NCBI GenBank assembly: GCA_963789955.1
Contig: CAWBMV010000034.1
Location: forward strand, 608,001-672,000
Direction of reading: 5' to 3'
Source: an uncultured Candidatus Rokubacteria bacterium
Lineage (GTDB): Bacteria > Methylomirabilota > Methylomirabilia > Rokubacteriales > CSP1-6
Length of the DNA: 64,000 nucleotides
The notes under the pieces: model-generated
Told to the model about the DNA's origin: nothing
Databases searched by the model: none
What the model saw: the letters and a program-made list of their open reading frames with translations, nothing else
Made by a program: the position numbers and the translations under genes
Part shown: positions 1 to 64,000 of the stretch, one piece after another
How the letters are laid out: every line of letters starts with the position of its first letter
Numbering within the stretch: the stretch's first letter is position 1

Positions 1-1009
1 CGAAGGCATCCCGAACTGGACCGTTCACCGCTTCGGCATCGGCCGCGGCCTGCGCTGGTACGTGGCGCCGTTCGTGGTGCCGCCGGCGATCCGGCGCGTG
101 AAGGAGCGCGTCGGCTTCGACCTGCTGCGCGTCCACTCGCTCCGGTACATCGGACCGGGCGCGCTGCTGGCGCGGCGCCGGTTTCGCCTCGACGTGCCCG
201 TGGTGGCGCACCATCACCATCTCGACCCGAGCCCGCTCAATCCTCTGATCGAGAAGCGCGTGATCGACGCGGTGGACACGGTCGTCGTCGGCAGCGAGTT
301 TTCGCGCCGGCAGCTTCGAGAGGCACTCGGCGCGCGGACCGACCACGTCGCGGTCGTGCCGTACGGCGTCGACCCGAGGTTCGCGCCGCGACCGTCGCGG
401 TTGGATCTCGTCGAGCGCTGGGGGCTGCGCGGGCGCCAGGTCGTCCTGTTCTTCGGCGGGCTCAAGCCGCGCAAGAATCTCGAGACCTTGCTCGACGTGT
501 GGACCGCCGTGGCCCCGGCGCACCGGAACGCGCGGCTCCTGGTGGCCGGCGGCGGCGTGCTGCTCGACGAGCTCCGGCGTCGCACCGAAAGGCTCGAGCT
601 CGCGGGATCGGTCGTGTTCACGGGCTACGTGCCCGAGGCGGACAAGGCGGACTACTTCAATCTGGCCGACGTGTTCTTCTTCCCGTCGGCGATGGAAGGC
701 TTCGGACTGGCCGTCGGTGAGGCGATGTCCTCCGGTCTTCCCGTCGTCGCGTCGAACCGCGGCTCGATTCCGGAGCTGGTCGTCGACGGCGAGGGGGGCT
801 TCGTCTCCGATCCGACCGACCCGGCACGCTTCGCCGAACGGCTGCGCCTGTTGCTCGACGACGCGGCCCTCCGGCGCAAGCTCGGCCAGGCCAACGCGGC
901 CCGCATCGAGGAGCGCTTCCGGTGGGATCGCTGCGTGGACGGCACGCGCCGCGTCTACGAAGCCACGCTCGAGGCATGGCGCCGGCGCGCCGCCGGGTCG
1001 CGCCGATGA
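1..1009 (+). CDS. Glycosyltransferase family 4 (5' truncated by window edge)
   Basis: GT-B motifs GGLKPRKN and EGFGLAVGEAMSSGLPVV; frame appears open upstream of 62. Confidence 0.9.
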   Translation, partial: EGIPNWTVHRFGIGRGLRWYVAPFVVPPAIRRVKERVGFDLLRVHSLRYIGPGALLARRRFRLDVPVVAHHHHLDPSPLNPLIEKRVIDAVDTVVVGSEFSRRQLREALGARTDHVAVVPYGVDPRFAPRPSRLDLVERWGLRGRQVVLFFGGLKPRKNLETLLDVWTAVAPAHRNARLLVAGGGVLLDELRRRTERLELAGSVVFTGYVPEADKADYFNLADVFFFPSAMEGFGLAVGEAMSSGLPVVASNRGSIPELVVDGEGGFVSDPTDPARFAERLRLLLDDAALRRKLGQANAARIEERFRWDRCVDGTRRVYEATLEAWRRRAAGSRR

Positions 1010-1797
1010 CACCCGTTGGGCGCCTCGTCGTGCGCGCGATCGACGTCGTGAACCGGCGCGGCAAGGCCGTCGGCGTGCGGCTCGTCAAGCTCACCGGCAA
1101 GCGCGGCTACGCGATCCATCCCAAGCACCTCGTCGATCATCCGTGGCACGACTGGTACCTGCCGCACCTCCGCGGCGGCGATCGCGTGCTCGACGTGGGC
1201 TGCGGCAATGGCGCACACCTCGTGCGGGCCGCGCGCCACTGCCGGACGATCGTCGGCATGGACTACGACGCAAGGCATCTTGCCGTGGGCGCGCGGATGG
1301 CGCGAGATGCCGGAGTCGCCAACGCGTCGCTCTTCGCCCAGGACATCACCGCGCCGTTGCCCTTCGCGGCACGAACCTTCGACGCCGTGCTGTTCCTCGA
1401 TGTCATCGAGCACATTCATCCCCGCGTCGCCGTGCTGCGCGAGATCTCTCGCGTGCTCCGGGAGGACGGCCGGCTGCTCGTGTCGGCGCCCAATCGCGAC
1501 ACGCGCTGGCGCCGTACGCTCCGCAACGCCGGCCTCTTCGCCTACTCCGATCCCGACCACAAGATCGAGTACACGCGCGAGGAGTTCATCGCCGAGCTCC
1601 GAGCGGGCGGCTTCGAGGTCGAGGGCGAGCTCGAGCCCGTCGTGCACGACACGCCCTGGGCCGGCGCGATCGACGCGCTCGGAGGGGTGTCGCTCGCCGC
1701 CTACGATCGGTTGAGCCGCTGGCGACGGGCGGCGGCGCTCCGGCACCCCGACGACAGCACGGGATTCCGGGTACGGGCCGTCAAGCGCCGGCGATGA
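1006..1797 (+). CDS. Class I SAM-dependent methyltransferase
   Basis: VLDVGCGNG motif I, FDAVLFLDVIEH; ATGA overlap with upstream stop. Confidence 0.88.
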   Translation: MTPVGRLVVRAIDVVNRRGKAVGVRLVKLTGKRGYAIHPKHLVDHPWHDWYLPHLRGGDRVLDVGCGNGAHLVRAARHCRTIVGMDYDARHLAVGARMARDAGVANASLFAQDITAPLPFAARTFDAVLFLDVIEHIHPRVAVLREISRVLREDGRLLVSAPNRDTRWRRTLRNAGLFAYSDPDHKIEYTREEFIAELRAGGFEVEGELEPVVHDTPWAGAIDALGGVSLAAYDRLSRWRRAAALRHPDDSTGFRVRAVKRRR

Positions 1798-2906
1798 TCC
1801 TCGGGCTCCTGCCGGCGATCCGCGGTGGGATCGGCGAGCTCGCGCAGACCGGACAGCATTCGCGACTCATCGACGGCTATCTGACCCCCTACGCGCGCGC
1901 CTTCGGCGACGTGCGCTACTTCAGCTATCACGACGAGTCGCTGGCGTCGTTCTCCGACGATCCCGAGCTGCTCGCGCGAATCCGTGTGTTTCCCGGGGGG
2001 CCGGGGCACCCGTGGCGCTATGCGTTCGCGATGCCGTGGCGCCACCGCGCGGCGATGCGCGAGTGCTCGGTGCTCCGCGTCTTCCAGGTCACCGGCGTGA
2101 TTCCGGCGCTCATCGCGCGGCGCCGTTGGGAGACTCCTTTTGTGACGACGTACGGGTTCCACTACGAGCGTCTGGCCCGCTCGCGATCGAGCGCGCTGCT
2201 ACGCAGGATCGTGGCCCGTCTCGGAGTGCGCGCAGCATCCGCCGTGATCGTCCCGACCGCCGAGCTGCGCGACGTCGTGGCCGCACTGGGTGGCGCCGCC
2301 AAGGTGCACCTGGTGCCGAACGGCGTCGATACCCGGCGCTTCAATCCCGGCGCCGGCCGGGCCAACACGCGGCCAACCGTGCTCTACGTCGGGCGGCTTT
2401 CGGCGGAGAAGGACCTCGGCACGTTGCTGGAAGCGACCGGAAAGCTGATGGCGCGATTCGATCTCGCGGTCGCCATGGTCGGCGAGGGGCCGGAGCGTGC
2501 TTCGCTCGAGGTGAGAGCCAAGGCGCTGGGTGTGCCGCTCACGTTCATGCCTTTCGTGGATCATCGCGAGCTGCCGCGTCTCTACGCGAGCGCGCGGGTG
2601 TTCGTGCTCCCGTCGCTGACGGAAGGCCATCCCAAGGTGCTGCTCGAAGCGATGAGCTGCGGCGTGCCGTGCATCGCTTCGAATGTCGGGGGCAACCGTG
2701 CGATTCTCGTCGATGGTGAGACCGGGCTCCTGTTCGAGCCGGGCGACGTCGGCGGGCTCGCGGCCGGCCTCGAGCAGGCGCTGGCCCAGCCCGACCTGGC
2801 GCGCCGGCTGAGCGCGGCGGCGCGCGAGGCGGTCGTCGAGCGTTACGATCTCGCGCGGCTGGTGACCGGCGAGATCGAGCTACTTCGGCGCGTGGCGCGA
2901 CCGTGA
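1794..2906 (+). CDS. Glycosyltransferase family 4
   Basis: VPNGVD, YVGRLSAEK, EGHPKVLLEAMSCGVP motifs; ATGA overlap. Confidence 0.9.
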   Translation: MILGLLPAIRGGIGELAQTGQHSRLIDGYLTPYARAFGDVRYFSYHDESLASFSDDPELLARIRVFPGGPGHPWRYAFAMPWRHRAAMRECSVLRVFQVTGVIPALIARRRWETPFVTTYGFHYERLARSRSSALLRRIVARLGVRAASAVIVPTAELRDVVAALGGAAKVHLVPNGVDTRRFNPGAGRANTRPTVLYVGRLSAEKDLGTLLEATGKLMARFDLAVAMVGEGPERASLEVRAKALGVPLTFMPFVDHRELPRLYASARVFVLPSLTEGHPKVLLEAMSCGVPCIASNVGGNRAILVDGETGLLFEPGDVGGLAAGLEQALAQPDLARRLSAAAREAVVERYDLARLVTGEIELLRRVARP

Positions 2907-2922
2907 AGGAGCGCTGACCCCG

Positions 2923-3750
2923 GTGCTGACCGAGTACAGGCCGTCGGCCGGGCGCGAGTTCTGGTCCGAGCACTGGGGACATCACCCTGTCGAGGAGCTG
3001 CTGGCGATCGCCCGTCGCTCGCCGTTGACGACGCTCATCACGCGGGCGCTGCCGAAGGGCGGGGTGATCCTCGAGGCCGGCTGCGGAACCGGCCAGTACG
3101 TCTTGCTCCTGCGCGAACGGGGCTGGCGAGTCGCCGGCGCCGACTGGGTCGTCGAGCCGCTGGTCGCCTGTCGTCGCGTGGCTCCGGCCCCGCTGGCGGC
3201 GATGAAGCTCGAGGAGCTTGCGGTGCGCGACGGGGCCCTGGCCGGTTACATCTCGCTCGGCGCAGTCGAGCACGACGAGCGAGGCCCCGACGCGATCCTG
3301 GCCGAAGCGCGGCGCGCGCTCGCGCCCGGAGGGACACTCGTCCTCTCGGTGCCGTACGTGAACGGCGTCCGGCGCCTGGCTTCGCCCTGGCTCCGACGGC
3401 GGAACCGCGCCGTCAAGGATCACGGTGGAAAGTTCTATCAGTTCGTGTTCACGCGAAGCGAGCTCTGGGCTGCGCTGGCCCGTCACGGCTTCAGCCCGAC
3501 GTCGTCAGCCCCTTACGACCCCGCGCGACTCCTGCGCAAGGCGATTCCCGGCGGGCTGGCGCGGCGCCTGACAACGGCCCCATCCTCCGGATCGGGGCGG
3601 GCGGGCGGGGGCGCGGAGCGCGCGGAGGCCCGACCGACGAGCGCGCGTCCGCCGGCGCGGGCCGTCGGTTTTGCGCGGCATCTGCTGTACACGGAGCCGG
3701 CGCTTCGGTTGCTCGGCCACATGTTGCTCGTGGTCGCACGGAAAGTGTGA
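2923..3750 (+). CDS. Class I SAM-dependent methyltransferase
   Basis: ILEAGCGTG motif I, LAPGGTLVLSVP; GGAG SD upstream. Confidence 0.85.
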   Translation: MLTEYRPSAGREFWSEHWGHHPVEELLAIARRSPLTTLITRALPKGGVILEAGCGTGQYVLLLRERGWRVAGADWVVEPLVACRRVAPAPLAAMKLEELAVRDGALAGYISLGAVEHDERGPDAILAEARRALAPGGTLVLSVPYVNGVRRLASPWLRRRNRAVKDHGGKFYQFVFTRSELWAALARHGFSPTSSAPYDPARLLRKAIPGGLARRLTTAPSSGSGRAGGGAERAEARPTSARPPARAVGFARHLLYTEPALRLLGHMLLVVARKV

Positions 3751-3755
3751 GGTCG

Positions 3756-4712
3756 ATGGCCGGTCTGAAATACAGCATCGAGGACCTCGGCGACCAGCGC
3801 GTCCTCACCATGAACGGCAGAACCTACCCGCCGACCCGATACAGCAAGCGCGTGATCGAGATGCTCATCGAGCGCAAGGGGGATCGGGCACCGCTCTACT
3901 TCCCGTTCAAGGAGCAGCGCGCACCCCTCTACCTCGATCCGCTCTTTCGCTGGCTCGGTGCGCGCGGGGCCCGCGATCTGGCCGTGCTCGAGATTGGGTG
4001 TTCCTTCGGCCACATGACGGAGTACCTCGCCGAGCAACCGGAGGTGGCGACGATCGATACGTTCGACTCGGATCGTGCCTTTATCGAAATCGTCAGCGCC
4101 AAGCGCGAGGAGATGCCGCTCGACAAGGTCCGCGCAGCTCTGTTCCTGTCCAACGACGAGACGCGACGACTCCCGTGGCCCGATCGAGCATTCGACCTCG
4201 TCTTGGCGATCGGCGTCGTCGAGCATCTGCCCTGGCATCGGCGGACCGAGCACGTGAACGAGTACTATCGGGTGCTGGCCCCCGGCGGGCATATCGCCAT
4301 CCTGGACACACCGAACCGATTGTTTCCGATCGAGACGCATTCGATCGGGCTACCGTTGGTGCAGTGGCTGCCGCCTCGCGTGGCACACTGCTACACCCGC
4401 CACTTCTCACGTCGCGCGCAACTCCGAGACATCTCCTACGACGTTTTTGTCGGGGACGGTACGGGTTGGCGCAACGCGACCGTGGCGCAATGTCTGCCCT
4501 CGTCCGGATGGCGCGGCCTCACGGACGTGAGCGAGCAGGCCGGATACGGCTGGCAGTTCTACCGCGACACGGCACGTTCGCGCAAACGCCGCGCGCTCTT
4601 GCCGTGCTTCCGCGCGTGCGCGGCCGTGCTGCGCGGTGTCGGGCTGCCGCCGTCGCTCTGCCTGCCCTATCTGAACCTGCTCCTGCGCAAGGACGCGGTG
4701 CCGAGTCCGTGA
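3756..4712 (+). CDS. Class I SAM-dependent methyltransferase
   Basis: VLEIGCSFG, FDLVLAIGVVEH, RVLAPGG motifs. Confidence 0.85.
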   Translation: MAGLKYSIEDLGDQRVLTMNGRTYPPTRYSKRVIEMLIERKGDRAPLYFPFKEQRAPLYLDPLFRWLGARGARDLAVLEIGCSFGHMTEYLAEQPEVATIDTFDSDRAFIEIVSAKREEMPLDKVRAALFLSNDETRRLPWPDRAFDLVLAIGVVEHLPWHRRTEHVNEYYRVLAPGGHIAILDTPNRLFPIETHSIGLPLVQWLPPRVAHCYTRHFSRRAQLRDISYDVFVGDGTGWRNATVAQCLPSSGWRGLTDVSEQAGYGWQFYRDTARSRKRRALLPCFRACAAVLRGVGLPPSLCLPYLNLLLRKDAVPSP

Positions 4713-4960
4713 AGCTGATCGAAATCGGCGGGCGCAACGACCTGGTGTACCTGATCCGGTCGCATCCGGCGAAGACGGCGCTCCTCTCGCGCGACTCGCC
4801 AGCGAAGCTCGACCGGCTCAACATATACTGGATTCCGTATTCGCGGCGGCTGATTCCTTCGCCGGCACGACGTTGTCGGGTCGAGCGAATGCTCGGGCGC
4901 CGTCCAATGGTCCGCCATGCCGGCGCCGTTCTGACCACGGAGGCGCGCCGCAGGGAATGA
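4709..4960 (+). CDS. Small hypothetical ORF (83 aa), possibly a gene remnant
   Basis: GTGA overlap at start and ATGA overlap at end exactly fill the gap between flanking genes. Confidence 0.35.
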   Translation: MKLIEIGGRNDLVYLIRSHPAKTALLSRDSPAKLDRLNIYWIPYSRRLIPSPARRCRVERMLGRRPMVRHAGAVLTTEARRRE

Positions 4961-5775
4961 AGACGCCGGCGGTGTCCGTGGTGATGGGCGTGTTCAACGG
5001 GGCGCCGTGGGTGGAGGCGGCGGTCGAGTCGGTGTGCTGGGCCAGACGGTCGACGATCTCGAACTGATCGTCATCGACGACGGCTCGACCGATGCGACGC
5101 CCGACGTGCTGACCTCGCTGCGCGATCCGCGGGTTCGCATCGAGCGCCGCGGGCGGCAGGGCCTGACGCGCGCGCTGACCCGGGCGCTGGAGCTGGCCCG
5201 CGCGCCATTGATCGCGCGGCTCGACGCCGACGACCTGGCCTTGCCCGAGCGGCTCGCGCGACAGCGACGATACCTCGATACGCACGCGAAGGTGGGGCTC
5301 CTCGGAACAGGCGCGCGCCTCGTCGACGAGGCCGGCCGCGAAGTGGCGGTCGTGCACCCCCCGCTCGACGACGCCGCGATCCGTCGTGCGCTGATCCGCG
5401 CGAACCCGTTCGTGCACTCCTCGGTGATCATGCGGCGCAGCGCGCTGGATCGGACCGGCGGGTACGATCCGTCCTTTCCGGTCGCGCAGGACTACGATCT
5501 GTGGATGCGGCTGGCGCAGGTGACCTGCCTGGCGAACCTGGACGAGCCCCTGGTGATCCGGCGGCTCGCGGCGGGCCGCATCTCGGCGGTCCGCGACGAC
5601 GATCGGCTCCGGGCGGGAGGCGAGGGTGCGGTGGCGGGCGGTGCGGAGCCGCGCCTATCCGTGGTGGTGCGCCGTCTTTGCCCTCAGGCCCTTCGCGGCC
5701 CTCGCCATCCCGGAGGCCTGGCGGCGAGCGCTTCGTGGCGCAACGCGTATGGGCGGCCCGCCGCGCGGGGTGTAG
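4957..5775 (+). CDS. Glycosyltransferase family 2 (frameshifted near 5035 and 5615)
   Basis: VSVVMGVFN, IVIDDGSTD, ARLDADD, QDYDLW motifs across frames. Confidence 0.85.
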
Positions 5776-5788
5776 TACTATGACCACG

Positions 5789-6765
5789 ATGCGAATTCTG
5801 ATCACGGGGATCACGGGTTTCGTGGGAAGCCACCTCGCCGAGTACGCGCTCGAGCGCGGCGCCGAGGTGTTCGGGTCAGTGCGCTGGCGCAGCAAGACCG
5901 AGCTCATCGAAGGGTTTCGCGACCGCGTGACCCTCATCGAGTCGGACCTGCGCGATCTCCTCTCGGTGCGGACGGTCCTCGAGCAGGCGCGGCCCGACTA
6001 CATCATCCACCTGGCGGCGCAGAGCTTCGTCCACGCCTCGTGGCAGACTCCCGTCGAGACGTTCTACACGAGACGTCGTCAGCCAGATGAACCTGCTCGA
6101 GGCGATGCGCCAGCTCGGTCGTCGGCGCGGTTCCTCGTGATCGGCTCGAGCGAGGAGTACGGCGCGGTGTCGAGCCCCACGAGCTGCCGATCACGCGAGG
6201 ACCAACCCGCTCCGGCCCCCTGTCTCGCCCTACGCCGTGAGCAAGGTGGCGCAGGACCTGATGGGCTGGCAGTACTTCAAGAGCTACGGGATGCACGTGG
6301 TCCGGGCGCGCGCCTTCAACCACACCGGGCCCCGGCGCGGCGACGCCTTCGCCGAGTCGAACTTCGCCAAGCAGATCGCCGAGATGGAGGCGGGCCTCCG
6401 CGAGCCGGTCGTGCACGTGGGCGACCTGAAGCCCACGCGCGACTTCTCCGACGTGCGCGACATCGTGCGCGGCTACTGGCTCTTGCTCGAGCGCGGGACG
6501 CCGGGCGAGGTCTACAACCTGTGCTCCGGCCTCGAGTGGTCGATCGAGCGCCTCCTGAATTTCCTGATCGACAAGTCGACCGTGTCGCACCATCGAGATT
6601 CGTCAGGATCCGGCGCGGCTGCGCCCCTCCGACGTACCGGTCCTGCGCGGCTCACGGCAGAAGGTCGAGAACGCGCTCGGCTGGCGCACGACGATCCCGC
6701 TCGAGCAGACGCTCACGGATCTGCTCGAGTACTGGCGTCGCCGGATCGGGTCACGCCCGCGCTAG
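5789..6765 (+). CDS. GDP-sugar SDR, GDP-4-keto-6-deoxy-D-mannose reductase (Rmd)/GMD-like (several frameshifts)
   Basis: ILITGITGFVG, HLAAQSFV, GSSEEYG, YAVSK, RAFNHTGP, RDFSDVRDIV. Confidence 0.8.
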
Positions 6766-6776
6766 CGGGAGCAGCC

Positions 6777-7913
6777 TTGGTTCCGGGCGCCCGGGTCGCC
6801 CTCGTCCACGACTGGCTGACCGGGATGCGAGGCGGCGAGCGCTGCCTCGAGGTCTTCTGCGAGCTCTTCCCCGACGCGCCCCTCTTCACGCTCCTGCACG
6901 TCCCGGGCAGCGTCACGCCCACGATCGAGCGCCGGCGCATCGTGACCTCGTTCGTCCAGCGCCTGCCGCAGGCCGCCGCGCGGTATCGCTACTACTTCCC
7001 GGTGTTTCCGCTCGCGATCGGCCGGTTCGATCTGTCCGAGTACGACCTCGTCGTGTCGATGAGCCACTGCGTCGCCAAGGGGGTGCGGGTGTCGCCCCAC
7101 GCGCTGCATCTGTGCTATTGCTTTTCTCCGATGCGCTATGTCTGGGACCTCTCGAGCGACTACTTCGGACCGGGCCGGTCTGGCCGCTCGCACGCTCGGG
7201 CCGCCGCTGGCGGCGGCGCTCAGGCGCTGGGACCGGAAGACGGCCGGCGTGCGACCGATTCGTGGCGATCTCGCGGCACATCGCCGACCGGATCCGGCGC
7301 GTATACGAGCGTCCGGCGGACGTGATCTATCCGCCGGTCGACGTGTCGCGCTTCGAGATCGCGGAGGCCGCCGACGACTACTATCTGGTCGTGAGCGCGC
7401 TCGTGCCGTACAAGCGCATCGACCTCGCGGTCGGCGCGGCCAATCGACTCGGCCGACGCCTGCTCGTCGTCGGCACGGGTCCTGAGGACGCGCGACTGCG
7501 CGCGCTCGCCGGGCCGACGGTCAGCTTTCTCGGGTGGCGATCCGACGCCGAGATCGCTCGGCTCTACGCGCGCTGCCGCGCCCTCATCTTTCCGGCGGTC
7601 GAGGACTTCGGCATCACGCCGCTCGAGGCCGCCGCCGCCGGGCGCCCGACGATCGCCCTGGCGCGCGGCGGCGCGCTCGAGACGATGGTGGGGCTCGACG
7701 CGGCCGAGACGCCCACCGCGGTGTTCTTCGAGGCGCAGACGGTCGACGCGCTGGTCGAGGCGATGGCGCGCTTCGAGCGGACCGCCGCGCGGTTCGACGC
7801 GCAAGGCGCTCCGCGCGCGCGCCGAATCGTTCGACCGGCCGGTCTTCAAGCGGAAGCTCGGCGAGTACATCACGGCGCGCTGGAACGAGCGCGGCGCGAG
7901 GCCGGCGTGCTGA
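6777..7913 (+). CDS. Glycosyltransferase family 4 (frameshifted)
   Basis: VALVHDWLTGMRGGE, SALVPYKRID, EDFGITPLEA. Confidence 0.85.
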
Positions 7914-9296
7914 AGGCGCACTCGCGGCTCGTCGAGAACCTGGCACTCGCCGGCGATCTCTTCCTGATCGCCGTGTGCTGGATGTCCGCCTACGCGATCC
8001 GCTTCCACCTGATGCACGTGACGGACGTGCCCCCCTTCCGCGACTACGCGCTCCAGCTGGTCCCGATCATGATCGTGTGGGGCATCGCGTTCCGCACGTT
8101 CGATCTGTATCGGCCCGAATCGTCTCGGCTCCCGCGTCTCGGAGTGGTTCGACGTCGCCAAGGCCTCGACCCTCGGCGCGCTGATTCTCGTCTCGATCAT
8201 GACGTTCGTGTTTCGCGGGTACGAGTACTCGCGACTCGTCATCCTGCTGTTCCTGCTCCAGTCGATCGTCGCGGTCAGCCTCGCCCGCGCGGCGCTACGC
8301 GAAGGGCTGCGGTTCGCCCGCCGTCACGGCTACAACCTTCGCTACGCGATCGTGGTGGGCGGCGGGGAGCCGGCCGCCGAGGTGCTGCGCGTCCTCAACC
8401 GGCGCCGGGACGTCGGCATCTTCGTCCTGGGCCTCCTGAGCGACAAGCGCGAGGTTCCGGAGAACGTGCGGTGGCTCGGCGGCATCGAGGACGTCCGCGC
8501 GGTGCTCGATCGCCAGCAGGTCGACATCGTGTTCATCGCGCTCCCGCACGCCGACGCCTCGCGGCTCACCGCCGTGCTGAGCGGCATCGGCGACGATCCG
8601 ATCGCGATCCACCTGGTGCCGGACGTGTTCAGTCTGGTGCCGGCTCGCGGCGGGGTCGAAGAGTTCGAGATGATCCCGTTCATCCACCTGCGCGAATCGC
8701 GGCTCTACGGCTGGAACCGCGTCCTCAAGCGCGCGTTCGACCTGGTCTTCGGCGCGCTGGCGCTGGCGGTCGCCGCGCCGGTGATGCTGGCGACCGTGGT
8801 GGCGCTCAAGCTCACGTCGCCCGGGCCCGTCCTCTATCGCCAGGAACGCATGGGCGTCGACGGCCGGCGCTTCCGGATGCTGAAGTTTCGCACGATGCGG
8901 ATCGACGCCGAGGCCGAGACCGGACCGGTGTGGACGCGCGCCGACGATCCCCGCCGCACGACGGTCGGCGTGTTCCTGCGACGGACCAGCCTCGACGAGC
9001 TGCCGCAGCTCATCAACGTGCTGCGCGGCGAGATGAGCCTGGTCGGCCCGCGGCCGGAGCGCCCGAGCTTCGTCGAGGAGTTCCGGCGCCGCGTGCCGGG
9101 CTACATGCTCCGCCACAAGGTGAAGGCCGGGATCACCGGCTGGGCGCAGATCAACGGCTGGCGGGGGAACACGTCGATCGAGAAGCGGATCGAGTACGAC
9201 CTCTACTACATCGAGCGCTGGAGTCTCGGCTTCGATCTGAAGATCCTGCTGCAGACCCTCTGGTACGGCTTCCGCATCAACCGCAACGCGCATTGA
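7907..9296 (+). CDS. Undecaprenyl-phosphate glucose phosphotransferase (WcaJ-like priming glycosyltransferase; frameshift near 8115)
   Basis: KRAFD, KFRTM, SLDELPQLINVLRGEMSLVGPRPE, GITGWAQING; N-terminal TM helices. Confidence 0.92.
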
Positions 9297-10510
9297 CCGC
9301 CCTGCTCGCCTGGCTGCTCGGGGCGCTGACGGTCGGCCTCGCCGCGTCGATCACGCTCTCGGAATCCATGCTCGTCGTGCTCGCGGTCGTCCTCATCTTC
9401 GGCCCGCGCGGCGCGCGCCCACGGGCCGGCTGGCCGCTGCTCGGGCCGGTGGTCGCGTTCGCGCTGTGGACGCTCGTCGCCGCGCTCGCCTCCGCGCGCC
9501 CGTGGGAGAGCGTGCTCGCCTCGCGGGGGCTTCTCACGCTCGGCGCCTTCTACGTCGTGCTGAACGCGCTGCCCGACGCGCGCGCGGCCGGACGCTTCGC
9601 GAGCGGTCTCCTGATCGCCGTCGCGATCGTGGCGCTCCTGTCGATGGTGCAGGTGGGCTTCTGTCCGCCCGAGGGCACGGTCGACTCGAGCCACGCCGCG
9701 GTTCGGCTGCTGATGCGCAAGTGCGCGCGCGCCCGCGGGTTCTTCTCGATCTACATGACGCTCGCCGGCGTGCTCACGCTCGTGCTGGTCAGCGCGCTCC
9801 CGCGCGTCGCGCTGGGCGGCCGGCGGTCGGCCTGGACCGTACCGGCGTGGCTGGCCGGGCTCCTGGCACTCGGCCTGACGGAGGTGCGCGGCGCGTGGCT
9901 CGGCTTCGCCGCCGGCTGCGCGGCGGGCACGCTCGGCCTCCGCCGTCGCTGGCTCGTGCTGGCCGCGCTGGTGCTCGTGCTCGCCGGCGCGCTCGCCGTC
10001 GAGCCGCGCTTGCTCGAGCGCGTGAAGACCGTGGGGAGCCTCGCCGACGACACCACCCGGGACCGGCTCGCGATGCTCGACGCCGGACTCGGTCTCGCGA
10101 TCGCGCACCCGCTGAGCGGGATCGGGCCCGGTCAGGTCAAGAACGTCTACCCGACGGTCGCCTCCCCGGAGGCGCTTCGCCGCTCGACCAGCCACCTGCA
10201 CAACACGCCGCTGCAGATCGTCGTGGAGCGCGGGTTACCCGGGCTGGCGGCGTGGATCGCGATCTGGGTAGGATACTTCGGCGCGGCCTGGCGGGTGTTC
10301 AGGCGTGTTCCGCCGGCGAACGAAGAGGCCCGAGCGCTGGTGCTGGGCTCGATCGCCGCGATCGCGGCGTTTCTCGTCGCCGGACTCTTCGAATACAACT
10401 TCGGCGACACGGAGGTGCTGCTGGTGGCTCTCGCGCTGATGGCGCTCCCGTTCGTCGTGGAGCGCGAGCTCACGCTCGAGGCGGCGGACTCGGCTCAGCT
10501 CCGCGAGTGA
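9293..10510 (+). CDS. O-antigen ligase/polymerase family membrane protein
   Basis: Multi-TM; RGAWLG, PLSGIGPG, HLHNTPLQIVVERG motifs. Confidence 0.88.
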   Translation: MTALLAWLLGALTVGLAASITLSESMLVVLAVVLIFGPRGARPRAGWPLLGPVVAFALWTLVAALASARPWESVLASRGLLTLGAFYVVLNALPDARAAGRFASGLLIAVAIVALLSMVQVGFCPPEGTVDSSHAAVRLLMRKCARARGFFSIYMTLAGVLTLVLVSALPRVALGGRRSAWTVPAWLAGLLALGLTEVRGAWLGFAAGCAAGTLGLRRRWLVLAALVLVLAGALAVEPRLLERVKTVGSLADDTTRDRLAMLDAGLGLAIAHPLSGIGPGQVKNVYPTVASPEALRRSTSHLHNTPLQIVVERGLPGLAAWIAIWVGYFGAAWRVFRRVPPANEEARALVLGSIAAIAAFLVAGLFEYNFGDTEVLLVALALMALPFVVERELTLEAADSAQLRE

Positions 10511-10851
10511 CGGGCGCGATCGTAGCGGCCGAGGACCTGGCCGAGCGTCTCGGCCTGGATCAGACCCTGGGACTTCATGTCCTGGAAGACGTCGCCCCAC
10601 TTGTGCCCGCTCCGGCGCTCCTGCGCGATCTGCTCGAGCGTCATCGGCGTGGCGCCGCCGGTCGTCGTGGTCTGCGCCTCGAAGAGCGCGGTCGCGACCC
10701 GCTTGTTGCCGGGCGACAGAGACTCGAACGCGCCCGGCGAAGGAACCGACGCAAGCTCGGGCTGCGCCGCTGATTTCGACTGGGCTTCGGCCGTTCCCAT
10801 CGTTGCGACGAGCATCAGGACGCCGAGAGCCGCGGCCAGCGATCGTGTCAT
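10495..10851 (-). CDS. Small secreted hypothetical protein
   Basis: Signal peptide MTRSLAAALGVLMLVATMGTAEA; GGAG SD; sigma54-like promoter upstream. Confidence 0.7.
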   Translation of the reverse strand: MTRSLAAALGVLMLVATMGTAEAQSKSAAQPELASVPSPGAFESLSPGNKRVATALFEAQTTTTGGATPMTLEQIAQERRSGHKWGDVFQDMKSQGLIQAETLGQVLGRYDRARHSRS

Positions 10852-10912
10852 GGGACGCTCCGTCTTGTCGTTCACCCTGCACATCTCTCGATCACCTCTA
10901 TGAAGTGAGAAG

Positions 10913-10928
10913 TGCACGGGCGGTGCCA
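10913..10928 (-). promoter_or_regulatory. Putative sigma54 -24/-12 promoter
   Basis: TGGCACCGCCCGTGCA matches TGGCAC-N5-TTGCA with correct GG/GC spacing (one mismatch). Confidence 0.6.
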
Positions 10929-11056
10929 GAGGCTTCCCAGACAGGCCATTTCCGATTTCTCGGGGACTTAGCGGAAATCGGACGCTTCGAGTCGGTGGTC
11001 GGGGACTGGACAGGGTGGCTCAGTCGTTCCAGACCGATGACAAATTACGGCCAGGG

Positions 11057-11893
11057 TCAGGGCAAGGGCCAGCCGAGCCATTCGCACACGCCACGCCCCA
11101 TGACCCACTCGAGGTCTGCGCCCGAGAGCCACGGCAATTCCGTAGTGAACTGGTCGACGCACTCGCGATACGTGCACGTCATCCGGGTGAGATCGGTGCC
11201 CCAGAACGTGCGGGCCGGACCAAACGCGTCGACCAGCTGGCGAATGTGCGGATGGATGTCGCGGAACGGATAGCCGTGCGCCGACAAGGACGGCATGCCC
11301 GACGCCTTCACGGCGACGTTGGGAAGCTTGGCGAGCTCGCAGACCTTTCGCAGATCTGCGAACGGGCTGCGGTCCTTCGCGGTTCGATCGAGCCCGACGT
11401 GATCGATCGTGAGCTTGAGCCCGGGGTGACGCTCGGCGATCCCGCGCAGCGCATCGAGCGAGCCGGGCACCAGCACCATCAGCGGGATCCCGGCGCGCTC
11501 GGCGGCCGGCCACAGCCAGTCCGCCGTGCCGTCGGTCAGCCATGGACGCTGCCGATCGGTGTGGAACGTGAAGCGCATCCCGAGCATGCCCGGCTGCGTT
11601 TTCCAGTCGGGGACGAGGGCGCGGCTCTCCGGCCGCTCGAGCGCCAGTCGTCCCATCACCGCGAAGCGCTTCGGGTGCAGGCGCGCCGCCTCGAGCGCCA
11701 GATCGTTGCGGTCGCCTTCCCACGAGGGCGGAACGATGACGACGCGGCTGACCCCCGCGGCATCCATCTCGGCCAGCAGCATGTCCCGGGTGACCGGGTA
11801 CGGCTTCTGAGCCCGATGCGCTCCGTCCGCCGGCCACGGCCGGTCCGGTGAATCCGCACCCCAGATGTGCACCTGCGAGTCGACGATGTGCAT
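11057..11893 (-). CDS. Amidohydrolase family protein (LigI/Amidohydro_2-like)
   Basis: IVDSQVHIW, IDHVG, VKASG, FWGTD motifs. Confidence 0.88.
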   Translation of the reverse strand: MHIVDSQVHIWGADSPDRPWPADGAHRAQKPYPVTRDMLLAEMDAAGVSRVVIVPPSWEGDRNDLALEAARLHPKRFAVMGRLALERPESRALVPDWKTQPGMLGMRFTFHTDRQRPWLTDGTADWLWPAAERAGIPLMVLVPGSLDALRGIAERHPGLKLTIDHVGLDRTAKDRSPFADLRKVCELAKLPNVAVKASGMPSLSAHGYPFRDIHPHIRQLVDAFGPARTFWGTDLTRMTCTYRECVDQFTTELPWLSGADLEWVMGRGVCEWLGWPLP

Positions 11894-11964
11894 GCTGGTC
11901 CTTTCCGTTCTCGCGATATTATCGTGCCCTCGCTTCTCACGTCACGCGTCTGGGGAGATCGATC

Positions 11965-13600
11965 ATGAGTGAGGCTCGCGGCACCACGGGCTCGACGCGC
12001 AGGGAGTTCTTGCGAACCGGCGGCATGCTGGCGGCCGGGATGAGCGTCGCCCCGCTGCTCTCGGCGTGCGCCACCATCGCGCCCGGTCAGGGCATCAACG
12101 TCGAGGAGATCAGCATCGCCGACCTGCAGGCGGCGATGACCGCGGGCCGGCTCGACTCCGAGACGCTCGTGCAGATGTACCTCACGCGCATCCAGGCGAT
12201 CGATCGCAGCGGTCCCACCTTGCGCTCGGTCCAGGAGATCAATCCCGACGCGGTCGCGATCGCGCGCTCGCTCGACGAGGAGCGGCGGGCCAAGCGGGTG
12301 CGCGGGCCGCTCCACGGCATCCCGATCTTGCTGAAGGACAACATCGCCACCGCGGACAAGATGGAGACGACGGCCGGTGCCCTGGCGCTCGTCGGCGCGC
12401 GCCCGCGCGAGGACTCGACGATCGCGCTGCGGCTCCGGCAGGCGGGCGCCATCATCCTCGGCAAAGCCTCGATGAGCGAGTGGGCGTACTTCAAGTCGAC
12501 CCCCGGGTCGAGCGGCTGGAGCGCGCGCAGCGGCCAGGCGCGCAACCCGTACGTCCTCAATCGCACACCGTGCGGGTCGAGCTCCGGCTCGGCGATCGCG
12601 GTGGCGGCGAACCTCGTGACGGTGTCGATCGGCACCGAGACCGACGGCTCGATCGTCTGTCCCGGTGGTGTCAACGGCGTCGTGGGCATCAAGCCCACCG
12701 TGGGGCTGACCAGCCGCACGGGCGTGATCCCGATCTCCGTGACGCAGGACACGATCGGCCCGTTCGGGCGCACGGTCGCCGACGCGGCCACCGTCCTGGG
12801 CGCGCTCGTCGGCGTCGACTCGCGCGACCCGGCGACCCAGGCGAGCGCCGGCCGCTCGCAGACCGACTACGTCAAGTACCTCGAGCTCAACGGGCTCCGC
12901 GGCGCCCGCATCGGCGTGCCCCGCGACGGCTACTTCGGCTACAGCCCGAAGGCGGACGCGGTCGTCAACCAGGCCATCGACGCCCTGCGCACCGGCGGCG
13001 CGGTGATCGTCGATCCGGTCAAGATCCCCAACTTCGATCGAACCGCGCTCAACGCCGCCGAGATCATCGTGCTGCTCTACGAGTTCAAGGCCGGCGTGAA
13101 CGCCTATCTGGCCAGCGTGGCCCCCGGGCGCCCAGGTGCGGACGCTCGACGACGTCATCGAGTTCAACAAGCGCAACGCGCGCGAGAACCTGCCCTACTT
13201 CGGGCAGGAGCTGCTCGAGCGCGCGCAGGCGAAGGGCGACCTGACGGAGGCCGAATACCTGGAGGCGCTCGAGAAGTGCCGTCGGCTCGCGGGCAAGGAA
13301 GGCTTCGACGCGATCATGGACGAGCAACAGCTCGACGCGCTGGTCGCGCCGACGACGACGCCGGCGTGGCCGGTCGATCTCGTCAACGGCGATCAGTTCC
13401 GCGGCAGCAGCGCCAAGAGCGCCGCGCTGGCCGGCTATCCGCTCGTGACCGTCCCGGCGGGCGCCACGATGGGGCTGCCGGTCGGGATCACGTTCATGGG
13501 GCGCGCCTGGAGCGAGCCGACCTTGATCAAGCTCGCGTACGCCTTCGAGCAAGCGACGAAGGCGCGGCGTCCACCGCAGTATCTCGACGCGACACCGTAA
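11965..13600 (+). CDS. Amidase-signature family enzyme, predicted Tat lipoprotein (frameshift near 13125)
   Basis: TRREFL twin-Arg, LSAC lipobox, LLKDNI, PCGSSSGS, GTETDGSI. Confidence 0.9.
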
Positions 13601-13612
13601 AGGATCAGACTC

Positions 13613-14599
13613 ATGCGTGCCGTGATCTGTCGTGCGTGGGGAGAAGTCGACGGCCTTCGAGTCGAAGAGGTCGCCGTGCCGACTCCAGGGCCGGACGACG
13701 TCTTGATCTCCGTGAAGGCGACCGCCGTGAACTACGCGGACGCTCTGATGACCGCCGGTCGCTATCAGACGAAGCCGGATCTTCCGTTCAGCCCGGGACT
13801 CGAGACCGCCGGCATCGTGGCCGCGTGCGGCGCGCGGGTGACGAAGCTCAAGCCCGGCGATCGCGTGATGGCGATCCTCGCCTACGGCGGGCTCGCCGAG
13901 ATGGCGGTGGCGCCGGCGTCAGAGACGTTCGCGATCCCGTCGCGGATGAGCTTCGAGGAGGCCGGCGCCTTTCCGGTCGCCTACATCTCGAGCCACGTGG
14001 CGATTCGCTGGCAGGGCCGGCTCGAGCCCGGCGAGACCGTGCTCGTGCTCGGCGCGGCCGGCGGCGTCGGCCTCACCGCGGTCGAGATCGGCAAGGCGAT
14101 GGGAGCGCGGGTGATCGCGGCGGCGAGCACGGCCGAGAAGCTCGCGGTGGCGCGCGAGCGCGGCGCCGACGACCTCGTCAACTACTCGACCGAGAAGCTC
14201 ACCGAGCGGGTGATGGCACTGACCGACGGCAAGGGCGCCGACGTGTGCTTCGACCCGGTCGGCGGCGATCTCTTCGACGCGGCGCTCTCGGCGCTCGGGT
14301 GGGGCGGCCGCATCCTGGTCGTCGGGTTCGTGGGCGGCGTTCAGCAGATTCCCGCGAATCGGCTCCTGGTCAAGAACCGGTCGGCGATGGGAACCTCACT
14401 GCGCTACTTCCGATGGCACGCGCCGGAGAAGCTCCGCGCGTCGGTCGACGAGCTCTTGCGCTGGTACGAGGAAGGCAAGCTGAAGCCCTGCATCTCGCAC
14501 CGCCTGCCGCTGGAGAAGAGCGTCGAGGCCATCCGGCTCCTGACCGACCGCCGCGCGTACGGCAAGGTCGTCGTCGTGCCGGGCTTGAAGGGCGACTGA
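13613..14599 (+). CDS. NADPH:quinone oxidoreductase family (MDR)
   Basis: PFSPGLE, VLVLGAAGGVG, FDPVGG. Confidence 0.9.
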   Translation: MRAVICRAWGEVDGLRVEEVAVPTPGPDDVLISVKATAVNYADALMTAGRYQTKPDLPFSPGLETAGIVAACGARVTKLKPGDRVMAILAYGGLAEMAVAPASETFAIPSRMSFEEAGAFPVAYISSHVAIRWQGRLEPGETVLVLGAAGGVGLTAVEIGKAMGARVIAAASTAEKLAVARERGADDLVNYSTEKLTERVMALTDGKGADVCFDPVGGDLFDAALSALGWGGRILVVGFVGGVQQIPANRLLVKNRSAMGTSLRYFRWHAPEKLRASVDELLRWYEEGKLKPCISHRLPLEKSVEAIRLLTDRRAYGKVVVVPGLKGD

Positions 14600-14601
14600 G
14601 C

Positions 14602-15366
14602 GTGGAGATCCAGGTTCGCGAGCACGGCCGGCACGTCGTGGTGCTCACGATCGACAATCAGCCCAAGCTCAACGCGATGTCGCGCCAGATGATGGCGGAT
14701 CTCGCCCGGCTGTGGGACGAGCTCGATCGCGGCCGCTGCCGGTGCGTCGTCCTCACCGGCGCCGGCACGCGCGCGTTCTGCGCCGGCGCGGACCTGAGCG
14801 GCGATCTCTCCGCGGCGCCGGAGACCGCCCGCGTCGTCAGTCACGCGCTCCTGAAGCATCACGTCTTCTCGAAGCCGATCGTCGCGGCCGTCAACGGCGA
14901 CTGCGTCGGCGGCGGCGTCGAGCTGCTGCTGTCCACCGACGTGCGCGCCGCGACGCCTCACGCCCGATTCGGGCTCCCGGAGGTGCGCTGGTCGATCTAT
15001 CCGTTCGGCGGCGCGACGGTGAAGCTCACCGAGCAGATCGGGTACGTGCACGCGATGGATCTCCTGCTGACCGGCCGGCTCATCGATGCGGCCGAGGCCG
15101 CGCGCCTCGGGCTGGTCAACCGCGTGGTGCCGGCCGAGGGGCTCATGGCGTGGGCGCTCGACACCGCCGAGACGATCGCCGCCAACAGCCCGTCGGCGGT
15201 GCAGGCGGTGAAGCGGCAGATCAGCTCGACGATCGCCGATCACGCGCTCTCGCGCGAGGCGCTCGAGCAGGAGCTCGGCGATCGCGTGCGGGCCAGCGCC
15301 GATTTTCGGGAAGGCGTCGCGGCGTTTCGCGAGAAACGGAAGCCGCGTTACGACGAGCCGGCCTAG
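14602..15366 (+). CDS. Enoyl-CoA hydratase/isomerase
   Basis: AFCAGADL, KPIVAAVNG, GGGVEL, FGLPEV, FREKRKP. Confidence 0.9.
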   Translation: MEIQVREHGRHVVVLTIDNQPKLNAMSRQMMADLARLWDELDRGRCRCVVLTGAGTRAFCAGADLSGDLSAAPETARVVSHALLKHHVFSKPIVAAVNGDCVGGGVELLLSTDVRAATPHARFGLPEVRWSIYPFGGATVKLTEQIGYVHAMDLLLTGRLIDAAEAARLGLVNRVVPAEGLMAWALDTAETIAANSPSAVQAVKRQISSTIADHALSREALEQELGDRVRASADFREGVAAFREKRKPRYDEPA

Positions 15367-15386
15367 GTCGCGCGGCGCGCCGTCGT

Positions 15387-16600
15387 TCAGGCGCCGCGGG
15401 CCGGACGCGAGCGTAAGCCGCGCCCGGCGAAGAGGAGCAGCGCCGCGGCGACCCATGCGAGCGCGCCGTCGAACACGAACGCGCCGGGAATGCTGACCGC
15501 GGCGATCGCGCCGCTCGCGAGCGGACTGGCCGCGGTGCCGATCTGAAGACCGAGACCCAGCCAGCCGAATGCGGCGCCGCGATGCTCCGCGGGCACGATG
15601 GCGGCCCCCAGCGAATAGGTCAAGGTGATCGCGGCGCCGAGACAGAGGCCGGTGAACAGGCGCAGCACGAGCAACAGGACCCAGCCGCGGGGCAGCGCCA
15701 TGGCCGCGCAGAGCGGACCGCCGAGGAGCAGCCCGATCAGCAAGATGCGCGCGGCGGGCACCTCGCGCGCGAGCCGCGCGGCGACGTTGGCCGAGGTCGT
15801 CGCCGCGATCGCGCCGATCGAGACGATCGCGCCGGAGGTGGCCGCGATCTTCTCGATGCCGGGCAGGTGCGCGACTTGTAGCGGAATCAAGAGCGCGAGC
15901 CCGCGGTCGATGAACTGCGCGACGAAGAGCAGCGCCATCACCACGGCGAAGTTGCGGGTACTTGAACACGTCGCTGAGCGGCATCCGCGAGGCCGGCTGG
16001 CGCGGGGCTCCCGCGGCCGGCGACACCTCCTGGAACAGCACGATGAGCCCGACGAGCGCCAGCGCGCAGAGTCCCGCCGTCGCGAAGAACGCGTAGCGGA
16101 TCCCGAAGTGCGAGGCCACGTAGCCGCCGATCGCGGGACCGACCGCGACGCTCAGGAGCTGCGCCGACTGCACCATGCCGATCGCCGCGGGCACCTTGTC
16201 CTTGGGCGCCGAGGTCGTCGCCAGCGCCATCACCATCGGCGTGAACCCGGCGAAGAGGCCCATGACCACCCGCGCGAGGAAGAGCTGCTCGACCGAGGTG
16301 ACCAGACCCATCGCCGCCACGATGACGACGAAGCCGACCAGCGAGCGGATCAGCATGATCTTGCGGCCGAAGCGGTCGGCGAGGCGGCCGAAGACCGGCG
16401 ACAGGAGCCCCGACATTGCGGGGGTGACGGCGGCCTGGAGCGCCCGCCCACAGCGCGATCTTCGCCGGATCCGTCACGCCGAGCTCGCGGATGTAGAGCG
16501 GCAGGAACGGCGAGAAGAACTGGAAGCCGACGAACGAGATGAAGACGGTGAGGGTCAGGGCCCAGACGTTACGCCGCCAGTCGTTGGGCAGGATGCGCAT
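15387..16600 (-). CDS. MFS transporter (MdtG-like; frameshifted)
   Basis: PFLPLYIRELG, GRLADRFGRK motif A, many TM segments. Confidence 0.85.
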
Positions 16601-18207
16601 CAGGCGCTCGCGGCGGCTCGCGCGCGCGCGAGCAGCTCGGCGAGCCGGAACTTCTGCACCTTGCCGGTGGCCGTGACCGGCAGCTCGTCGCGCCGCATCA
16701 GCCGGAATTCCTGCGGCACCTTGAACGCGGCGAGCGCCGTCTTGCAGAAGGCGCGCAGCGCGTCGGGCTCGGCGTCGTGGCCGTCGCGGAGCACGACGAC
16801 CGCGGCGAGGATCTCTTCCTTGCGCGCGATCCGGGAGGCCGACGACGTACGCCTGCTCGACCGCCGGATGGCCGAGCAGGACCTCCTCGACCTCGAGCGG
16901 GGCGACGTTGATCCCGCCGGTCTTCACCATCTCCTTGATCCGGCCGCGGAACCGGAGCCGGCCGTCGTCGCCGAGCGCGCCGAGATCACCCGTGACCAGA
17001 AAGCCGTCGGTGTCGAACGCCGCGGCGTTCTTCTCCGGATCCTTGTAGTAGCCGGGCGTCACATAGCCGCGGACGAGAATCTCGCCGACCTCGCCCGTCG
17101 GCAGCGGCCTTCGCGTCTCGCGGTCGACGATGCGAATCTCCATGCCCGGCAGCGGGCGCCCGACGGTCGTCCTCCGGATGTCGGCCGGGTCGTGCGCGTC
17201 GGTGACGCTGCAGTTGCCGTAGGTCTCGGTGAGGCCGTAGACGTTGCAGATCTCGCGCACGCCGAGATCCATCACCATCTGCATCGCCGGCGGCGGGCCG
17301 ATCGCGGCGCCGGTGCGGAGTGAGGAGAGATCGCGCCGCGCCCGGTCGGGATGCTCGGCGAGGGCGAGCGCGATGTTGGGGGTGCCGTAGTAGACGGTGC
17401 AGCGCTCGCGCTCGATCAGGGCCAGCGCGGCGCCCGGCTCGAGCGCGTCTTGCAAGACGATCGTGCCCCCGTGCGTCATCACCGCCAGGAGCGCGTTGGC
17501 GCAGCCGAAGCTCCAGAAGAGCGAGATCCCCATCCACATGCGGTCCGCCGGTGTCAGGTGCTGGCGCTCGCCGATGTTCCACATGTTCTCGACGAGGCCG
17601 CCGTGCTGGAGCTGAACGCCCTTCGGAGTCGAGGTGGTCCCGGACGTGTAGAGGATGTAGGCGACGTCGTCCGGCGCCGACGGCGCGCTGCGCGGCGTCG
17701 AGCTCGGCGTCGCCGACCGCCGCCCCGAGCTCCCAGAGCGTGTCGAAGGGCGTCAGCGGGCCGTGCCGCTCGCCGTCGACGACGACCACGCGCGCGAGCT
17801 TCGGCAGTCGCGCGGCAGCCCGGGCCGCCCAGCTCGGCCAGCATGCCCAGATAGTCCTGTCCGGCGAAGCGCGCGATCGTGATCACGGTGGTGGCATCGC
17901 AGTGGCCGAGCACGTAGCCGAGCTCGCGGGCGCGCGACCACGTACTGATCGGCACCAGGGTGGCGCCGAGCATCGCGACGGCGAAGTCGATCACGAGCCA
18001 CTCCGGCCGGTTGCCCATCAGGAGAGCAACCTTGTCGCCGCGCCGGACGCCGAGCCGCAGAAGCCCCTTGGCCAGCCGCCGGGCGCGGTCGCGCGTCGCG
18101 GCGTAGCTCAGGCGCTCGCCGCCGCCGACGATGAGCTCGTGACCGGGGTTGCGGGCCGTGATCTCGTCGAGCAGGTCGGGCAGGGTGCGGCTCCGCGGGA
18201 GGGCCAC
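16600..18207 (-). CDS. AMP-binding acyl-CoA ligase (frameshifted)
   Basis: YILYTSGTTSTPKG, YGLTE, TGDLG, GRIKEMVKTGG, TATGKVQK. Confidence 0.9.
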
Positions 18208-18253
18208 GACCCATCATAAGCCGAGCGGCCGTTCATCCGGTATAGTGGCGCGG

Positions 18254-19131
18254 TTGACTCCTCACGCGCTCGCGCTGTCCAGCGCCCTATGCTCGGCCGT
18301 CGCGACGATGCTGATCCAGCGAGGCCTGCGGCGCTCGAACTTCTACGCGGGCTTCTGGCTCAACGTCGCCGTCGGCGCGGTGGGACTGTGGTCGGCCGTT
18401 CTCCTGCTCGTCCCGCGCGAGGACTACAACTGGCACGCCGCGCCGTACTTCATCGCGTCGGGCGTCGTCGGCACCGCGGCCGGCCGGCTCTTCCGAGTCG
18501 CCGCGATCGAGAAGGTCGGCGCCTCGGTCTCCGCGGCGATCCTCAACCTGGCGCCGCTGATCTCCACCGTGCTCGCGATCCTCTTGCTCGGCGAGCGGAT
18601 CACCGCGGCGATTCTCACCGGCACGCTGGTCGTCGTTCTCGGGACCATCCTGCTCTCGATGAGCGGACGGCACGTCGGCTTTCGGCCGCGCGACCTCGTC
18701 TACCCGTTCGTCTCGGCCATGTGCTTCGGGGTGGTGGCCATCTTGAGAAAGCTCGGCCTCGGCCTGGCCGGGCCGCTCTTCGACTCGGCCATCAACATCA
18801 CCGCCGCGCTGATTGCCTCGACCGCCTTCGTGCTCGCGTCGGGCAACCTCGGCGCGATCCGGTACGACAAGCGGAGCTTTCTCTACTTCGCCGGCGGCGG
18901 CGCCTTCGAGAACACCGGGGTCTTTCTGCTGATCTTCGCGCTCGGGCTCGGTGAGGTGAGCGTGGTCGTGCCCTTGGCGGGAACGTCGCCGCTGTTCGTG
19001 CTCCTCCTGGCCTATTGGTTTCCCAGCGGGATCGATCGCCTGAACTGGCGCCTGATCACCGGCGCCGTGCTCATCGTGCTCGGCGTGTTCCTGCTCACCG
19101 GCTGGGGCATGGCATCAGCCGCCTGGCTTGA
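18254..19131 (+). CDS. DMT/EamA family transporter (3' end uncertain)
   Basis: About 10 TM segments, LLLGERIT motif; TATAGT -10 directly upstream. Confidence 0.82.
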
Positions 19132-19157
19132 CGCGTGGTCGAGCGCGGCGCTACGCT
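19128..19157 (+). promoter_or_regulatory. sigma70-type promoter, leaderless start of sulfurtransferase
   Basis: TTGACG-N18-TACGCT, then 7 nt to ATG 19165. Confidence 0.5.
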
Positions 19158-19164
19158 GCGCGGC

Positions 19165-20035
19165 ATGTCATGGGCCCATCCCGAATACCTCGTCGAGACG
19201 GACTGGCTGGCGGCGAATCTCGAGGACCCGGCGCTTCGCGTGCTCGAGTGCACGACGATCCTGCACCCGCGGCCCGACGGCGGCTACAAGGCCGAGTCGG
19301 GACGAGCGACGTGGGCCGCCGGCCACATTCCGCGTAGCGGCTTCGCCGACCTCACCGACGATCTCTGCGATCGCACGGCGTCGTGGCTCTACATGATGCC
19401 CGGCGCCCGAGGCGATGGCGGCCGCGATGGCTCGCCTCGGCGTCGGCGAGGGGACTCGCGTCGTGCTGTACGACCGCGCGGTGAACATGTGGGCCGCGCG
19501 CGTCTGGTGGATGCTGCGCGCCGTCGGCTTCGACCGTGCCGCGGTGCTGAACGGCGGCTGGAAGAAGTGGACGCTCGAAGGGCGCCCGACCTCCACCGAT
19601 CCGTGCGTCTATCCTCCCGCGCGCTTCGTCACGCGGCCGCGCCCCGAGATCTTCGTCGGCAAGGACGCGGTGCTCGCCGGCCTGGGGCAGCGCGCCACGT
19701 GCGTCATCAACGCGCTGTCCGAAGAGCAGCATCGCGGCACCGGCGGCGTCGCGTACGGGCGGCCGGGGCGCATCGCCGGCAGCGGCAACGTGCCGGCGCG
19801 CTCGCTCGTCGATCCGGCGACGCACGCGTACCTCGCGCCCGACGCGCTGCGGAGGCAATTCGCGGCGTCCGGCGCGCTCGCCGCCGGGCGAGTGATCACC
19901 TACTGCGGCGGCGGCATCGCGGCCAGCAGTGACGCCTTCGTGCTCACCTTGCTGGGCCACGATCAGGTGTCCGTCTACGACGCGTCGCTGTCCGAGTGGG
20001 CGTCCGATCCGTCCCTGCCGATGGAGAAGGGCTAA
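19165..20035 (+). CDS. Two-domain rhodanese sulfurtransferase (frameshift near 19405)
   Basis: LVETDWL, GHIP, AARVWW, LNGGW, YCGGGIAA, YDASLSEW. Confidence 0.9.
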
Positions 20036-20046
20036 AAGGAGCCACC

Positions 20047-20721
20047 ATGGCCACGAAGAAGAAGGGCACCGGGCTGATGATGGTCTGGACTGACGTGCCG
20101 GCGGACAAGGAGAAGGAGTTCAACCGCTGGTACAACGATGAGCATCTCGCCGAGCGGCTCGAGCTGCCGGGGTTCTTGAACGGCGCGCGGTACGAAGCCG
20201 TCAAGGGCGGGCCGAAGCATCTCGCGGTCTACGAGCTCGAGAGCGTCGCCGCGCTCGAGACTCCCGAATACAAGAAAGTCCGCGCGAACCCCACGGCGTG
20301 GACCAAGAAGTGCTCGCCCGATGTCATCGGCACGAACTTCATCCGCAACGTGTACACCTCGATCCATCCCAAGAGCATGACGCCGCCGGTGGCCGAGAGT
20401 CCGATGGCTCCAGCGCTCCAGCTCGGGCGAATGGACGTGCCGCCGGAGATCGATGCCGACTTCAACAACTGGTACAACACGATCTACATCCCGAACTACG
20501 AGAAGGTCCCCGGCGTGATCCGCGGCCGGCGCTTCCGCGCGGTGACGGGCACCCCGACCTACCTCACGTTCTACGAGTTCCAGAACCCGAAGGTCTCGGA
20601 GACACCCGCCTGGCTCGCCCAGCGGGACATCGCGCCCGAGACCCAGCGCATTCGGCCGCACATGAAGCACGCGGCGGGCTCGCCGGGGGTCTACGTGAAG
20701 ACGTTCGAGCTCGGGGGATAG
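20047..20721 (+). CDS. Tandem DUF4286/EthD-like (dimeric alpha-beta barrel) protein
   Basis: Two repeats EFNRWYNDEHL..LPGF..ARY / DFNNWYNTIYI..VPGV..RRF; AGGAG SD. Confidence 0.75.
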   Translation: MATKKKGTGLMMVWTDVPADKEKEFNRWYNDEHLAERLELPGFLNGARYEAVKGGPKHLAVYELESVAALETPEYKKVRANPTAWTKKCSPDVIGTNFIRNVYTSIHPKSMTPPVAESPMAPALQLGRMDVPPEIDADFNNWYNTIYIPNYEKVPGVIRGRRFRAVTGTPTYLTFYEFQNPKVSETPAWLAQRDIAPETQRIRPHMKHAAGSPGVYVKTFELGG

Positions 20722-20750
20722 AACCGAGCGGCACCGCCGGGAGGACGGAT

Positions 20751-21500
20751 ATGCGACTCAAGGACAAGGTCGTCATCGTCACGGGCGGAGCCAAGGGCAT
20801 CGGGCGCGCGTACTGCCTCGGGATGGCGGCCGAGGGCGCGCGCGTCGTCGTGGCCGACGTCGCGGATCCGAAATCGACCGTCCAGGAGGTCGAGGCGCGC
20901 GGGGCGCAGGCGCTGGGCGTCGAGTGCGACGTCTCGCGCGAAGAGGACACCTTGCGGCTCGCCACCGAGACCCTGGCGCGGTTCGGCCGCGTCGACATCC
21001 TCGTGAACAACGCCGCCCTGTACGGCCCACTCAAGCGACGGCCGTTCATGGAGATCCCCGTCGAGGAGTGGGACCGCGTCATGGCGATCAACCTGCGCGG
21101 TCTCTTTCTGTGCTCGCGCGCGGTGTTTCCGGCGATGAAGGCGCAGGGCGCGGGCGCGATCATCAACATCGCCTCCGGCACGTTCTTCAAAGGCGTTCCG
21201 CACTACATCCACTACACGACGTCGAAGGGCGGCGTCGTCGGGTTCACGCGCTCGCTCGCCCGCGAGCTCGGCGAATTCGGGATCCGCGTGAACGCCATCG
21301 CGCCGGGCTTCACCTTGAGCGGCGAGAACGAGAAGAACATGCCGGACGCGGGCAAGGCCGCGAACGTCGGGATGCGGATGCTGAAGCGCGCCGAGGTTCC
21401 CGAAGACCTCGTCGGTACCGTGATCTTCCTGGCCTCGGACGATAGCCGCTTTATCACCGGCCAGACGATCGTCGTCGACGGCGGCGGCAGCGTGCACTAG
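20751..21500 (+). CDS. Short-chain dehydrogenase/reductase
   Basis: TGGAKGIG, NNAA, YTTSK, NAIAPG. Confidence 0.92.
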   Translation: MRLKDKVVIVTGGAKGIGRAYCLGMAAEGARVVVADVADPKSTVQEVEARGAQALGVECDVSREEDTLRLATETLARFGRVDILVNNAALYGPLKRRPFMEIPVEEWDRVMAINLRGLFLCSRAVFPAMKAQGAGAIINIASGTFFKGVPHYIHYTTSKGGVVGFTRSLARELGEFGIRVNAIAPGFTLSGENEKNMPDAGKAANVGMRMLKRAEVPEDLVGTVIFLASDDSRFITGQTIVVDGGGSVH

Positions 21501-21527
21501 TTGGGCATCGGAGAGATGGAGAGGACG

Positions 21528-22223
21528 ATGGCGAGCGTGAGGAACATCGTGCTAGTTCATGGTGGCTTCGTGGATGGGGCTGGATGGGAAGGCGTTTACC
21601 GAATCCTCAGGAAGAGCGGTTACTCCGTCAGCGTCGTTCAGAACCCGACGATCACGTTGCGCGACGATGCGGCGGCAACACGGCGCATTCTGGCGGCGCA
21701 GGACGGCCCGACGATTCTCGTCGGTCACTCCTATGGTGGGGCCGTGATCACCGAAGCCGGCACGCATCCCCGAGCCCAGGCGCTGGTGTACGTCACGGCC
21801 TTTGCTCCCGACAGGGGCGAGTCCGTCGCTACGCTCATCAAGGATCCGCCGCCCGGCGCGCCCGTGCCGCCGATCTTGCCGCCGCAGGACGGGTATCTGG
21901 CCCTCGACAAGACGAAGTTCCACGCCTCGTTCGCGGCCGACGTGGACCCGGAAAGGGCCGCGTTCATGGCCGACTCCCAGGTGCCGTGGGGTCTCGAGGC
22001 TCTGAGCGGTACGGTCACCGAGCCGGCGTGGCGGGCCAAGCCGAGCTGGTACCTCGTGGTCACCGAAGACCAGATGATCCCGGCGGCTGCCCAGCGCGCG
22101 ATGGCCAAGCGAGCAGGGTCCACGATCGTCGAGGTCAAGGGCAGCCACGCTATCTACGTCTCGCAGCCCGCAGCGGTCGCTGCGCTGATCGAACAGGCTG
22201 CGAATGGAGTGAAGACCGCCTAG
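21528..22223 (+). CDS. Alpha/beta fold hydrolase
   Basis: LVHGG, GHSYGG nucleophile elbow, GSH catalytic His. Confidence 0.88.
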   Translation: MASVRNIVLVHGGFVDGAGWEGVYRILRKSGYSVSVVQNPTITLRDDAAATRRILAAQDGPTILVGHSYGGAVITEAGTHPRAQALVYVTAFAPDRGESVATLIKDPPPGAPVPPILPPQDGYLALDKTKFHASFAADVDPERAAFMADSQVPWGLEALSGTVTEPAWRAKPSWYLVVTEDQMIPAAAQRAMAKRAGSTIVEVKGSHAIYVSQPAAVAALIEQAANGVKTA

Positions 22224-22250
22224 TAAGCCTCCGGCGGCGGCCCCTGCGAA

Positions 22251-22952
22251 CTACTTCGCCGGAACCGGCTCCGTCGAGACGCGCAGGAGAGCGAAGTAGT
22301 CCTTGAAGTGCTCGACGTCCGACTCGGAGACCATGTCGGACACGATGAAGCAGGCCAGGTCGCCCTGGCGCCATACCCAGGCGGAGAATCCGCCGTCGCT
22401 CATGAGGGCCGGCCGCCACCGGTTCTGGATCTGAACCCGCCGCGACTCTGGGATCGGTAAGCCTGGCGCGGGCAGCACGGTATAGGTCACGAGATGACCG
22501 TCGCCGTCGCGGTAGTAGAGCGCCATACCGCGGCGCCCCTCGAGGTACACCGGTTCCGCCCCGACGAACATGAGCCGATCGTCGCCGACGAAAAATTTGG
22601 TCAAGCCGATGCCCGATTCCTGGGTGAGCCACGGAAGCGCCGTCGGGACCACCTCGGGACGCCGGGCCCCCCACATGAGCGCACGGGTGTGCTCGGCCAC
22701 GACGGACCGCACGAGCCGCTCGGTCGGATCGGCGGGCAGGATCCGCGGCAGGAACTGGATCCAGACGAGCCCGAGCACCAGCGCCATGGCGGCGGCCGCC
22801 AAGCTGGGCGCGAGCCATGCCGGTCGAACGCGCGGCGGCTCGGCCGTCTCTCCGACGGAGCCGCGCAGGTATGCGGGCGCCGTGTAGCGTCGGAGCTCCG
22901 TGCGGAGCCGCGCGCCGAGCGCGTCGTCGGATTCGGGGGAGTGGTTGCTCAT
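22251..22952 (-). CDS. Single-TM anti-sigma factor
   Basis: ATGA-coupled downstream of ECF sigma; short cytoplasmic N-terminus, one TM, periplasmic domain ending WRQGDLACFIVSD. Confidence 0.75.
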   Translation of the reverse strand: MSNHSPESDDALGARLRTELRRYTAPAYLRGSVGETAEPPRVRPAWLAPSLAAAAMALVLGLVWIQFLPRILPADPTERLVRSVVAEHTRALMWGARRPEVVPTALPWLTQESGIGLTKFFVGDDRLMFVGAEPVYLEGRRGMALYYRDGDGHLVTYTVLPAPGLPIPESRRVQIQNRWRPALMSDGGFSAWVWRQGDLACFIVSDMVSESDVEHFKDYFALLRVSTEPVPAK

Positions 22953-23461
22953 TCTTTGGTGTAGTCGCGCAGGAGACCGCGCAACCGTTCCTTGGCCCGG
23001 AAGATCCGCGACTTGACGGTGCCGACCGGGCAAGCCAGCACGCGGGCGACGTCCTCGAGCGCCATACCTTCCACTTCAGCGAGCAGGAGCACGGTTCGAA
23101 ATTCCTCGGGTAGGCGCCGCAGCGCGCGCTCGAGGTCTGTGTGCGCCTCGACGGCGCCGCTCGACTCCTCGGGCGCGTCATGAAACATCGGAGCGTCCCA
23201 GGCAGGAACACCGTCCTCGGCGAGCGCCGACTCCCGCTCGCGAAGCCGATAGAACGTCAAGAATGTGTTCCTCAAGATTTGAAACAGCCAGGCTCGGAGG
23301 TGGGTTCCCGGCTGGAAACGGTGGGAAAACCGGAAAGCGCGGAGGTAGGTTTCCTGGACGAGGTCGTCCGCCTCCGGCGGGTTCCGCGTCAGATACATCG
23401 CGAAGTTGTAGAGCGCGTCCAGATGCTCCAGCGCGGCCCGGTGGAAGTCGTCGGAGGCCAC
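22949..23461 (-). CDS. ECF RNA polymerase sigma factor
   Basis: DDLVQETYLRA, AWLFQILRN, GTVKSRIFRAK. Confidence 0.92.
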   Translation of the reverse strand: MASDDFHRAALEHLDALYNFAMYLTRNPPEADDLVQETYLRAFRFSHRFQPGTHLRAWLFQILRNTFLTFYRLRERESALAEDGVPAWDAPMFHDAPEESSGAVEAHTDLERALRRLPEEFRTVLLLAEVEGMALEDVARVLACPVGTVKSRIFRAKERLRGLLRDYTKE

Positions 23462-23469
23462 GGGCTCGC

Positions 23470-24018
23470 TCAGTCGGCGAACCAGCGCGCCGGATAGTCG
23501 CCCGGGCGCACGTCGTGCTCGTCCACGAGCTCGTCCAGCAGCTCGCGCACCGAACGGTAGAGGACCGGGTGCTCGAAGTCGGGCGCCAGGTCGGCCAGCG
23601 GCTGCAGGACGAAGCCGCGTTCCGCCAGGAGCAGGTGGGGAACGTGCAGGTCGTCGTTCGCGCTCAGCACCTGGTCGCCGTAGAAGAGGATGTCGATGTC
23701 CAGAGTCCGCGCGGCGAATCGCCGAGTCTCCGGCGTGCCGGGGGGGCGCGTCCGCCCGAGCGCGGTCTCGATGCCCTGCAAGGTGGCGAGCAGGGCCCGC
23801 GGCGAGAGCGACGTCTCGATCGCCACGACGCAATTGAGGAACCAGCGCTGCTCGCTCGCCGTCCGGCCGGGCTCGGTCTCCCACGGCTCGGAGTCGTAGA
23901 GCCGCGATGCCTCGACGAACCGGACCGCCTCGATCGCGTGCAGCCGCCGCACCGCGGATTTGAGGGTGGCGAGCCGGTCGCCCTCGTTCGAGCCGAGCGA
24001 CAGATAGACGCGCGTCAC
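23470..24018 (-). CDS. folK: 2-amino-4-hydroxy-6-hydroxymethyldihydropteridine diphosphokinase
   Basis: YLSLGSN, FLNCVV, RTLDIDIL, ERGFVLQPL. Confidence 0.92.
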   Translation of the reverse strand: MTRVYLSLGSNEGDRLATLKSAVRRLHAIEAVRFVEASRLYDSEPWETEPGRTASEQRWFLNCVVAIETSLSPRALLATLQGIETALGRTRPPGTPETRRFAARTLDIDILFYGDQVLSANDDLHVPHLLLAERGFVLQPLADLAPDFEHPVLYRSVRELLDELVDEHDVRPGDYPARWFAD

Positions 24019-24377
24019 GACCGGCTCCGCGTCAGCTCGACCGAGGGCGTCCCGACCAGGCCCTCCATCGGTGGCGTGAGCTTGCGGACGCGCACGCGGA
24101 TCTCCCGCGCCGGAAACTCGCGCAGGAGGGCCTCGATGATCAGGCCCGCCAGGCGCTCGATCAGGTTCACGCGATTCTTGGTGCCGATCTCGACGATCCG
24201 CCGGGCCACCAGGCCGTAGTCGACCGTCGCCGACACCTGGTCGGACACGACCGCCGACGCGAGGTCGACGGCCATCTCGACGTCCACTGAGAACCACGCG
24301 CCCACCACTTGCTCGGCCCGTGTCAGCCCGTGCTGGCCGTAGAAACGCACGTCCTCCAGCAGGAGCTTGTCGCCCAT
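24015..24377 (-). CDS. folB: Dihydroneopterin aldolase
   Basis: FYGQHG, TVDY, NLIE, VRK motifs; adjacent to folK. Confidence 0.92.
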   Translation of the reverse strand: MGDKLLLEDVRFYGQHGLTRAEQVVGAWFSVDVEMAVDLASAVVSDQVSATVDYGLVARRIVEIGTKNRVNLIERLAGLIIEALLREFPAREIRVRVRKLTPPMEGLVGTPSVELTRSRS

Positions 24378-25123
24378 CAGAGCTTCACGACCGTGTTCTT
24401 CAGGCCGCCGATGCCCTCGATCCGCACCTCGACGCGATCACCCGGCTCGAGCCGCCCTACGCCGGCCGGCGCGCCGGTGGCGATCACGTCGCCCGGCAGG
24501 AGCGTCATCACCTGGGCGATCCGCGCCACGATCTCGTGGGCGGGCGAGAGCAGCTCCTTGGTCGACGACGACTGCCGCAGCTCGCCGTTGACGAACGTCT
24601 CGACCGCCACCGCGTCGGGATCGATGTCGGTCGCGATACACGGGCCGAGCGGGCTGAAGGTATCGAACCCTTTGGCGCCGACCCAGAACCCCTTCTCCTG
24701 CAGATCGCGCGCCGTCACGTCGTTCAGGCACGTGTAGCCGAGCACGTACTCGTGCACGCGCTCGGCTGGCACGTTGCGACACCGGCGCTTGATGACGACC
24801 GCGAGCCCCGCTCCGTGCTCCACGAGCACGCTCAGCGCGGGATACACGATCGGGTCGTCGGGTCCGATGAGCGTGGTCGGCGGCTTCAGGAAGAAGTGCG
24901 GCTCGGCCAGCCCCGTGTGGGCCGCGTCGCCGCGATGGTTGAGCTCGACGCCGACGATCTTGGAGGGCACGGTCGGCGCCAGCAGCACCGCGCGCCTGAG
25001 CGGCACGCGACGTCGGCCTCGGCGGAAGGGGCCCCACGGCGTCCCCGAGTACTCGACGATGTGGGTGCCCTCGAGCGCGCCGTACGACGTGTTGGTGTTG
25101 GTCTTGTAGCGAACGATCTGCAT
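24377..25123 (-). CDS. Fumarylacetoacetate hydrolase family protein (metal-binding Glu residues substituted)
   Basis: FFLKP, GYTCLNDVTARDLQ, KGFDTF, TLLPGDVI. Confidence 0.85.
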   Translation of the reverse strand: MQIVRYKTNTNTSYGALEGTHIVEYSGTPWGPFRRGRRRVPLRRAVLLAPTVPSKIVGVELNHRGDAAHTGLAEPHFFLKPPTTLIGPDDPIVYPALSVLVEHGAGLAVVIKRRCRNVPAERVHEYVLGYTCLNDVTARDLQEKGFWVGAKGFDTFSPLGPCIATDIDPDAVAVETFVNGELRQSSSTKELLSPAHEIVARIAQVMTLLPGDVIATGAPAGVGRLEPGDRVEVRIEGIGGLKNTVVKL

Positions 25124-25132
25124 GGACGCCCG

Positions 25133-25990
25133 TTACACCAGGCCGAGCACGTCGGCCATCGAGTAGAGCCCCGGCGGACGGCCCGCGATGAACCGCGCGG
25201 CGCGCAGCGCGCCGCGGGCGTACGTGTCGCGATTGTGGGCCCGGTGCACCAGCTCGAGGCGCTCGCCGAGGGTTCCGAACGACACCGTGTGCTCGCCGAC
25301 GACGTCGCCCGAGCGGAGCGAGAGGATTCCGATCTCGGGCCGCGTGCGCTCGCCGGGCAGTCCCTGGCGGCCGTAGACCGCGACCTGATCGAGATCGCGC
25401 CCGAGCGCCTCGGCGACGACCTCCGCCATGCGCAGCGCGGTGCCGCTGGGCGCGTCCTTCTTGAACCGGTGGTGGATTTCGGTGATCTCGACGTCGTACT
25501 CGTCGCCGAGCGCCTTGGCCATGGTGGCCAGGAGCTTGAACGCCACGTTGGTGGCGACGGACATGTTGGGCGACATCAAGATCGCCGCCCGCTTCGCGAG
25601 CTCCCCGATCTCGGTGCGCTGCGCGGCGGTGAACCCGGTCGTGCCGATCACCGCCCGCGCCCCGCTGTGCGCGACCAGGCGAAGGTGAGCGAGCGAGGCC
25701 TCCGGCACCGAGAACTCGATCAGCACGCGATCGCGCGTGATCTCGGCCGCGGCGTCCGCGCCGACACTGACGCCGGCCTTGCCGATGCCGGCGAGGTCAC
25801 CGGCGTCGCGCCCGATGGTCGCGTGACCGGGCGCCTCGAGCGCGGCGACGAGACGCAGATCGGGCAAGCCGGCGAGGCACGCGATGATGCGATTGCCCAT
25901 CCGACCGGCGGCGCCCGCCACAACGATATCCGCCGTCGAGGCGCCCCGGCGCCCGACGTTCGGGGATGTCTCCCCGCCGGCAACGCTCAT
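25133..25990 (-). CDS. dapB: 4-hydroxy-tetrahydrodipicolinate reductase
   Basis: GAAGRMG, IGTTG, EIHHRFKKDAPSGTA. Confidence 0.95.
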   Translation of the reverse strand: MSVAGGETSPNVGRRGASTADIVVAGAAGRMGNRIIACLAGLPDLRLVAALEAPGHATIGRDAGDLAGIGKAGVSVGADAAAEITRDRVLIEFSVPEASLAHLRLVAHSGARAVIGTTGFTAAQRTEIGELAKRAAILMSPNMSVATNVAFKLLATMAKALGDEYDVEITEIHHRFKKDAPSGTALRMAEVVAEALGRDLDQVAVYGRQGLPGERTRPEIGILSLRSGDVVGEHTVSFGTLGERLELVHRAHNRDTYARGALRAARFIAGRPPGLYSMADVLGLV

Positions 25991-25997
25991 GGCGACG

Positions 25998-26885
25998 CTA
26001 CTTGATCAGGCCGTAGGGCTTGAGGATGGCGCGAAGCTTCTCGCGATTGGCGTCGCTCATCCGGCACATCGGCAGGCGGAACTCGGGCTCGAGCATGCCG
26101 GCCATCGCCATCGCTTCCTTGATCGGGATGGGATTGGTCTCGAGGAACGCCGCGCGCGCGAGGGGGAAGAGCCGGTAGTGGAGCTCGCGGGCGCGCTTCC
26201 AGTCGCCGTCGAGCGCCGCGTGCACGAGCTCGGCGGTCTCCCGCGGCACGATGTTCGCGATGACCGAGACGACGCCGCTGCCGCCGATCGCCAGGAGCGG
26301 GAGCGTGATGTTGTCGTCACCCGACAGGACCGAGAAGTCCGGTCCGCACGCCGCGATGACCTGGCTCATCTGATCGAGCGATCCGGACGCTTCCTTCACG
26401 CCGACGATGTTCTTCACGTCGCGGGCGAGGCGCGCCAGGGTGTCGGTCTCGACGTTGATCGCCGTCCGGCTCTGGATGTTGTAGAGCAGGACGGGGATCG
26501 CGACCGACTCGGCGACCGCGCGGAAGTGGCGATAGAGCCCTTCCTGCGTGGGCTTGTTGTAGTAGGGGTTCACGACGAGCGCGCCCGCCGCGCCGGCCCG
26601 CTCCGCGTGCTTCGTCATCTCGATCGCCTCGGCGGTCGAGTTCGAGCCGGTGCCGGCGATCACGCGGATCCGGCCGCGCGCGGCCTCGATGACGATCTCG
26701 ACCACGCGGTGATGCTCGTCGTGGTTCAGGGTCGGCGACTCGCCGGTCGTCCCGCACGGGATCAGGCCGTCGGTGCCGTGGGTGACGTGGAGCTCGACCA
26801 GCTCCCGGAGCTTCGCCTCGTCGACCTTGCCGTTCCGGAAGGGGGTGACCATCGCGACGAATGAACCCTGGAATGTCTGGCTCAT
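25998..26885 (-). CDS. dapA: 4-hydroxy-tetrahydrodipicolinate synthase
   Basis: GTTGESPTL, PYYNKPTQEGL, GVKEASG, ETNPIPIK. Confidence 0.96.
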   Translation of the reverse strand: MSQTFQGSFVAMVTPFRNGKVDEAKLRELVELHVTHGTDGLIPCGTTGESPTLNHDEHHRVVEIVIEAARGRIRVIAGTGSNSTAEAIEMTKHAERAGAAGALVVNPYYNKPTQEGLYRHFRAVAESVAIPVLLYNIQSRTAINVETDTLARLARDVKNIVGVKEASGSLDQMSQVIAACGPDFSVLSGDDNITLPLLAIGGSGVVSVIANIVPRETAELVHAALDGDWKRARELHYRLFPLARAAFLETNPIPIKEAMAMAGMLEPEFRLPMCRMSDANREKLRAILKPYGLIK

Positions 26886-28132
26886 GGGGCAGTCTCCCCC
26901 GCCACCAGGTCTTCGTAGGTCTCCCGGCGGCGCACGATCGTGTACCGGTTGCCGTCGACCAGCACTTCGACGGCGCGCGGTCGCGTGTTGTAGTTGGAGG
27001 CCATCGCGAAGCCGTACGCGCCGGCGCTCATGACGGCGAGCAGGTCCTCTTGCTCGACGCGCGGCAGCTCGCGGTCCTTCGCCAGAAAGTCGCCCGACTC
27101 GCAGATCGGGCCGACGACGTCGACGGTTTCGCGGTCGCGAGACCGTCGGCTCTCGTCGACGGGAACGATCTCGTGGTACGAGCCATAGAGCGACGGCCGG
27201 ATCAGATCGTTCATCGCGCCGTCGACCACCACGAACTTCTTGGCGCCGGTGTCCTTCCGATAGAGCACTCGCGTCAGGAGGACGCCGGCATTGCCGACGA
27301 TGGATCGGCCCGGCTCCAGCAGAACGGTCACGCCGGATTCGCGCAGCGCGGGCATCAGCAGGGTCGCGAACTCCTGGTGCGTCGGGGGCGTCTCGTCGCG
27401 ATAGCGAATGCCGAGCCCGCCGCCGATGTCGATCATGCGGATCTCGATACGCCGCTCGCGCAGCGCCTTCACCAGCGCCACCACGCGCGCCACCGCGTCG
27501 GCGACCGGCGTGGCCTTGGTGAGCTGGGAGCCGATGTGCATGTCCGCGCCGATGACGTCGAGACCGCGGAGCTTCGCCGCTTCCTCGTAGGCCTCGAGCG
27601 CTTCGTCGTACGGAATCCCGAACTTGGAGGTCTTGAGCCCGGTCGCGATGTACGGGTGCGTCTGCGGGTCGACGTCGGGGTTCACGCGCAGCGCGACCGG
27701 GGCGCGCACGCCCATCTCGAGGGCGACCTCGTCGAGGACCCGCAGCTCGGCGCGCGACTCGACGTTGAACATCAAGATCTCGGCCTTGAGCGCCTCGCGC
27801 ATCTCGTCGCGGCTCTTGCCGACGCCCGAGAAGATGATCTTCTTGGGCGACACACCGGCCCGCAGCGCGCGATAGAGCTCGCCGCCGGAGACGATATCGG
27901 CACCCGCGCCGGCCTTGGCCAGCACGGACAGGACGCCGAGGTTCGAGTTGGCCTTGACCGAGTAGCACACGAGGTGAGGCACGGCGTGGAACGCGCGCTC
28001 ATAGCCGTCGAGGCTCTCGAGCAGCGCGGCCTTCGAGTAGACGTAGGCCGGCGTGCCGGCGACGGCGGCCAGCGCGCGCAGCGACACGTCCTCGCAGCAG
28101 AGCTCGGAATCCCGGTACTGGAACGGGCCCAT
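26882..28132 (-). CDS. lysA: Diaminopimelate decarboxylase
   Basis: YSVKAN, HIGSQ, GGGLG, EPGR, GPICESGD, MASNYN. Confidence 0.96.
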   Translation of the reverse strand: MGPFQYRDSELCCEDVSLRALAAVAGTPAYVYSKAALLESLDGYERAFHAVPHLVCYSVKANSNLGVLSVLAKAGAGADIVSGGELYRALRAGVSPKKIIFSGVGKSRDEMREALKAEILMFNVESRAELRVLDEVALEMGVRAPVALRVNPDVDPQTHPYIATGLKTSKFGIPYDEALEAYEEAAKLRGLDVIGADMHIGSQLTKATPVADAVARVVALVKALRERRIEIRMIDIGGGLGIRYRDETPPTHQEFATLLMPALRESGVTVLLEPGRSIVGNAGVLLTRVLYRKDTGAKKFVVVDGAMNDLIRPSLYGSYHEIVPVDESRRSRDRETVDVVGPICESGDFLAKDRELPRVEQEDLLAVMSAGAYGFAMASNYNTRPRAVEVLVDGNRYTIVRRRETYEDLVAGETAP

Positions 28133-28167
28133 GTATCCGTTGTTCGTAACATCCGAGCCTAGTGAAG

Positions 28168-29245
28168 TCAAGGTAGGGTGACCCTCACCTCGTTCGAGCG
28201 CGCGCTCTCGTTCGGTCGCGCAGCCTTGTCCTGCGCGGTGACGACGTAGCGAGAGGTTCCGCGGGGCACCGTGCGATCCGCATAGGTCGTCCCCGGCACA
28301 TTGATCGACCCGATCCGTTCGAAACCGCCCCCGACTGGAGCACGGTAGATGATGTAGCCGGCGACGTCAGGCTCGGGGCTCGGGCTCCAGGACAGGCGGA
28401 CGATCCCCTCCGACGCGATGGCGACGAGATTGCCCGGCGCGCGAGGGTGGCGTCACGTCCCGCGGCGTCGCCGCGAGCCGCGAAGTCGAACGGCCGTAGA
28501 TCGTCGTGCCCGAGACGACCCGTAGCGCTCGGACGGCATAGTAGTAGGCGCGCTCGTTCTCCAGCTTGGAGTCGGTCAAGGTGGTGTTCGGCACCGGCGC
28601 GGCCACCGGCGCCAGCTCCGCTTCGGCCGAGGGCGCGCGGAGCACCTCGTACGTGAGCGCGTCGGTGATCGCGCTCCCGTCGAGCAGCCGGGTCGGCGCG
28701 CTCCACGTGAGGCGCACCTCGCCCTCGCGCGGCTCGACGACGAGGTTGCCGGGCTCCGCGGGCGCGGGGGCATAGCTCACCGAGACTCGACGAGATGGTC
28801 GGCCGATGCGCCCCTGCGAGTCTCCGGCCAGAATCACGTACGTGTAGCGCCGTCCGTACGAGAGGTTCTTCCGATCCGTGAACTCGAGATGCTGGCCGCG
28901 CCGGACCGCAGGCTCGGGCTCGGCGCCCCGGATTGCGGCGATCTCGTCGTAGCCGGCGATCTGTCCGTCGGTGAGCATCGCCGACTTGGGCTGGCCGGTG
29001 CCGCCGTCCTCCGCCCGAAAGATTCGCATCAGGGTGAAGTCACGCATGCGCGTGTTGTCGTCGCGACGGCTGGGCGGCGTCCACGAGAGGACGATCGACT
29101 CTTCGTGGATGGCGCCGGCCAGGTCGGCGATCGCCTGCGGCGCCCGATGCTCCGGCGCGACCGGAGGTCCTTTCTTGCCGCACGCGGTCAGCGCCACCGC
29201 GGCGAGCCCGAGGCACGCGGCGAGGCGCCGCCCGCGCCCGATCAT
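28168..29245 (-). CDS. Lipoprotein with LptM/LppL-like N-terminus and fibronectin type III repeats (frameshift near 28440)
   Basis: LTAC lipobox followed by GKKGPPVAPE; three LSW/LTW..Y.I.R..Y.Y.V FN3-like modules. Confidence 0.75.
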
Positions 29246-30673
29246 GCGCGCGCGATGAGCGTGCGGGCGAGGGCGAGCGAGCGGCGCACGGCGTCGGGCG
29301 CCGTGCCGCCGGTGGCCGAGCGGGCGCGGAGCGAGGCGTCGACCGTGATGGCGTCCTTGGCGTCCTCGTCGAAGAGCGGAGAGAAGCGGCGCAGCTCGAC
29401 GAGGCCCAGGGCGTCGAGCGGCTTGCCCTCGGTCTCGCAGAGCCGCACGATCCCGCCCGATCACGCCGTGCGCCTGGCGGAAGGGCAGGCCCTTGCGCAC
29501 GAGGTAATCGGCCAGATCCGTCGCGGTCGCGAAGTTCTCGCCGGCGGCCCGCCGCATGCGCTCGGTCCGGAACGTCAGCGACGCCAGCATCGGCGGCACG
29601 ACGGCCAGGATCGCCTCGAGCGTGTCGACCGAGTCGAAGAAGGGTTCCTTGTCTTCCTGCATGTCCGAGTTGTACGCGAGCGGCAGCCCCTTCATCGTCG
29701 TGAGCACCGCCACCAGATTGCCGTAGAGCCGACCGCTCTTGCCCCGCACCAGCTCGGCGACGTCGGGGTTCTTCTTCTGCGGCATGATCGACGACCCGGT
29801 CGCGAAGGCGTCCGAGAACTCCACGAAGCCGAACTCCGCGGTGGCCCACAGCGTCAGATCGGCGGCGAGGCGCGACAGGTGCATGCCGGTGATCGCGGCC
29901 GCCGACAGGAACTCGAGCAAGGTGTCGCGGTCACTCACGGAGTCGAGGCTGTTCGGCGAGACCGCGGCGAAGCCGAGATCCTTCGCGAGCGCCTCGAGAT
30001 CGATCGGAAACGCCGTGCCGGCGAGCGCGGCGGCGCCCAGGGGCATCGACGCGGCCCGCGCGCCGCAGTCGGTGAACCGGTCGCGATCGCGCTGCACCAT
30101 GAACACGTAGGCCAGAAAGTGGTGGCCCAGCACGATCGGCTGCGCGCGCTGCAGGTGCGTGTAGCCCGGCAGCGGCGTTTCGAGCGTCTCGGCGGCGCGC
30201 GCGACCAGCGCCTCCTGCACGCGCCGCAGTCCCGCGCGAATGCGCGCGATGATCTCGCGAAGGTACAGGCGTTCGTCGACCGCGATCTGATCGTTGCGTG
30301 AGCGCCCGGTGTGCAGCTTGCCGCCGACCTCGCCGATCAATTCTTGAAGCCGCCGCTCGATGTTCGTGTGGATGTCCTCGAGCTCGGTGCGGTACGGGAA
30401 GGTCCCCGCCGCCAGCTCGTCGCGGACGGCGGCCAGGCCCCGGACGATCGCGTCGCGCTCGGCGGCCGACAGCAGTCCGGCCCGCGCGAGCGCCTTGGCC
30501 CACGCGACGCTGCCGGCGATATCGTGCGGCCAGAGCCGGCGGTCGAAGGCGATCGATCCGGTGAACCGCTCGGCGGCGGGGTCGGCGCCCGCGGTGAACC
30601 GGCCGCCCCAGAGCTTTTCCGACTTCTCCGCGCCGCTCCGCGGAGCCGCGCGCTTGCGGGGCCGCGACTTCAC
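29242..30673 (-). CDS. argH: Argininosuccinate lyase (frameshift near 29455)
   Basis: LWGGRF, LHTGRSRNDQ, GYTHLQ, TGSSIMPQKKNPD. Confidence 0.96.
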
Positions 30674-31341
30674 GGCAGGAGCGCCGCGATGTCGTCCATG
30701 ATCCGGCGTGTCACGTGGGAGCGAGCGCTCCGCCGCCCGTGGGATCCGTCGCCCGAGAAGCAGCGCGCCGGGCCGAACCTGACACCGATCGGGACGCGGC
30801 GTGGAATATAGCCGCGGCGTCCCGCGAGCGCCTCGTACGTGCCGCGGATGCCGGCCGGGATGACCGGCACGCCCGAGCGCAGCGCCAGGAGCGCCACGCC
30901 GGGCAGTCCCGGCTCGAGCCGGCCGCGCACGCTGAAGGGGCCCTCGGGGAAGATGCCCACGACGCGACCTTCCTGCAGACTCTGCAGCGCGCGGCGGAGC
31001 GCGCCGACATCGGCCCGATCCAGATCGATCGGAATCGAGCGGATGTTCCGATGAAAGATCGGATGCAGGGGCGTCGCGCGCCAGACGCGCGGCATCACCA
31101 GGAAGGAGATCGGGTCCGGGACGGTGACGCCGAGCACGACGCCGTCCAGATAGTTGTGATGGTTCGCCGCGATGAGATACGGGCCGCTCGCCGGCAGGTG
31201 CTCGAGACCATCGACGCGAAGATCGAACCAGCGCACCAGCGCTTGCCGGAGCGGCGGGCGGAGCGCGCGATAGAGGAACGGCACGGCTGGGGCTTCGCGG
31301 GTGATGCTCCCGGTCTCGGCAAGCGTGCTGGGGCCGGCCAT
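30670..31341 (-). CDS. Lysophospholipid acyltransferase (PlsC-like)
   Basis: NHHNYLD (HxxxxD), IFPEG. Confidence 0.88.
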   Translation of the reverse strand: MAGPSTLAETGSITREAPAVPFLYRALRPPLRQALVRWFDLRVDGLEHLPASGPYLIAANHHNYLDGVVLGVTVPDPISFLVMPRVWRATPLHPIFHRNIRSIPIDLDRADVGALRRALQSLQEGRVVGIFPEGPFSVRGRLEPGLPGVALLALRSGVPVIPAGIRGTYEALAGRRGYIPRRVPIGVRFGPARCFSGDGSHGRRSARSHVTRRIMDDIAALLP

Positions 31342-31363
31342 GTCGCGCGTTTTATAGCACGGT

Positions 31364-32362
31364 TCACCGAGCGCGGGCGAGCCGGTACCGGGCGACCGCC
31401 GCGTTGTGCTCGGCGATCGTCGCCGAGAAATGATGATGGGTGTCGTCCATCGCGACGAAGTAGAGGTAGTTCACCGGCGCCGGATCGAGCGCCGCCTCGA
31501 TCGCCGCGATCCCAGGGCTCGCGATCGGCCCGGGAGGCAGTCCCGGGTTGCGGTACGTATTGTACGGATGGTCGAGCCGGAGATCGGCCCGAGTGAGCGC
31601 GCGCCGTTCCTTGCCGGTGGCGTATTGCACGGTGGGATCGGCCTGAAGCGGCATCTTGAGCTTGAGCCGGTTCCAGAACACCGCGGAGATCGTCCGCATC
31701 TCGCCGCGCTCCACCGCCTCGCGCTCGATGATCGAGGCGAGCGTGAGCAGCTGGTGCACGGTCAGCCCGCGCGCGGCGGCGCGCGCCGTGATGTCGGCGC
31801 CCATCTTCGCGCGAAGGCGCTGCACCATGCGGGTCAGCATCTCCTCGGGGGTCATGCCGCGCACGAACTGATACGTATCGGGGAACAGGTAGCCCTCGAG
31901 GCTCGGCGCCTCGACCCCGAGCATCGAGAGAAAGGCCGGATCGGCGGCCAGACGGCGGATCGTGGCGCTCGGCGCCAGACGCTCGGTCTCGAGGGCGCGG
32001 GCGAGCTCGGAGACGGTCGCGCCCTCGGGCTGCAGGACGAGGTGCTGCTTGACCCGCCCGGACTCCAGCTGGCTCAGGACGTCCAAGGTGGATGCGCCCC
32101 GGTCGAGCTCGTACTCACCCGCCTTCAAACGCCGGGTGGTGCCCCGGAGCCCGGCCAGGACGACGAAGCCCGCGCGGCTTCGGATCCCACCGGCCTGCTG
32201 CAGACGGTTAGCGATCTCCAGGACGCCGTCGTGGGCTGGAATCTCCACGAGCACCGGACCGGCCTGGAGCGCATCGGTGGGCGTCGCGACTTCGTAGCCC
32301 AGAAGGGCGACGACGGCGACCCCAACGAGCATGAGGAGGGCGATGGCGGCACGCAACCCCAT
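31364..32362 (-). CDS. mltG: Endolytic transglycosylase MltG
   Basis: EGYLFPDTY, LASIIERE, LQADPTVQY, PYNTY, GLPPGPI. Confidence 0.95.
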   Translation of the reverse strand: MGLRAAIALLMLVGVAVVALLGYEVATPTDALQAGPVLVEIPAHDGVLEIANRLQQAGGIRSRAGFVVLAGLRGTTRRLKAGEYELDRGASTLDVLSQLESGRVKQHLVLQPEGATVSELARALETERLAPSATIRRLAADPAFLSMLGVEAPSLEGYLFPDTYQFVRGMTPEEMLTRMVQRLRAKMGADITARAAARGLTVHQLLTLASIIEREAVERGEMRTISAVFWNRLKLKMPLQADPTVQYATGKERRALTRADLRLDHPYNTYRNPGLPPGPIASPGIAAIEAALDPAPVNYLYFVAMDDTHHHFSATIAEHNAAVARYRLARAR

Positions 32363-32454
32363 GATTTCCCAGTGTAACATCGGGGCTCTGGTATACTGTG
32401 ATGCCTTGGTGGCCGAATTACCCCGATCACACTGGCTCGCTTCTAGGGGGTCCC

Positions 32455-33447
32455 ATGCTTGAGTTGCAACTGCCCACCCGTCACGATTGGACTGTCCAGG
32501 ACAAGACTTACGGCAAGCTGTCGATCGAGCCTTTCGAGGCCGGCTTCGCCCTGACCGTCGGTATCGCGTATCGCCGGGCGCTTCTTTCGGCGATCCACGG
32601 CGCCGCGCCGACCTGGGTCAAGATCGAAAACGTCCTGCACGAGTTCTCGCATCTGCCGGGTGTGATGGAAGACACGCTCGACATCATGATGAATCTCCGC
32701 AAGGTCGTGTTCACCTTGCACGTGAACCGGCCCAAGATCCTCCGGCTCCGCGCTCAGGGCAGCGCGGTCGCCAAGGCCAGCGACTTCGAGACCGACGCGG
32801 ACATCGAGGTCCTCACGCCCGACGTGGTCCTGGCGACCCTCGACAAGGACGGGGTCTTCGAGATGGAGGTCTGCGTCGAGCGCGGCCGCGGCTACGTGTC
32901 GGCCGAGAAGCGCGAGCCCGAGGCCCTGCCGATCAACGCGATCCTCCTGGACGCCGACTTCTCGCCGGTCAAGCGGGTGAACTTCCACGTCGAGCCCGTG
33001 ACCGAGGGCCGCGAGCGGCTGGTGCTCGAGGTGTGGACCGACGGCAGCGTCAGTCCGGCGACCGCGGTCGGCGAGGCGTCGCGGATTCTCGAGGACCACT
33101 TCGATCTGCTCATGGACTTCCCGGAGGTCTCGCCGCAGGAAGAGGCCGCCGAGCGCGACGAGGCGCGGCCGCGCACCGAGCTGAACGAGAACCTGTTCCG
33201 CAACGTCGACGAGCTGGAGCTGTCGGTCCGCGCGTCGAACTGCCTCAAGACCGCGAACATCCGGACCATCGCCGACCTCGTGCAGAAGACGGAAGCCGAG
33301 CTCCTGAAGACCAAGAACTTCGGCAAGAAGTCGCTGAACGAGATCAAGACGATCCTGGGCGAGATGAGCCTGTCACTCGGCATGCGCCTGGATCCGGAGG
33401 AGCTGGAGCGCCTGCGCTCCCAGTACGAACGCGCCTACGAAGCCTAG
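32455..33447 (+). CDS. rpoA: DNA-directed RNA polymerase subunit alpha (orphan, divergent copy)
   Basis: [60 protein letters not shown] -10 at 32392 and AGGGGG SD. Confidence 0.93.
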
Positions 33448-33451
33448 GGCG

Positions 33452-33580
33452 GGCAGGTCGCTGAAAATGGCCCGGCTGCTTCGTTGGCGCCCTCGGCTAC
33501 ACGCTCAACGTACAGCGAGTACGCCTCGCGTGTAGCCTTCGGGCGCCGCCTCGCATCCGAACCTTTTTGAGCGACCTGCC
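33452..33580. repeat. About 130 bp nested palindromic REP/MITE-like element
   Basis: GGCAGGTCGCTGAAAA...TTTTGAGCGACCTGCC outer arms; GGCGCCC..GGCTACACGC / GCGTGTAGCC..GGGCGCC inner arms. Confidence 0.75.
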
Positions 33581-33657
33581 GGCGTTGCCGGTCCGACTCG
33601 AAGAAGATCTAGCCCGACCGGAAAGCAACTGCACTCGCTCGGTGCGGGCTTCGCTTG

Positions 33658-34893
33658 CTAGCGGGAGAGGCGGGTTTTGATGCGGTCGACGGCTTCTTCG
33701 GTTGAGGCGCGGGCGCCGAAGGCGGTGAGGCGGAAGTAGCCCTCGCCGCTCGGGCCGAAGCCGGCGCCGGGGGTGCCGACGACGTGGGCCTCGTTCAGGA
33801 GCTTGTCGAAGAAGTCCCAGGACGATAGACCGCCCGGGGTCTTGACCCAGATGTACGGGGCGTTGCGCGCACCGTAGACCGTGAGTCCCGCCGACTCGAG
33901 TCCTTCCCGAATGATCCGCGCGTTCTCCATGTAGTAGTCGACGAGCGCGGTGACCTGCTTCTTGCCCTCGGCCGTGTAGGTCGCGGCGGCGGCGCGCTGG
34001 ATGACGTAGGCCACCCCGTTGAACTTGGTGGACTGGCGGCGGACCCAGAGCGAGTTGATGCTCACCGTCTCGCCCGAGGCCGAGCGGCCCTGCAGCTCCT
34101 TCGGTACGACGGTGTAGGCGCAGCGCGTGCCCGTGAAGCCCGCGGTCTTCGAGAAGGAGCGGAACTCGATCGCGACCTCGCGCGCGCCCTCGATCTCGTA
34201 GATCGAGTGCGGGATCGCCGGGTCGCGGATGTAGGCCTCGTACGCCGCGTCGTAGAGGATGACGGCGCTCCGCTCGCGCGCGAAGTCGACCCAGGTCTTC
34301 AGCGCCGCGCGCGTCAGCACCGCGCCGGTCGGATTGTTCGGGTAGCAGAGGTAGATCAGATCGACCGGCCGGTCCGGGATGCGCGGCTGGAAATTGTTCT
34401 CGGCCGTGCACGGCAGGTACACGATCCGATCGTAGCGACCGCTCGCGTCCGCGTTCCCGGCGCGTCCGCCCATCACGGTGACGTCGAGGTACGCGGGGTA
34501 TACCGGGTCGCTGAGCGCCACGACACAGTCCGGCCCGAAGATCTCCTGGATGTTGCCCGTGTCGCTCTTGGCGCCGTCGCTCACGACGATCTCGTCGGCG
34601 GTGAGCTTGATGCCGCGCTCGCCGTAGTCGTGACGGATGATCTCGTTGACGAGGAAGTCCCAGCCGGTCTCGGGCGGATAGCCGCGGAACGTTTCCGGCC
34701 GCGCCATCTCGTCGACGGCCTCGTGCATCGCGCGGATCACCGCGTCGGGCAGCGGCCGCGTCACGTCACCGATCCCCAGGCGGATGAGCTTCGCGTCGGG
34801 GTGCGCCGCCTGATATTCACGCGTGCGCCGGCCGGTCTCGCTGAAGAGATAGCTGGCGCGCAGCTTCAAGTAGTGGTCGTTTATCCGGGTCAT
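33658..34893 (-). CDS. dapL: LL-diaminopimelate aminotransferase
   Basis: [57 protein letters not shown]. Confidence 0.95.
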
Positions 34894-34904
34894 GACGCAC
34901 GATT

Positions 34905-37178
34905 CTAGCAGATCGGTTCGGGGTCGAGGCAGACGCGGTCGATCCGTCCCGAAGCCCACCGTGTGACGGTCAAGGTGGCGCCGTCGGTCTCGAAGATGAG
35001 CGCGCCGTCACGATCGGTCCGATAGATCTGAGCGCCGGCCTCGGAGAGTCGCGCCACGACGCCGGCATCGGGATGTCCGTACGCGTTACGCGCTCCGACC
35101 GAGATCGCCGCGAGCCTCGGGCCGACCGTGCGCAGGAACTCGGAGCTCGTCGAAGAGCGCGAGCCGTGATGGGCGACCTTGAGGACCATCGAATCCAGGC
35201 GCGCCCCCGCGGCGGTCAACTCGCGCTCACGCGGGATGCCGATATCGGAGGTGAGCAGGAACGAGGCGAGCCCCATGTCGATTCGCAGCACCAGCGCGGC
35301 TTCGTTGCGCCGCCAACCGTTCACCGCGGTGGAGGGGAGCGCCGCGAGCTCAGCGCCACCGAAACGCCGCGTCGTCGGAGGATTCGCCGCGGTCCACTCC
35401 TCGTCGATCGCGAAGAGGCGCCGGACCGCGCCCGCGCCGCCGGCGTGATCGCTATCATCGTGGGTGACGGCGAGGCCGGCCAGTCGCAGAATGCCGCGAT
35501 TCCAGAGGAACGGAGCGACCACACGCTCGCCGGCGTCCAGACGCATCGGGCCGCCTGATCCCGCGTCGATGAGCAGGGCACGGCCGTCGGGCGTCTCGAC
35601 GACGATCGCGTCGCCCTGGCCCACGTCGAGGATGGTGAGCCGCAGCAGACCGTCGGCCGGCCGCACGAGCGGCCACGCCGCGACGCCGACCGCCAGAGCG
35701 AGAAGCGCGGCTCCGAGAAGGAGCCATGCACGCGCGCTGCTCACCTCGCGATCTCGGCCGACGCGCCAGACGAGCAGTGATGCGAGTCCGCCGACGTAGC
35801 ACGTCACGGCGACCCAGCCCGGAGCCGGGAGATAGAGGACCGCACAAGGCACCTTGGCGGCGACCGCGACGAGCCCGCGCAACGCCAGCAGGACGGGCCA
35901 GACGGCGTCGAACGCCACCGCCGCGACGCTGTCGCTGAGAAACGACAGGCCGACGGCCACGAGCCCGCCGACCGTGGCGACCCCGGCGAGGGGAACGACG
36001 CCGAGATTCGCGATCAGGCCGATCGTCGAAAGCTGATTGAAGTGGGTCAAGGAGATCGGTAGCACCGCCAGCTGGGCGGCCGCGCTCACGGCGAGCGCGC
36101 CGAGGACCAGTCCGCGCGGCAACGGGGCGATGACGATGCCGAGCGTGGCGGCGAACGAGAGCTGAAAGCCCGGGTCGAAGAGGTCGCTCGGCCGAGCTGC
36201 GAGGATCACGAGCGCTGCCAGCGCCAGGCTGTTGGTCACGGACGCGTCGCGATCCAGGAGCGACGCCACCAGCACGAGCACGGCCATGACGACGGCGCGG
36301 AGCACGGAAGGCTCCGGCCCGACGACCAGCGCGAACCCGATCACCACGATGATGGCCGTGACGGCCGAAGCTCGGTGGGGCAGGCGCAGAAGCCGACAGA
36401 GCGCCCAGACCGACGCCGCCAGGATTCCCACGTTGAAGCCGGATACGGCCAGGACGTGGTAGACGCCGGCCCGGCGGAAGGCGTCGTCGACGTCGCGCGG
36501 CAGCTCGGTTCGGTCGCCGAGCAGGAGCCCCGCAAGCAGCGCGGCCGACGTGGGCGGCAGGGCGCGCCCAATGGCCGCGACCGACTCGTGCTTGACCCGC
36601 ACCGGCCACGGCGGCCCCGGATCGTCTAGCGCGGTCACCGAATCGGCGCGCGTCGTGGCCAGGACGAAGATGCCGTCGCGCGCGAGGTGCGCCGCGTAGT
36701 CGTAGGTCCCGGGATTTCGAAAGCCGGCGGCGCGACTCAGCCGCAAAGGGGCGGCCACGCGCTGCCCTTCGGTCAGCGGCGGCAAGACGCCGTAGGCCGT
36801 CACCTGGATGAGACCCACCCGAGGCTCGTCGTCCACGCGTACGGCGTCCAGCAGAAGGCGAGCGCGATCGGGAGCCCACCGCCGTGGCTCTGCAACCAAC
36901 CGCCCCTCGACGCGAAGCGTTTGCGGGAGAGCCAGGCGGCCGACGTGATCGGGCGGAAGCGGCGCGTCACTGCCTCGGAGCGCGCCCACAGCGACGACGC
37001 CGAGCAGCAGCGCCGCCGCGGCCGCGAGCGTTCGAGCGACCGCGAGCGACGCGAGACACGCAACGACGGCGACCAGCCACGCCACCAGGAAGAGCTCGAG
37101 CGCCGCGAGGGAGGCCACGGCAATGCCCCCGGCAAAGGCGACGGCGACGGGAGCAATCGGTGTCCGCTTGAGATTCAC
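34905..37178 (-). CDS. comEC: DNA internalisation competence protein ComEC/Rec2
   Basis: [44 protein letters not shown]. Confidence 0.93.
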
Positions 37179-37657
37179 TTGGCGATCGTGACGAGCGCGC
37201 GAAGCTTCTCGACCTTGCGGACGCTCATGCCTCGAACGCGCCCGAGATCGTCGATCTGCGTGAAGGGGCCCTCCGCGGCCCGGAGGTCGACGATCCGGCG
37301 GGCGAGAGCCGGCCCGACCCCCGGCAACCGTGTGAGCTCGTCCGACGTCGCGCGGTTGAGATCGATCGTGTCGGACGGAACGTCTGTCGGAGCGCTTCGA
37401 GGGCGCGGCGACTCCGATGGCGCCGTGCCGCGGCGCGAGCGTCGAGGCGCCGGCTCGGGCGACGGTGCGGATGACGCTCCTTCCTCCGAGCGCGGCACTG
37501 CCAGACTCGAGGCCGGTGCCGGTGTCCGATCCAGCTGTTCGAGATAGTCGGCGACATCGGGCCTGGCTCGTCGCCAGTGGCCGATCGCGAGCCCGAGGCC
37601 GGCGATCGTGAGCAGGATCAGCAGCACGACGATCTGACGACGCGTGTAGAGGATCAT
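37175..37657 (-). CDS. comEA: ComEA family HhH DNA-binding protein
   Basis: N-terminal TM; IDLNRA..LPGVGPALARRI..GPF..DL.RVRG. Confidence 0.88.
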   Translation of the reverse strand: MILYTRRQIVVLLILLTIAGLGLAIGHWRRARPDVADYLEQLDRTPAPASSLAVPRSEEGASSAPSPEPAPRRSRRGTAPSESPRPRSAPTDVPSDTIDLNRATSDELTRLPGVGPALARRIVDLRAAEGPFTQIDDLGRVRGMSVRKVEKLRALVTIAK

Positions 37658-37781
37658 GAGGCGACGATCCCACGCGCCGTGCCCGCGCGACTAGAGTCGA
37701 AAAATTCTGACGGCGCCGGACCCGGGGCGGCGCGCGACTCCCGCTAGTTCTGGACCGCTGCTGGAACGCGGTGGCGACGGA

Positions 37782-38894
37782 TCAGGGCACGAGCGCCGCC
37801 CGCGTGATGGTGGTCGTGTCCTTGGCGTGCCACTCGGACTCTGCAAACGCCTTGTTGATGTGCTCGAGCGGATACTTGTGCGAGATGAGCCGGTCGAAGG
37901 GAAACCGGGTCCGGTTGCGTACGAGAAAGTCGAGAGCGCGTGGGATGACCCCGGGGTCGTACTGGATCACGCCCACGATCTTCTTCGAGCCCCACACGAG
38001 CAGCGACGGCTCGAGCTCGATCTTTGCCCCGCGGCTGATCGTCCCGATCTCCAGGTAGGTTCCGCCGGAGCGGAGCATCTCGATCCCTTCCGGGATGACC
38101 TGAGGAAATCCGACGAAGTCGCACGCGACGTCGGCGCCCGCGCCGCCCGTCCACTTGCGGACGAGGTTGACGCGCTCGCGGCGGTCGGTGACTTCCTTGA
38201 CGTTGATCGTATGGTCGGCGCCGAACGCGCGCGCCAGGTCGAGGCGTCCCGCGAGCTGATCGACGACGATGACGGTGGCCGCGCCCATGTCCTTGGCGAC
38301 GGCGGCCGCCTGGATCCCGAGCCCTCCCGCGCCCTGGATGACGACGGTTCCTCCGAACGCGAGCCCGGCGCGGTCGAGGCCGAAGATGACCTGGGAGAGC
38401 GCGCAGTTGACCGGCGACACCAGCTCGTCGGGCAGGGCGTCGGGCACGACGAAGATCGCGCCACGGGGGCGCAGGTAGTAGTACTCGGCGAAGGCACCGT
38501 GAAAGTGCGGGAACTGCGATGGACCGGCCGGGCGCTCGATCTTCGCCGGGCAGGCGGCCGGCTCGTTCGCCAGGCACGCGTAGCAGCGCCCGCACGGATA
38601 GAAATACGTGTAGGCGACGCGGTCGCCCTCCTTCAGCGGGCGACCCAGCGAGTCGGTCTTGACTCGCGCGCCGAGCTTGGCGACTCGGCCGGTCATCTCG
38701 TGGCCGAAGATCCAGCCGTCCTCCGGCAGCCGCAGGGGCGCGTCGCCTCGCCAGAAGTGGAGATCGGAGCCGCACACGTTGGCGAGCGAGACGCGGATGA
38801 GGACCGCGTCGGGCTCGACGTCGGGCACCGGCACCTCGCGGATCTCGAACGGCTTGCCCGGACCGAAGAACACCGCCGCCTTGCCGCTGCTCAT
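37782..38894 (-). CDS. Zinc-dependent alcohol dehydrogenase
   Basis: CGSDLH, GHE, CGRCYAC..C, GAGGLG. Confidence 0.9.
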
Positions 38895-40114
38895 TGGCGG
38901 ACTCCTCGGGCGACGTCGAACGCGTCGTGCAGGCTCCGCACCGCCAGCTCCGCGTACTTGTCCTCGATCACGCACGACACCGCGATCTCCGACGTCGAGA
39001 TCATCTGGATGTTGATGCCCTCACGCGCGAGCGTGGCGAACATCGTCGAGGCCACGCCGGAGTGGCTGCGCATCCCGACGCCGACGATGGAGACCTTGGC
39101 GACCCGCTCGTCGTGCACGATGCCGCGCGCGCCGATCTCGCGCACGACCTCCGAGAGATCCTTGACCGCCCGCGCGTGGTCGCCGCGCGGCAGGGTGAAG
39201 GACATGTCGGTGTAGCCGTCCTGGCTGATGTTCTGCACGATCATGTCGACGACGATGTTCTTGGCGGAGATGGCCCCGAAGACCCGCGCGGCGATGCCGG
39301 GCCGGTCGGGCACTCGCAGGATCGAGATCTTCGCCTGGCTCCGGTCGTGCGTCACGCCGGTGACCACCGCCTGTTCCATGCCGGCTTCCTCCTTCGTCAC
39401 GAGCGTGCCCGGATCCGGGCGGAACGTGGAGCGCACGTGGACCGTGACGCCGTACTTCTTGGCGAACTCGACCGAGCGGGTCTGGAGCACCTTGGCGCCG
39501 AGGCTCGCCAGCTCGAGCATCTCGTCGTAGGCGACGCGCGCGAGCTTTCTGGCGTCGGGCACGATGTTCGGATCCGCGGTGTAGACGCCGTCGACGTCGG
39601 TGTAGATCTCGCACACATCCGCCTTCAGCGCCGCCGCCAGCGCGACCGCGGTGAGATCGGAGCCGCCGCGCCCGAGCGTCGTGATCTCGTCCTCGTCCGA
39701 GAGCCCCTGGAATCCGGCGACGACCGCGATCTCGCCGGTGTCGAGCGCGCGCCGCACGCGATCGGCGTCGATCTGCGTGATGCGGGCCTGCGTGTGCGCG
39801 TGATCGGTTCGCATGCCGATCTGCGGACCCGTGAAGGACTTCGCCTTGAGGCCGAGCGACTGGAGCGCCATGGACAGGAGCGCGATCGTCACTTGCTCGC
39901 CGGTCGACAGCAGCATGTCCATCTCGCGCAGGTCGGGCGTCGTCGAGATCTGTCGGGCGAGCGAGAGGAGGCCGTCCGTGGTCTTGCCCATGGCCGAGAC
40001 GACGACGACCAGCTGATTGCCCGGCGCGCTGGCGGCGACTCGCCGCGCGACGTTCATGATCTTGTCGGCGTCGGCGACCGACGATCCCCCGAACTTCTGG
40101 ACGAGCACCGCCAT
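38891..40114 (-). CDS. lysC: Aspartate kinase
   Basis: [25 protein letters not shown], two ACT domains. Confidence 0.96.
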
Positions 40115-40223
40115 GGCTGGCGAGAGCCTACACGACGCCCGCGCCGACCGCAAAGATGGAGGGCGTCGCGGCCCGAGAGCGACACGTCGATCGCGACGCA
40201 CGCGCGCGGAATGCCGCATGCCT

Positions 40224-41243
40224 CTAGCCGGCCGGCGCCGGGTTCGTCGCCCGGCCGCGCGTGGGCGGCCTCACCGAGACTCACGTTCTCGCGCAGACAG
40301 GTAGAGCCAGCCGAGCAGGGTGATCGGCAGGATCTGAGTGGCGTGAAACAGCAGCGCGTAGCCGAACCCGGTCGAGCGCGAAACGCCGAAGAGTCCCACG
40401 GCGAGCACGGCTGCCCCGTGGAAGGTGCCGACGTAGCCCGGAGTGGACGGGAGCGAGACGCCGAGCCCGACGAAGGCGAGCACCGCCCAGGGCGCGGCGA
40501 AGGGAGGTGCAAGTCCAGCGCCAGCAGTACGGTCCACGCCGCGAACGCGGGCGCGAGCCAGACCGCGATCGTCCAGACGATCAGCGGGAACGCGTGCGAC
40601 GGGGTGCGGATCCCGTCGAGGCCGCGCACGAACGTCTCGAGCGTGGTGAGCGCCCGTCGCTGCAGCCTGGGCCAGCGGCTGGCGAGGCGCGCGATGAGCC
40701 GCGGCAGCACCGGCGGGCGCAACGACGAGGGCGATCAGGACTCGCGACGCCGGCCAGATCGATCGCGAGGATGGCCACCGCCCCGACCTCGATGATGCGC
40801 GGCACCGGAATGACGAGCACCAGCACCGCCAGGATGAGCACGACGACCAGGCCGTCCAGGACCCGCTCGACGACGAGCGTGGCGAGCGTCGTCCAGAACG
40901 GATGCAGGCGCGCCGCGCTTGCGTCGGCCGCGCTCCAACGCCGGGCGACCACGTAGACACGCGCGACCTCGCCCGCGCGGGCTGGGACCACGTTGTTGAC
41001 CATGTAGCCGATCATCATGGCGGGCGTGAGGCCAGGCGGGTTCGAGCCCGGCGGAAAGAGATACCACCAGCGTCGCCCGCGCACCCAGATCTGGAGCGGC
41101 GCCATGACGACCGCGACCAGCATCCAGCCCCAGTGGGCGTCGCGCAGCTGACGACCGAGCTGGGCGAGATCGACGCTCCAGAAGAGATAGACGAGTAGGG
41201 CGACACTGATCGCGACGCCGAGCGCGATGTGGAGCCGGTTCAG
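40224..41243 (-). CDS. Lysylphosphatidylglycerol-synthase TM (flippase-like) membrane protein (frameshifted, ends approximate)
   Basis: [35 protein letters not shown]. Confidence 0.8.
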
Positions 41244-42298
41244 AGGCCGAGCTGCGCCAGGACGGCGTCGACTCGCGGCGGCACCGTGGTCGGGCGCGAC
41301 GCGGACTCGAGCGCGGTGTCCGGGTCCTTGAGCCCGTGGCCGGTGAGCGTCAAGACGAGAGTCGAGCCGGGCTCGAAGCGCCCGGCCTTGACGAGCTTGA
41401 TCAAGCCGGCCACCGTCGCCGCCGACGCCGGCTCCATGAAGATGCCCTCTTCGTGGGCCAGCAGGCGATAGGCGCGCAGAATCTCTTCGTCGGTGACGAT
41501 GTCGATCCAGCCGCGTGAATCTTTCATCGCCTCCAGCGCCGGGCCCCACGAGGCCGGGTTGCCGATCTTGATCGCGGTCGCGACCGTCCGCGGCTCCTCG
41601 ATCACCCGGTTCTCGTAGATCGGCGCGGCGCCGGCCGCCTGGAAGCCGACCATTCGCGGGAGCTCCTTCACGCGGCCGGCCCGGTGATACTCGCGGTAGC
41701 CGCGCCAGTACGCGGTGATGTTGCCCGCGTTGCCGACGGGAATCAGGTGATAGTCCGGCGCGCGTCCGAGCTGATCGCAGACCTCGAACGCCCCGGTCTT
41801 TTGCCCCTCGAGCCGGAACGGATTCACCGAGTTCACGAGCGTGACGGGATACCGCTCGGCGATCTGCCGGACGATCGTCAGCGCCTGGTCGAAGTTGCCG
41901 TCGACCATGAGGACCTTGGCGCCGTGGATGGCGGCCTGCGAGAGCTTGCCGAGCGCGACCGAGCCCTTCGGCACCATGACGAACGCGCGGATGCCGGCGC
42001 GCGCGGCGAACGCGGCGGCCGAGGCCGACGTGTTGCCGGTCGAGGCGCAGATGACGGCGCGCGAGCCCGCCTCGAGCGCCTTCGACATCGCCACGGTCAT
42101 CCCGCGGTCTTTGAACGAGCCCGTCGGATTGAATCCCTCGCACTTCAGATAGATCTGCATGCGCGCGTCGGTCGCCTCGGCGAGCCGCGGCGCCGGAACG
42201 AGCGGCGTGTTGCCCTCGTGGAGCGTCACGATCGGGGTCTTGTCCGAGACCGGGAGGAAGTCCCGGTATTCCTCGATCACGCCGCGCCAGGCCTTCAC
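41240..42298 (-). CDS. thrC: Threonine synthase
   Basis: EGNTP, NPTGSFKDRG, CASTGNTSAS, PVGNAGN, TGHGLKDP. Confidence 0.96.
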   Translation of the reverse strand: MKAWRGVIEEYRDFLPVSDKTPIVTLHEGNTPLVPAPRLAEATDARMQIYLKCEGFNPTGSFKDRGMTVAMSKALEAGSRAVICASTGNTSASAAAFAARAGIRAFVMVPKGSVALGKLSQAAIHGAKVLMVDGNFDQALTIVRQIAERYPVTLVNSVNPFRLEGQKTGAFEVCDQLGRAPDYHLIPVGNAGNITAYWRGYREYHRAGRVKELPRMVGFQAAGAAPIYENRVIEEPRTVATAIKIGNPASWGPALEAMKDSRGWIDIVTDEEILRAYRLLAHEEGIFMEPASAATVAGLIKLVKAGRFEPGSTLVLTLTGHGLKDPDTALESASRPTTVPPRVDAVLAQLGL

Positions 42299-43633
42299 GC
42301 CGGACTGCCCTCGACCCGGATCATGGTCGTGGCCGCGGCCACGTCACGCAGCCGGTCGATCTTCGCCAGCGCCGCCCGCATGTCGCGCTCGCGCGCCTCG
42401 TGGGTCAGCATGACCACCGGCACCGCCTCGCGGACCCCACGGCCCTTCTGGATGACGTTGGCGATCGAGATGTCGTTCTCACCCAGGATGCCCGCGACCT
42501 TCGACAGGACGCCCGGCCGATCCTGAGCGGTCACGCGCAGGTAGTAGCGGCAGCGGATCGCCTCCATCGGCGTGAGCGGCAGCGGCGTGGGTCCGACCGA
42601 CGGCAGCTCGATCGCGAGCGACGGGATGCCGTGGGCGATCCGTCGCGCGATTTCGATGACGTCCGACAGCACCGCCGAGGCCGTCGGCATCTGACCGGCG
42701 CCTCGGCCGTAGAACATCAGATCGCCGACCGCGTCGCCGGTCAGGAAGATGCCGTTGAACACGCCGGACACCGCGGCCAGCGGCGAGGCGGCCGGAATCA
42801 TCGTCGGATGGACGCGGACTTCGACGCCGCCGGCGCCACCCGGCGCGTCGGGCGCCGTCGCCTTCGCGATCGCCAGGAGCTTGATCCGATAGCCAAGCTC
42901 TCGCGCATAGTCGATGTCCTGGGCCGTGACCCGCGAGATCCCTTCGGTATGGATATGCTTGAGATCGACGAAGGTCCGAAAGGCCAGCGCCACGAGGATC
43001 TGCAGCTTGTGGGCCGAGTCCATGCCCTCGATGTCGAGCGTCGGGTCGGCCTCGGCGTAGCCGTGAGCCTGCGCTTCCTTGAGGACCAGCGAGAAGTCCA
43101 GACCCTCGTCGGTCATCTTGCTCAGGATGTAGTTGCAGGTGCCGTTGACGATACCGGCCAGCGACAGCACCTGGTTGGCCACCAGACCGTCCTTGACGGC
43201 GCGGATCAGCGGGATGCCGCCGGCCACCGCCGCCTCGAAGCCGAGCGCGACGCCGGCGCGCCGCGCCTCTTCGTACGAGCTCGACGCCGTGGTGCGCGAG
43301 GAGCGCCTTGTTGGCGGTGACCACGTGCTTGCCGGCGGCGAGCGCCCGCGAGATGAACGAGCGCGCGGGCTCGAGGCCTCCCACGAGCTCGATCACGACG
43401 TTGATCGACGGGTCGGCGAGCACGCGGGCGGCGTCACCCGTCAGCGGCAGGGACTTGAGGTCGAGGCCTTCACGCGGGCGGGTGAGGTCGGTATCGGCGA
43501 CGGCGGCCAGGATGAGGCGCGCGCCCGCCCGCTCTTCGAGCATCTGGCGTCGGCTCTGGAGGATCTTCGCGACCCCGGCGCCGACGGTGCCGAGCCCCAG
43601 CAGACCGATGCGTACTTCGCGCGCAGCGCTCAC
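42295..43633 (-). CDS. hom: Homoserine dehydrogenase with ACT domain (frameshift near 43275)
   Basis: GLGTVG, VVTANKA, AGGIP, NGTCNYIL, GYAEADP. Confidence 0.95.
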
Positions 43634-43654
43634 GATTGATCTCCGCCGGTCAGG

Positions 43655-44825
43655 TCAGCGGCTCAGCTGCTTGAGTCCGCGCAGCGCCTGGCGAATCCGC
43701 TGCTCGTTCTCGACGAGCGCGAACCGCACGTAGCCCTCGCCGTACTCGCCGAAGCCGATGCCCGGTGAGACGGCCACCTTGGCCTCCTGGATCAAGAGCT
43801 TGGAGAACTCGAGCGAGCCCAGGCTACGGAAGGCGTCGGGAATCGGCGCCCAGACGAACATCGTGCCCTTCGGCTTGGGCACGTTCCACCCGATCTTGTT
43901 GAGCCCGTCGACCAGGACGTCGCGGCGCTTTCGGTGCAGGTCGACGATCTCGGCGACGCACTTCTGGTCGGCCTCGAGCGCGACGATGCCGGCGATCTGG
44001 ATCGGCTGGAAGGCGCCGTAGTCCAGATAGGACTTGATGCGGGCCAGCGCGGCGATCATCCGGGAATTGCCGCAGCACGAAGCCGAGCCGCCAGCCGGCC
44101 ATGTTGTACGACTTCGAGGTCGAGAAGATCTCGACGCCGACGTCGCGCGCGCCCGGCACCTCGAGGAACGACGGCGGCTGATAGCCGTCGAACGTGAAGT
44201 CGGCGTACGCGAAATCGTGGACGACCATCAGCCGATGCTCGCGCGCGAAATCCACGACCTTCACGAAGAAGTCGCGGTCCACGCACATCGTCGTCGGGTT
44301 GTGCGGGAAAGACAGAATCAGCAGCTTGGCCTTCGGCCACGCCAGCCGCGCCGTTTCCTGCAGCCGCGCGAAGAAATCCCCGTCGGGCGTGAGCGGCACC
44401 GAGCGCAGATCGCCGTCGGCGATGACGACCGAGTACGAGTGGATCGGATAGGTCGGGTTCGGCACGAGCGCGCCGTCACCGGGCTGGAGCACGGCCAGCG
44501 CCAGATGCGCCATGCCTTCCTTGGCGCCGATGGTGGCGATGACTTCCGAGTCCGGGTTCAGATCGACCTTGTAGCGGTCGCGATACCACTTCGCCATCGC
44601 GACCCGCAGCCGCGTGATACCGCGTGACGCCGAATAGCGGTGGTTCTTCGGATTCTTCGCCGCCTCGACGAGCTTGTCGACGATGTGCTTGGGCGTCGGC
44701 ATGTCGGGGTTGCCCATGCCGAGGTCGATCACGTCTTCGCCGCGAGCTCGCGCCTTGGTCTTGAGGTCGTTGACGATGGCGAATACGTACGGCGGCAGTC
44801 GTTTGATTCGGTAAAACTCGTCCAT
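43655..44825 (-). CDS. Class I/II PLP aminotransferase (AlaC-like; frameshift near 44072)
   Basis: [44 protein letters not shown]. Confidence 0.9.
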
Positions 44826-44853
44826 GGAGGACTCCTCTTCGACCAGCCCACCG

Positions 44854-44882
44854 ATGATACGCGTGGCCGCCAGGAGTGTCAA
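44854..44882 (-). promoter_or_regulatory. sigma70 promoter of aminotransferase-hom-thrC operon
   Basis: TTGACA-N17-TATCAT upstream of GAGGAG SD. Confidence 0.75.
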
Positions 44883-44979
44883 GAAAGGTACGTTCTCATG
44901 CGGGGTTAGGAGCCACGCTCGTGCCGAAACTGACGCGAAATGTTGCCACCATTGTCGTTATGGCAGCGGGAGTGTCCTC

Positions 44980-44992
44980 CAAACCCTTGATT
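44980..44992 (-). promoter_or_regulatory. IHF binding site
   Basis: AATCAAGGGTTTG fits WATCAANNNNTTR exactly, just upstream of a sigma54 box. Confidence 0.6.
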
Positions 44993-45008
44993 GTTCATGG
45001 GGGAGTTC

Positions 45009-45023
45009 CGGCACGCCCCTTGC
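45009..45023 (+). promoter_or_regulatory. sigma54 -24/-12 promoter
   Basis: CGGCACGCCCCTTGC versus consensus TGGCACGNNNNTTGC. Confidence 0.7.
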
Positions 45024-45059
45024 CACTTCAGGGCCTTCGTGGTCGCCCAGGAATCGTCC

Positions 45060-46017
45060 GTGGACACTTTGGCCGGCTCAACGGCGGAACCCGCCAGGCC
45101 GGCGGCGCCGAGCGCCAGCGCGGCACGTCCGCGCCGGCCCAACCGGAAACAGTTCAGCCTGCTCATCGTCCGGGGCGACGGTACCCGGGTCATCCGATTC
45201 AACTTCCCTCGCCCGGCAGCCATCGCGGCTTTCGCGAGCTTCGCGGTCGCCCTGACGACGTTCTGCGGCCTCCTGACCGACTGGCTCCAGCTGCGACAGC
45301 TCACGGTCGAGGCCAGGACGTTCAAGTCGCAGATCGGCCGAGCAGCAAGCGTCGATCGATGCCTTCAACCGCCGGGTCGTCGAGCTCCGTACCGAGATGA
45401 CGAGCTGGCGCGACCTGCACGCGAGAATCTGGGAGCCGTTCGGGCCGGAGCTTCAGCCCGGCGGCCGTGACCGTGCGGTCGGTGGCGGCGCGCTCCGCGT
45501 CGACCGCGTGACCGGCAAGCTCTCGCCGCGCGACGAGCTCGAGCGTCTCGCCGAGAGCGTGGCGGAGCAGGGCGAGAGCCTGAAGGCGCTCGACCGGCTC
45601 GTCGCGCGCGCGGGCAAAGCTCTGGCGGCGCTGCCCTCGCGGTGGCCGATCCGTGGCGCCGTCAATTCCGAGTTCGGGATGCGACAGTCGCCGTGGACCT
45701 CAGGCACCGAGTTCCACAGCGGTCTCGACATCCGCGCGCAGCACGGCACGCCCATCCGCGCTCCGGCTGGCGGCGTCGTGACGATCGCCGGGACCTATCA
45801 GGAATACGGCATCACGGTCATCCTCGACCATGGCCAGGACATCAAGAGCGTCTACGGCCACCTGTCGAAGACGAACGTCAAGCCGGGTGACCGGGTCGAG
45901 CGCGGCGCCGTGGTCGGCTGGTCCGGGAACACCGGCCGCTCGACCGGCGCGCACTTGCACTACGAGATCATGGTCAAGGGCCAGGCGGTCAATCCCCGCG
46001 CCTACCTCTGGGATTAG
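45060..46017 (+). CDS. M23 family metallopeptidase with TM and coiled coil (frameshift near 45340)
   Basis: HSGLD (HxxxD), YGHLS, GNTGRSTGAHLHYE. Confidence 0.9.
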
Positions 46018-46023
46018 GGAGAT

Positions 46024-46091
46024 GGGGGCCTCGAAGGCCCCCAAGCCCCCCAGCGCTCGGAGACGCCCCGGCGTAGCCGGGGCGCCCCTCG
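46024..46091. repeat. Double-hairpin REP-like element between convergent genes
   Basis: GGGGGCC-tcgaa-GGCCCCC and CGCCCCGGC-gta-GCCGGGGCG. Confidence 0.6.
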
Positions 46092-46132
46092 AAAACGGTT
46101 CTGAAGGTCTTGCCGTAGTCGAACGCTTCCGG

Positions 46133-46943
46133 CTATTTCTTGCGGGACGCGCGCGCGATGAAATCGAGACTCAGCGCGTTGAAAACGTCCGGACGCTCGA
46201 GGAAGTATCCATGGCCGGCGGTCGGGACCGTGCGGAGCTCGGCGCCGGGGATGCGGGCCACGATCTCGCGAGCGAAGCGCGGCGGTACGAGGATGTCGTC
46301 CTCGGCGACGCTGACGAGCGTCGGGCAGCGGATGGCTCCGAGACGCTCGATCGCATCGTGGGCGGCGACCGCTTCGCCCTGCCGAAGAAATCCGGCCAAG
46401 GATTGCGGGTAGGGGTTTGCCAGCGAGTTCTGTAGCAGCGCCTCGATGAACTCCGGACGCTCGGCGTAGGTCGTCGGGGAGAAGAGCCACAGGCCCAGGG
46501 TCCGCAAGGTCGCCTCGCGACCAAGCCCGATTCGCATCTCGCGCCACGCCGAGTTCAGCGCCAGCATGTACGCATCCGGGCGCGCGAACGTGCAGGCCAG
46601 ATGCAGCGAGCGTACGCGCTCCGGCCGCGCCAGCACCAGCTCCTGCGCGATCATGCCGCCCATCGACACGCCGAGCACGTGCGCGCTATCGACGCCGAGC
46701 GCGTCCATGAGCCCGAGCGCGTCGGCGGCCATCATGCGCGTCGTGTACGGCTCATCGGGAGCATCGGTCTGACCGACCCCGCGATTGTCGAACGCGATCA
46801 CCCGATGCCGCGCGCGCGAAGTCGGCCATCTGCAGTGCCCAGGCCAGATGATCCCCACCGAACCCCATGATCAGGACCAGCGGGTCGCCCTCGCCGACGT
46901 CCTGATAGAACATCTGAATATCCCCGACGCGAACAGTCGGCAC
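46133..46943 (-). CDS. Alpha/beta fold hydrolase (frameshift near 46815)
   Basis: FDNRGVG, GVSMGG, AGHG. Confidence 0.88.
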
Positions 46944-47093
46944 GGGTCAGCTTCTAGGCTCGCAAGTCGTTACGCGCGTGAGTGTCAGGAGCGGGGACGG
47001 GGGCGTGGGGGGCTCTCGTGAGCCCTGTGTAGGCACGGTTGCAGAGATCGCGAAGCACGAACCAAGTCTACAGCACCCATCCGCGCGCAGGGC

Positions 47094-48119
<1,026 letters not shown>

Positions 48120-48127
48120 GGCGGGCC

Positions 48128-49105
<978 letters not shown>

Positions 49106-49119
49106 GGCGCCCCCTGGAG

Positions 49120-50176
49120 CTATCGCTTACGTGTGATTTCCGCGAAGGCCTCGAGCGTGCGCCCGATGTCCTCCGCGTCGATGTCTTTGTGAGTCACGCA
49201 CCGAATCTCCGTAGGACCGATCGCGTGGATCTTCACCTTGCGGGCGCCGCAGCCCGCGACCAGCTCGCTCGTCGCGGCCGCCGACGACTCGGCCCCGCCG
49301 CGCTCGACACGGAATATCACAATGTTCGTCTGCACGCTCGCCAGATCGACCGAGAGACCGGGGAGCTTGGCCAGACCCTCCGCCAGGGCGCGGGCGTTCG
49401 CGTGATCCTCGGCGAGGCGGTCCACCATCTTCTCCAGCGCGACGACGCCGGCCGCCGCGATCACCCCCGCCTGACGCATCCCGCCGCCCAGCATCTTGCG
49501 CACGCGGCGGGCCTTGCCGATGAGCTCGCCGGAGCCGCAGATCACCGAGCCGACCGGGGCGGCGAGGCCCTTCGAGACGCAGAACGTGACGGAGTCGACG
49601 TCGCGGACGAAATCGCGGGCCGGGCGCTTGAGCGCGACGGCCGCGTTGAAGAGCCGCGCCCCGTCCATGTGCACCGGGACCGACGCTTCGTGGGCCACGG
49701 CGGCGATGGCGCTGATCTCCTCGGGCGTGCAGCACGTGCCGCCGTGACGATTGTGCGTGTTCTCGACGCAGACCAGGCCGGTCGGCGGCACGTGGATGTT
49801 CGCGGGACGCAACGCCGCTCGGACCTGGTCGGGCGTGAGAAAGCCGCGCGCCGTCTTGACCGGCCGCATCTGGAGGTTGCCGACCACCGCGGCGCCGGCC
49901 ACCTCGTTGTTGAAGATGTGCGAGTCCAGGTCGAGGACGACTTCCTGGCCGGTCTGCGTCTGGCTGACCACGGAGATGAGGTTGCCCATCGTGCCGGACG
50001 CGACGAAGAGGCCGGCGGCCTTGCCGAGTCGCTCGGCCGCGAGCGCCTCGAGCCGCTTGACGGTCGGATCCTCCTCCCAGACGTCGTCACCGACCTGGGG
50101 CGCGTGCCATGGCGTCGCGCATCTCGGGAGTGGGGAGGGTCAGCGTGTCGGAGCGGAGGTCGACGATGTCGTGCAC
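49120..50176 (-). CDS. ltaE: Low-specificity L-threonine aldolase (frameshift near 50100)
   Basis: [50 protein letters not shown]. Confidence 0.9.
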
Positions 50177-50179
50177 GGC

Positions 50180-50959
50180 TTATCTCTTGGTGCCGGCGAC
50201 GCCGGCGCTGATGAGCCGCTGCTTGCCGCGGCGGCCCCATTCGGTGAAATCGTAGTCGACGGACAGCCGCCGGAGCAGGTCGATCGCCTCGGCGTTCTTG
50301 CCCTCGTAGAAGTTCACCTCGGCGAGCAGATACAGCGTCTCCGGGATGACGGCGGTGCGCGAATAATCCTTCAGCACCAGCTCGAGCCGCTGCCGCGCCG
50401 AACTCGGATTGCCCTGAGTGAAGTAGTAGTTGGCGACCCACACTTCCTTCTGGGCGATTCGCTCGCGGCACTTGTCGATCTTGGCGAGCCCGTCGGTCGC
50501 GTACCGGCTCTGCGGGTACTCCTTCACGAGCTTCTTGAACTGGTCGAGCGCCCGCTGGGTCAGCGCCTGGTCCTGCTCGACGGGCTTCATCTGGTCGTAG
50601 TAGCTCATGGCCAGCCGATACTGGACCAGGTCCGCGATCTCGTGCCGGGGGAAGAACGCCAGGAACCCCTCGAACTCTTTCACCGCCTTGTCGAACTCGG
50701 CCTCGCGATAGAAGGCCTCGCCGATGTAGAACCGCGCTTTCGGCGCGTACGACGAGTTCGGGTGGCGCTCGACGATCTTCCGGAAATTCTGCCGCGCCTC
50801 GTCGTACCGGCGATTGTTCAGCTCGGTCTCACCGGTCTTGTAGAGCTCATCTGGAGGCAGGATCGGCGTCGGCGCAGGCGTGAGCGCTGCGCAGCCGGCC
50901 ACGAGCAGCGGCAGGCCCAACGCGAGGACACGTACAAGCAAGGCGGGATACCCTAACAT
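50180..50959 (-). CDS. bamD: Outer membrane protein assembly factor BamD
   Basis: VAGC lipobox, TPRs, DQALTQRA..F..LVKEYPQSRY, E.WVANYY. Confidence 0.88.
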   Translation of the reverse strand: MLGYPALLVRVLALGLPLLVAGCAALTPAPTPILPPDELYKTGETELNNRRYDEARQNFRKIVERHPNSSYAPKARFYIGEAFYREAEFDKAVKEFEGFLAFFPRHEIADLVQYRLAMSYYDQMKPVEQDQALTQRALDQFKKLVKEYPQSRYATDGLAKIDKCRERIAQKEVWVANYYFTQGNPSSARQRLELVLKDYSRTAVIPETLYLLAEVNFYEGKNAEAIDLLRRLSVDYDFTEWGRRGKQRLISAGVAGTKR

Positions 50960-51075
50960 CGAAATTGGCCAATACATATAGCACAGTCCCAACGGAAAAA
51001 CCCCCTGCCAACCCCTGAGAGGCGGCCGCCGGGCCTATCCCTGAACTGGCCATCAGGGGTAAGATGTGGGGCCCA

Positions 51076-52326
51076 ATGAAGCGCAAGCTGCTCTTCACGC
51101 TCGGCTGCCTGGTCGGCCTGGCGACACTCTCCTACGGCGGCTACGCGTGGTACAACGCGATCACCTACGTCTCCACGGACGACGCCTATGTCGAAGGTAC
51201 GATCTCGCCCATCAGCGCGAAGGTGGCCGGGCACATCGTGGAGCTCCTGGTTCAGGACAACCAGGCGGTGAAGAAGGGCGATCTGCTCATGCGGGTCGAT
51301 CCCCGCGATTTCCAGGCCAAGCGCGACCAGGCGCGTGCCGCGGTCGCCACCGCCGAAGCCACCGTCCGGGCCGCGCGCTCCGAAGTGCCGCTGGCCCGCG
51401 AGGGCACGCACGCGCAGATCGAGCAGGCGCGGGCGTCGCTGCAAGTGGCACTGGTCGGTGTGAAGTCGGCCGAGTCGGCGGTCGAAGAGTCGCGCGCGCG
51501 ACTCGAGGCCAAGCGGTCCGCGACCGACGCGATGCGCGCCGACATCGCCGGCGCCCAGAGCACGTACCGCCAGGCCGGCCGCGAGCTCGAGCGCATCAAG
51601 AGCTTGCTCAAGAGCGACCTGGTGGCGCGGCGAGACTACGACCAGGCCGAAGCCGCCTATGAGACCTCCGGCTCGACGGTCGAAGCGCTGCAACGACGTA
51701 TGACGCAGTCCGAGCGCGAGATCCAGCAGGCGGAGGCGGAGCTCGGTAACCGCGCCCACGCCGTCGACCAGGCGCGGCAGCGCGTCGCGGAGTCGCGGGC
51801 CGCGCTGGCGCTCGCCGAGAGTCAGATCCATCAAGTGACGATCAAGGACGCGGAGGCGAGTCGTGCCGAGGCCCGGCTGCGCGAGATGCAGGCCGACCTC
51901 GCTTTCGCCGACCTCCAGCTCGAGCACACCGAGGTGCGAGCCCCGCTCGACGGCGTCGTGTCGAAGCGGAGCGTCGAGCTCGGGCAGGTGGTCCAGATGG
52001 GCCAGCCGCTCCTGGCGATCGTGCCGCTCCAGGACGTGTGGGTGGTGGCGAACTTCAAGGAGACGCAGCTCGGTCGCCTCCGGACCGGCATGAAGGCGGC
52101 CGTCGAGGTCGACGGCTATCCCGACAAGTCGTACACCGGGACGATCGAGTCGATGAGCGCGGGGACGGGCGCGCGCTTCTCGCTGCTTCCCCCCGAGAAC
52201 GCCACCGGCAACTGGGTGAAGGTCGTTCAGCGCGTCCCGGTCAGGATTCACCTCGACGGCAAGATGACCAACCCGCACACCTTGCGGGCGGGGATGTCGG
52301 TCGTCGTCACGATTCGCGTTCGCTGA
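51076..52326 (+). CDS. HlyD/EmrA family membrane fusion protein
   Basis: STDDAYV, RAPLDGVV, ANFKETQL, PPENATGNWVKVVQRVPV. Confidence 0.92.
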   Translation: MKRKLLFTLGCLVGLATLSYGGYAWYNAITYVSTDDAYVEGTISPISAKVAGHIVELLVQDNQAVKKGDLLMRVDPRDFQAKRDQARAAVATAEATVRAARSEVPLAREGTHAQIEQARASLQVALVGVKSAESAVEESRARLEAKRSATDAMRADIAGAQSTYRQAGRELERIKSLLKSDLVARRDYDQAEAAYETSGSTVEALQRRMTQSEREIQQAEAELGNRAHAVDQARQRVAESRAALALAESQIHQVTIKDAEASRAEARLREMQADLAFADLQLEHTEVRAPLDGVVSKRSVELGQVVQMGQPLLAIVPLQDVWVVANFKETQLGRLRTGMKAAVEVDGYPDKSYTGTIESMSAGTGARFSLLPPENATGNWVKVVQRVPVRIHLDGKMTNPHTLRAGMSVVVTIRVR

Positions 52327-52337
52327 CGACGAGTCGC

Positions 52338-52842
52338 TCAGACCGCCAAGAGCTTCTCCATGACGATCGTGTCGACCCACTTGCCATCGAGCTGACCCTG
52401 CTCGTGGTAGATGCCCACCGTGCGAAAGCCGGACTTCGCGTAGAGCGCCATGCCGCCGGCGTTGCCGGGAAACGCGGACAGCACGAGCTTGTGATAGCCG
52501 TGTGTGCGACCGAGCTCGGTCAATTTCTCGAGCAGGACCCTGCCCACGCCCTTCCCGCGCCACCCGCGCTCGACGTACACGGAGATGTCGGCGACGAAGC
52601 GATAGGACTCGCGAGCGTTGAACACGTTCAGACTCGCCCAGCCGATTGGACGTGTTCGGCCCTATCTCGGCGACGATCACCGGGTGGCGCGCATCGCGGC
52701 CCGCGAGCCACTGGCGGCGCTCGTCGGGCGTCCGTAGCTCGGTCTCGAGCGTCGCGACCCGGTCTTCGATCCCCTGGTTGTAGATGCGGCAGATCGCCTC
52801 GGCGTCCGCCGCCGACGCGAGCCGGAGACGATAGGCCGTCAC
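52338..52842 (-). CDS. GNAT N-acetyltransferase, ArsN1/phosphinothricin acetyltransferase-like (frameshift near 52650)
   Basis: IYNQGIEDRVATLET, SVYVERGWRGKGVG, GFRTVG..G.LDGKWVD. Confidence 0.82.
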
Positions 52843-53813
52843 GTCAGCTCTCGGCTGTCGAGCCGTCCGTCCTTCTTGAGCCGCTCGAACTCGTCGAGGG
52901 TTTTCGCGACACCGTCGGCGAGCGAGGTGGGAGGGGCGGGACCGAGATCCTTCTGATAGCGCCTGTCGTCGAGCTCCGCCGGGAACGGGAGCGCCTGCTC
53001 CACGCGGGTGATCGTGCCGGTCACCGACGGCCGCGCCGCTTCGATCGTTCGCACCACGTCCGCCACCGACGCCGAAGCGCCGTGCAGGTTGTAGACGCGG
53101 GCGCCGTCGAGCCGCGCGGCGGCCGCGGCCAGCAGCGCGCGCGCGACGTCCTCGGTATAGATGAGATCGGTCGCCCCGCCCCAGCGAATCTGGAACGGAC
53201 GGCCGAGGACCGCCGCCTTCATGGCCAGGGTCGGATCGGCGGTGAGACCGAAGTCGCGACCCGGTCCGTAGACGGTCAGCGGACGGAAGCCGGACGACGG
53301 GATCCGGTGCTCCTCCCAGTAGACGCGCGCCGTCTCCTCGTTGGCGACCTTGTACACGCCGTAGTGCGTCGCCGGGTGCGCCGGCGCGTCGTCCTTGATG
53401 GGGCCGGGCGGATAGAGGCTGGGCGCGCCGAAGACCGCCGCCGACGAGACATAGACCACGCGCTCGATCTGACCCGCGGCCGCGCGCACGACGTCGAAGA
53501 CGTTGGCGGTGCCGACCACGTTGATCGCGGCGCCGCGCGGCGGATCCTGCCGGCACAGCGGCACCTGCCACGCGGCGAGATGGATCACGCGGCGGATCGC
53601 GTGGTCGCGCACCACGCGCGCGAGGCTCTCGCGGTCGGTGATGTCGCCGCGGACGATCGCGATGCGGCTCGGCGCGTCGGGTCCCGCGATCATGCGGATG
53701 CGCCACGGATCGTCGCCGAGGTCGTAGACCACCGGATGCTCGCCCGCGGCGAGCAGACCGCGCACGACCCACGCGCCGATGCAGCCGAACGCGCCGGTGA
53801 CCAGGGTCGCCAT
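52839..53813 (-). CDS. NAD-dependent epimerase/dehydratase
   Basis: LVTGAFGCIG, HLAA, YGVYK, VYGPGR. Confidence 0.9.
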   Translation of the reverse strand: MATLVTGAFGCIGAWVVRGLLAAGEHPVVYDLGDDPWRIRMIAGPDAPSRIAIVRGDITDRESLARVVRDHAIRRVIHLAAWQVPLCRQDPPRGAAINVVGTANVFDVVRAAAGQIERVVYVSSAAVFGAPSLYPPGPIKDDAPAHPATHYGVYKVANEETARVYWEEHRIPSSGFRPLTVYGPGRDFGLTADPTLAMKAAVLGRPFQIRWGGATDLIYTEDVARALLAAAAARLDGARVYNLHGASASVADVVRTIEAARPSVTGTITRVEQALPFPAELDDRRYQKDLGPAPPTSLADGVAKTLDEFERLKKDGRLDSRELT

Positions 53814-53820
53814 GAACCGG

Positions 53821-53828
53821 AATATAAT
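53821..53828. promoter_or_regulatory. Bidirectional overlapping -10 elements
   Basis: TATAAT (+) 7 nt before GTG 53836 and TATATT (-) 7 nt before ATG 53813. Confidence 0.6.
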
Positions 53829-53835
53829 GCCCCTC

Positions 53836-54591
53836 GTGTTCCAGAGCGAGCGGTTCTTCCGCGAAGCGTGGCCCCAGATCTCGCAATCGGTCGAGTCCGG
53901 GACGGACGCGGCGAGCGACGTGCAGTGGATCGCCGGCGTCGTCGGGCTCGAGACCGGCGCGCGCGTGCTCGACGCGCCGTGCGGCTTCGGCCGGCACTCG
54001 GTCGAGTTCGCGCGGCGCGGCTGCGACACGACCGGCGTGGACTTCAGCGAGACCGAGCTCGGCCGCGCGCGCAAGGCGGCCGGCGAGGCGGATGTCTCGC
54101 TCGCGCTCGAGTGCCAGGACATTCGCGACATGGAGTTCTCGAGCGAGTTCGATCTGGCGGTGAACCTCTTCAGCTCGATCGGCTACTTCTCCGAGGACGA
54201 GGACCGCCTCGTGCTCGACCGCTTCTGGCGCGCGCTCAAGCCCGGCGGCGCCTTCGTCGTCGACACCCGCAACCGCGACCAGTGCGTGCGGTCGCTGCCG
54301 CCCGAAGAGCGGATGCGGCGCGGTAGCTCGACGATCCGCGTCGAGAACGAGTTCGATCCGACGACCAGCCGCTGGCGCGCCCGGTGGTGGCGGCTCAAGC
54401 GCGCGTCGGCGAAGTCGGCGGAAGGCCCTCCGGAATTGATCGGCGAGAGCGAGATCCGGCTCTACTCGGCGCACGAGCTGCTCCACATGCTGCGGCCGGA
54501 GCGCTGGCGCAAGGTCGAGCTCTTCGGCGGTCTCGACGGCACCCCCTTCTCGCTCGATACCCACCGGCTCGTCGTCGTGGCCTGGAAGTAG
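53836..54591 (+). CDS. Class I SAM-dependent methyltransferase
   Basis: VLDAPCGFGRH, FSSIGYF, LKPGG. Confidence 0.88.
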   Translation: MFQSERFFREAWPQISQSVESGTDAASDVQWIAGVVGLETGARVLDAPCGFGRHSVEFARRGCDTTGVDFSETELGRARKAAGEADVSLALECQDIRDMEFSSEFDLAVNLFSSIGYFSEDEDRLVLDRFWRALKPGGAFVVDTRNRDQCVRSLPPEERMRRGSSTIRVENEFDPTTSRWRARWWRLKRASAKSAEGPPELIGESEIRLYSAHELLHMLRPERWRKVELFGGLDGTPFSLDTHRLVVVAWK

Positions 54592-54650
54592 TAGAATCCA
54601 GCACTCGCGCATCCCACAACTTCCTGAAGTGAAGTAAGGAGATTCGCTCG

Positions 54651-55634
54651 ATGGCCACTGAGCGTCCCCTCGTCGTGCTCGCCGGCCCCATTCACCCCGA
54701 CGGCAAGGCGCTGCTCGAGAAAGAAGCGCGTGTCGTCGTGTGCGAGGACGAGACCGAGGCGGGGCTGGTCAAGGCGGCCACCGATGCGCAGGGAATCCTG
54801 TTCCGTATCCGGCCGCGGTGCACGGAGAGCCTGATGGCCGCGTGCCGCTCGCTCAAGGTGGTCGGCCGGCACGGCGTCGGGCTCGACACGGTGGACATCC
54901 CCGCCGCCACGAAGCTCGGCGTCGCGGTCGTGCACGCGCCCGGCTCCAACTCGCAGGCCGTCGCCGAGCACGCGCTGATGCTGATGCTCACCTGCGTCAA
55001 GCGCACGTTCGCGGTCGACAAGGCGACCCGCGCGGGCGACTGGGGCACCGCGCGCGCGGGCAACACCGAGCTCGGCGGAAAGACCCTCGGCATCGTCGGC
55101 GTCGGTAACGTCGGCCGCCGTGTCGCGAAGTTCGCGGGCGCGCTCGGGATGCGCGTGCTCGGCCACGACAAGTACGTCGCCGACGACGAGCTCCGCCGGC
55201 GGGGCGCCGAGCCGGTGGCGAGCCTCGAAGCGCTGCTGCCGCAGGTCGACGTGCTCACGTGCCATACGCCGCTCACCCCCGAGACGCGGCACATGATCAA
55301 CGAGAAGACCATCGGCCTCATGAAGCCGGGCGCGATCTACATCAATACGTCGCGCGGCCCGGTCCAGGACGAGCGCGCGCTCTTCGAGGCGCTCACGCGC
55401 GGCAAGCTCGGCGCCGCCGGGCTCGACGTCTGGGAAGACGAGCCCACGTCGGCGGACAATCCAATCCTGAATCTGCAGAACGTCGTGTGCTCCTCGCACG
55501 TCGCCGGAGTCACGCGCGAGGCCACCCGCCAGGCGGCCATGCAGGTCTCGGGCGAGATGCTCCGCGTCTTGCGCGGCGAGCGGCCCGACGTGCTCGTCAA
55601 TCCAGAGGTCTGGGCGCGCCTCGGCCAACGGTAA
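54651..55634 (+). CDS. D-2-hydroxyacid dehydrogenase (SerA-like)
   Basis: GVGLD, AVAEHA, GVGNVG, INTSRG, GLDVWEDEP, HVAG. Confidence 0.9.
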   Translation: MATERPLVVLAGPIHPDGKALLEKEARVVVCEDETEAGLVKAATDAQGILFRIRPRCTESLMAACRSLKVVGRHGVGLDTVDIPAATKLGVAVVHAPGSNSQAVAEHALMLMLTCVKRTFAVDKATRAGDWGTARAGNTELGGKTLGIVGVGNVGRRVAKFAGALGMRVLGHDKYVADDELRRRGAEPVASLEALLPQVDVLTCHTPLTPETRHMINEKTIGLMKPGAIYINTSRGPVQDERALFEALTRGKLGAAGLDVWEDEPTSADNPILNLQNVVCSSHVAGVTREATRQAAMQVSGEMLRVLRGERPDVLVNPEVWARLGQR

Positions 55635-55722
55635 CGCGCCCCGGTCCCGCCGCCCGATCGAGAAGGCGGCCGCGTCCGATCCGCGGGAACGCCATCGGCC
55701 CAAACAGAGGTAGAATCCCCCT

Positions 55723-56511
55723 ATGCCGATCGACGCGCGTCACCCGCGGGAAATCCGGCAGGACATCCGGCGCGGCAAGCTGACGGGAATCACCGCGGGC
55801 CTTGGCCAGAACTTCGTCCAGGCCAACCTGGCGGTGCTCCCGAAGGAGCAGGCGTACGACTTCCTGTTGTTCTGCCAGCGTAATCCGCGACCGTGCCCGC
55901 TGATCGAGGTGACCGACGTCGGCTCGCCCGAGCCGGTGGGCGTGGCGCCCGGCGCGGATCTCCGGACCGACATCCCGCGCTACCGGATCTACAAGGACGG
56001 TGTCCTCGCCGACGAAGTGACCGACGCGACACCGTACTGGCGCGACGACCTGGTGGCGTTCCTGCTGGGGTGCTCGTTCACCTTCGAGTGGGCGCTGCTC
56101 GAGGCCGGCATCAAGCTCTGGCACGTCGACCACGGCAAGAACGTCGCGATGTGGAAGACGTCGACACAATGCCGGCCCGCGGGAGTCTTCCACGGGCCGA
56201 TGGTCGTGTCGATGCGGCCGATCCCGGCGGCGCAGCTCGCGAAGGCGGTGACGGCGAGCGCCCGGTTTCCCGGCGCCCACGGCGCGCCGGTGCACGTCGG
56301 CGATCCCGCCGCCATCGGCATCGCGGACATCGCGCGCCCCGACTGGGGCGACGCGCAGGAGTTCGCGCGCGGCGACGTGCCGGTGTTCTGGGCGTGCGGC
56401 GTCACGCCTCAGGCCGTCGCGCTCGCGTCGCGTCCGCCGTTCATGATCACGCACAGCCCGGGGCACATGTTCATCACCGACGTTCCGAACTCCGCGCTGG
56501 CGGCGATCTAG
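55723..56511 (+). CDS. DUF1445 putative hydro-lyase (YcsI / D-glutamate cyclase family)
   Basis: QANL, FCQRNPRPCPL, GCSFTFE, VVSMRP, FWACGVTPQ, THSPGHMF. Confidence 0.9.
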   Translation: MPIDARHPREIRQDIRRGKLTGITAGLGQNFVQANLAVLPKEQAYDFLLFCQRNPRPCPLIEVTDVGSPEPVGVAPGADLRTDIPRYRIYKDGVLADEVTDATPYWRDDLVAFLLGCSFTFEWALLEAGIKLWHVDHGKNVAMWKTSTQCRPAGVFHGPMVVSMRPIPAAQLAKAVTASARFPGAHGAPVHVGDPAAIGIADIARPDWGDAQEFARGDVPVFWACGVTPQAVALASRPPFMITHSPGHMFITDVPNSALAAI

Positions 56512-56515
56512 CGCA

Positions 56516-57226
56516 TTGCGGTTTCTGCCGGCAGGCGATCTCGCTGTTTGCGTCGAGCTCGGCGAGGCGATCAGCGTCGAGGTCAACACGCGAGTCCGTG
56601 CGCTCGAGTTCTTGATCCAGCAGAAGGGACTGACCGGCGTCGTCGAGACGGTGCCGGCCTACTCCTCGCTCCTCGTGTACTACGATCCGCGCGCGGTCGG
56701 CTACGAGCCGCTGTGCGCCGCGATCGCCGAGCTGGTCCCGCAGGCGACCACCGCGGTGCTGCCGCCGCCTCGCACGGTCGAGCTGCCCTGCTGCTACGAC
56801 GATCCCGAGCTCGGCTTCGACCTCGCCGCCGCCGCCAAGCGGCTCGACCTCTCGCCGGACGATCTGGCGCAGCTCCACGCCGGCGCCGAGTATCTCGTGT
56901 ACTTCATCGGCTTCACGCCGGGTCTGCCGTACATGACCGGGATGCCCGCGCGGATCAACATCCCGCGGCTCGACACACCGCGCACGAAGACCCCGCCGGG
57001 CAGCGTCGGTATCGGCGGCATCCAGTGCTGCGTCTACTCGGTCGAGAGTCCGGGCGGCTTCTGGATTCTCGGACGTACGCCCGTGCCGCTCTACGACCCG
57101 AGCGCGGCCGAGCCCACGCTCTTGCGACCCGGTGACCGTGTCCGTTTTCGCCGGATCGATCGCGCCGAGTTCGGCGCGATCGGCGCCGCGGTCGCGGCAC
57201 GGAGCTACCGCGCGGTGATCTCGTGA
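56516..57226 (+). CDS. pxpB: 5-oxoprolinase subunit B
   Basis: VPAYSSLLV, IGFTPGLPY, PGSVGIGG, SPGGFWILGRTP. Confidence 0.9.
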   Translation: MRFLPAGDLAVCVELGEAISVEVNTRVRALEFLIQQKGLTGVVETVPAYSSLLVYYDPRAVGYEPLCAAIAELVPQATTAVLPPPRTVELPCCYDDPELGFDLAAAAKRLDLSPDDLAQLHAGAEYLVYFIGFTPGLPYMTGMPARINIPRLDTPRTKTPPGSVGIGGIQCCVYSVESPGGFWILGRTPVPLYDPSAAEPTLLRPGDRVRFRRIDRAEFGAIGAAVAARSYRAVIS

Positions 57227-58158
57227 TCAAGATTCTCGACGCGGGTCCGCAGACGACGGTCCAGGACCTCGGCCGTACCGGGCAGATGCGCTATGGCATT
57301 CCGCCGTCGGGCCCCGTCGATCGCTTCGCGTTCGTGCTGGCCAACCGGCTCGTCGGCAATCCCGACGCCGCAGCCGCGCTCGAGTGCACCTTGATCGGTC
57401 CGCGGTTCGAGGTCACCGCCGCCGGCGCGATCGCCGTCACCGGCGCCGACATGCCGGTGAGCGTGAACGGCCAGGCCGCGGCCGCGTGGACGACGATCGC
57501 GGTGAAGCCGGGTGACGTCGTCAAGCTCGGGCCGGCGCGCACCGGTGTCAGGTCCTACATCGGCTTTGCCGGCGGGCTCGATGTCCCGCTCGTGCTGGGA
57601 TCGCGATCGACGTATCTGCGCGGCCGCGTGGGCGGGTTGCAGGGTCGCGCGCTCAGGAAGGACGACACGCTCGCGACGTTGGCATCCGGTCCGGTCGCGC
57701 CCCGCCGCGTCGCGAAGCAGGCGATCCCGGACTATACGGGCGAGCCGACCGTTCGTGCGATCCTGGGACCCCAGGCCGACCGCTTCACGGCCGGCGGCAT
57801 CCGGGCGCTCTTCGACGGTCGCTACGAGGTGCTGCCGCAGTCGGATCGGATGGGGTCACGCTTGCGCGGGCCGCGGATCGAGCACGCGCGCGGTCACGAC
57901 ATCGTCTCCGACGGGATCGCGCTCGGGTCGATCCAGGTGCCCGGCGACGGACAACCGATCGTGCTGCTGGTCGACCGGCAATCCACGGGTGGCTACACGA
58001 AGATGGCCACGATCTGTTCTAGTGACATCTGGCGCGTCGGCCAGGCGAGACCGGGTCAGTCGCTCCGCTTCCAGCAAATCGGCGTGGAAGAGGCGCACCG
58101 GCTGCTTCGCGAGTCCGACACCGCGCTGGAAGCCGCGGTGAGAGAGGAGATCGCATGA
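57223..58158 (+). CDS. pxpC: 5-oxoprolinase subunit C
   Basis: TVQDLGR, GSRST, SDRMG, GSIQVPGDGQPI, TGGY. Confidence 0.9.
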   Translation: MIKILDAGPQTTVQDLGRTGQMRYGIPPSGPVDRFAFVLANRLVGNPDAAAALECTLIGPRFEVTAAGAIAVTGADMPVSVNGQAAAAWTTIAVKPGDVVKLGPARTGVRSYIGFAGGLDVPLVLGSRSTYLRGRVGGLQGRALRKDDTLATLASGPVAPRRVAKQAIPDYTGEPTVRAILGPQADRFTAGGIRALFDGRYEVLPQSDRMGSRLRGPRIEHARGHDIVSDGIALGSIQVPGDGQPIVLLVDRQSTGGYTKMATICSSDIWRVGQARPGQSLRFQQIGVEEAHRLLRESDTALEAAVREEIA

Positions 58159-59480
58159 GCATCGACAAAGAGCTGAACGAGTACGCCGCGAAATCCGGCC
58201 GCTCGCGCGTCCTGCACGAGGAAGCGCTCGCGGTCATGCCCGGCGGCAACAGCCGCACGACGACCTTCTTCGATCCGTATCCGTTCGCGATCCAGCGGGG
58301 CCAGGGCGCCCACATCTGGGACGCCGACGGCATCGATCGCCTGGATTTCAACGGCAACTACACGAGCTTGATCCTCGGGCACGCGCCGCCGGACGTCGTG
58401 AAGGCCGTGCAGCAGGCCGTCGAGCTCGGCCTGTCGTTTCCGGGACCGACCGAGCACGAGGTGCGGCTGGCCGAGCTCCTGACCCGCCGCGTGCCCTCCG
58501 TCCAGGCGATCCGCTTCACCAACTCGGGAACCGAGGCCACGATGAACGCGGTGCGCCTCGCGCGCGCCTTCACCGGACGGGCGAAGATCGCGAAGTTCGA
58601 GGGCGCCTACCACGGCACGCACGACTGGGTGATGGTGAGCGTCAGCGGCGACGCCAAGTCCGCCGGCAGCCGGCGGCGGCCCAAGCCGGTCGCGTGGTCG
58701 GCGGGAATCCCGCCGGCCGTCCTGAAGCACGTCGTGGTGCTCCCGTGGAACGACGCGGAGGGCTGCGCCGAGATCCTCGAGGCTGAGGCGGGGCAGCTGG
58801 CCTGTCTGATCGTGGATCCGATGATGTGCAACGCCGGCCTGGTCCCGCCGGCCGACGGGTTCCTGGCGCGGCTGCGCGAGATCACCGAGCGCCACAATAT
58901 CGTGCTGATCTTCGACGAGGTCATCTCGTTCCGGACCGCGTGGGGCGGCGCGCAAGAGCGCTTCGGCATCCGACCCGACCTCACGACGTTCGGCAAGATC
59001 ATCGGCGGCGGGCTGCCGGTGGGCGCCTTCGGCGGGCGGCGCGACATCATGGACTTCTACGACCCGCGCAAGGGCGGCGCGCGCATCAGCCACGGCGGCA
59101 CCTTCAACGCGAATCCCGTGACGATGGCCGCCGGCCTCGCGACCATGAACGCGCTCACGCCCGACGCCTACGCGCGCCTCGACGCGCTCGGCGAGCGCCT
59201 CCGCGGCGGCGTCGCGCGCCTGCTCGCGGCGACGCGGCGGCGCGGCCAGGTGACCGGGCTCGGATCGCTGTTCTGGTTACACTGGACGTCGGAGGCGCTG
59301 ACCGATTATCGTTCTGCGCGGCCCAAGGACGGGGAGACGCCGGTGCGCGTGTTCCTCGGGCTCCTGAACGAGGGCATCTTGTTGACCCAGCGGGGACTCG
59401 GCGCGTGCTCCCTCGCGATGACCGACGAGGACGTGGATCGCTTCATCAACGCGCTCGCGCGCGTGCTCGCGCGAGGATAA
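58155..59480 (+). CDS. Class III PLP aminotransferase (glutamate-1-semialdehyde aminomutase-like)
   Basis: NSGTEA, FEGAYHG, FDEVISFR, FGKIIGGGLPVGAFGG, GTFNANP. Confidence 0.88.
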   Translation: MSIDKELNEYAAKSGRSRVLHEEALAVMPGGNSRTTTFFDPYPFAIQRGQGAHIWDADGIDRLDFNGNYTSLILGHAPPDVVKAVQQAVELGLSFPGPTEHEVRLAELLTRRVPSVQAIRFTNSGTEATMNAVRLARAFTGRAKIAKFEGAYHGTHDWVMVSVSGDAKSAGSRRRPKPVAWSAGIPPAVLKHVVVLPWNDAEGCAEILEAEAGQLACLIVDPMMCNAGLVPPADGFLARLREITERHNIVLIFDEVISFRTAWGGAQERFGIRPDLTTFGKIIGGGLPVGAFGGRRDIMDFYDPRKGGARISHGGTFNANPVTMAAGLATMNALTPDAYARLDALGERLRGGVARLLAATRRRGQVTGLGSLFWLHWTSEALTDYRSARPKDGETPVRVFLGLLNEGILLTQRGLGACSLAMTDEDVDRFINALARVLARG

Positions 59481-59490
59481 GGAGCCGACG

Positions 59491-60270
59491 ATGGCCAAGT
59501 TCATCGATCTCAACGCCGATATGGGCGAGAGCTGGGGGCGCTGGACGCTCGGCGCGGACGAGGAGATCATGCCGTACCTCACCTCGGCCAACGTCGCCTG
59601 CGGCTTCCACGCCGGTGATCCGCACGTGATGCGCAAGACCGTCGCGCTGGCGCTGCGCCACGGCGTCGCGATCGGCTCGCATCCGTCGCTGCCGGACCTG
59701 ATGGGCTTCGGGCGGCGCGTGATGGACGTCTCGCCGCAAGAGCTGAAGGACTATCTCTGCTATCAGACCGGCGCGCTCCGCGAGTTCGTTCGCGCCTCGG
59801 GCGGAGAGCTGCAGCACACCAAGCCGCACGGCATCCTCTATTCCATGATCGAGAAGGACGAGGCGCTGGCCACCGCGGTGGCCGAGTCGGCCCGCGAATC
59901 GGGCAAGGACTTGATCCTCATGGCGCTCGGCTCCGGGAAGTACGACCGCACCGCCCGCAAGATGGGCGTGCGGGTGGCGTCGGAGGGCTTCGCCGACCGC
60001 GCGTACAACGTCGATCTCACGCTCGTGTCGCGCAAGCTGCCCAACTCGCTCATCACCGATCCGGAGCGCGCCGCCGCTCAGGCCGTGAAGATGGCGATGG
60101 AAAGCAAGGTGCGCACGATCGACGGCGTCGATATCGACATCTCGGTCCAGACCATCTGCTGCCATGGCGACACGCCCGGAGCGCAGAAGATCGTCCGCGC
60201 CGTCCGCGAAGCGCTCGATCGGGCCGGCTGTCAGGTCAAGCCGCTCCGCGACTTCTTGCCGAAAGCGTGA
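59491..60270 (+). CDS. pxpA: 5-oxoprolinase subunit A (LamB/YcsF)
   Basis: DLNADMGES, ANVACGFHAGD, KPHG, EGFADRAY, HGDTPGA. Confidence 0.92.
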   Translation: MAKFIDLNADMGESWGRWTLGADEEIMPYLTSANVACGFHAGDPHVMRKTVALALRHGVAIGSHPSLPDLMGFGRRVMDVSPQELKDYLCYQTGALREFVRASGGELQHTKPHGILYSMIEKDEALATAVAESARESGKDLILMALGSGKYDRTARKMGVRVASEGFADRAYNVDLTLVSRKLPNSLITDPERAAAQAVKMAMESKVRTIDGVDIDISVQTICCHGDTPGAQKIVRAVREALDRAGCQVKPLRDFLPKA

Positions 60271-60286
60271 GGCGGCGGCGGTCCTC

Positions 60287-61404
60287 GTGACCACAGCGCT
60301 CAAGCGCACGCCGCTCTATCACGAGCACGTCGCGGCCGGTGCGCGGATGGTGCCGTTCGGCGGGTGGGAGATGCCCGTGCAGTACACCGGCATCATCGAG
60401 GAGCACCGCGCGACCCGCGGCGCCGTCGGGCTCTTCGACGTGAGCCACATGGGCGAGTTCGAGGTGGAGGGCCCCGGCGCCCTCGCCGCGCTCCAGCACC
60501 TGACCACCAACGACGTGGCGGCCCTCGAGGTCGGCCAGATCCAGTATTCGGTCCTCTGCTACCCGAACGGCACGATCGTCGACGACCTCACGGTCTATCG
60601 CATGGGCGACGAGCGCTACATGCTCACCGTCAACGCGGGGAACATCGACAAGGACTGGGCGCACGTGACGAAGTCGACGGAGCACGTCAAGGACGCGCAG
60701 TGGCGCAACTCGTCCGAGGGCACGGGCCTCATCGCGGTGCAGGGGCCCAAGGCCGAGGCGCTCGTCGGCCGACTCGCCGACCGCGACGTGACGGCCATCG
60801 GCTACTACCGCTTTGCGCGCGGAACGGTCGGCGAGGTGCCGACGTTGATCTCGCGGACGGGCTACACCGGTGAGGACGGCTTCGAGCTCTACGCGCCCGC
60901 CGACGGGACCGCGCAGCTCTGGAAGGCGCTCCTGGCGGCGGGCCGTGCCGACGGCGCCACCCCGGTCGGGCTCGGCGCCCGCGACACCTTGCGGCTCGAG
61001 ATGAAGTACGCGCTCTACGGCAACGACATCGACGACACCACCAACGCGCTCGAGGCGGGACTCGGCTGGGTCGTCAAGCCCGCCAAGGGCTGAGTTCATC
61101 GGCCGGGAAGCGCTCGAGAAGGTCCGCGCCGAGGGCCTGCGGCGGCGGCTGGTCGGCATCGAGATGGTCGACAAGGCCGTTGCGCGTCATGGTTACCCGA
61201 TCAAGAAAGACGGCCGCGCGGTCGGCGATCGTCACCTCCGGCTCCTACGGCCCCTCGGTCGACAAGTACATCGGGATCGCCTATGTCGAGACCGCGCTCG
61301 CCGCCGTCGGCACCGCGCTCGATGTCGAGATTCGCGGCCAGGACAAGGCGGCCCAGATCGTGCGCACACCGTTCTACGCGTCCAAGGTGAAGAAGGCTGG
61401 CTGA
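60287..61404 (+). CDS. gcvT: Glycine cleavage aminomethyltransferase (frameshifts near 61090 and 61228)
   Basis: MVPFGGWEMPVQY, FDVSHMG, RTGYTGEDGFE, GLGARDTLRLE. Confidence 0.95.
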
Positions 61405-61416
61405 GGCGAGGAGAGA

Positions 61417-61810
61417 ATGGCCAACGTACCCAAGGACCTCAAGTACACGCGCGAGCACGAGTGGGCCAAGCAGGAAGGGGACCGCGTGCGCGTGGGCATC
61501 ACCGCCTACGCGCAGGAGCAGCTCGGCGACGTGGTCTTCGTCGAGCTCCCGAAAGTCGGCGCCAGGGTGACGGCGACCAAGAACTTCGGCGTCGTCGAGT
61601 CGGTGAAGGCGGTGTCCGATCTCTTCGCGCCGATCTCGGGCGAGGTCGCCGAGGTCAACGGCGAGCTCGGACAGAACGCCCGAGATCGTCAACCAGGATC
61701 CCTACGGCAAGGGCTGGATGCTGGTCGTCAAGCCCTCGAGCAAGGGCGAATGGGATCAGCTGCTGACCGCGCAGCAGTACGAGGAGCTCATCGCGCAGGG
61801 AGGCCATTGA
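61417..61810 (+). CDS. gcvH: Glycine cleavage H protein (frameshift near 61675)
   Basis: [35 protein letters not shown] lipoyl-Lys motif. Confidence 0.95.
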
Positions 61811-63160
61811 TGCCCTCGCGCTACATCGCCAACACGCCCGACGAGCAGAAGAAGATGCTCGGCGTGATCGGCGCGGGCTCGCTCGAGGACCTGCTGGTCA
61901 AGATCCCGCCCAAGGCCCGGCTGGCGCGGCCGCTCAGCCTCACCCCGGCCTTGGCCGAGACGGACCTGATCCGGCACATGGCGGCGCTGGCAGGCCGAAA
62001 CGCGAACGCGGAGTCACACGTATCGTTCCTGGGCGGGGGCTCGTACGACCACTACATCCCGAGCCCGATCAACCACATGGTCCTGCGCGGCGAGTTCTTG
62101 ACGGCGTACACGCCCTACCAGCCCGAGGCGAGCCAGGGCACGCTCCGGACGATCTACGAGTACCAGACGATGATCGCCGAGCTGACGGGCATGGACGTCG
62201 CCAACGCGTCGATCTACGACGGCGCGTCGTCGCTGGCCGAGGCGGCCTTGATGGCCCACTCGGTCACGGAGCGGCGCGAGATCGTGCTCTCGCGCGCGCG
62301 TGCACCCGCTCTACAAGCGCGTCACCGCGACCTACTGCGAGGGACCGGGCGTGCGGCTTCGCGACGTGCCGGCCCCCGACGGCGTCACGGACCTCGCCGC
62401 CGCGCGGCAGCTCGTCAACGCGAAGACGGCGGCGCTGGTCGTGCAGACGCCGAACTTCTACGGCTGCCTCGAGGACGTCGCCGCCGCGGCCGAGGTCGCG
62501 CACGCGGCCGGCGCGCTCCTGGTGGTGGTCGCCGACCCGGTGAACCTCGGCGTGCTCGAGGGGCCCGGCAAGCTCGGCGCCGACATCGTCGTGGGCGAGG
62601 GCCAGGGGCTCGGCGTGCCGGTGGGCTTCGGTGGCCCGAATCTCGGCGTCTTCGCCGCCAAGAACGAGCTCGTGCGCCGCATGCCCGGGCGGCTGGTCGG
62701 CGCCACGGTCGATCGCGACGGCAAGCGCGGATTCGTGCTGACCCTGCAGACTCGCGAGCAGCACATCCGCCGGGCGAAGGCGACGTCCAACATCTGCACC
62801 AACGTCGCGCTCTGCGCCCTCATGGCGACCATCTATCTCGCGACGCTCGGGCGCAGAGGGCTCGTCAAGGTCGGCGAGCTCTCGACGGCCAAGGCCCACT
62901 ACGCGGCCGAGCGCCTGGCGAAGGTGCCGGGGGTCTCGCTCCGCTTCGCGGCGCCGTTCTTCAAGGAGTTCGCGCTCAAGCTGCCGAAGGCGCCCGATCG
63001 CCTGATGCCGCGGCTGGCCAAGCAGGGGTTCCTCGCCGGCGTTCCGCTCAAGACCTTCGACCGCGCCCTGGCCGACTGCCTGCTGGTGGCGGTGACCGAG
63101 AAGCGGACGAAGGCCGAGATCGACGCCTTCGCGGCGGCGCTCGAGAAGGCGGTGGCGTGA
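61810..63160 (+). CDS. gcvPA: Glycine dehydrogenase subunit 1 (frameshift near 62295)
   Basis: [38 protein letters not shown]. Confidence 0.95.
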
Positions 63161-64000
63161 TGGCCGACGCCTACGACAAGCTGATCTTCGAGCTCTCCTC
63201 GCCCGGCCGGGTCGCCTGGTCCTTACCGGAGGCCGACGTGCCCGAGGCCGACGCGCGCAAGCTCCTGCCGGCCAAGCATCTCCGGCGCGACGCGCCCGAT
63301 CTGCCCGAGGTCTCCGAGTTCGACGTGGTCCGCCACTACTCGCGCCTGTCGCGAATGAACTACGGACTCGACACGCATTTCTATCCGCTCGGCTCGTGCA
63401 CGATGAAGTACAACCCGAAGCTCAACGAGGACATGGCGCGGCTGGCCGGCTTCGCCAAGGTGCATCCGTTGTCGCCCGAAGCGTCGGCGCAGGGCGCGCT
63501 CCAGCTCATGCACGAGCTGGCGCGGGACCTCGCCGAGATCGCGGGGATGGACGCCGTCTCGCTCCAGCCCGCGGCCGGCGCCCAGGGCGAGCTGGCCGGA
63601 GTCCTCATGATCCGCGCCTACCACCAGTCGCGGAACGAGAAGCGGACGAAGGTGCTCGTGCCCGACTCGGCGCACGGGACCAACCCCGCGTCGACCGCGA
63701 TCGCCGGCTACGAGGTCGTCGAGGTGAAGTCGCTGCCGAACGGCGAGGTCGACGTGGACGCGCTCGCGCGCACGCTCGACACCGACGTGGCCGCGTTCAT
63801 GATCACCGTGCCGAACACGCTCGGCATGTTCGAGCCGCGCATCGTCGAGATCACCGAGCTGTGCCACGCCAAGGGCGTGCAGGTCTACATGGACGGCGCC
63901 AACCTGAACGCGATTCTCGGCATCACGCGTCCGGGCGATCTCGGCTTCGACGTCTGCCACTTCAACCTGCACAAGACCTTCACGACGCCGCACGGCGGCG
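63160..64000 (+). CDS. gcvPB: Glycine dehydrogenase subunit 2 (3' truncated by window edge)
   Basis: [42 protein letters not shown]. Confidence 0.95.

Follow-up and report, generated by a model that had tools for sequence, protein, structure and literature searches.

Bacterial RNA polymerase assembles on a dimer of alpha subunits, and a homodimer is its textbook state. The 64,000-nucleotide stretch of DNA analyzed here (the window) comes from a soil bacterium of the order Rokubacteriales, known from MAGs, and it carries an rpoA gene that stands apart from the ribosomal protein operon. This raises the question of whether the product of this gene shares the polymerase with a second, different alpha. 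The original prediction held that it is a second rpoA specialized for the beta-facing alpha-I position or, failing that, a regulated swap-in subunit. The first of these proposals is supported by a partner gene, by reciprocal loss of motifs, and by selection. From sequence comparison, phylogeny, and what is known of E. coli alpha, we consider it likely that the organism uses an oriented alpha heterodimer with the orphan as its beta-facing alpha-I.

The orphan rpoA gene occupies positions 32455 to 33447 on the forward strand and encodes a full-length protein of 330 amino acids, as had been predicted, in which the Pfam domains RNA_pol_L, RNA_pol_A_bac, and RNA_pol_A_CTD are all present and in order. 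A single-chain model (pLDDT 76) has a secondary structure consistent with the RpoA assignment. The gene does stand alone. A divergent mltG gene of the YceG family, recognized by domain match (31364 to 32362, reverse strand), lies upstream, and a class I/II aminotransferase gene, which we take to be dapL-like (33658 to 34893, reverse strand), converges on it from the other side. Inspection of the locus neighbors found none of rpsM, rpsK, rpsD, or rplQ adjacent to the orphan. The mltG gene, which marks the insertion site, lies upstream of the orphan in all 80 loci that have 1,200 nt or more of flank, and the aminotransferase gene is a neighbor in only part of the order.

Both upstream signals named in the original prediction are present: TATACT at 32392 to 32397 and the Shine-Dalgarno sequence AGGGGGT at 32445 to 32451, the latter similar in relatives. 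A TG precedes the TATACT, giving a putative extended -10 element, TGGTATACT (32389 to 32397, forward strand), that is conserved in orthologs. Among the 83 orphan copies with sufficient flanking sequence, 81 have the pattern TATA[AC]T upstream and 63 have the extended form TGnTATA[AC]T; TATA[AC]T occurs in none of 83 in-gene control windows. A consensus sigma-70 promoter and terminator scan returned no sites at the orphan gene because a -35 match is absent. The conserved extended -10 element suggests a housekeeping-type promoter. Contigs from all four of the RNA-labeled runs examined (23 are listed) cover parts of the orphan gene, some of them near-identical, but they also cover the flanks; contigs show neither transcription nor its level. 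The gene is followed by a 131-nt imperfect palindrome (33452 to 33582; predicted -82 kcal/mol as RNA), which is REP/MITE-like and a possible terminator and, counting itself, has seven long matches in the genome.

Three rpoA loci were found in the genome: the orphan, a copy in an rpsM-rpsK-rpsD-rpoA-rplQ operon, and an extra orphan-type copy on contig C16. Thus, the orphan is not the sole rpoA in its genome. A single 1.27-Mb contig carries both the orphan and the operon copy, and operon copies are flanked by rpsD and rplQ in 20 of 20 loci examined. The orphan protein is 42% identical to the intact operon copy of another genome, G013. The operon copy of the window's own genome has a one-base insertion relative to this G013 ortholog (93% DNA identity, one gap). 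Because rpoB and rpoC, each present at one locus, are likewise broken into two frames, the frameshifts in all three genes are probably assembly errors. Many housekeeping genes in this assembly appear frameshifted, as seen for argH-, hom-, and aminotransferase-like ORFs, labeled by eye (window positions 28367 to 30673 and 42295 to 44882), and for rpoB, rpoC, and the operon rpoA on G000:C34, which is consistent with indel errors.

The third copy (L002, G000:C16:6684-7673) is 79% identical to the orphan, and extra orphan-type copies also occur in G010, G011, and G014 (L151, L023, L152, and L153). These copies form their own clade (support 99/95), have the conserved -10 in none of five cases, and are under relaxed selection (dN/dS 0.31 to 0.54). 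The copy in the window's genome sits between an insertion-sequence-like element with three genomic copies and an integrase-like ORF adjoining tRNA-Met (ORF labels by eye), which puts an RNA polymerase subunit gene on what looks like a mobile island. Another genome has a degenerate third orphan-type copy in two pieces (L198, G165:C57) alongside intact orphan and operon copies.

The pair of one orphan and one operon copy spans Rokubacteriales. We counted by hand the PF01000 matches in 170 genomes of at least 85% completeness (124 Rokubacteriales and 46 other Methylomirabilia); these matches are not strict copy numbers, and they take in five unpublished genomes (G066, G073, G091, G166, and G167) on which no conclusion hangs. 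Of the 124 Rokubacteriales genomes, 105 had at least two matches, 17 had a single match, and 2 had none. Among the 46 other Methylomirabilia, 43 had a single match, one had none, and two, G065 and G074, had two matches, in G074 through a separate duplication. The 17 single-match Rokubacteriales genomes comprise 9 with only the orphan and 8 with only the operon copy, mostly assigned by score. No rplQ was found in any of the 11 orphan-only and zero-match genomes, and therefore the alpha operon is unassembled in them. Five of the eight operon-only genomes yielded no mltG, and in the other three the contig stops no more than 340 nt upstream of mltG. These single-match genomes look like assembly gaps, which leaves G025 as the one candidate for a true exception to a lineage-wide pair of non-identical rpoA genes of the type seen in Francisella. 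Two further loci were set aside. A second copy in G065, considered as a duplication outside the order, matches a G165 contig at 99.9% identity and was probably mis-binned, and an operon-side alpha in G033 (L150, on a 2.6-kb contig), with conventional motifs and unlike either paralog, was excluded as probable contamination.

To compare the two proteins residue by residue, we used E. coli alpha from NC_000913.3 as the reference for numbering and aligned 87 distinct full-length orphan copies, 20 operon copies, 13 single-copy outgroups, and 3 Nitrospira sequences. Partial and frameshifted orphan copies and one frameshifted outgroup were dropped. The equivalent of R45, which had been described as kept, is R41 of the orphan (32575 to 32577, forward strand), and it is retained in 87 of 87 orphan and 20 of 20 operon copies. 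Residues H62-E63-F64-S65 (32638 to 32649, forward strand) correspond to H66-E67-F68-S69 of E. coli (HEFS), which is found in all 87 orphan copies, in none of the 20 operon copies, and in all 13 outgroups. The reverse is true of the hairpin equivalent to E. coli residues 187 to 201 (32989 to 33021, forward strand). Between E188 and D199, the orphan has a loop of 6 residues vs 10 in E. coli, and R191, T196, and D197 are missing from it, in agreement with the claim of a loop about four residues shorter that lacks its Arg and Asp. The R191-to-K200 loop is absent from all 87 orphan copies and present in all 20 operon copies and 13 outgroups; its length is constant at 10 residues in operon copies and ranges from 5 to 13 in orphan copies. 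With this hairpin missing in 87 of 87 sequences, the orphan does not carry both the beta and beta' surfaces on one polypeptide.

An additional 26 operon copies (15 + 11) fit the same pattern, so that 46 of 46 specialized operon copies have the hairpin and lack HEFS. Two other operon-side alphas retain HEFS, namely those of G025 and of the probable contaminant in G033, and one orphan copy outside the set of 87 reads HGFS (G026). Among residues presumed to lie at interfaces, L83 and K86 are changed in the orphan and kept in the operon copy, and D77 and N184 are changed in the operon copy and kept in the orphan. Single-chain models place the hairpin strands at 172-181/186-195 in the orphan vs 172-183/189-199 in the operon copy.

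According to the text of PMC3294249, beta protects residues 30 to 55 and 65 to 75 of E. coli alpha, and beta' protects residues 175 to 185 and 195 to 210. Residues 186 to 201 of alpha-II are described in PMC13202282 as rearranging to take beta'. Because HEFS lies within the beta footprint and the hairpin is a beta' element, the orphan has lost a beta' element and the operon copy a beta element. The original prediction had proposed that the orphan alone had diverged, but divergence of the operon copy is no smaller (it shares 40% identity with a single-copy relative, and the orphan 50%), and the complementary surface is missing from it; as judged from the alignment, divergence is reciprocal rather than asymmetric. 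Two other points of that prediction also require revision. Of the changes it listed in the EPLERGFG motif, L43Y/F is indeed specific to the orphan, but L31F, G36A, and L39V are shared with the operon copy and are therefore lineage traits, and N41I occurs in just 43% of orphan copies. Likewise, a requirement of R191 for beta' assembly was overstated, since an R191C enzyme is reported in PMC8092217 to assemble normally but to be unstable.

The partition of surfaces is not clean. Complementary loss is seen for segments 65 to 75 and 186 to 201, but not for 30 to 55 and 175 to 185. Segment 175 to 185, within the beta' footprint, is better kept in the orphan (0.87) than in the operon copy (0.77), and segment 30 to 55 is kept equally (0.80 and 0.79). 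The orphan substitutions K86R and K200R are conservative. Furthermore, R191 is present in 98 and H66 in 102 of 112 distant representatives, a set biased by its loop-less query, so neither motif is universal. The loop-less sequences in this set include P0033, P0075, P0091, P0114, P0120, and P0129, and those without HEFS include P0130, P0143, and P0149; of ten unusual representatives looked up by cluster, one has a named taxon, Myxococcota. Such one-surface alphas are possible further examples of specialized subunits.

These patterns suggest how the polymerase might be organized. A duplication of rpoA on the Rokubacteriales stem would have given rise to two alphas that lost complementary surfaces. 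The orphan would have retained the patch that contacts beta, along with a canonical C-terminal domain (CTD), and dropped the hairpin that binds beta'; in the operon copy, the hairpin would have been retained, the beta patch lost, and the CTD eroded or lost. The predicted core enzyme consists of the orphan as alpha-I, seated on beta via R45 and the HEFS patch, the operon copy as alpha-II, seated on beta' via the hairpin, and beta, beta', and omega. Both genes are proposed to be kept because neither copy could fill both places. Formation of the heterodimer, its orientation, and the essentiality of both genes are inferred from sequence comparisons. Prediction of a complex of the two N-terminal domains with a beta fragment was uninformative in this regard, as a control in which chain 2 was replaced scored equally high.

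Several observations count against an oriented heterodimer, among them the incomplete partition and the non-universal motifs described above. R45 is also present in both copies, and therefore the orientation determinant of Francisella and E. coli is absent. In addition, PMC13202282 reports that a B. subtilis R42A mutant binds both large subunits, and therefore residue roles differ by lineage. The shared R45 also speaks for a heterodimer that is preferred but not obligate, such that a homodimer of either copy would also give an active core. Such a mixed population could likewise accommodate the retention of segment 175 to 185 and V180 in the orphan, the extra orphan-type copies in some genomes, and the low activity that the text of PMC3294249 reports for Francisella alpha1 alone. 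We nevertheless regard it as unlikely, given that no examined genome demonstrably lost either copy and that the hairpin is invariant in operon copies and outgroups but variable in length in the orphan.

The CTDs bear on the second proposal of the original prediction, in which the operon copy would be the housekeeping alpha and the orphan a conditionally expressed subunit that alters promoter or activator response by changing the alpha-CTD. The orphan CTD (33181 to 33360, forward strand), identified by Pfam and alignment, is canonical, and its DNA-binding residues are intact as claimed (R265, N268, C269, N294, G296, K298, and S299). It is the operon copy whose CTD is eroded or missing. In families f1 and f5, equivalents of R265, G296, K298, and S299 are kept amid many other changes, and the domain is absent from 12 of 12 f4 copies and the one f3 copy examined, whose proteins end at 237 to 255 amino acids; the insert domain is retained. 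In f3 and f4, the orphan would therefore supply the only CTD of the enzyme. An operon copy without HEFS in 46 of 46 cases, and without a CTD in all 13 of the f3 and f4 copies examined, would make a poor stand-alone alpha. The orphan, by comparison, is better conserved and has a housekeeping-type -10 element. Although the orphan has a promoter separate from the ribosomal operon, and G074 shows that a complete alpha can be accompanied by an accessory one without the loop, a swap-in role is very unlikely.

The oriented heterodimer also fits the selection acting on the pair. Median dN/dS is 0.15 for the orphan and 0.18 for the operon copy (Nei-Gojobori, 36 pairs from 9 genomes), values for which dS is probably depressed by high GC3. 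Both genes are under purifying selection, and the orphan, conserved across the order, is neither strain specific nor neutrally evolving. Orphan and operon copies each group into one clade; the families branch in matching order in both, and the stems are of similar length (0.48 and 0.54). Together with G025, they form a clade with 100/100 support against Methylomirabilales and Nitrospira in a tree rooted on Nitrospira. As in Francisella, these data point to a duplication specific to the lineage, after which both paralogs evolved faster and were maintained by selection, although support for the two copies together is just 79/59 in one reduced tree. AU tests reject grouping the orphan with Nitrospira (p 0.022) and the operon copy with the outgroup to the exclusion of the orphan (p 0.025), modest values obtained with long branches, and an origin of the orphan from outside was rejected accordingly (p about 0.02). 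In a FastTree analysis that included the 112 distant representatives, each copy held as a clade, but the joint clade also contained a representative that looks unrelated, and deep placement had no support. Horizontal acquisition, mis-binning, decay of a duplicate, or a non-polymerase role for the orphan is highly improbable and already largely refuted, as the shared contig, the mltG synteny, the low dN/dS, and the AU tests outweigh a bin contamination of 5%, the mobile-looking surroundings of the third copy, and a fast broad tree that, with weak support, did not put the pair beside Methylomirabilales.

Two genomes may represent other stages of such a history. G025, which is 73% complete and the sole genome of its family examined, has one detected alpha. 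This protein is encoded in the operon, carries both motifs and a canonical CTD, and mixes orphan-like and operon-like features (L220 and L236). No rpoA adjoins its mltG, which is preceded by ruvX and purA. The G025 alpha groups with the operon copies (96/94 after removal of trait columns), and its placement as a pre-duplication outgroup to the pair was rejected (p 0.017 to 0.029, modest and sensitive to long branches). It would serve as a natural control, a single alpha with both surfaces, although an orphan copy may lie unassembled elsewhere in this genome or the placement may be a long-branch artifact. G074, from outside the order, has a second rpoA (L146, G074:C3:119000-130000) located after rpsK, about 4 kb from the operon copy. 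This extra alpha keeps HEF, has lost the R191 loop, and resides next to a complete operon alpha. Its orthology to the orphan was rejected (p 0.034, again modest and sensitive to long branches), and its loop loss is apparently independent of Rokubacteriales. In the G074 pair, loss of the loop from one alpha has not been matched by damage to the other, which counts against the heterodimer.

The simplest order of events would be duplication, loss of the hairpin from the orphan, loss of HEFS from the operon copy after G025 branched off, and loss of the operon CTD in f3 and f4. More tentatively, and with somewhat less confidence than an even balance would warrant, these steps could be viewed as a ratchet that converts a homodimer into a two-gene assembly platform resembling that of archaea and eukaryotes. 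Loss of the beta patch from the operon copy would then have locked the heterodimer in place, and the f3 and f4 polymerase would be a natural enzyme with a single alpha-CTD. The complete operon alpha of G025, sister to the operon copies, and the independent loop-less extra copy of G074 would be living early stages, and the distant alphas lacking the loop or HEFS may hint that the process has occurred repeatedly in uncultured bacteria.

The standard alpha homodimer of E. coli, Methylomirabilales, and Nitrospira has the same three domains, the same CTD residues, and the same operon position as the operon copy described here, but its one gene encodes both surfaces (13 of 13 sequences from the Methylomirabilales side and 3 of 3 from Nitrospira), unlike in Rokubacteriales. 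We found no published report of paired alphas in Rokubacteria in the open-licence literature, the scope of our search. Other rpoA duplicates are on record. PMC3294249 mentions those of Chloroflexus and Streptomyces avermitilis and lists the duplicates in 2011 genomes in its Additional file 1, and PMC10334805 describes RpoA1 and RpoA2 of the Plasmodium apicoplast; the text consulted offers no heterodimer evidence for these cases.

The closest parallel is the oriented alpha1/alpha2 heterodimer of Francisella (Mukhamedyarov et al. 2011, PMC3294249), for which alpha 1 and alpha 2 chains are listed in PDB 6WMP. As described in that paper, it likewise involves a lineage-wide rpoA duplication, accelerated paralogs, and subfunctionalization into beta- and beta'-facing subunits, the last of which is a prediction for Rokubacteriales. 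The Francisella heterodimer was shown biochemically, whereas the Rokubacteriales pair is known from sequence. R45 is lost from Francisella alpha2 but kept in both Rokubacteriales copies, where specialization would instead have proceeded through loss of HEFS and of the hairpin at 186 to 201, and loss of the operon-copy CTD in two families is also unlike Francisella. Gene positions appear to be swapped, since the predicted beta-facing copy is the non-operon gene here and Francisella rpoA1 is the operon copy according to the Fig. 4 legend of PMC3294249. The duplication maps inside Methylomirabilota, and therefore common descent with Francisella alpha1/alpha2 is unlikely; from trees built without Francisella sequences, we infer an independent origin in another phylum.

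Two unlike alpha-type subunits are also found in archaea (Rpo3/Rpo11) and eukaryotes (Rpb3/Rpb11 and AC40/AC19), with the larger of the two facing the beta-like subunit (PMC3294249). Unlike Rpo3/Rpo11 and Rpb3/Rpb11, both Rokubacteriales proteins are recognizable bacterial alphas, the operon copy having kept its insert domain, and the resemblance is one of analogy and not of descent. Francisella provides the only alpha heterodimer shown in the literature we found, and Rokubacteriales would be a second, independent case, extending across a soil-dwelling order and reached by another molecular route. The pair makes rpoA unsuitable as a single-copy marker in this order. It might also offer a naturally oriented alpha-I/alpha-II enzyme, in some families with one CTD, for the study of UP-element and activator contacts. 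Finally, its apparent intermediate stages make testable the transition from a homodimer to an obligate heterodimer, a step that the archaeal and eukaryotic polymerases have taken.
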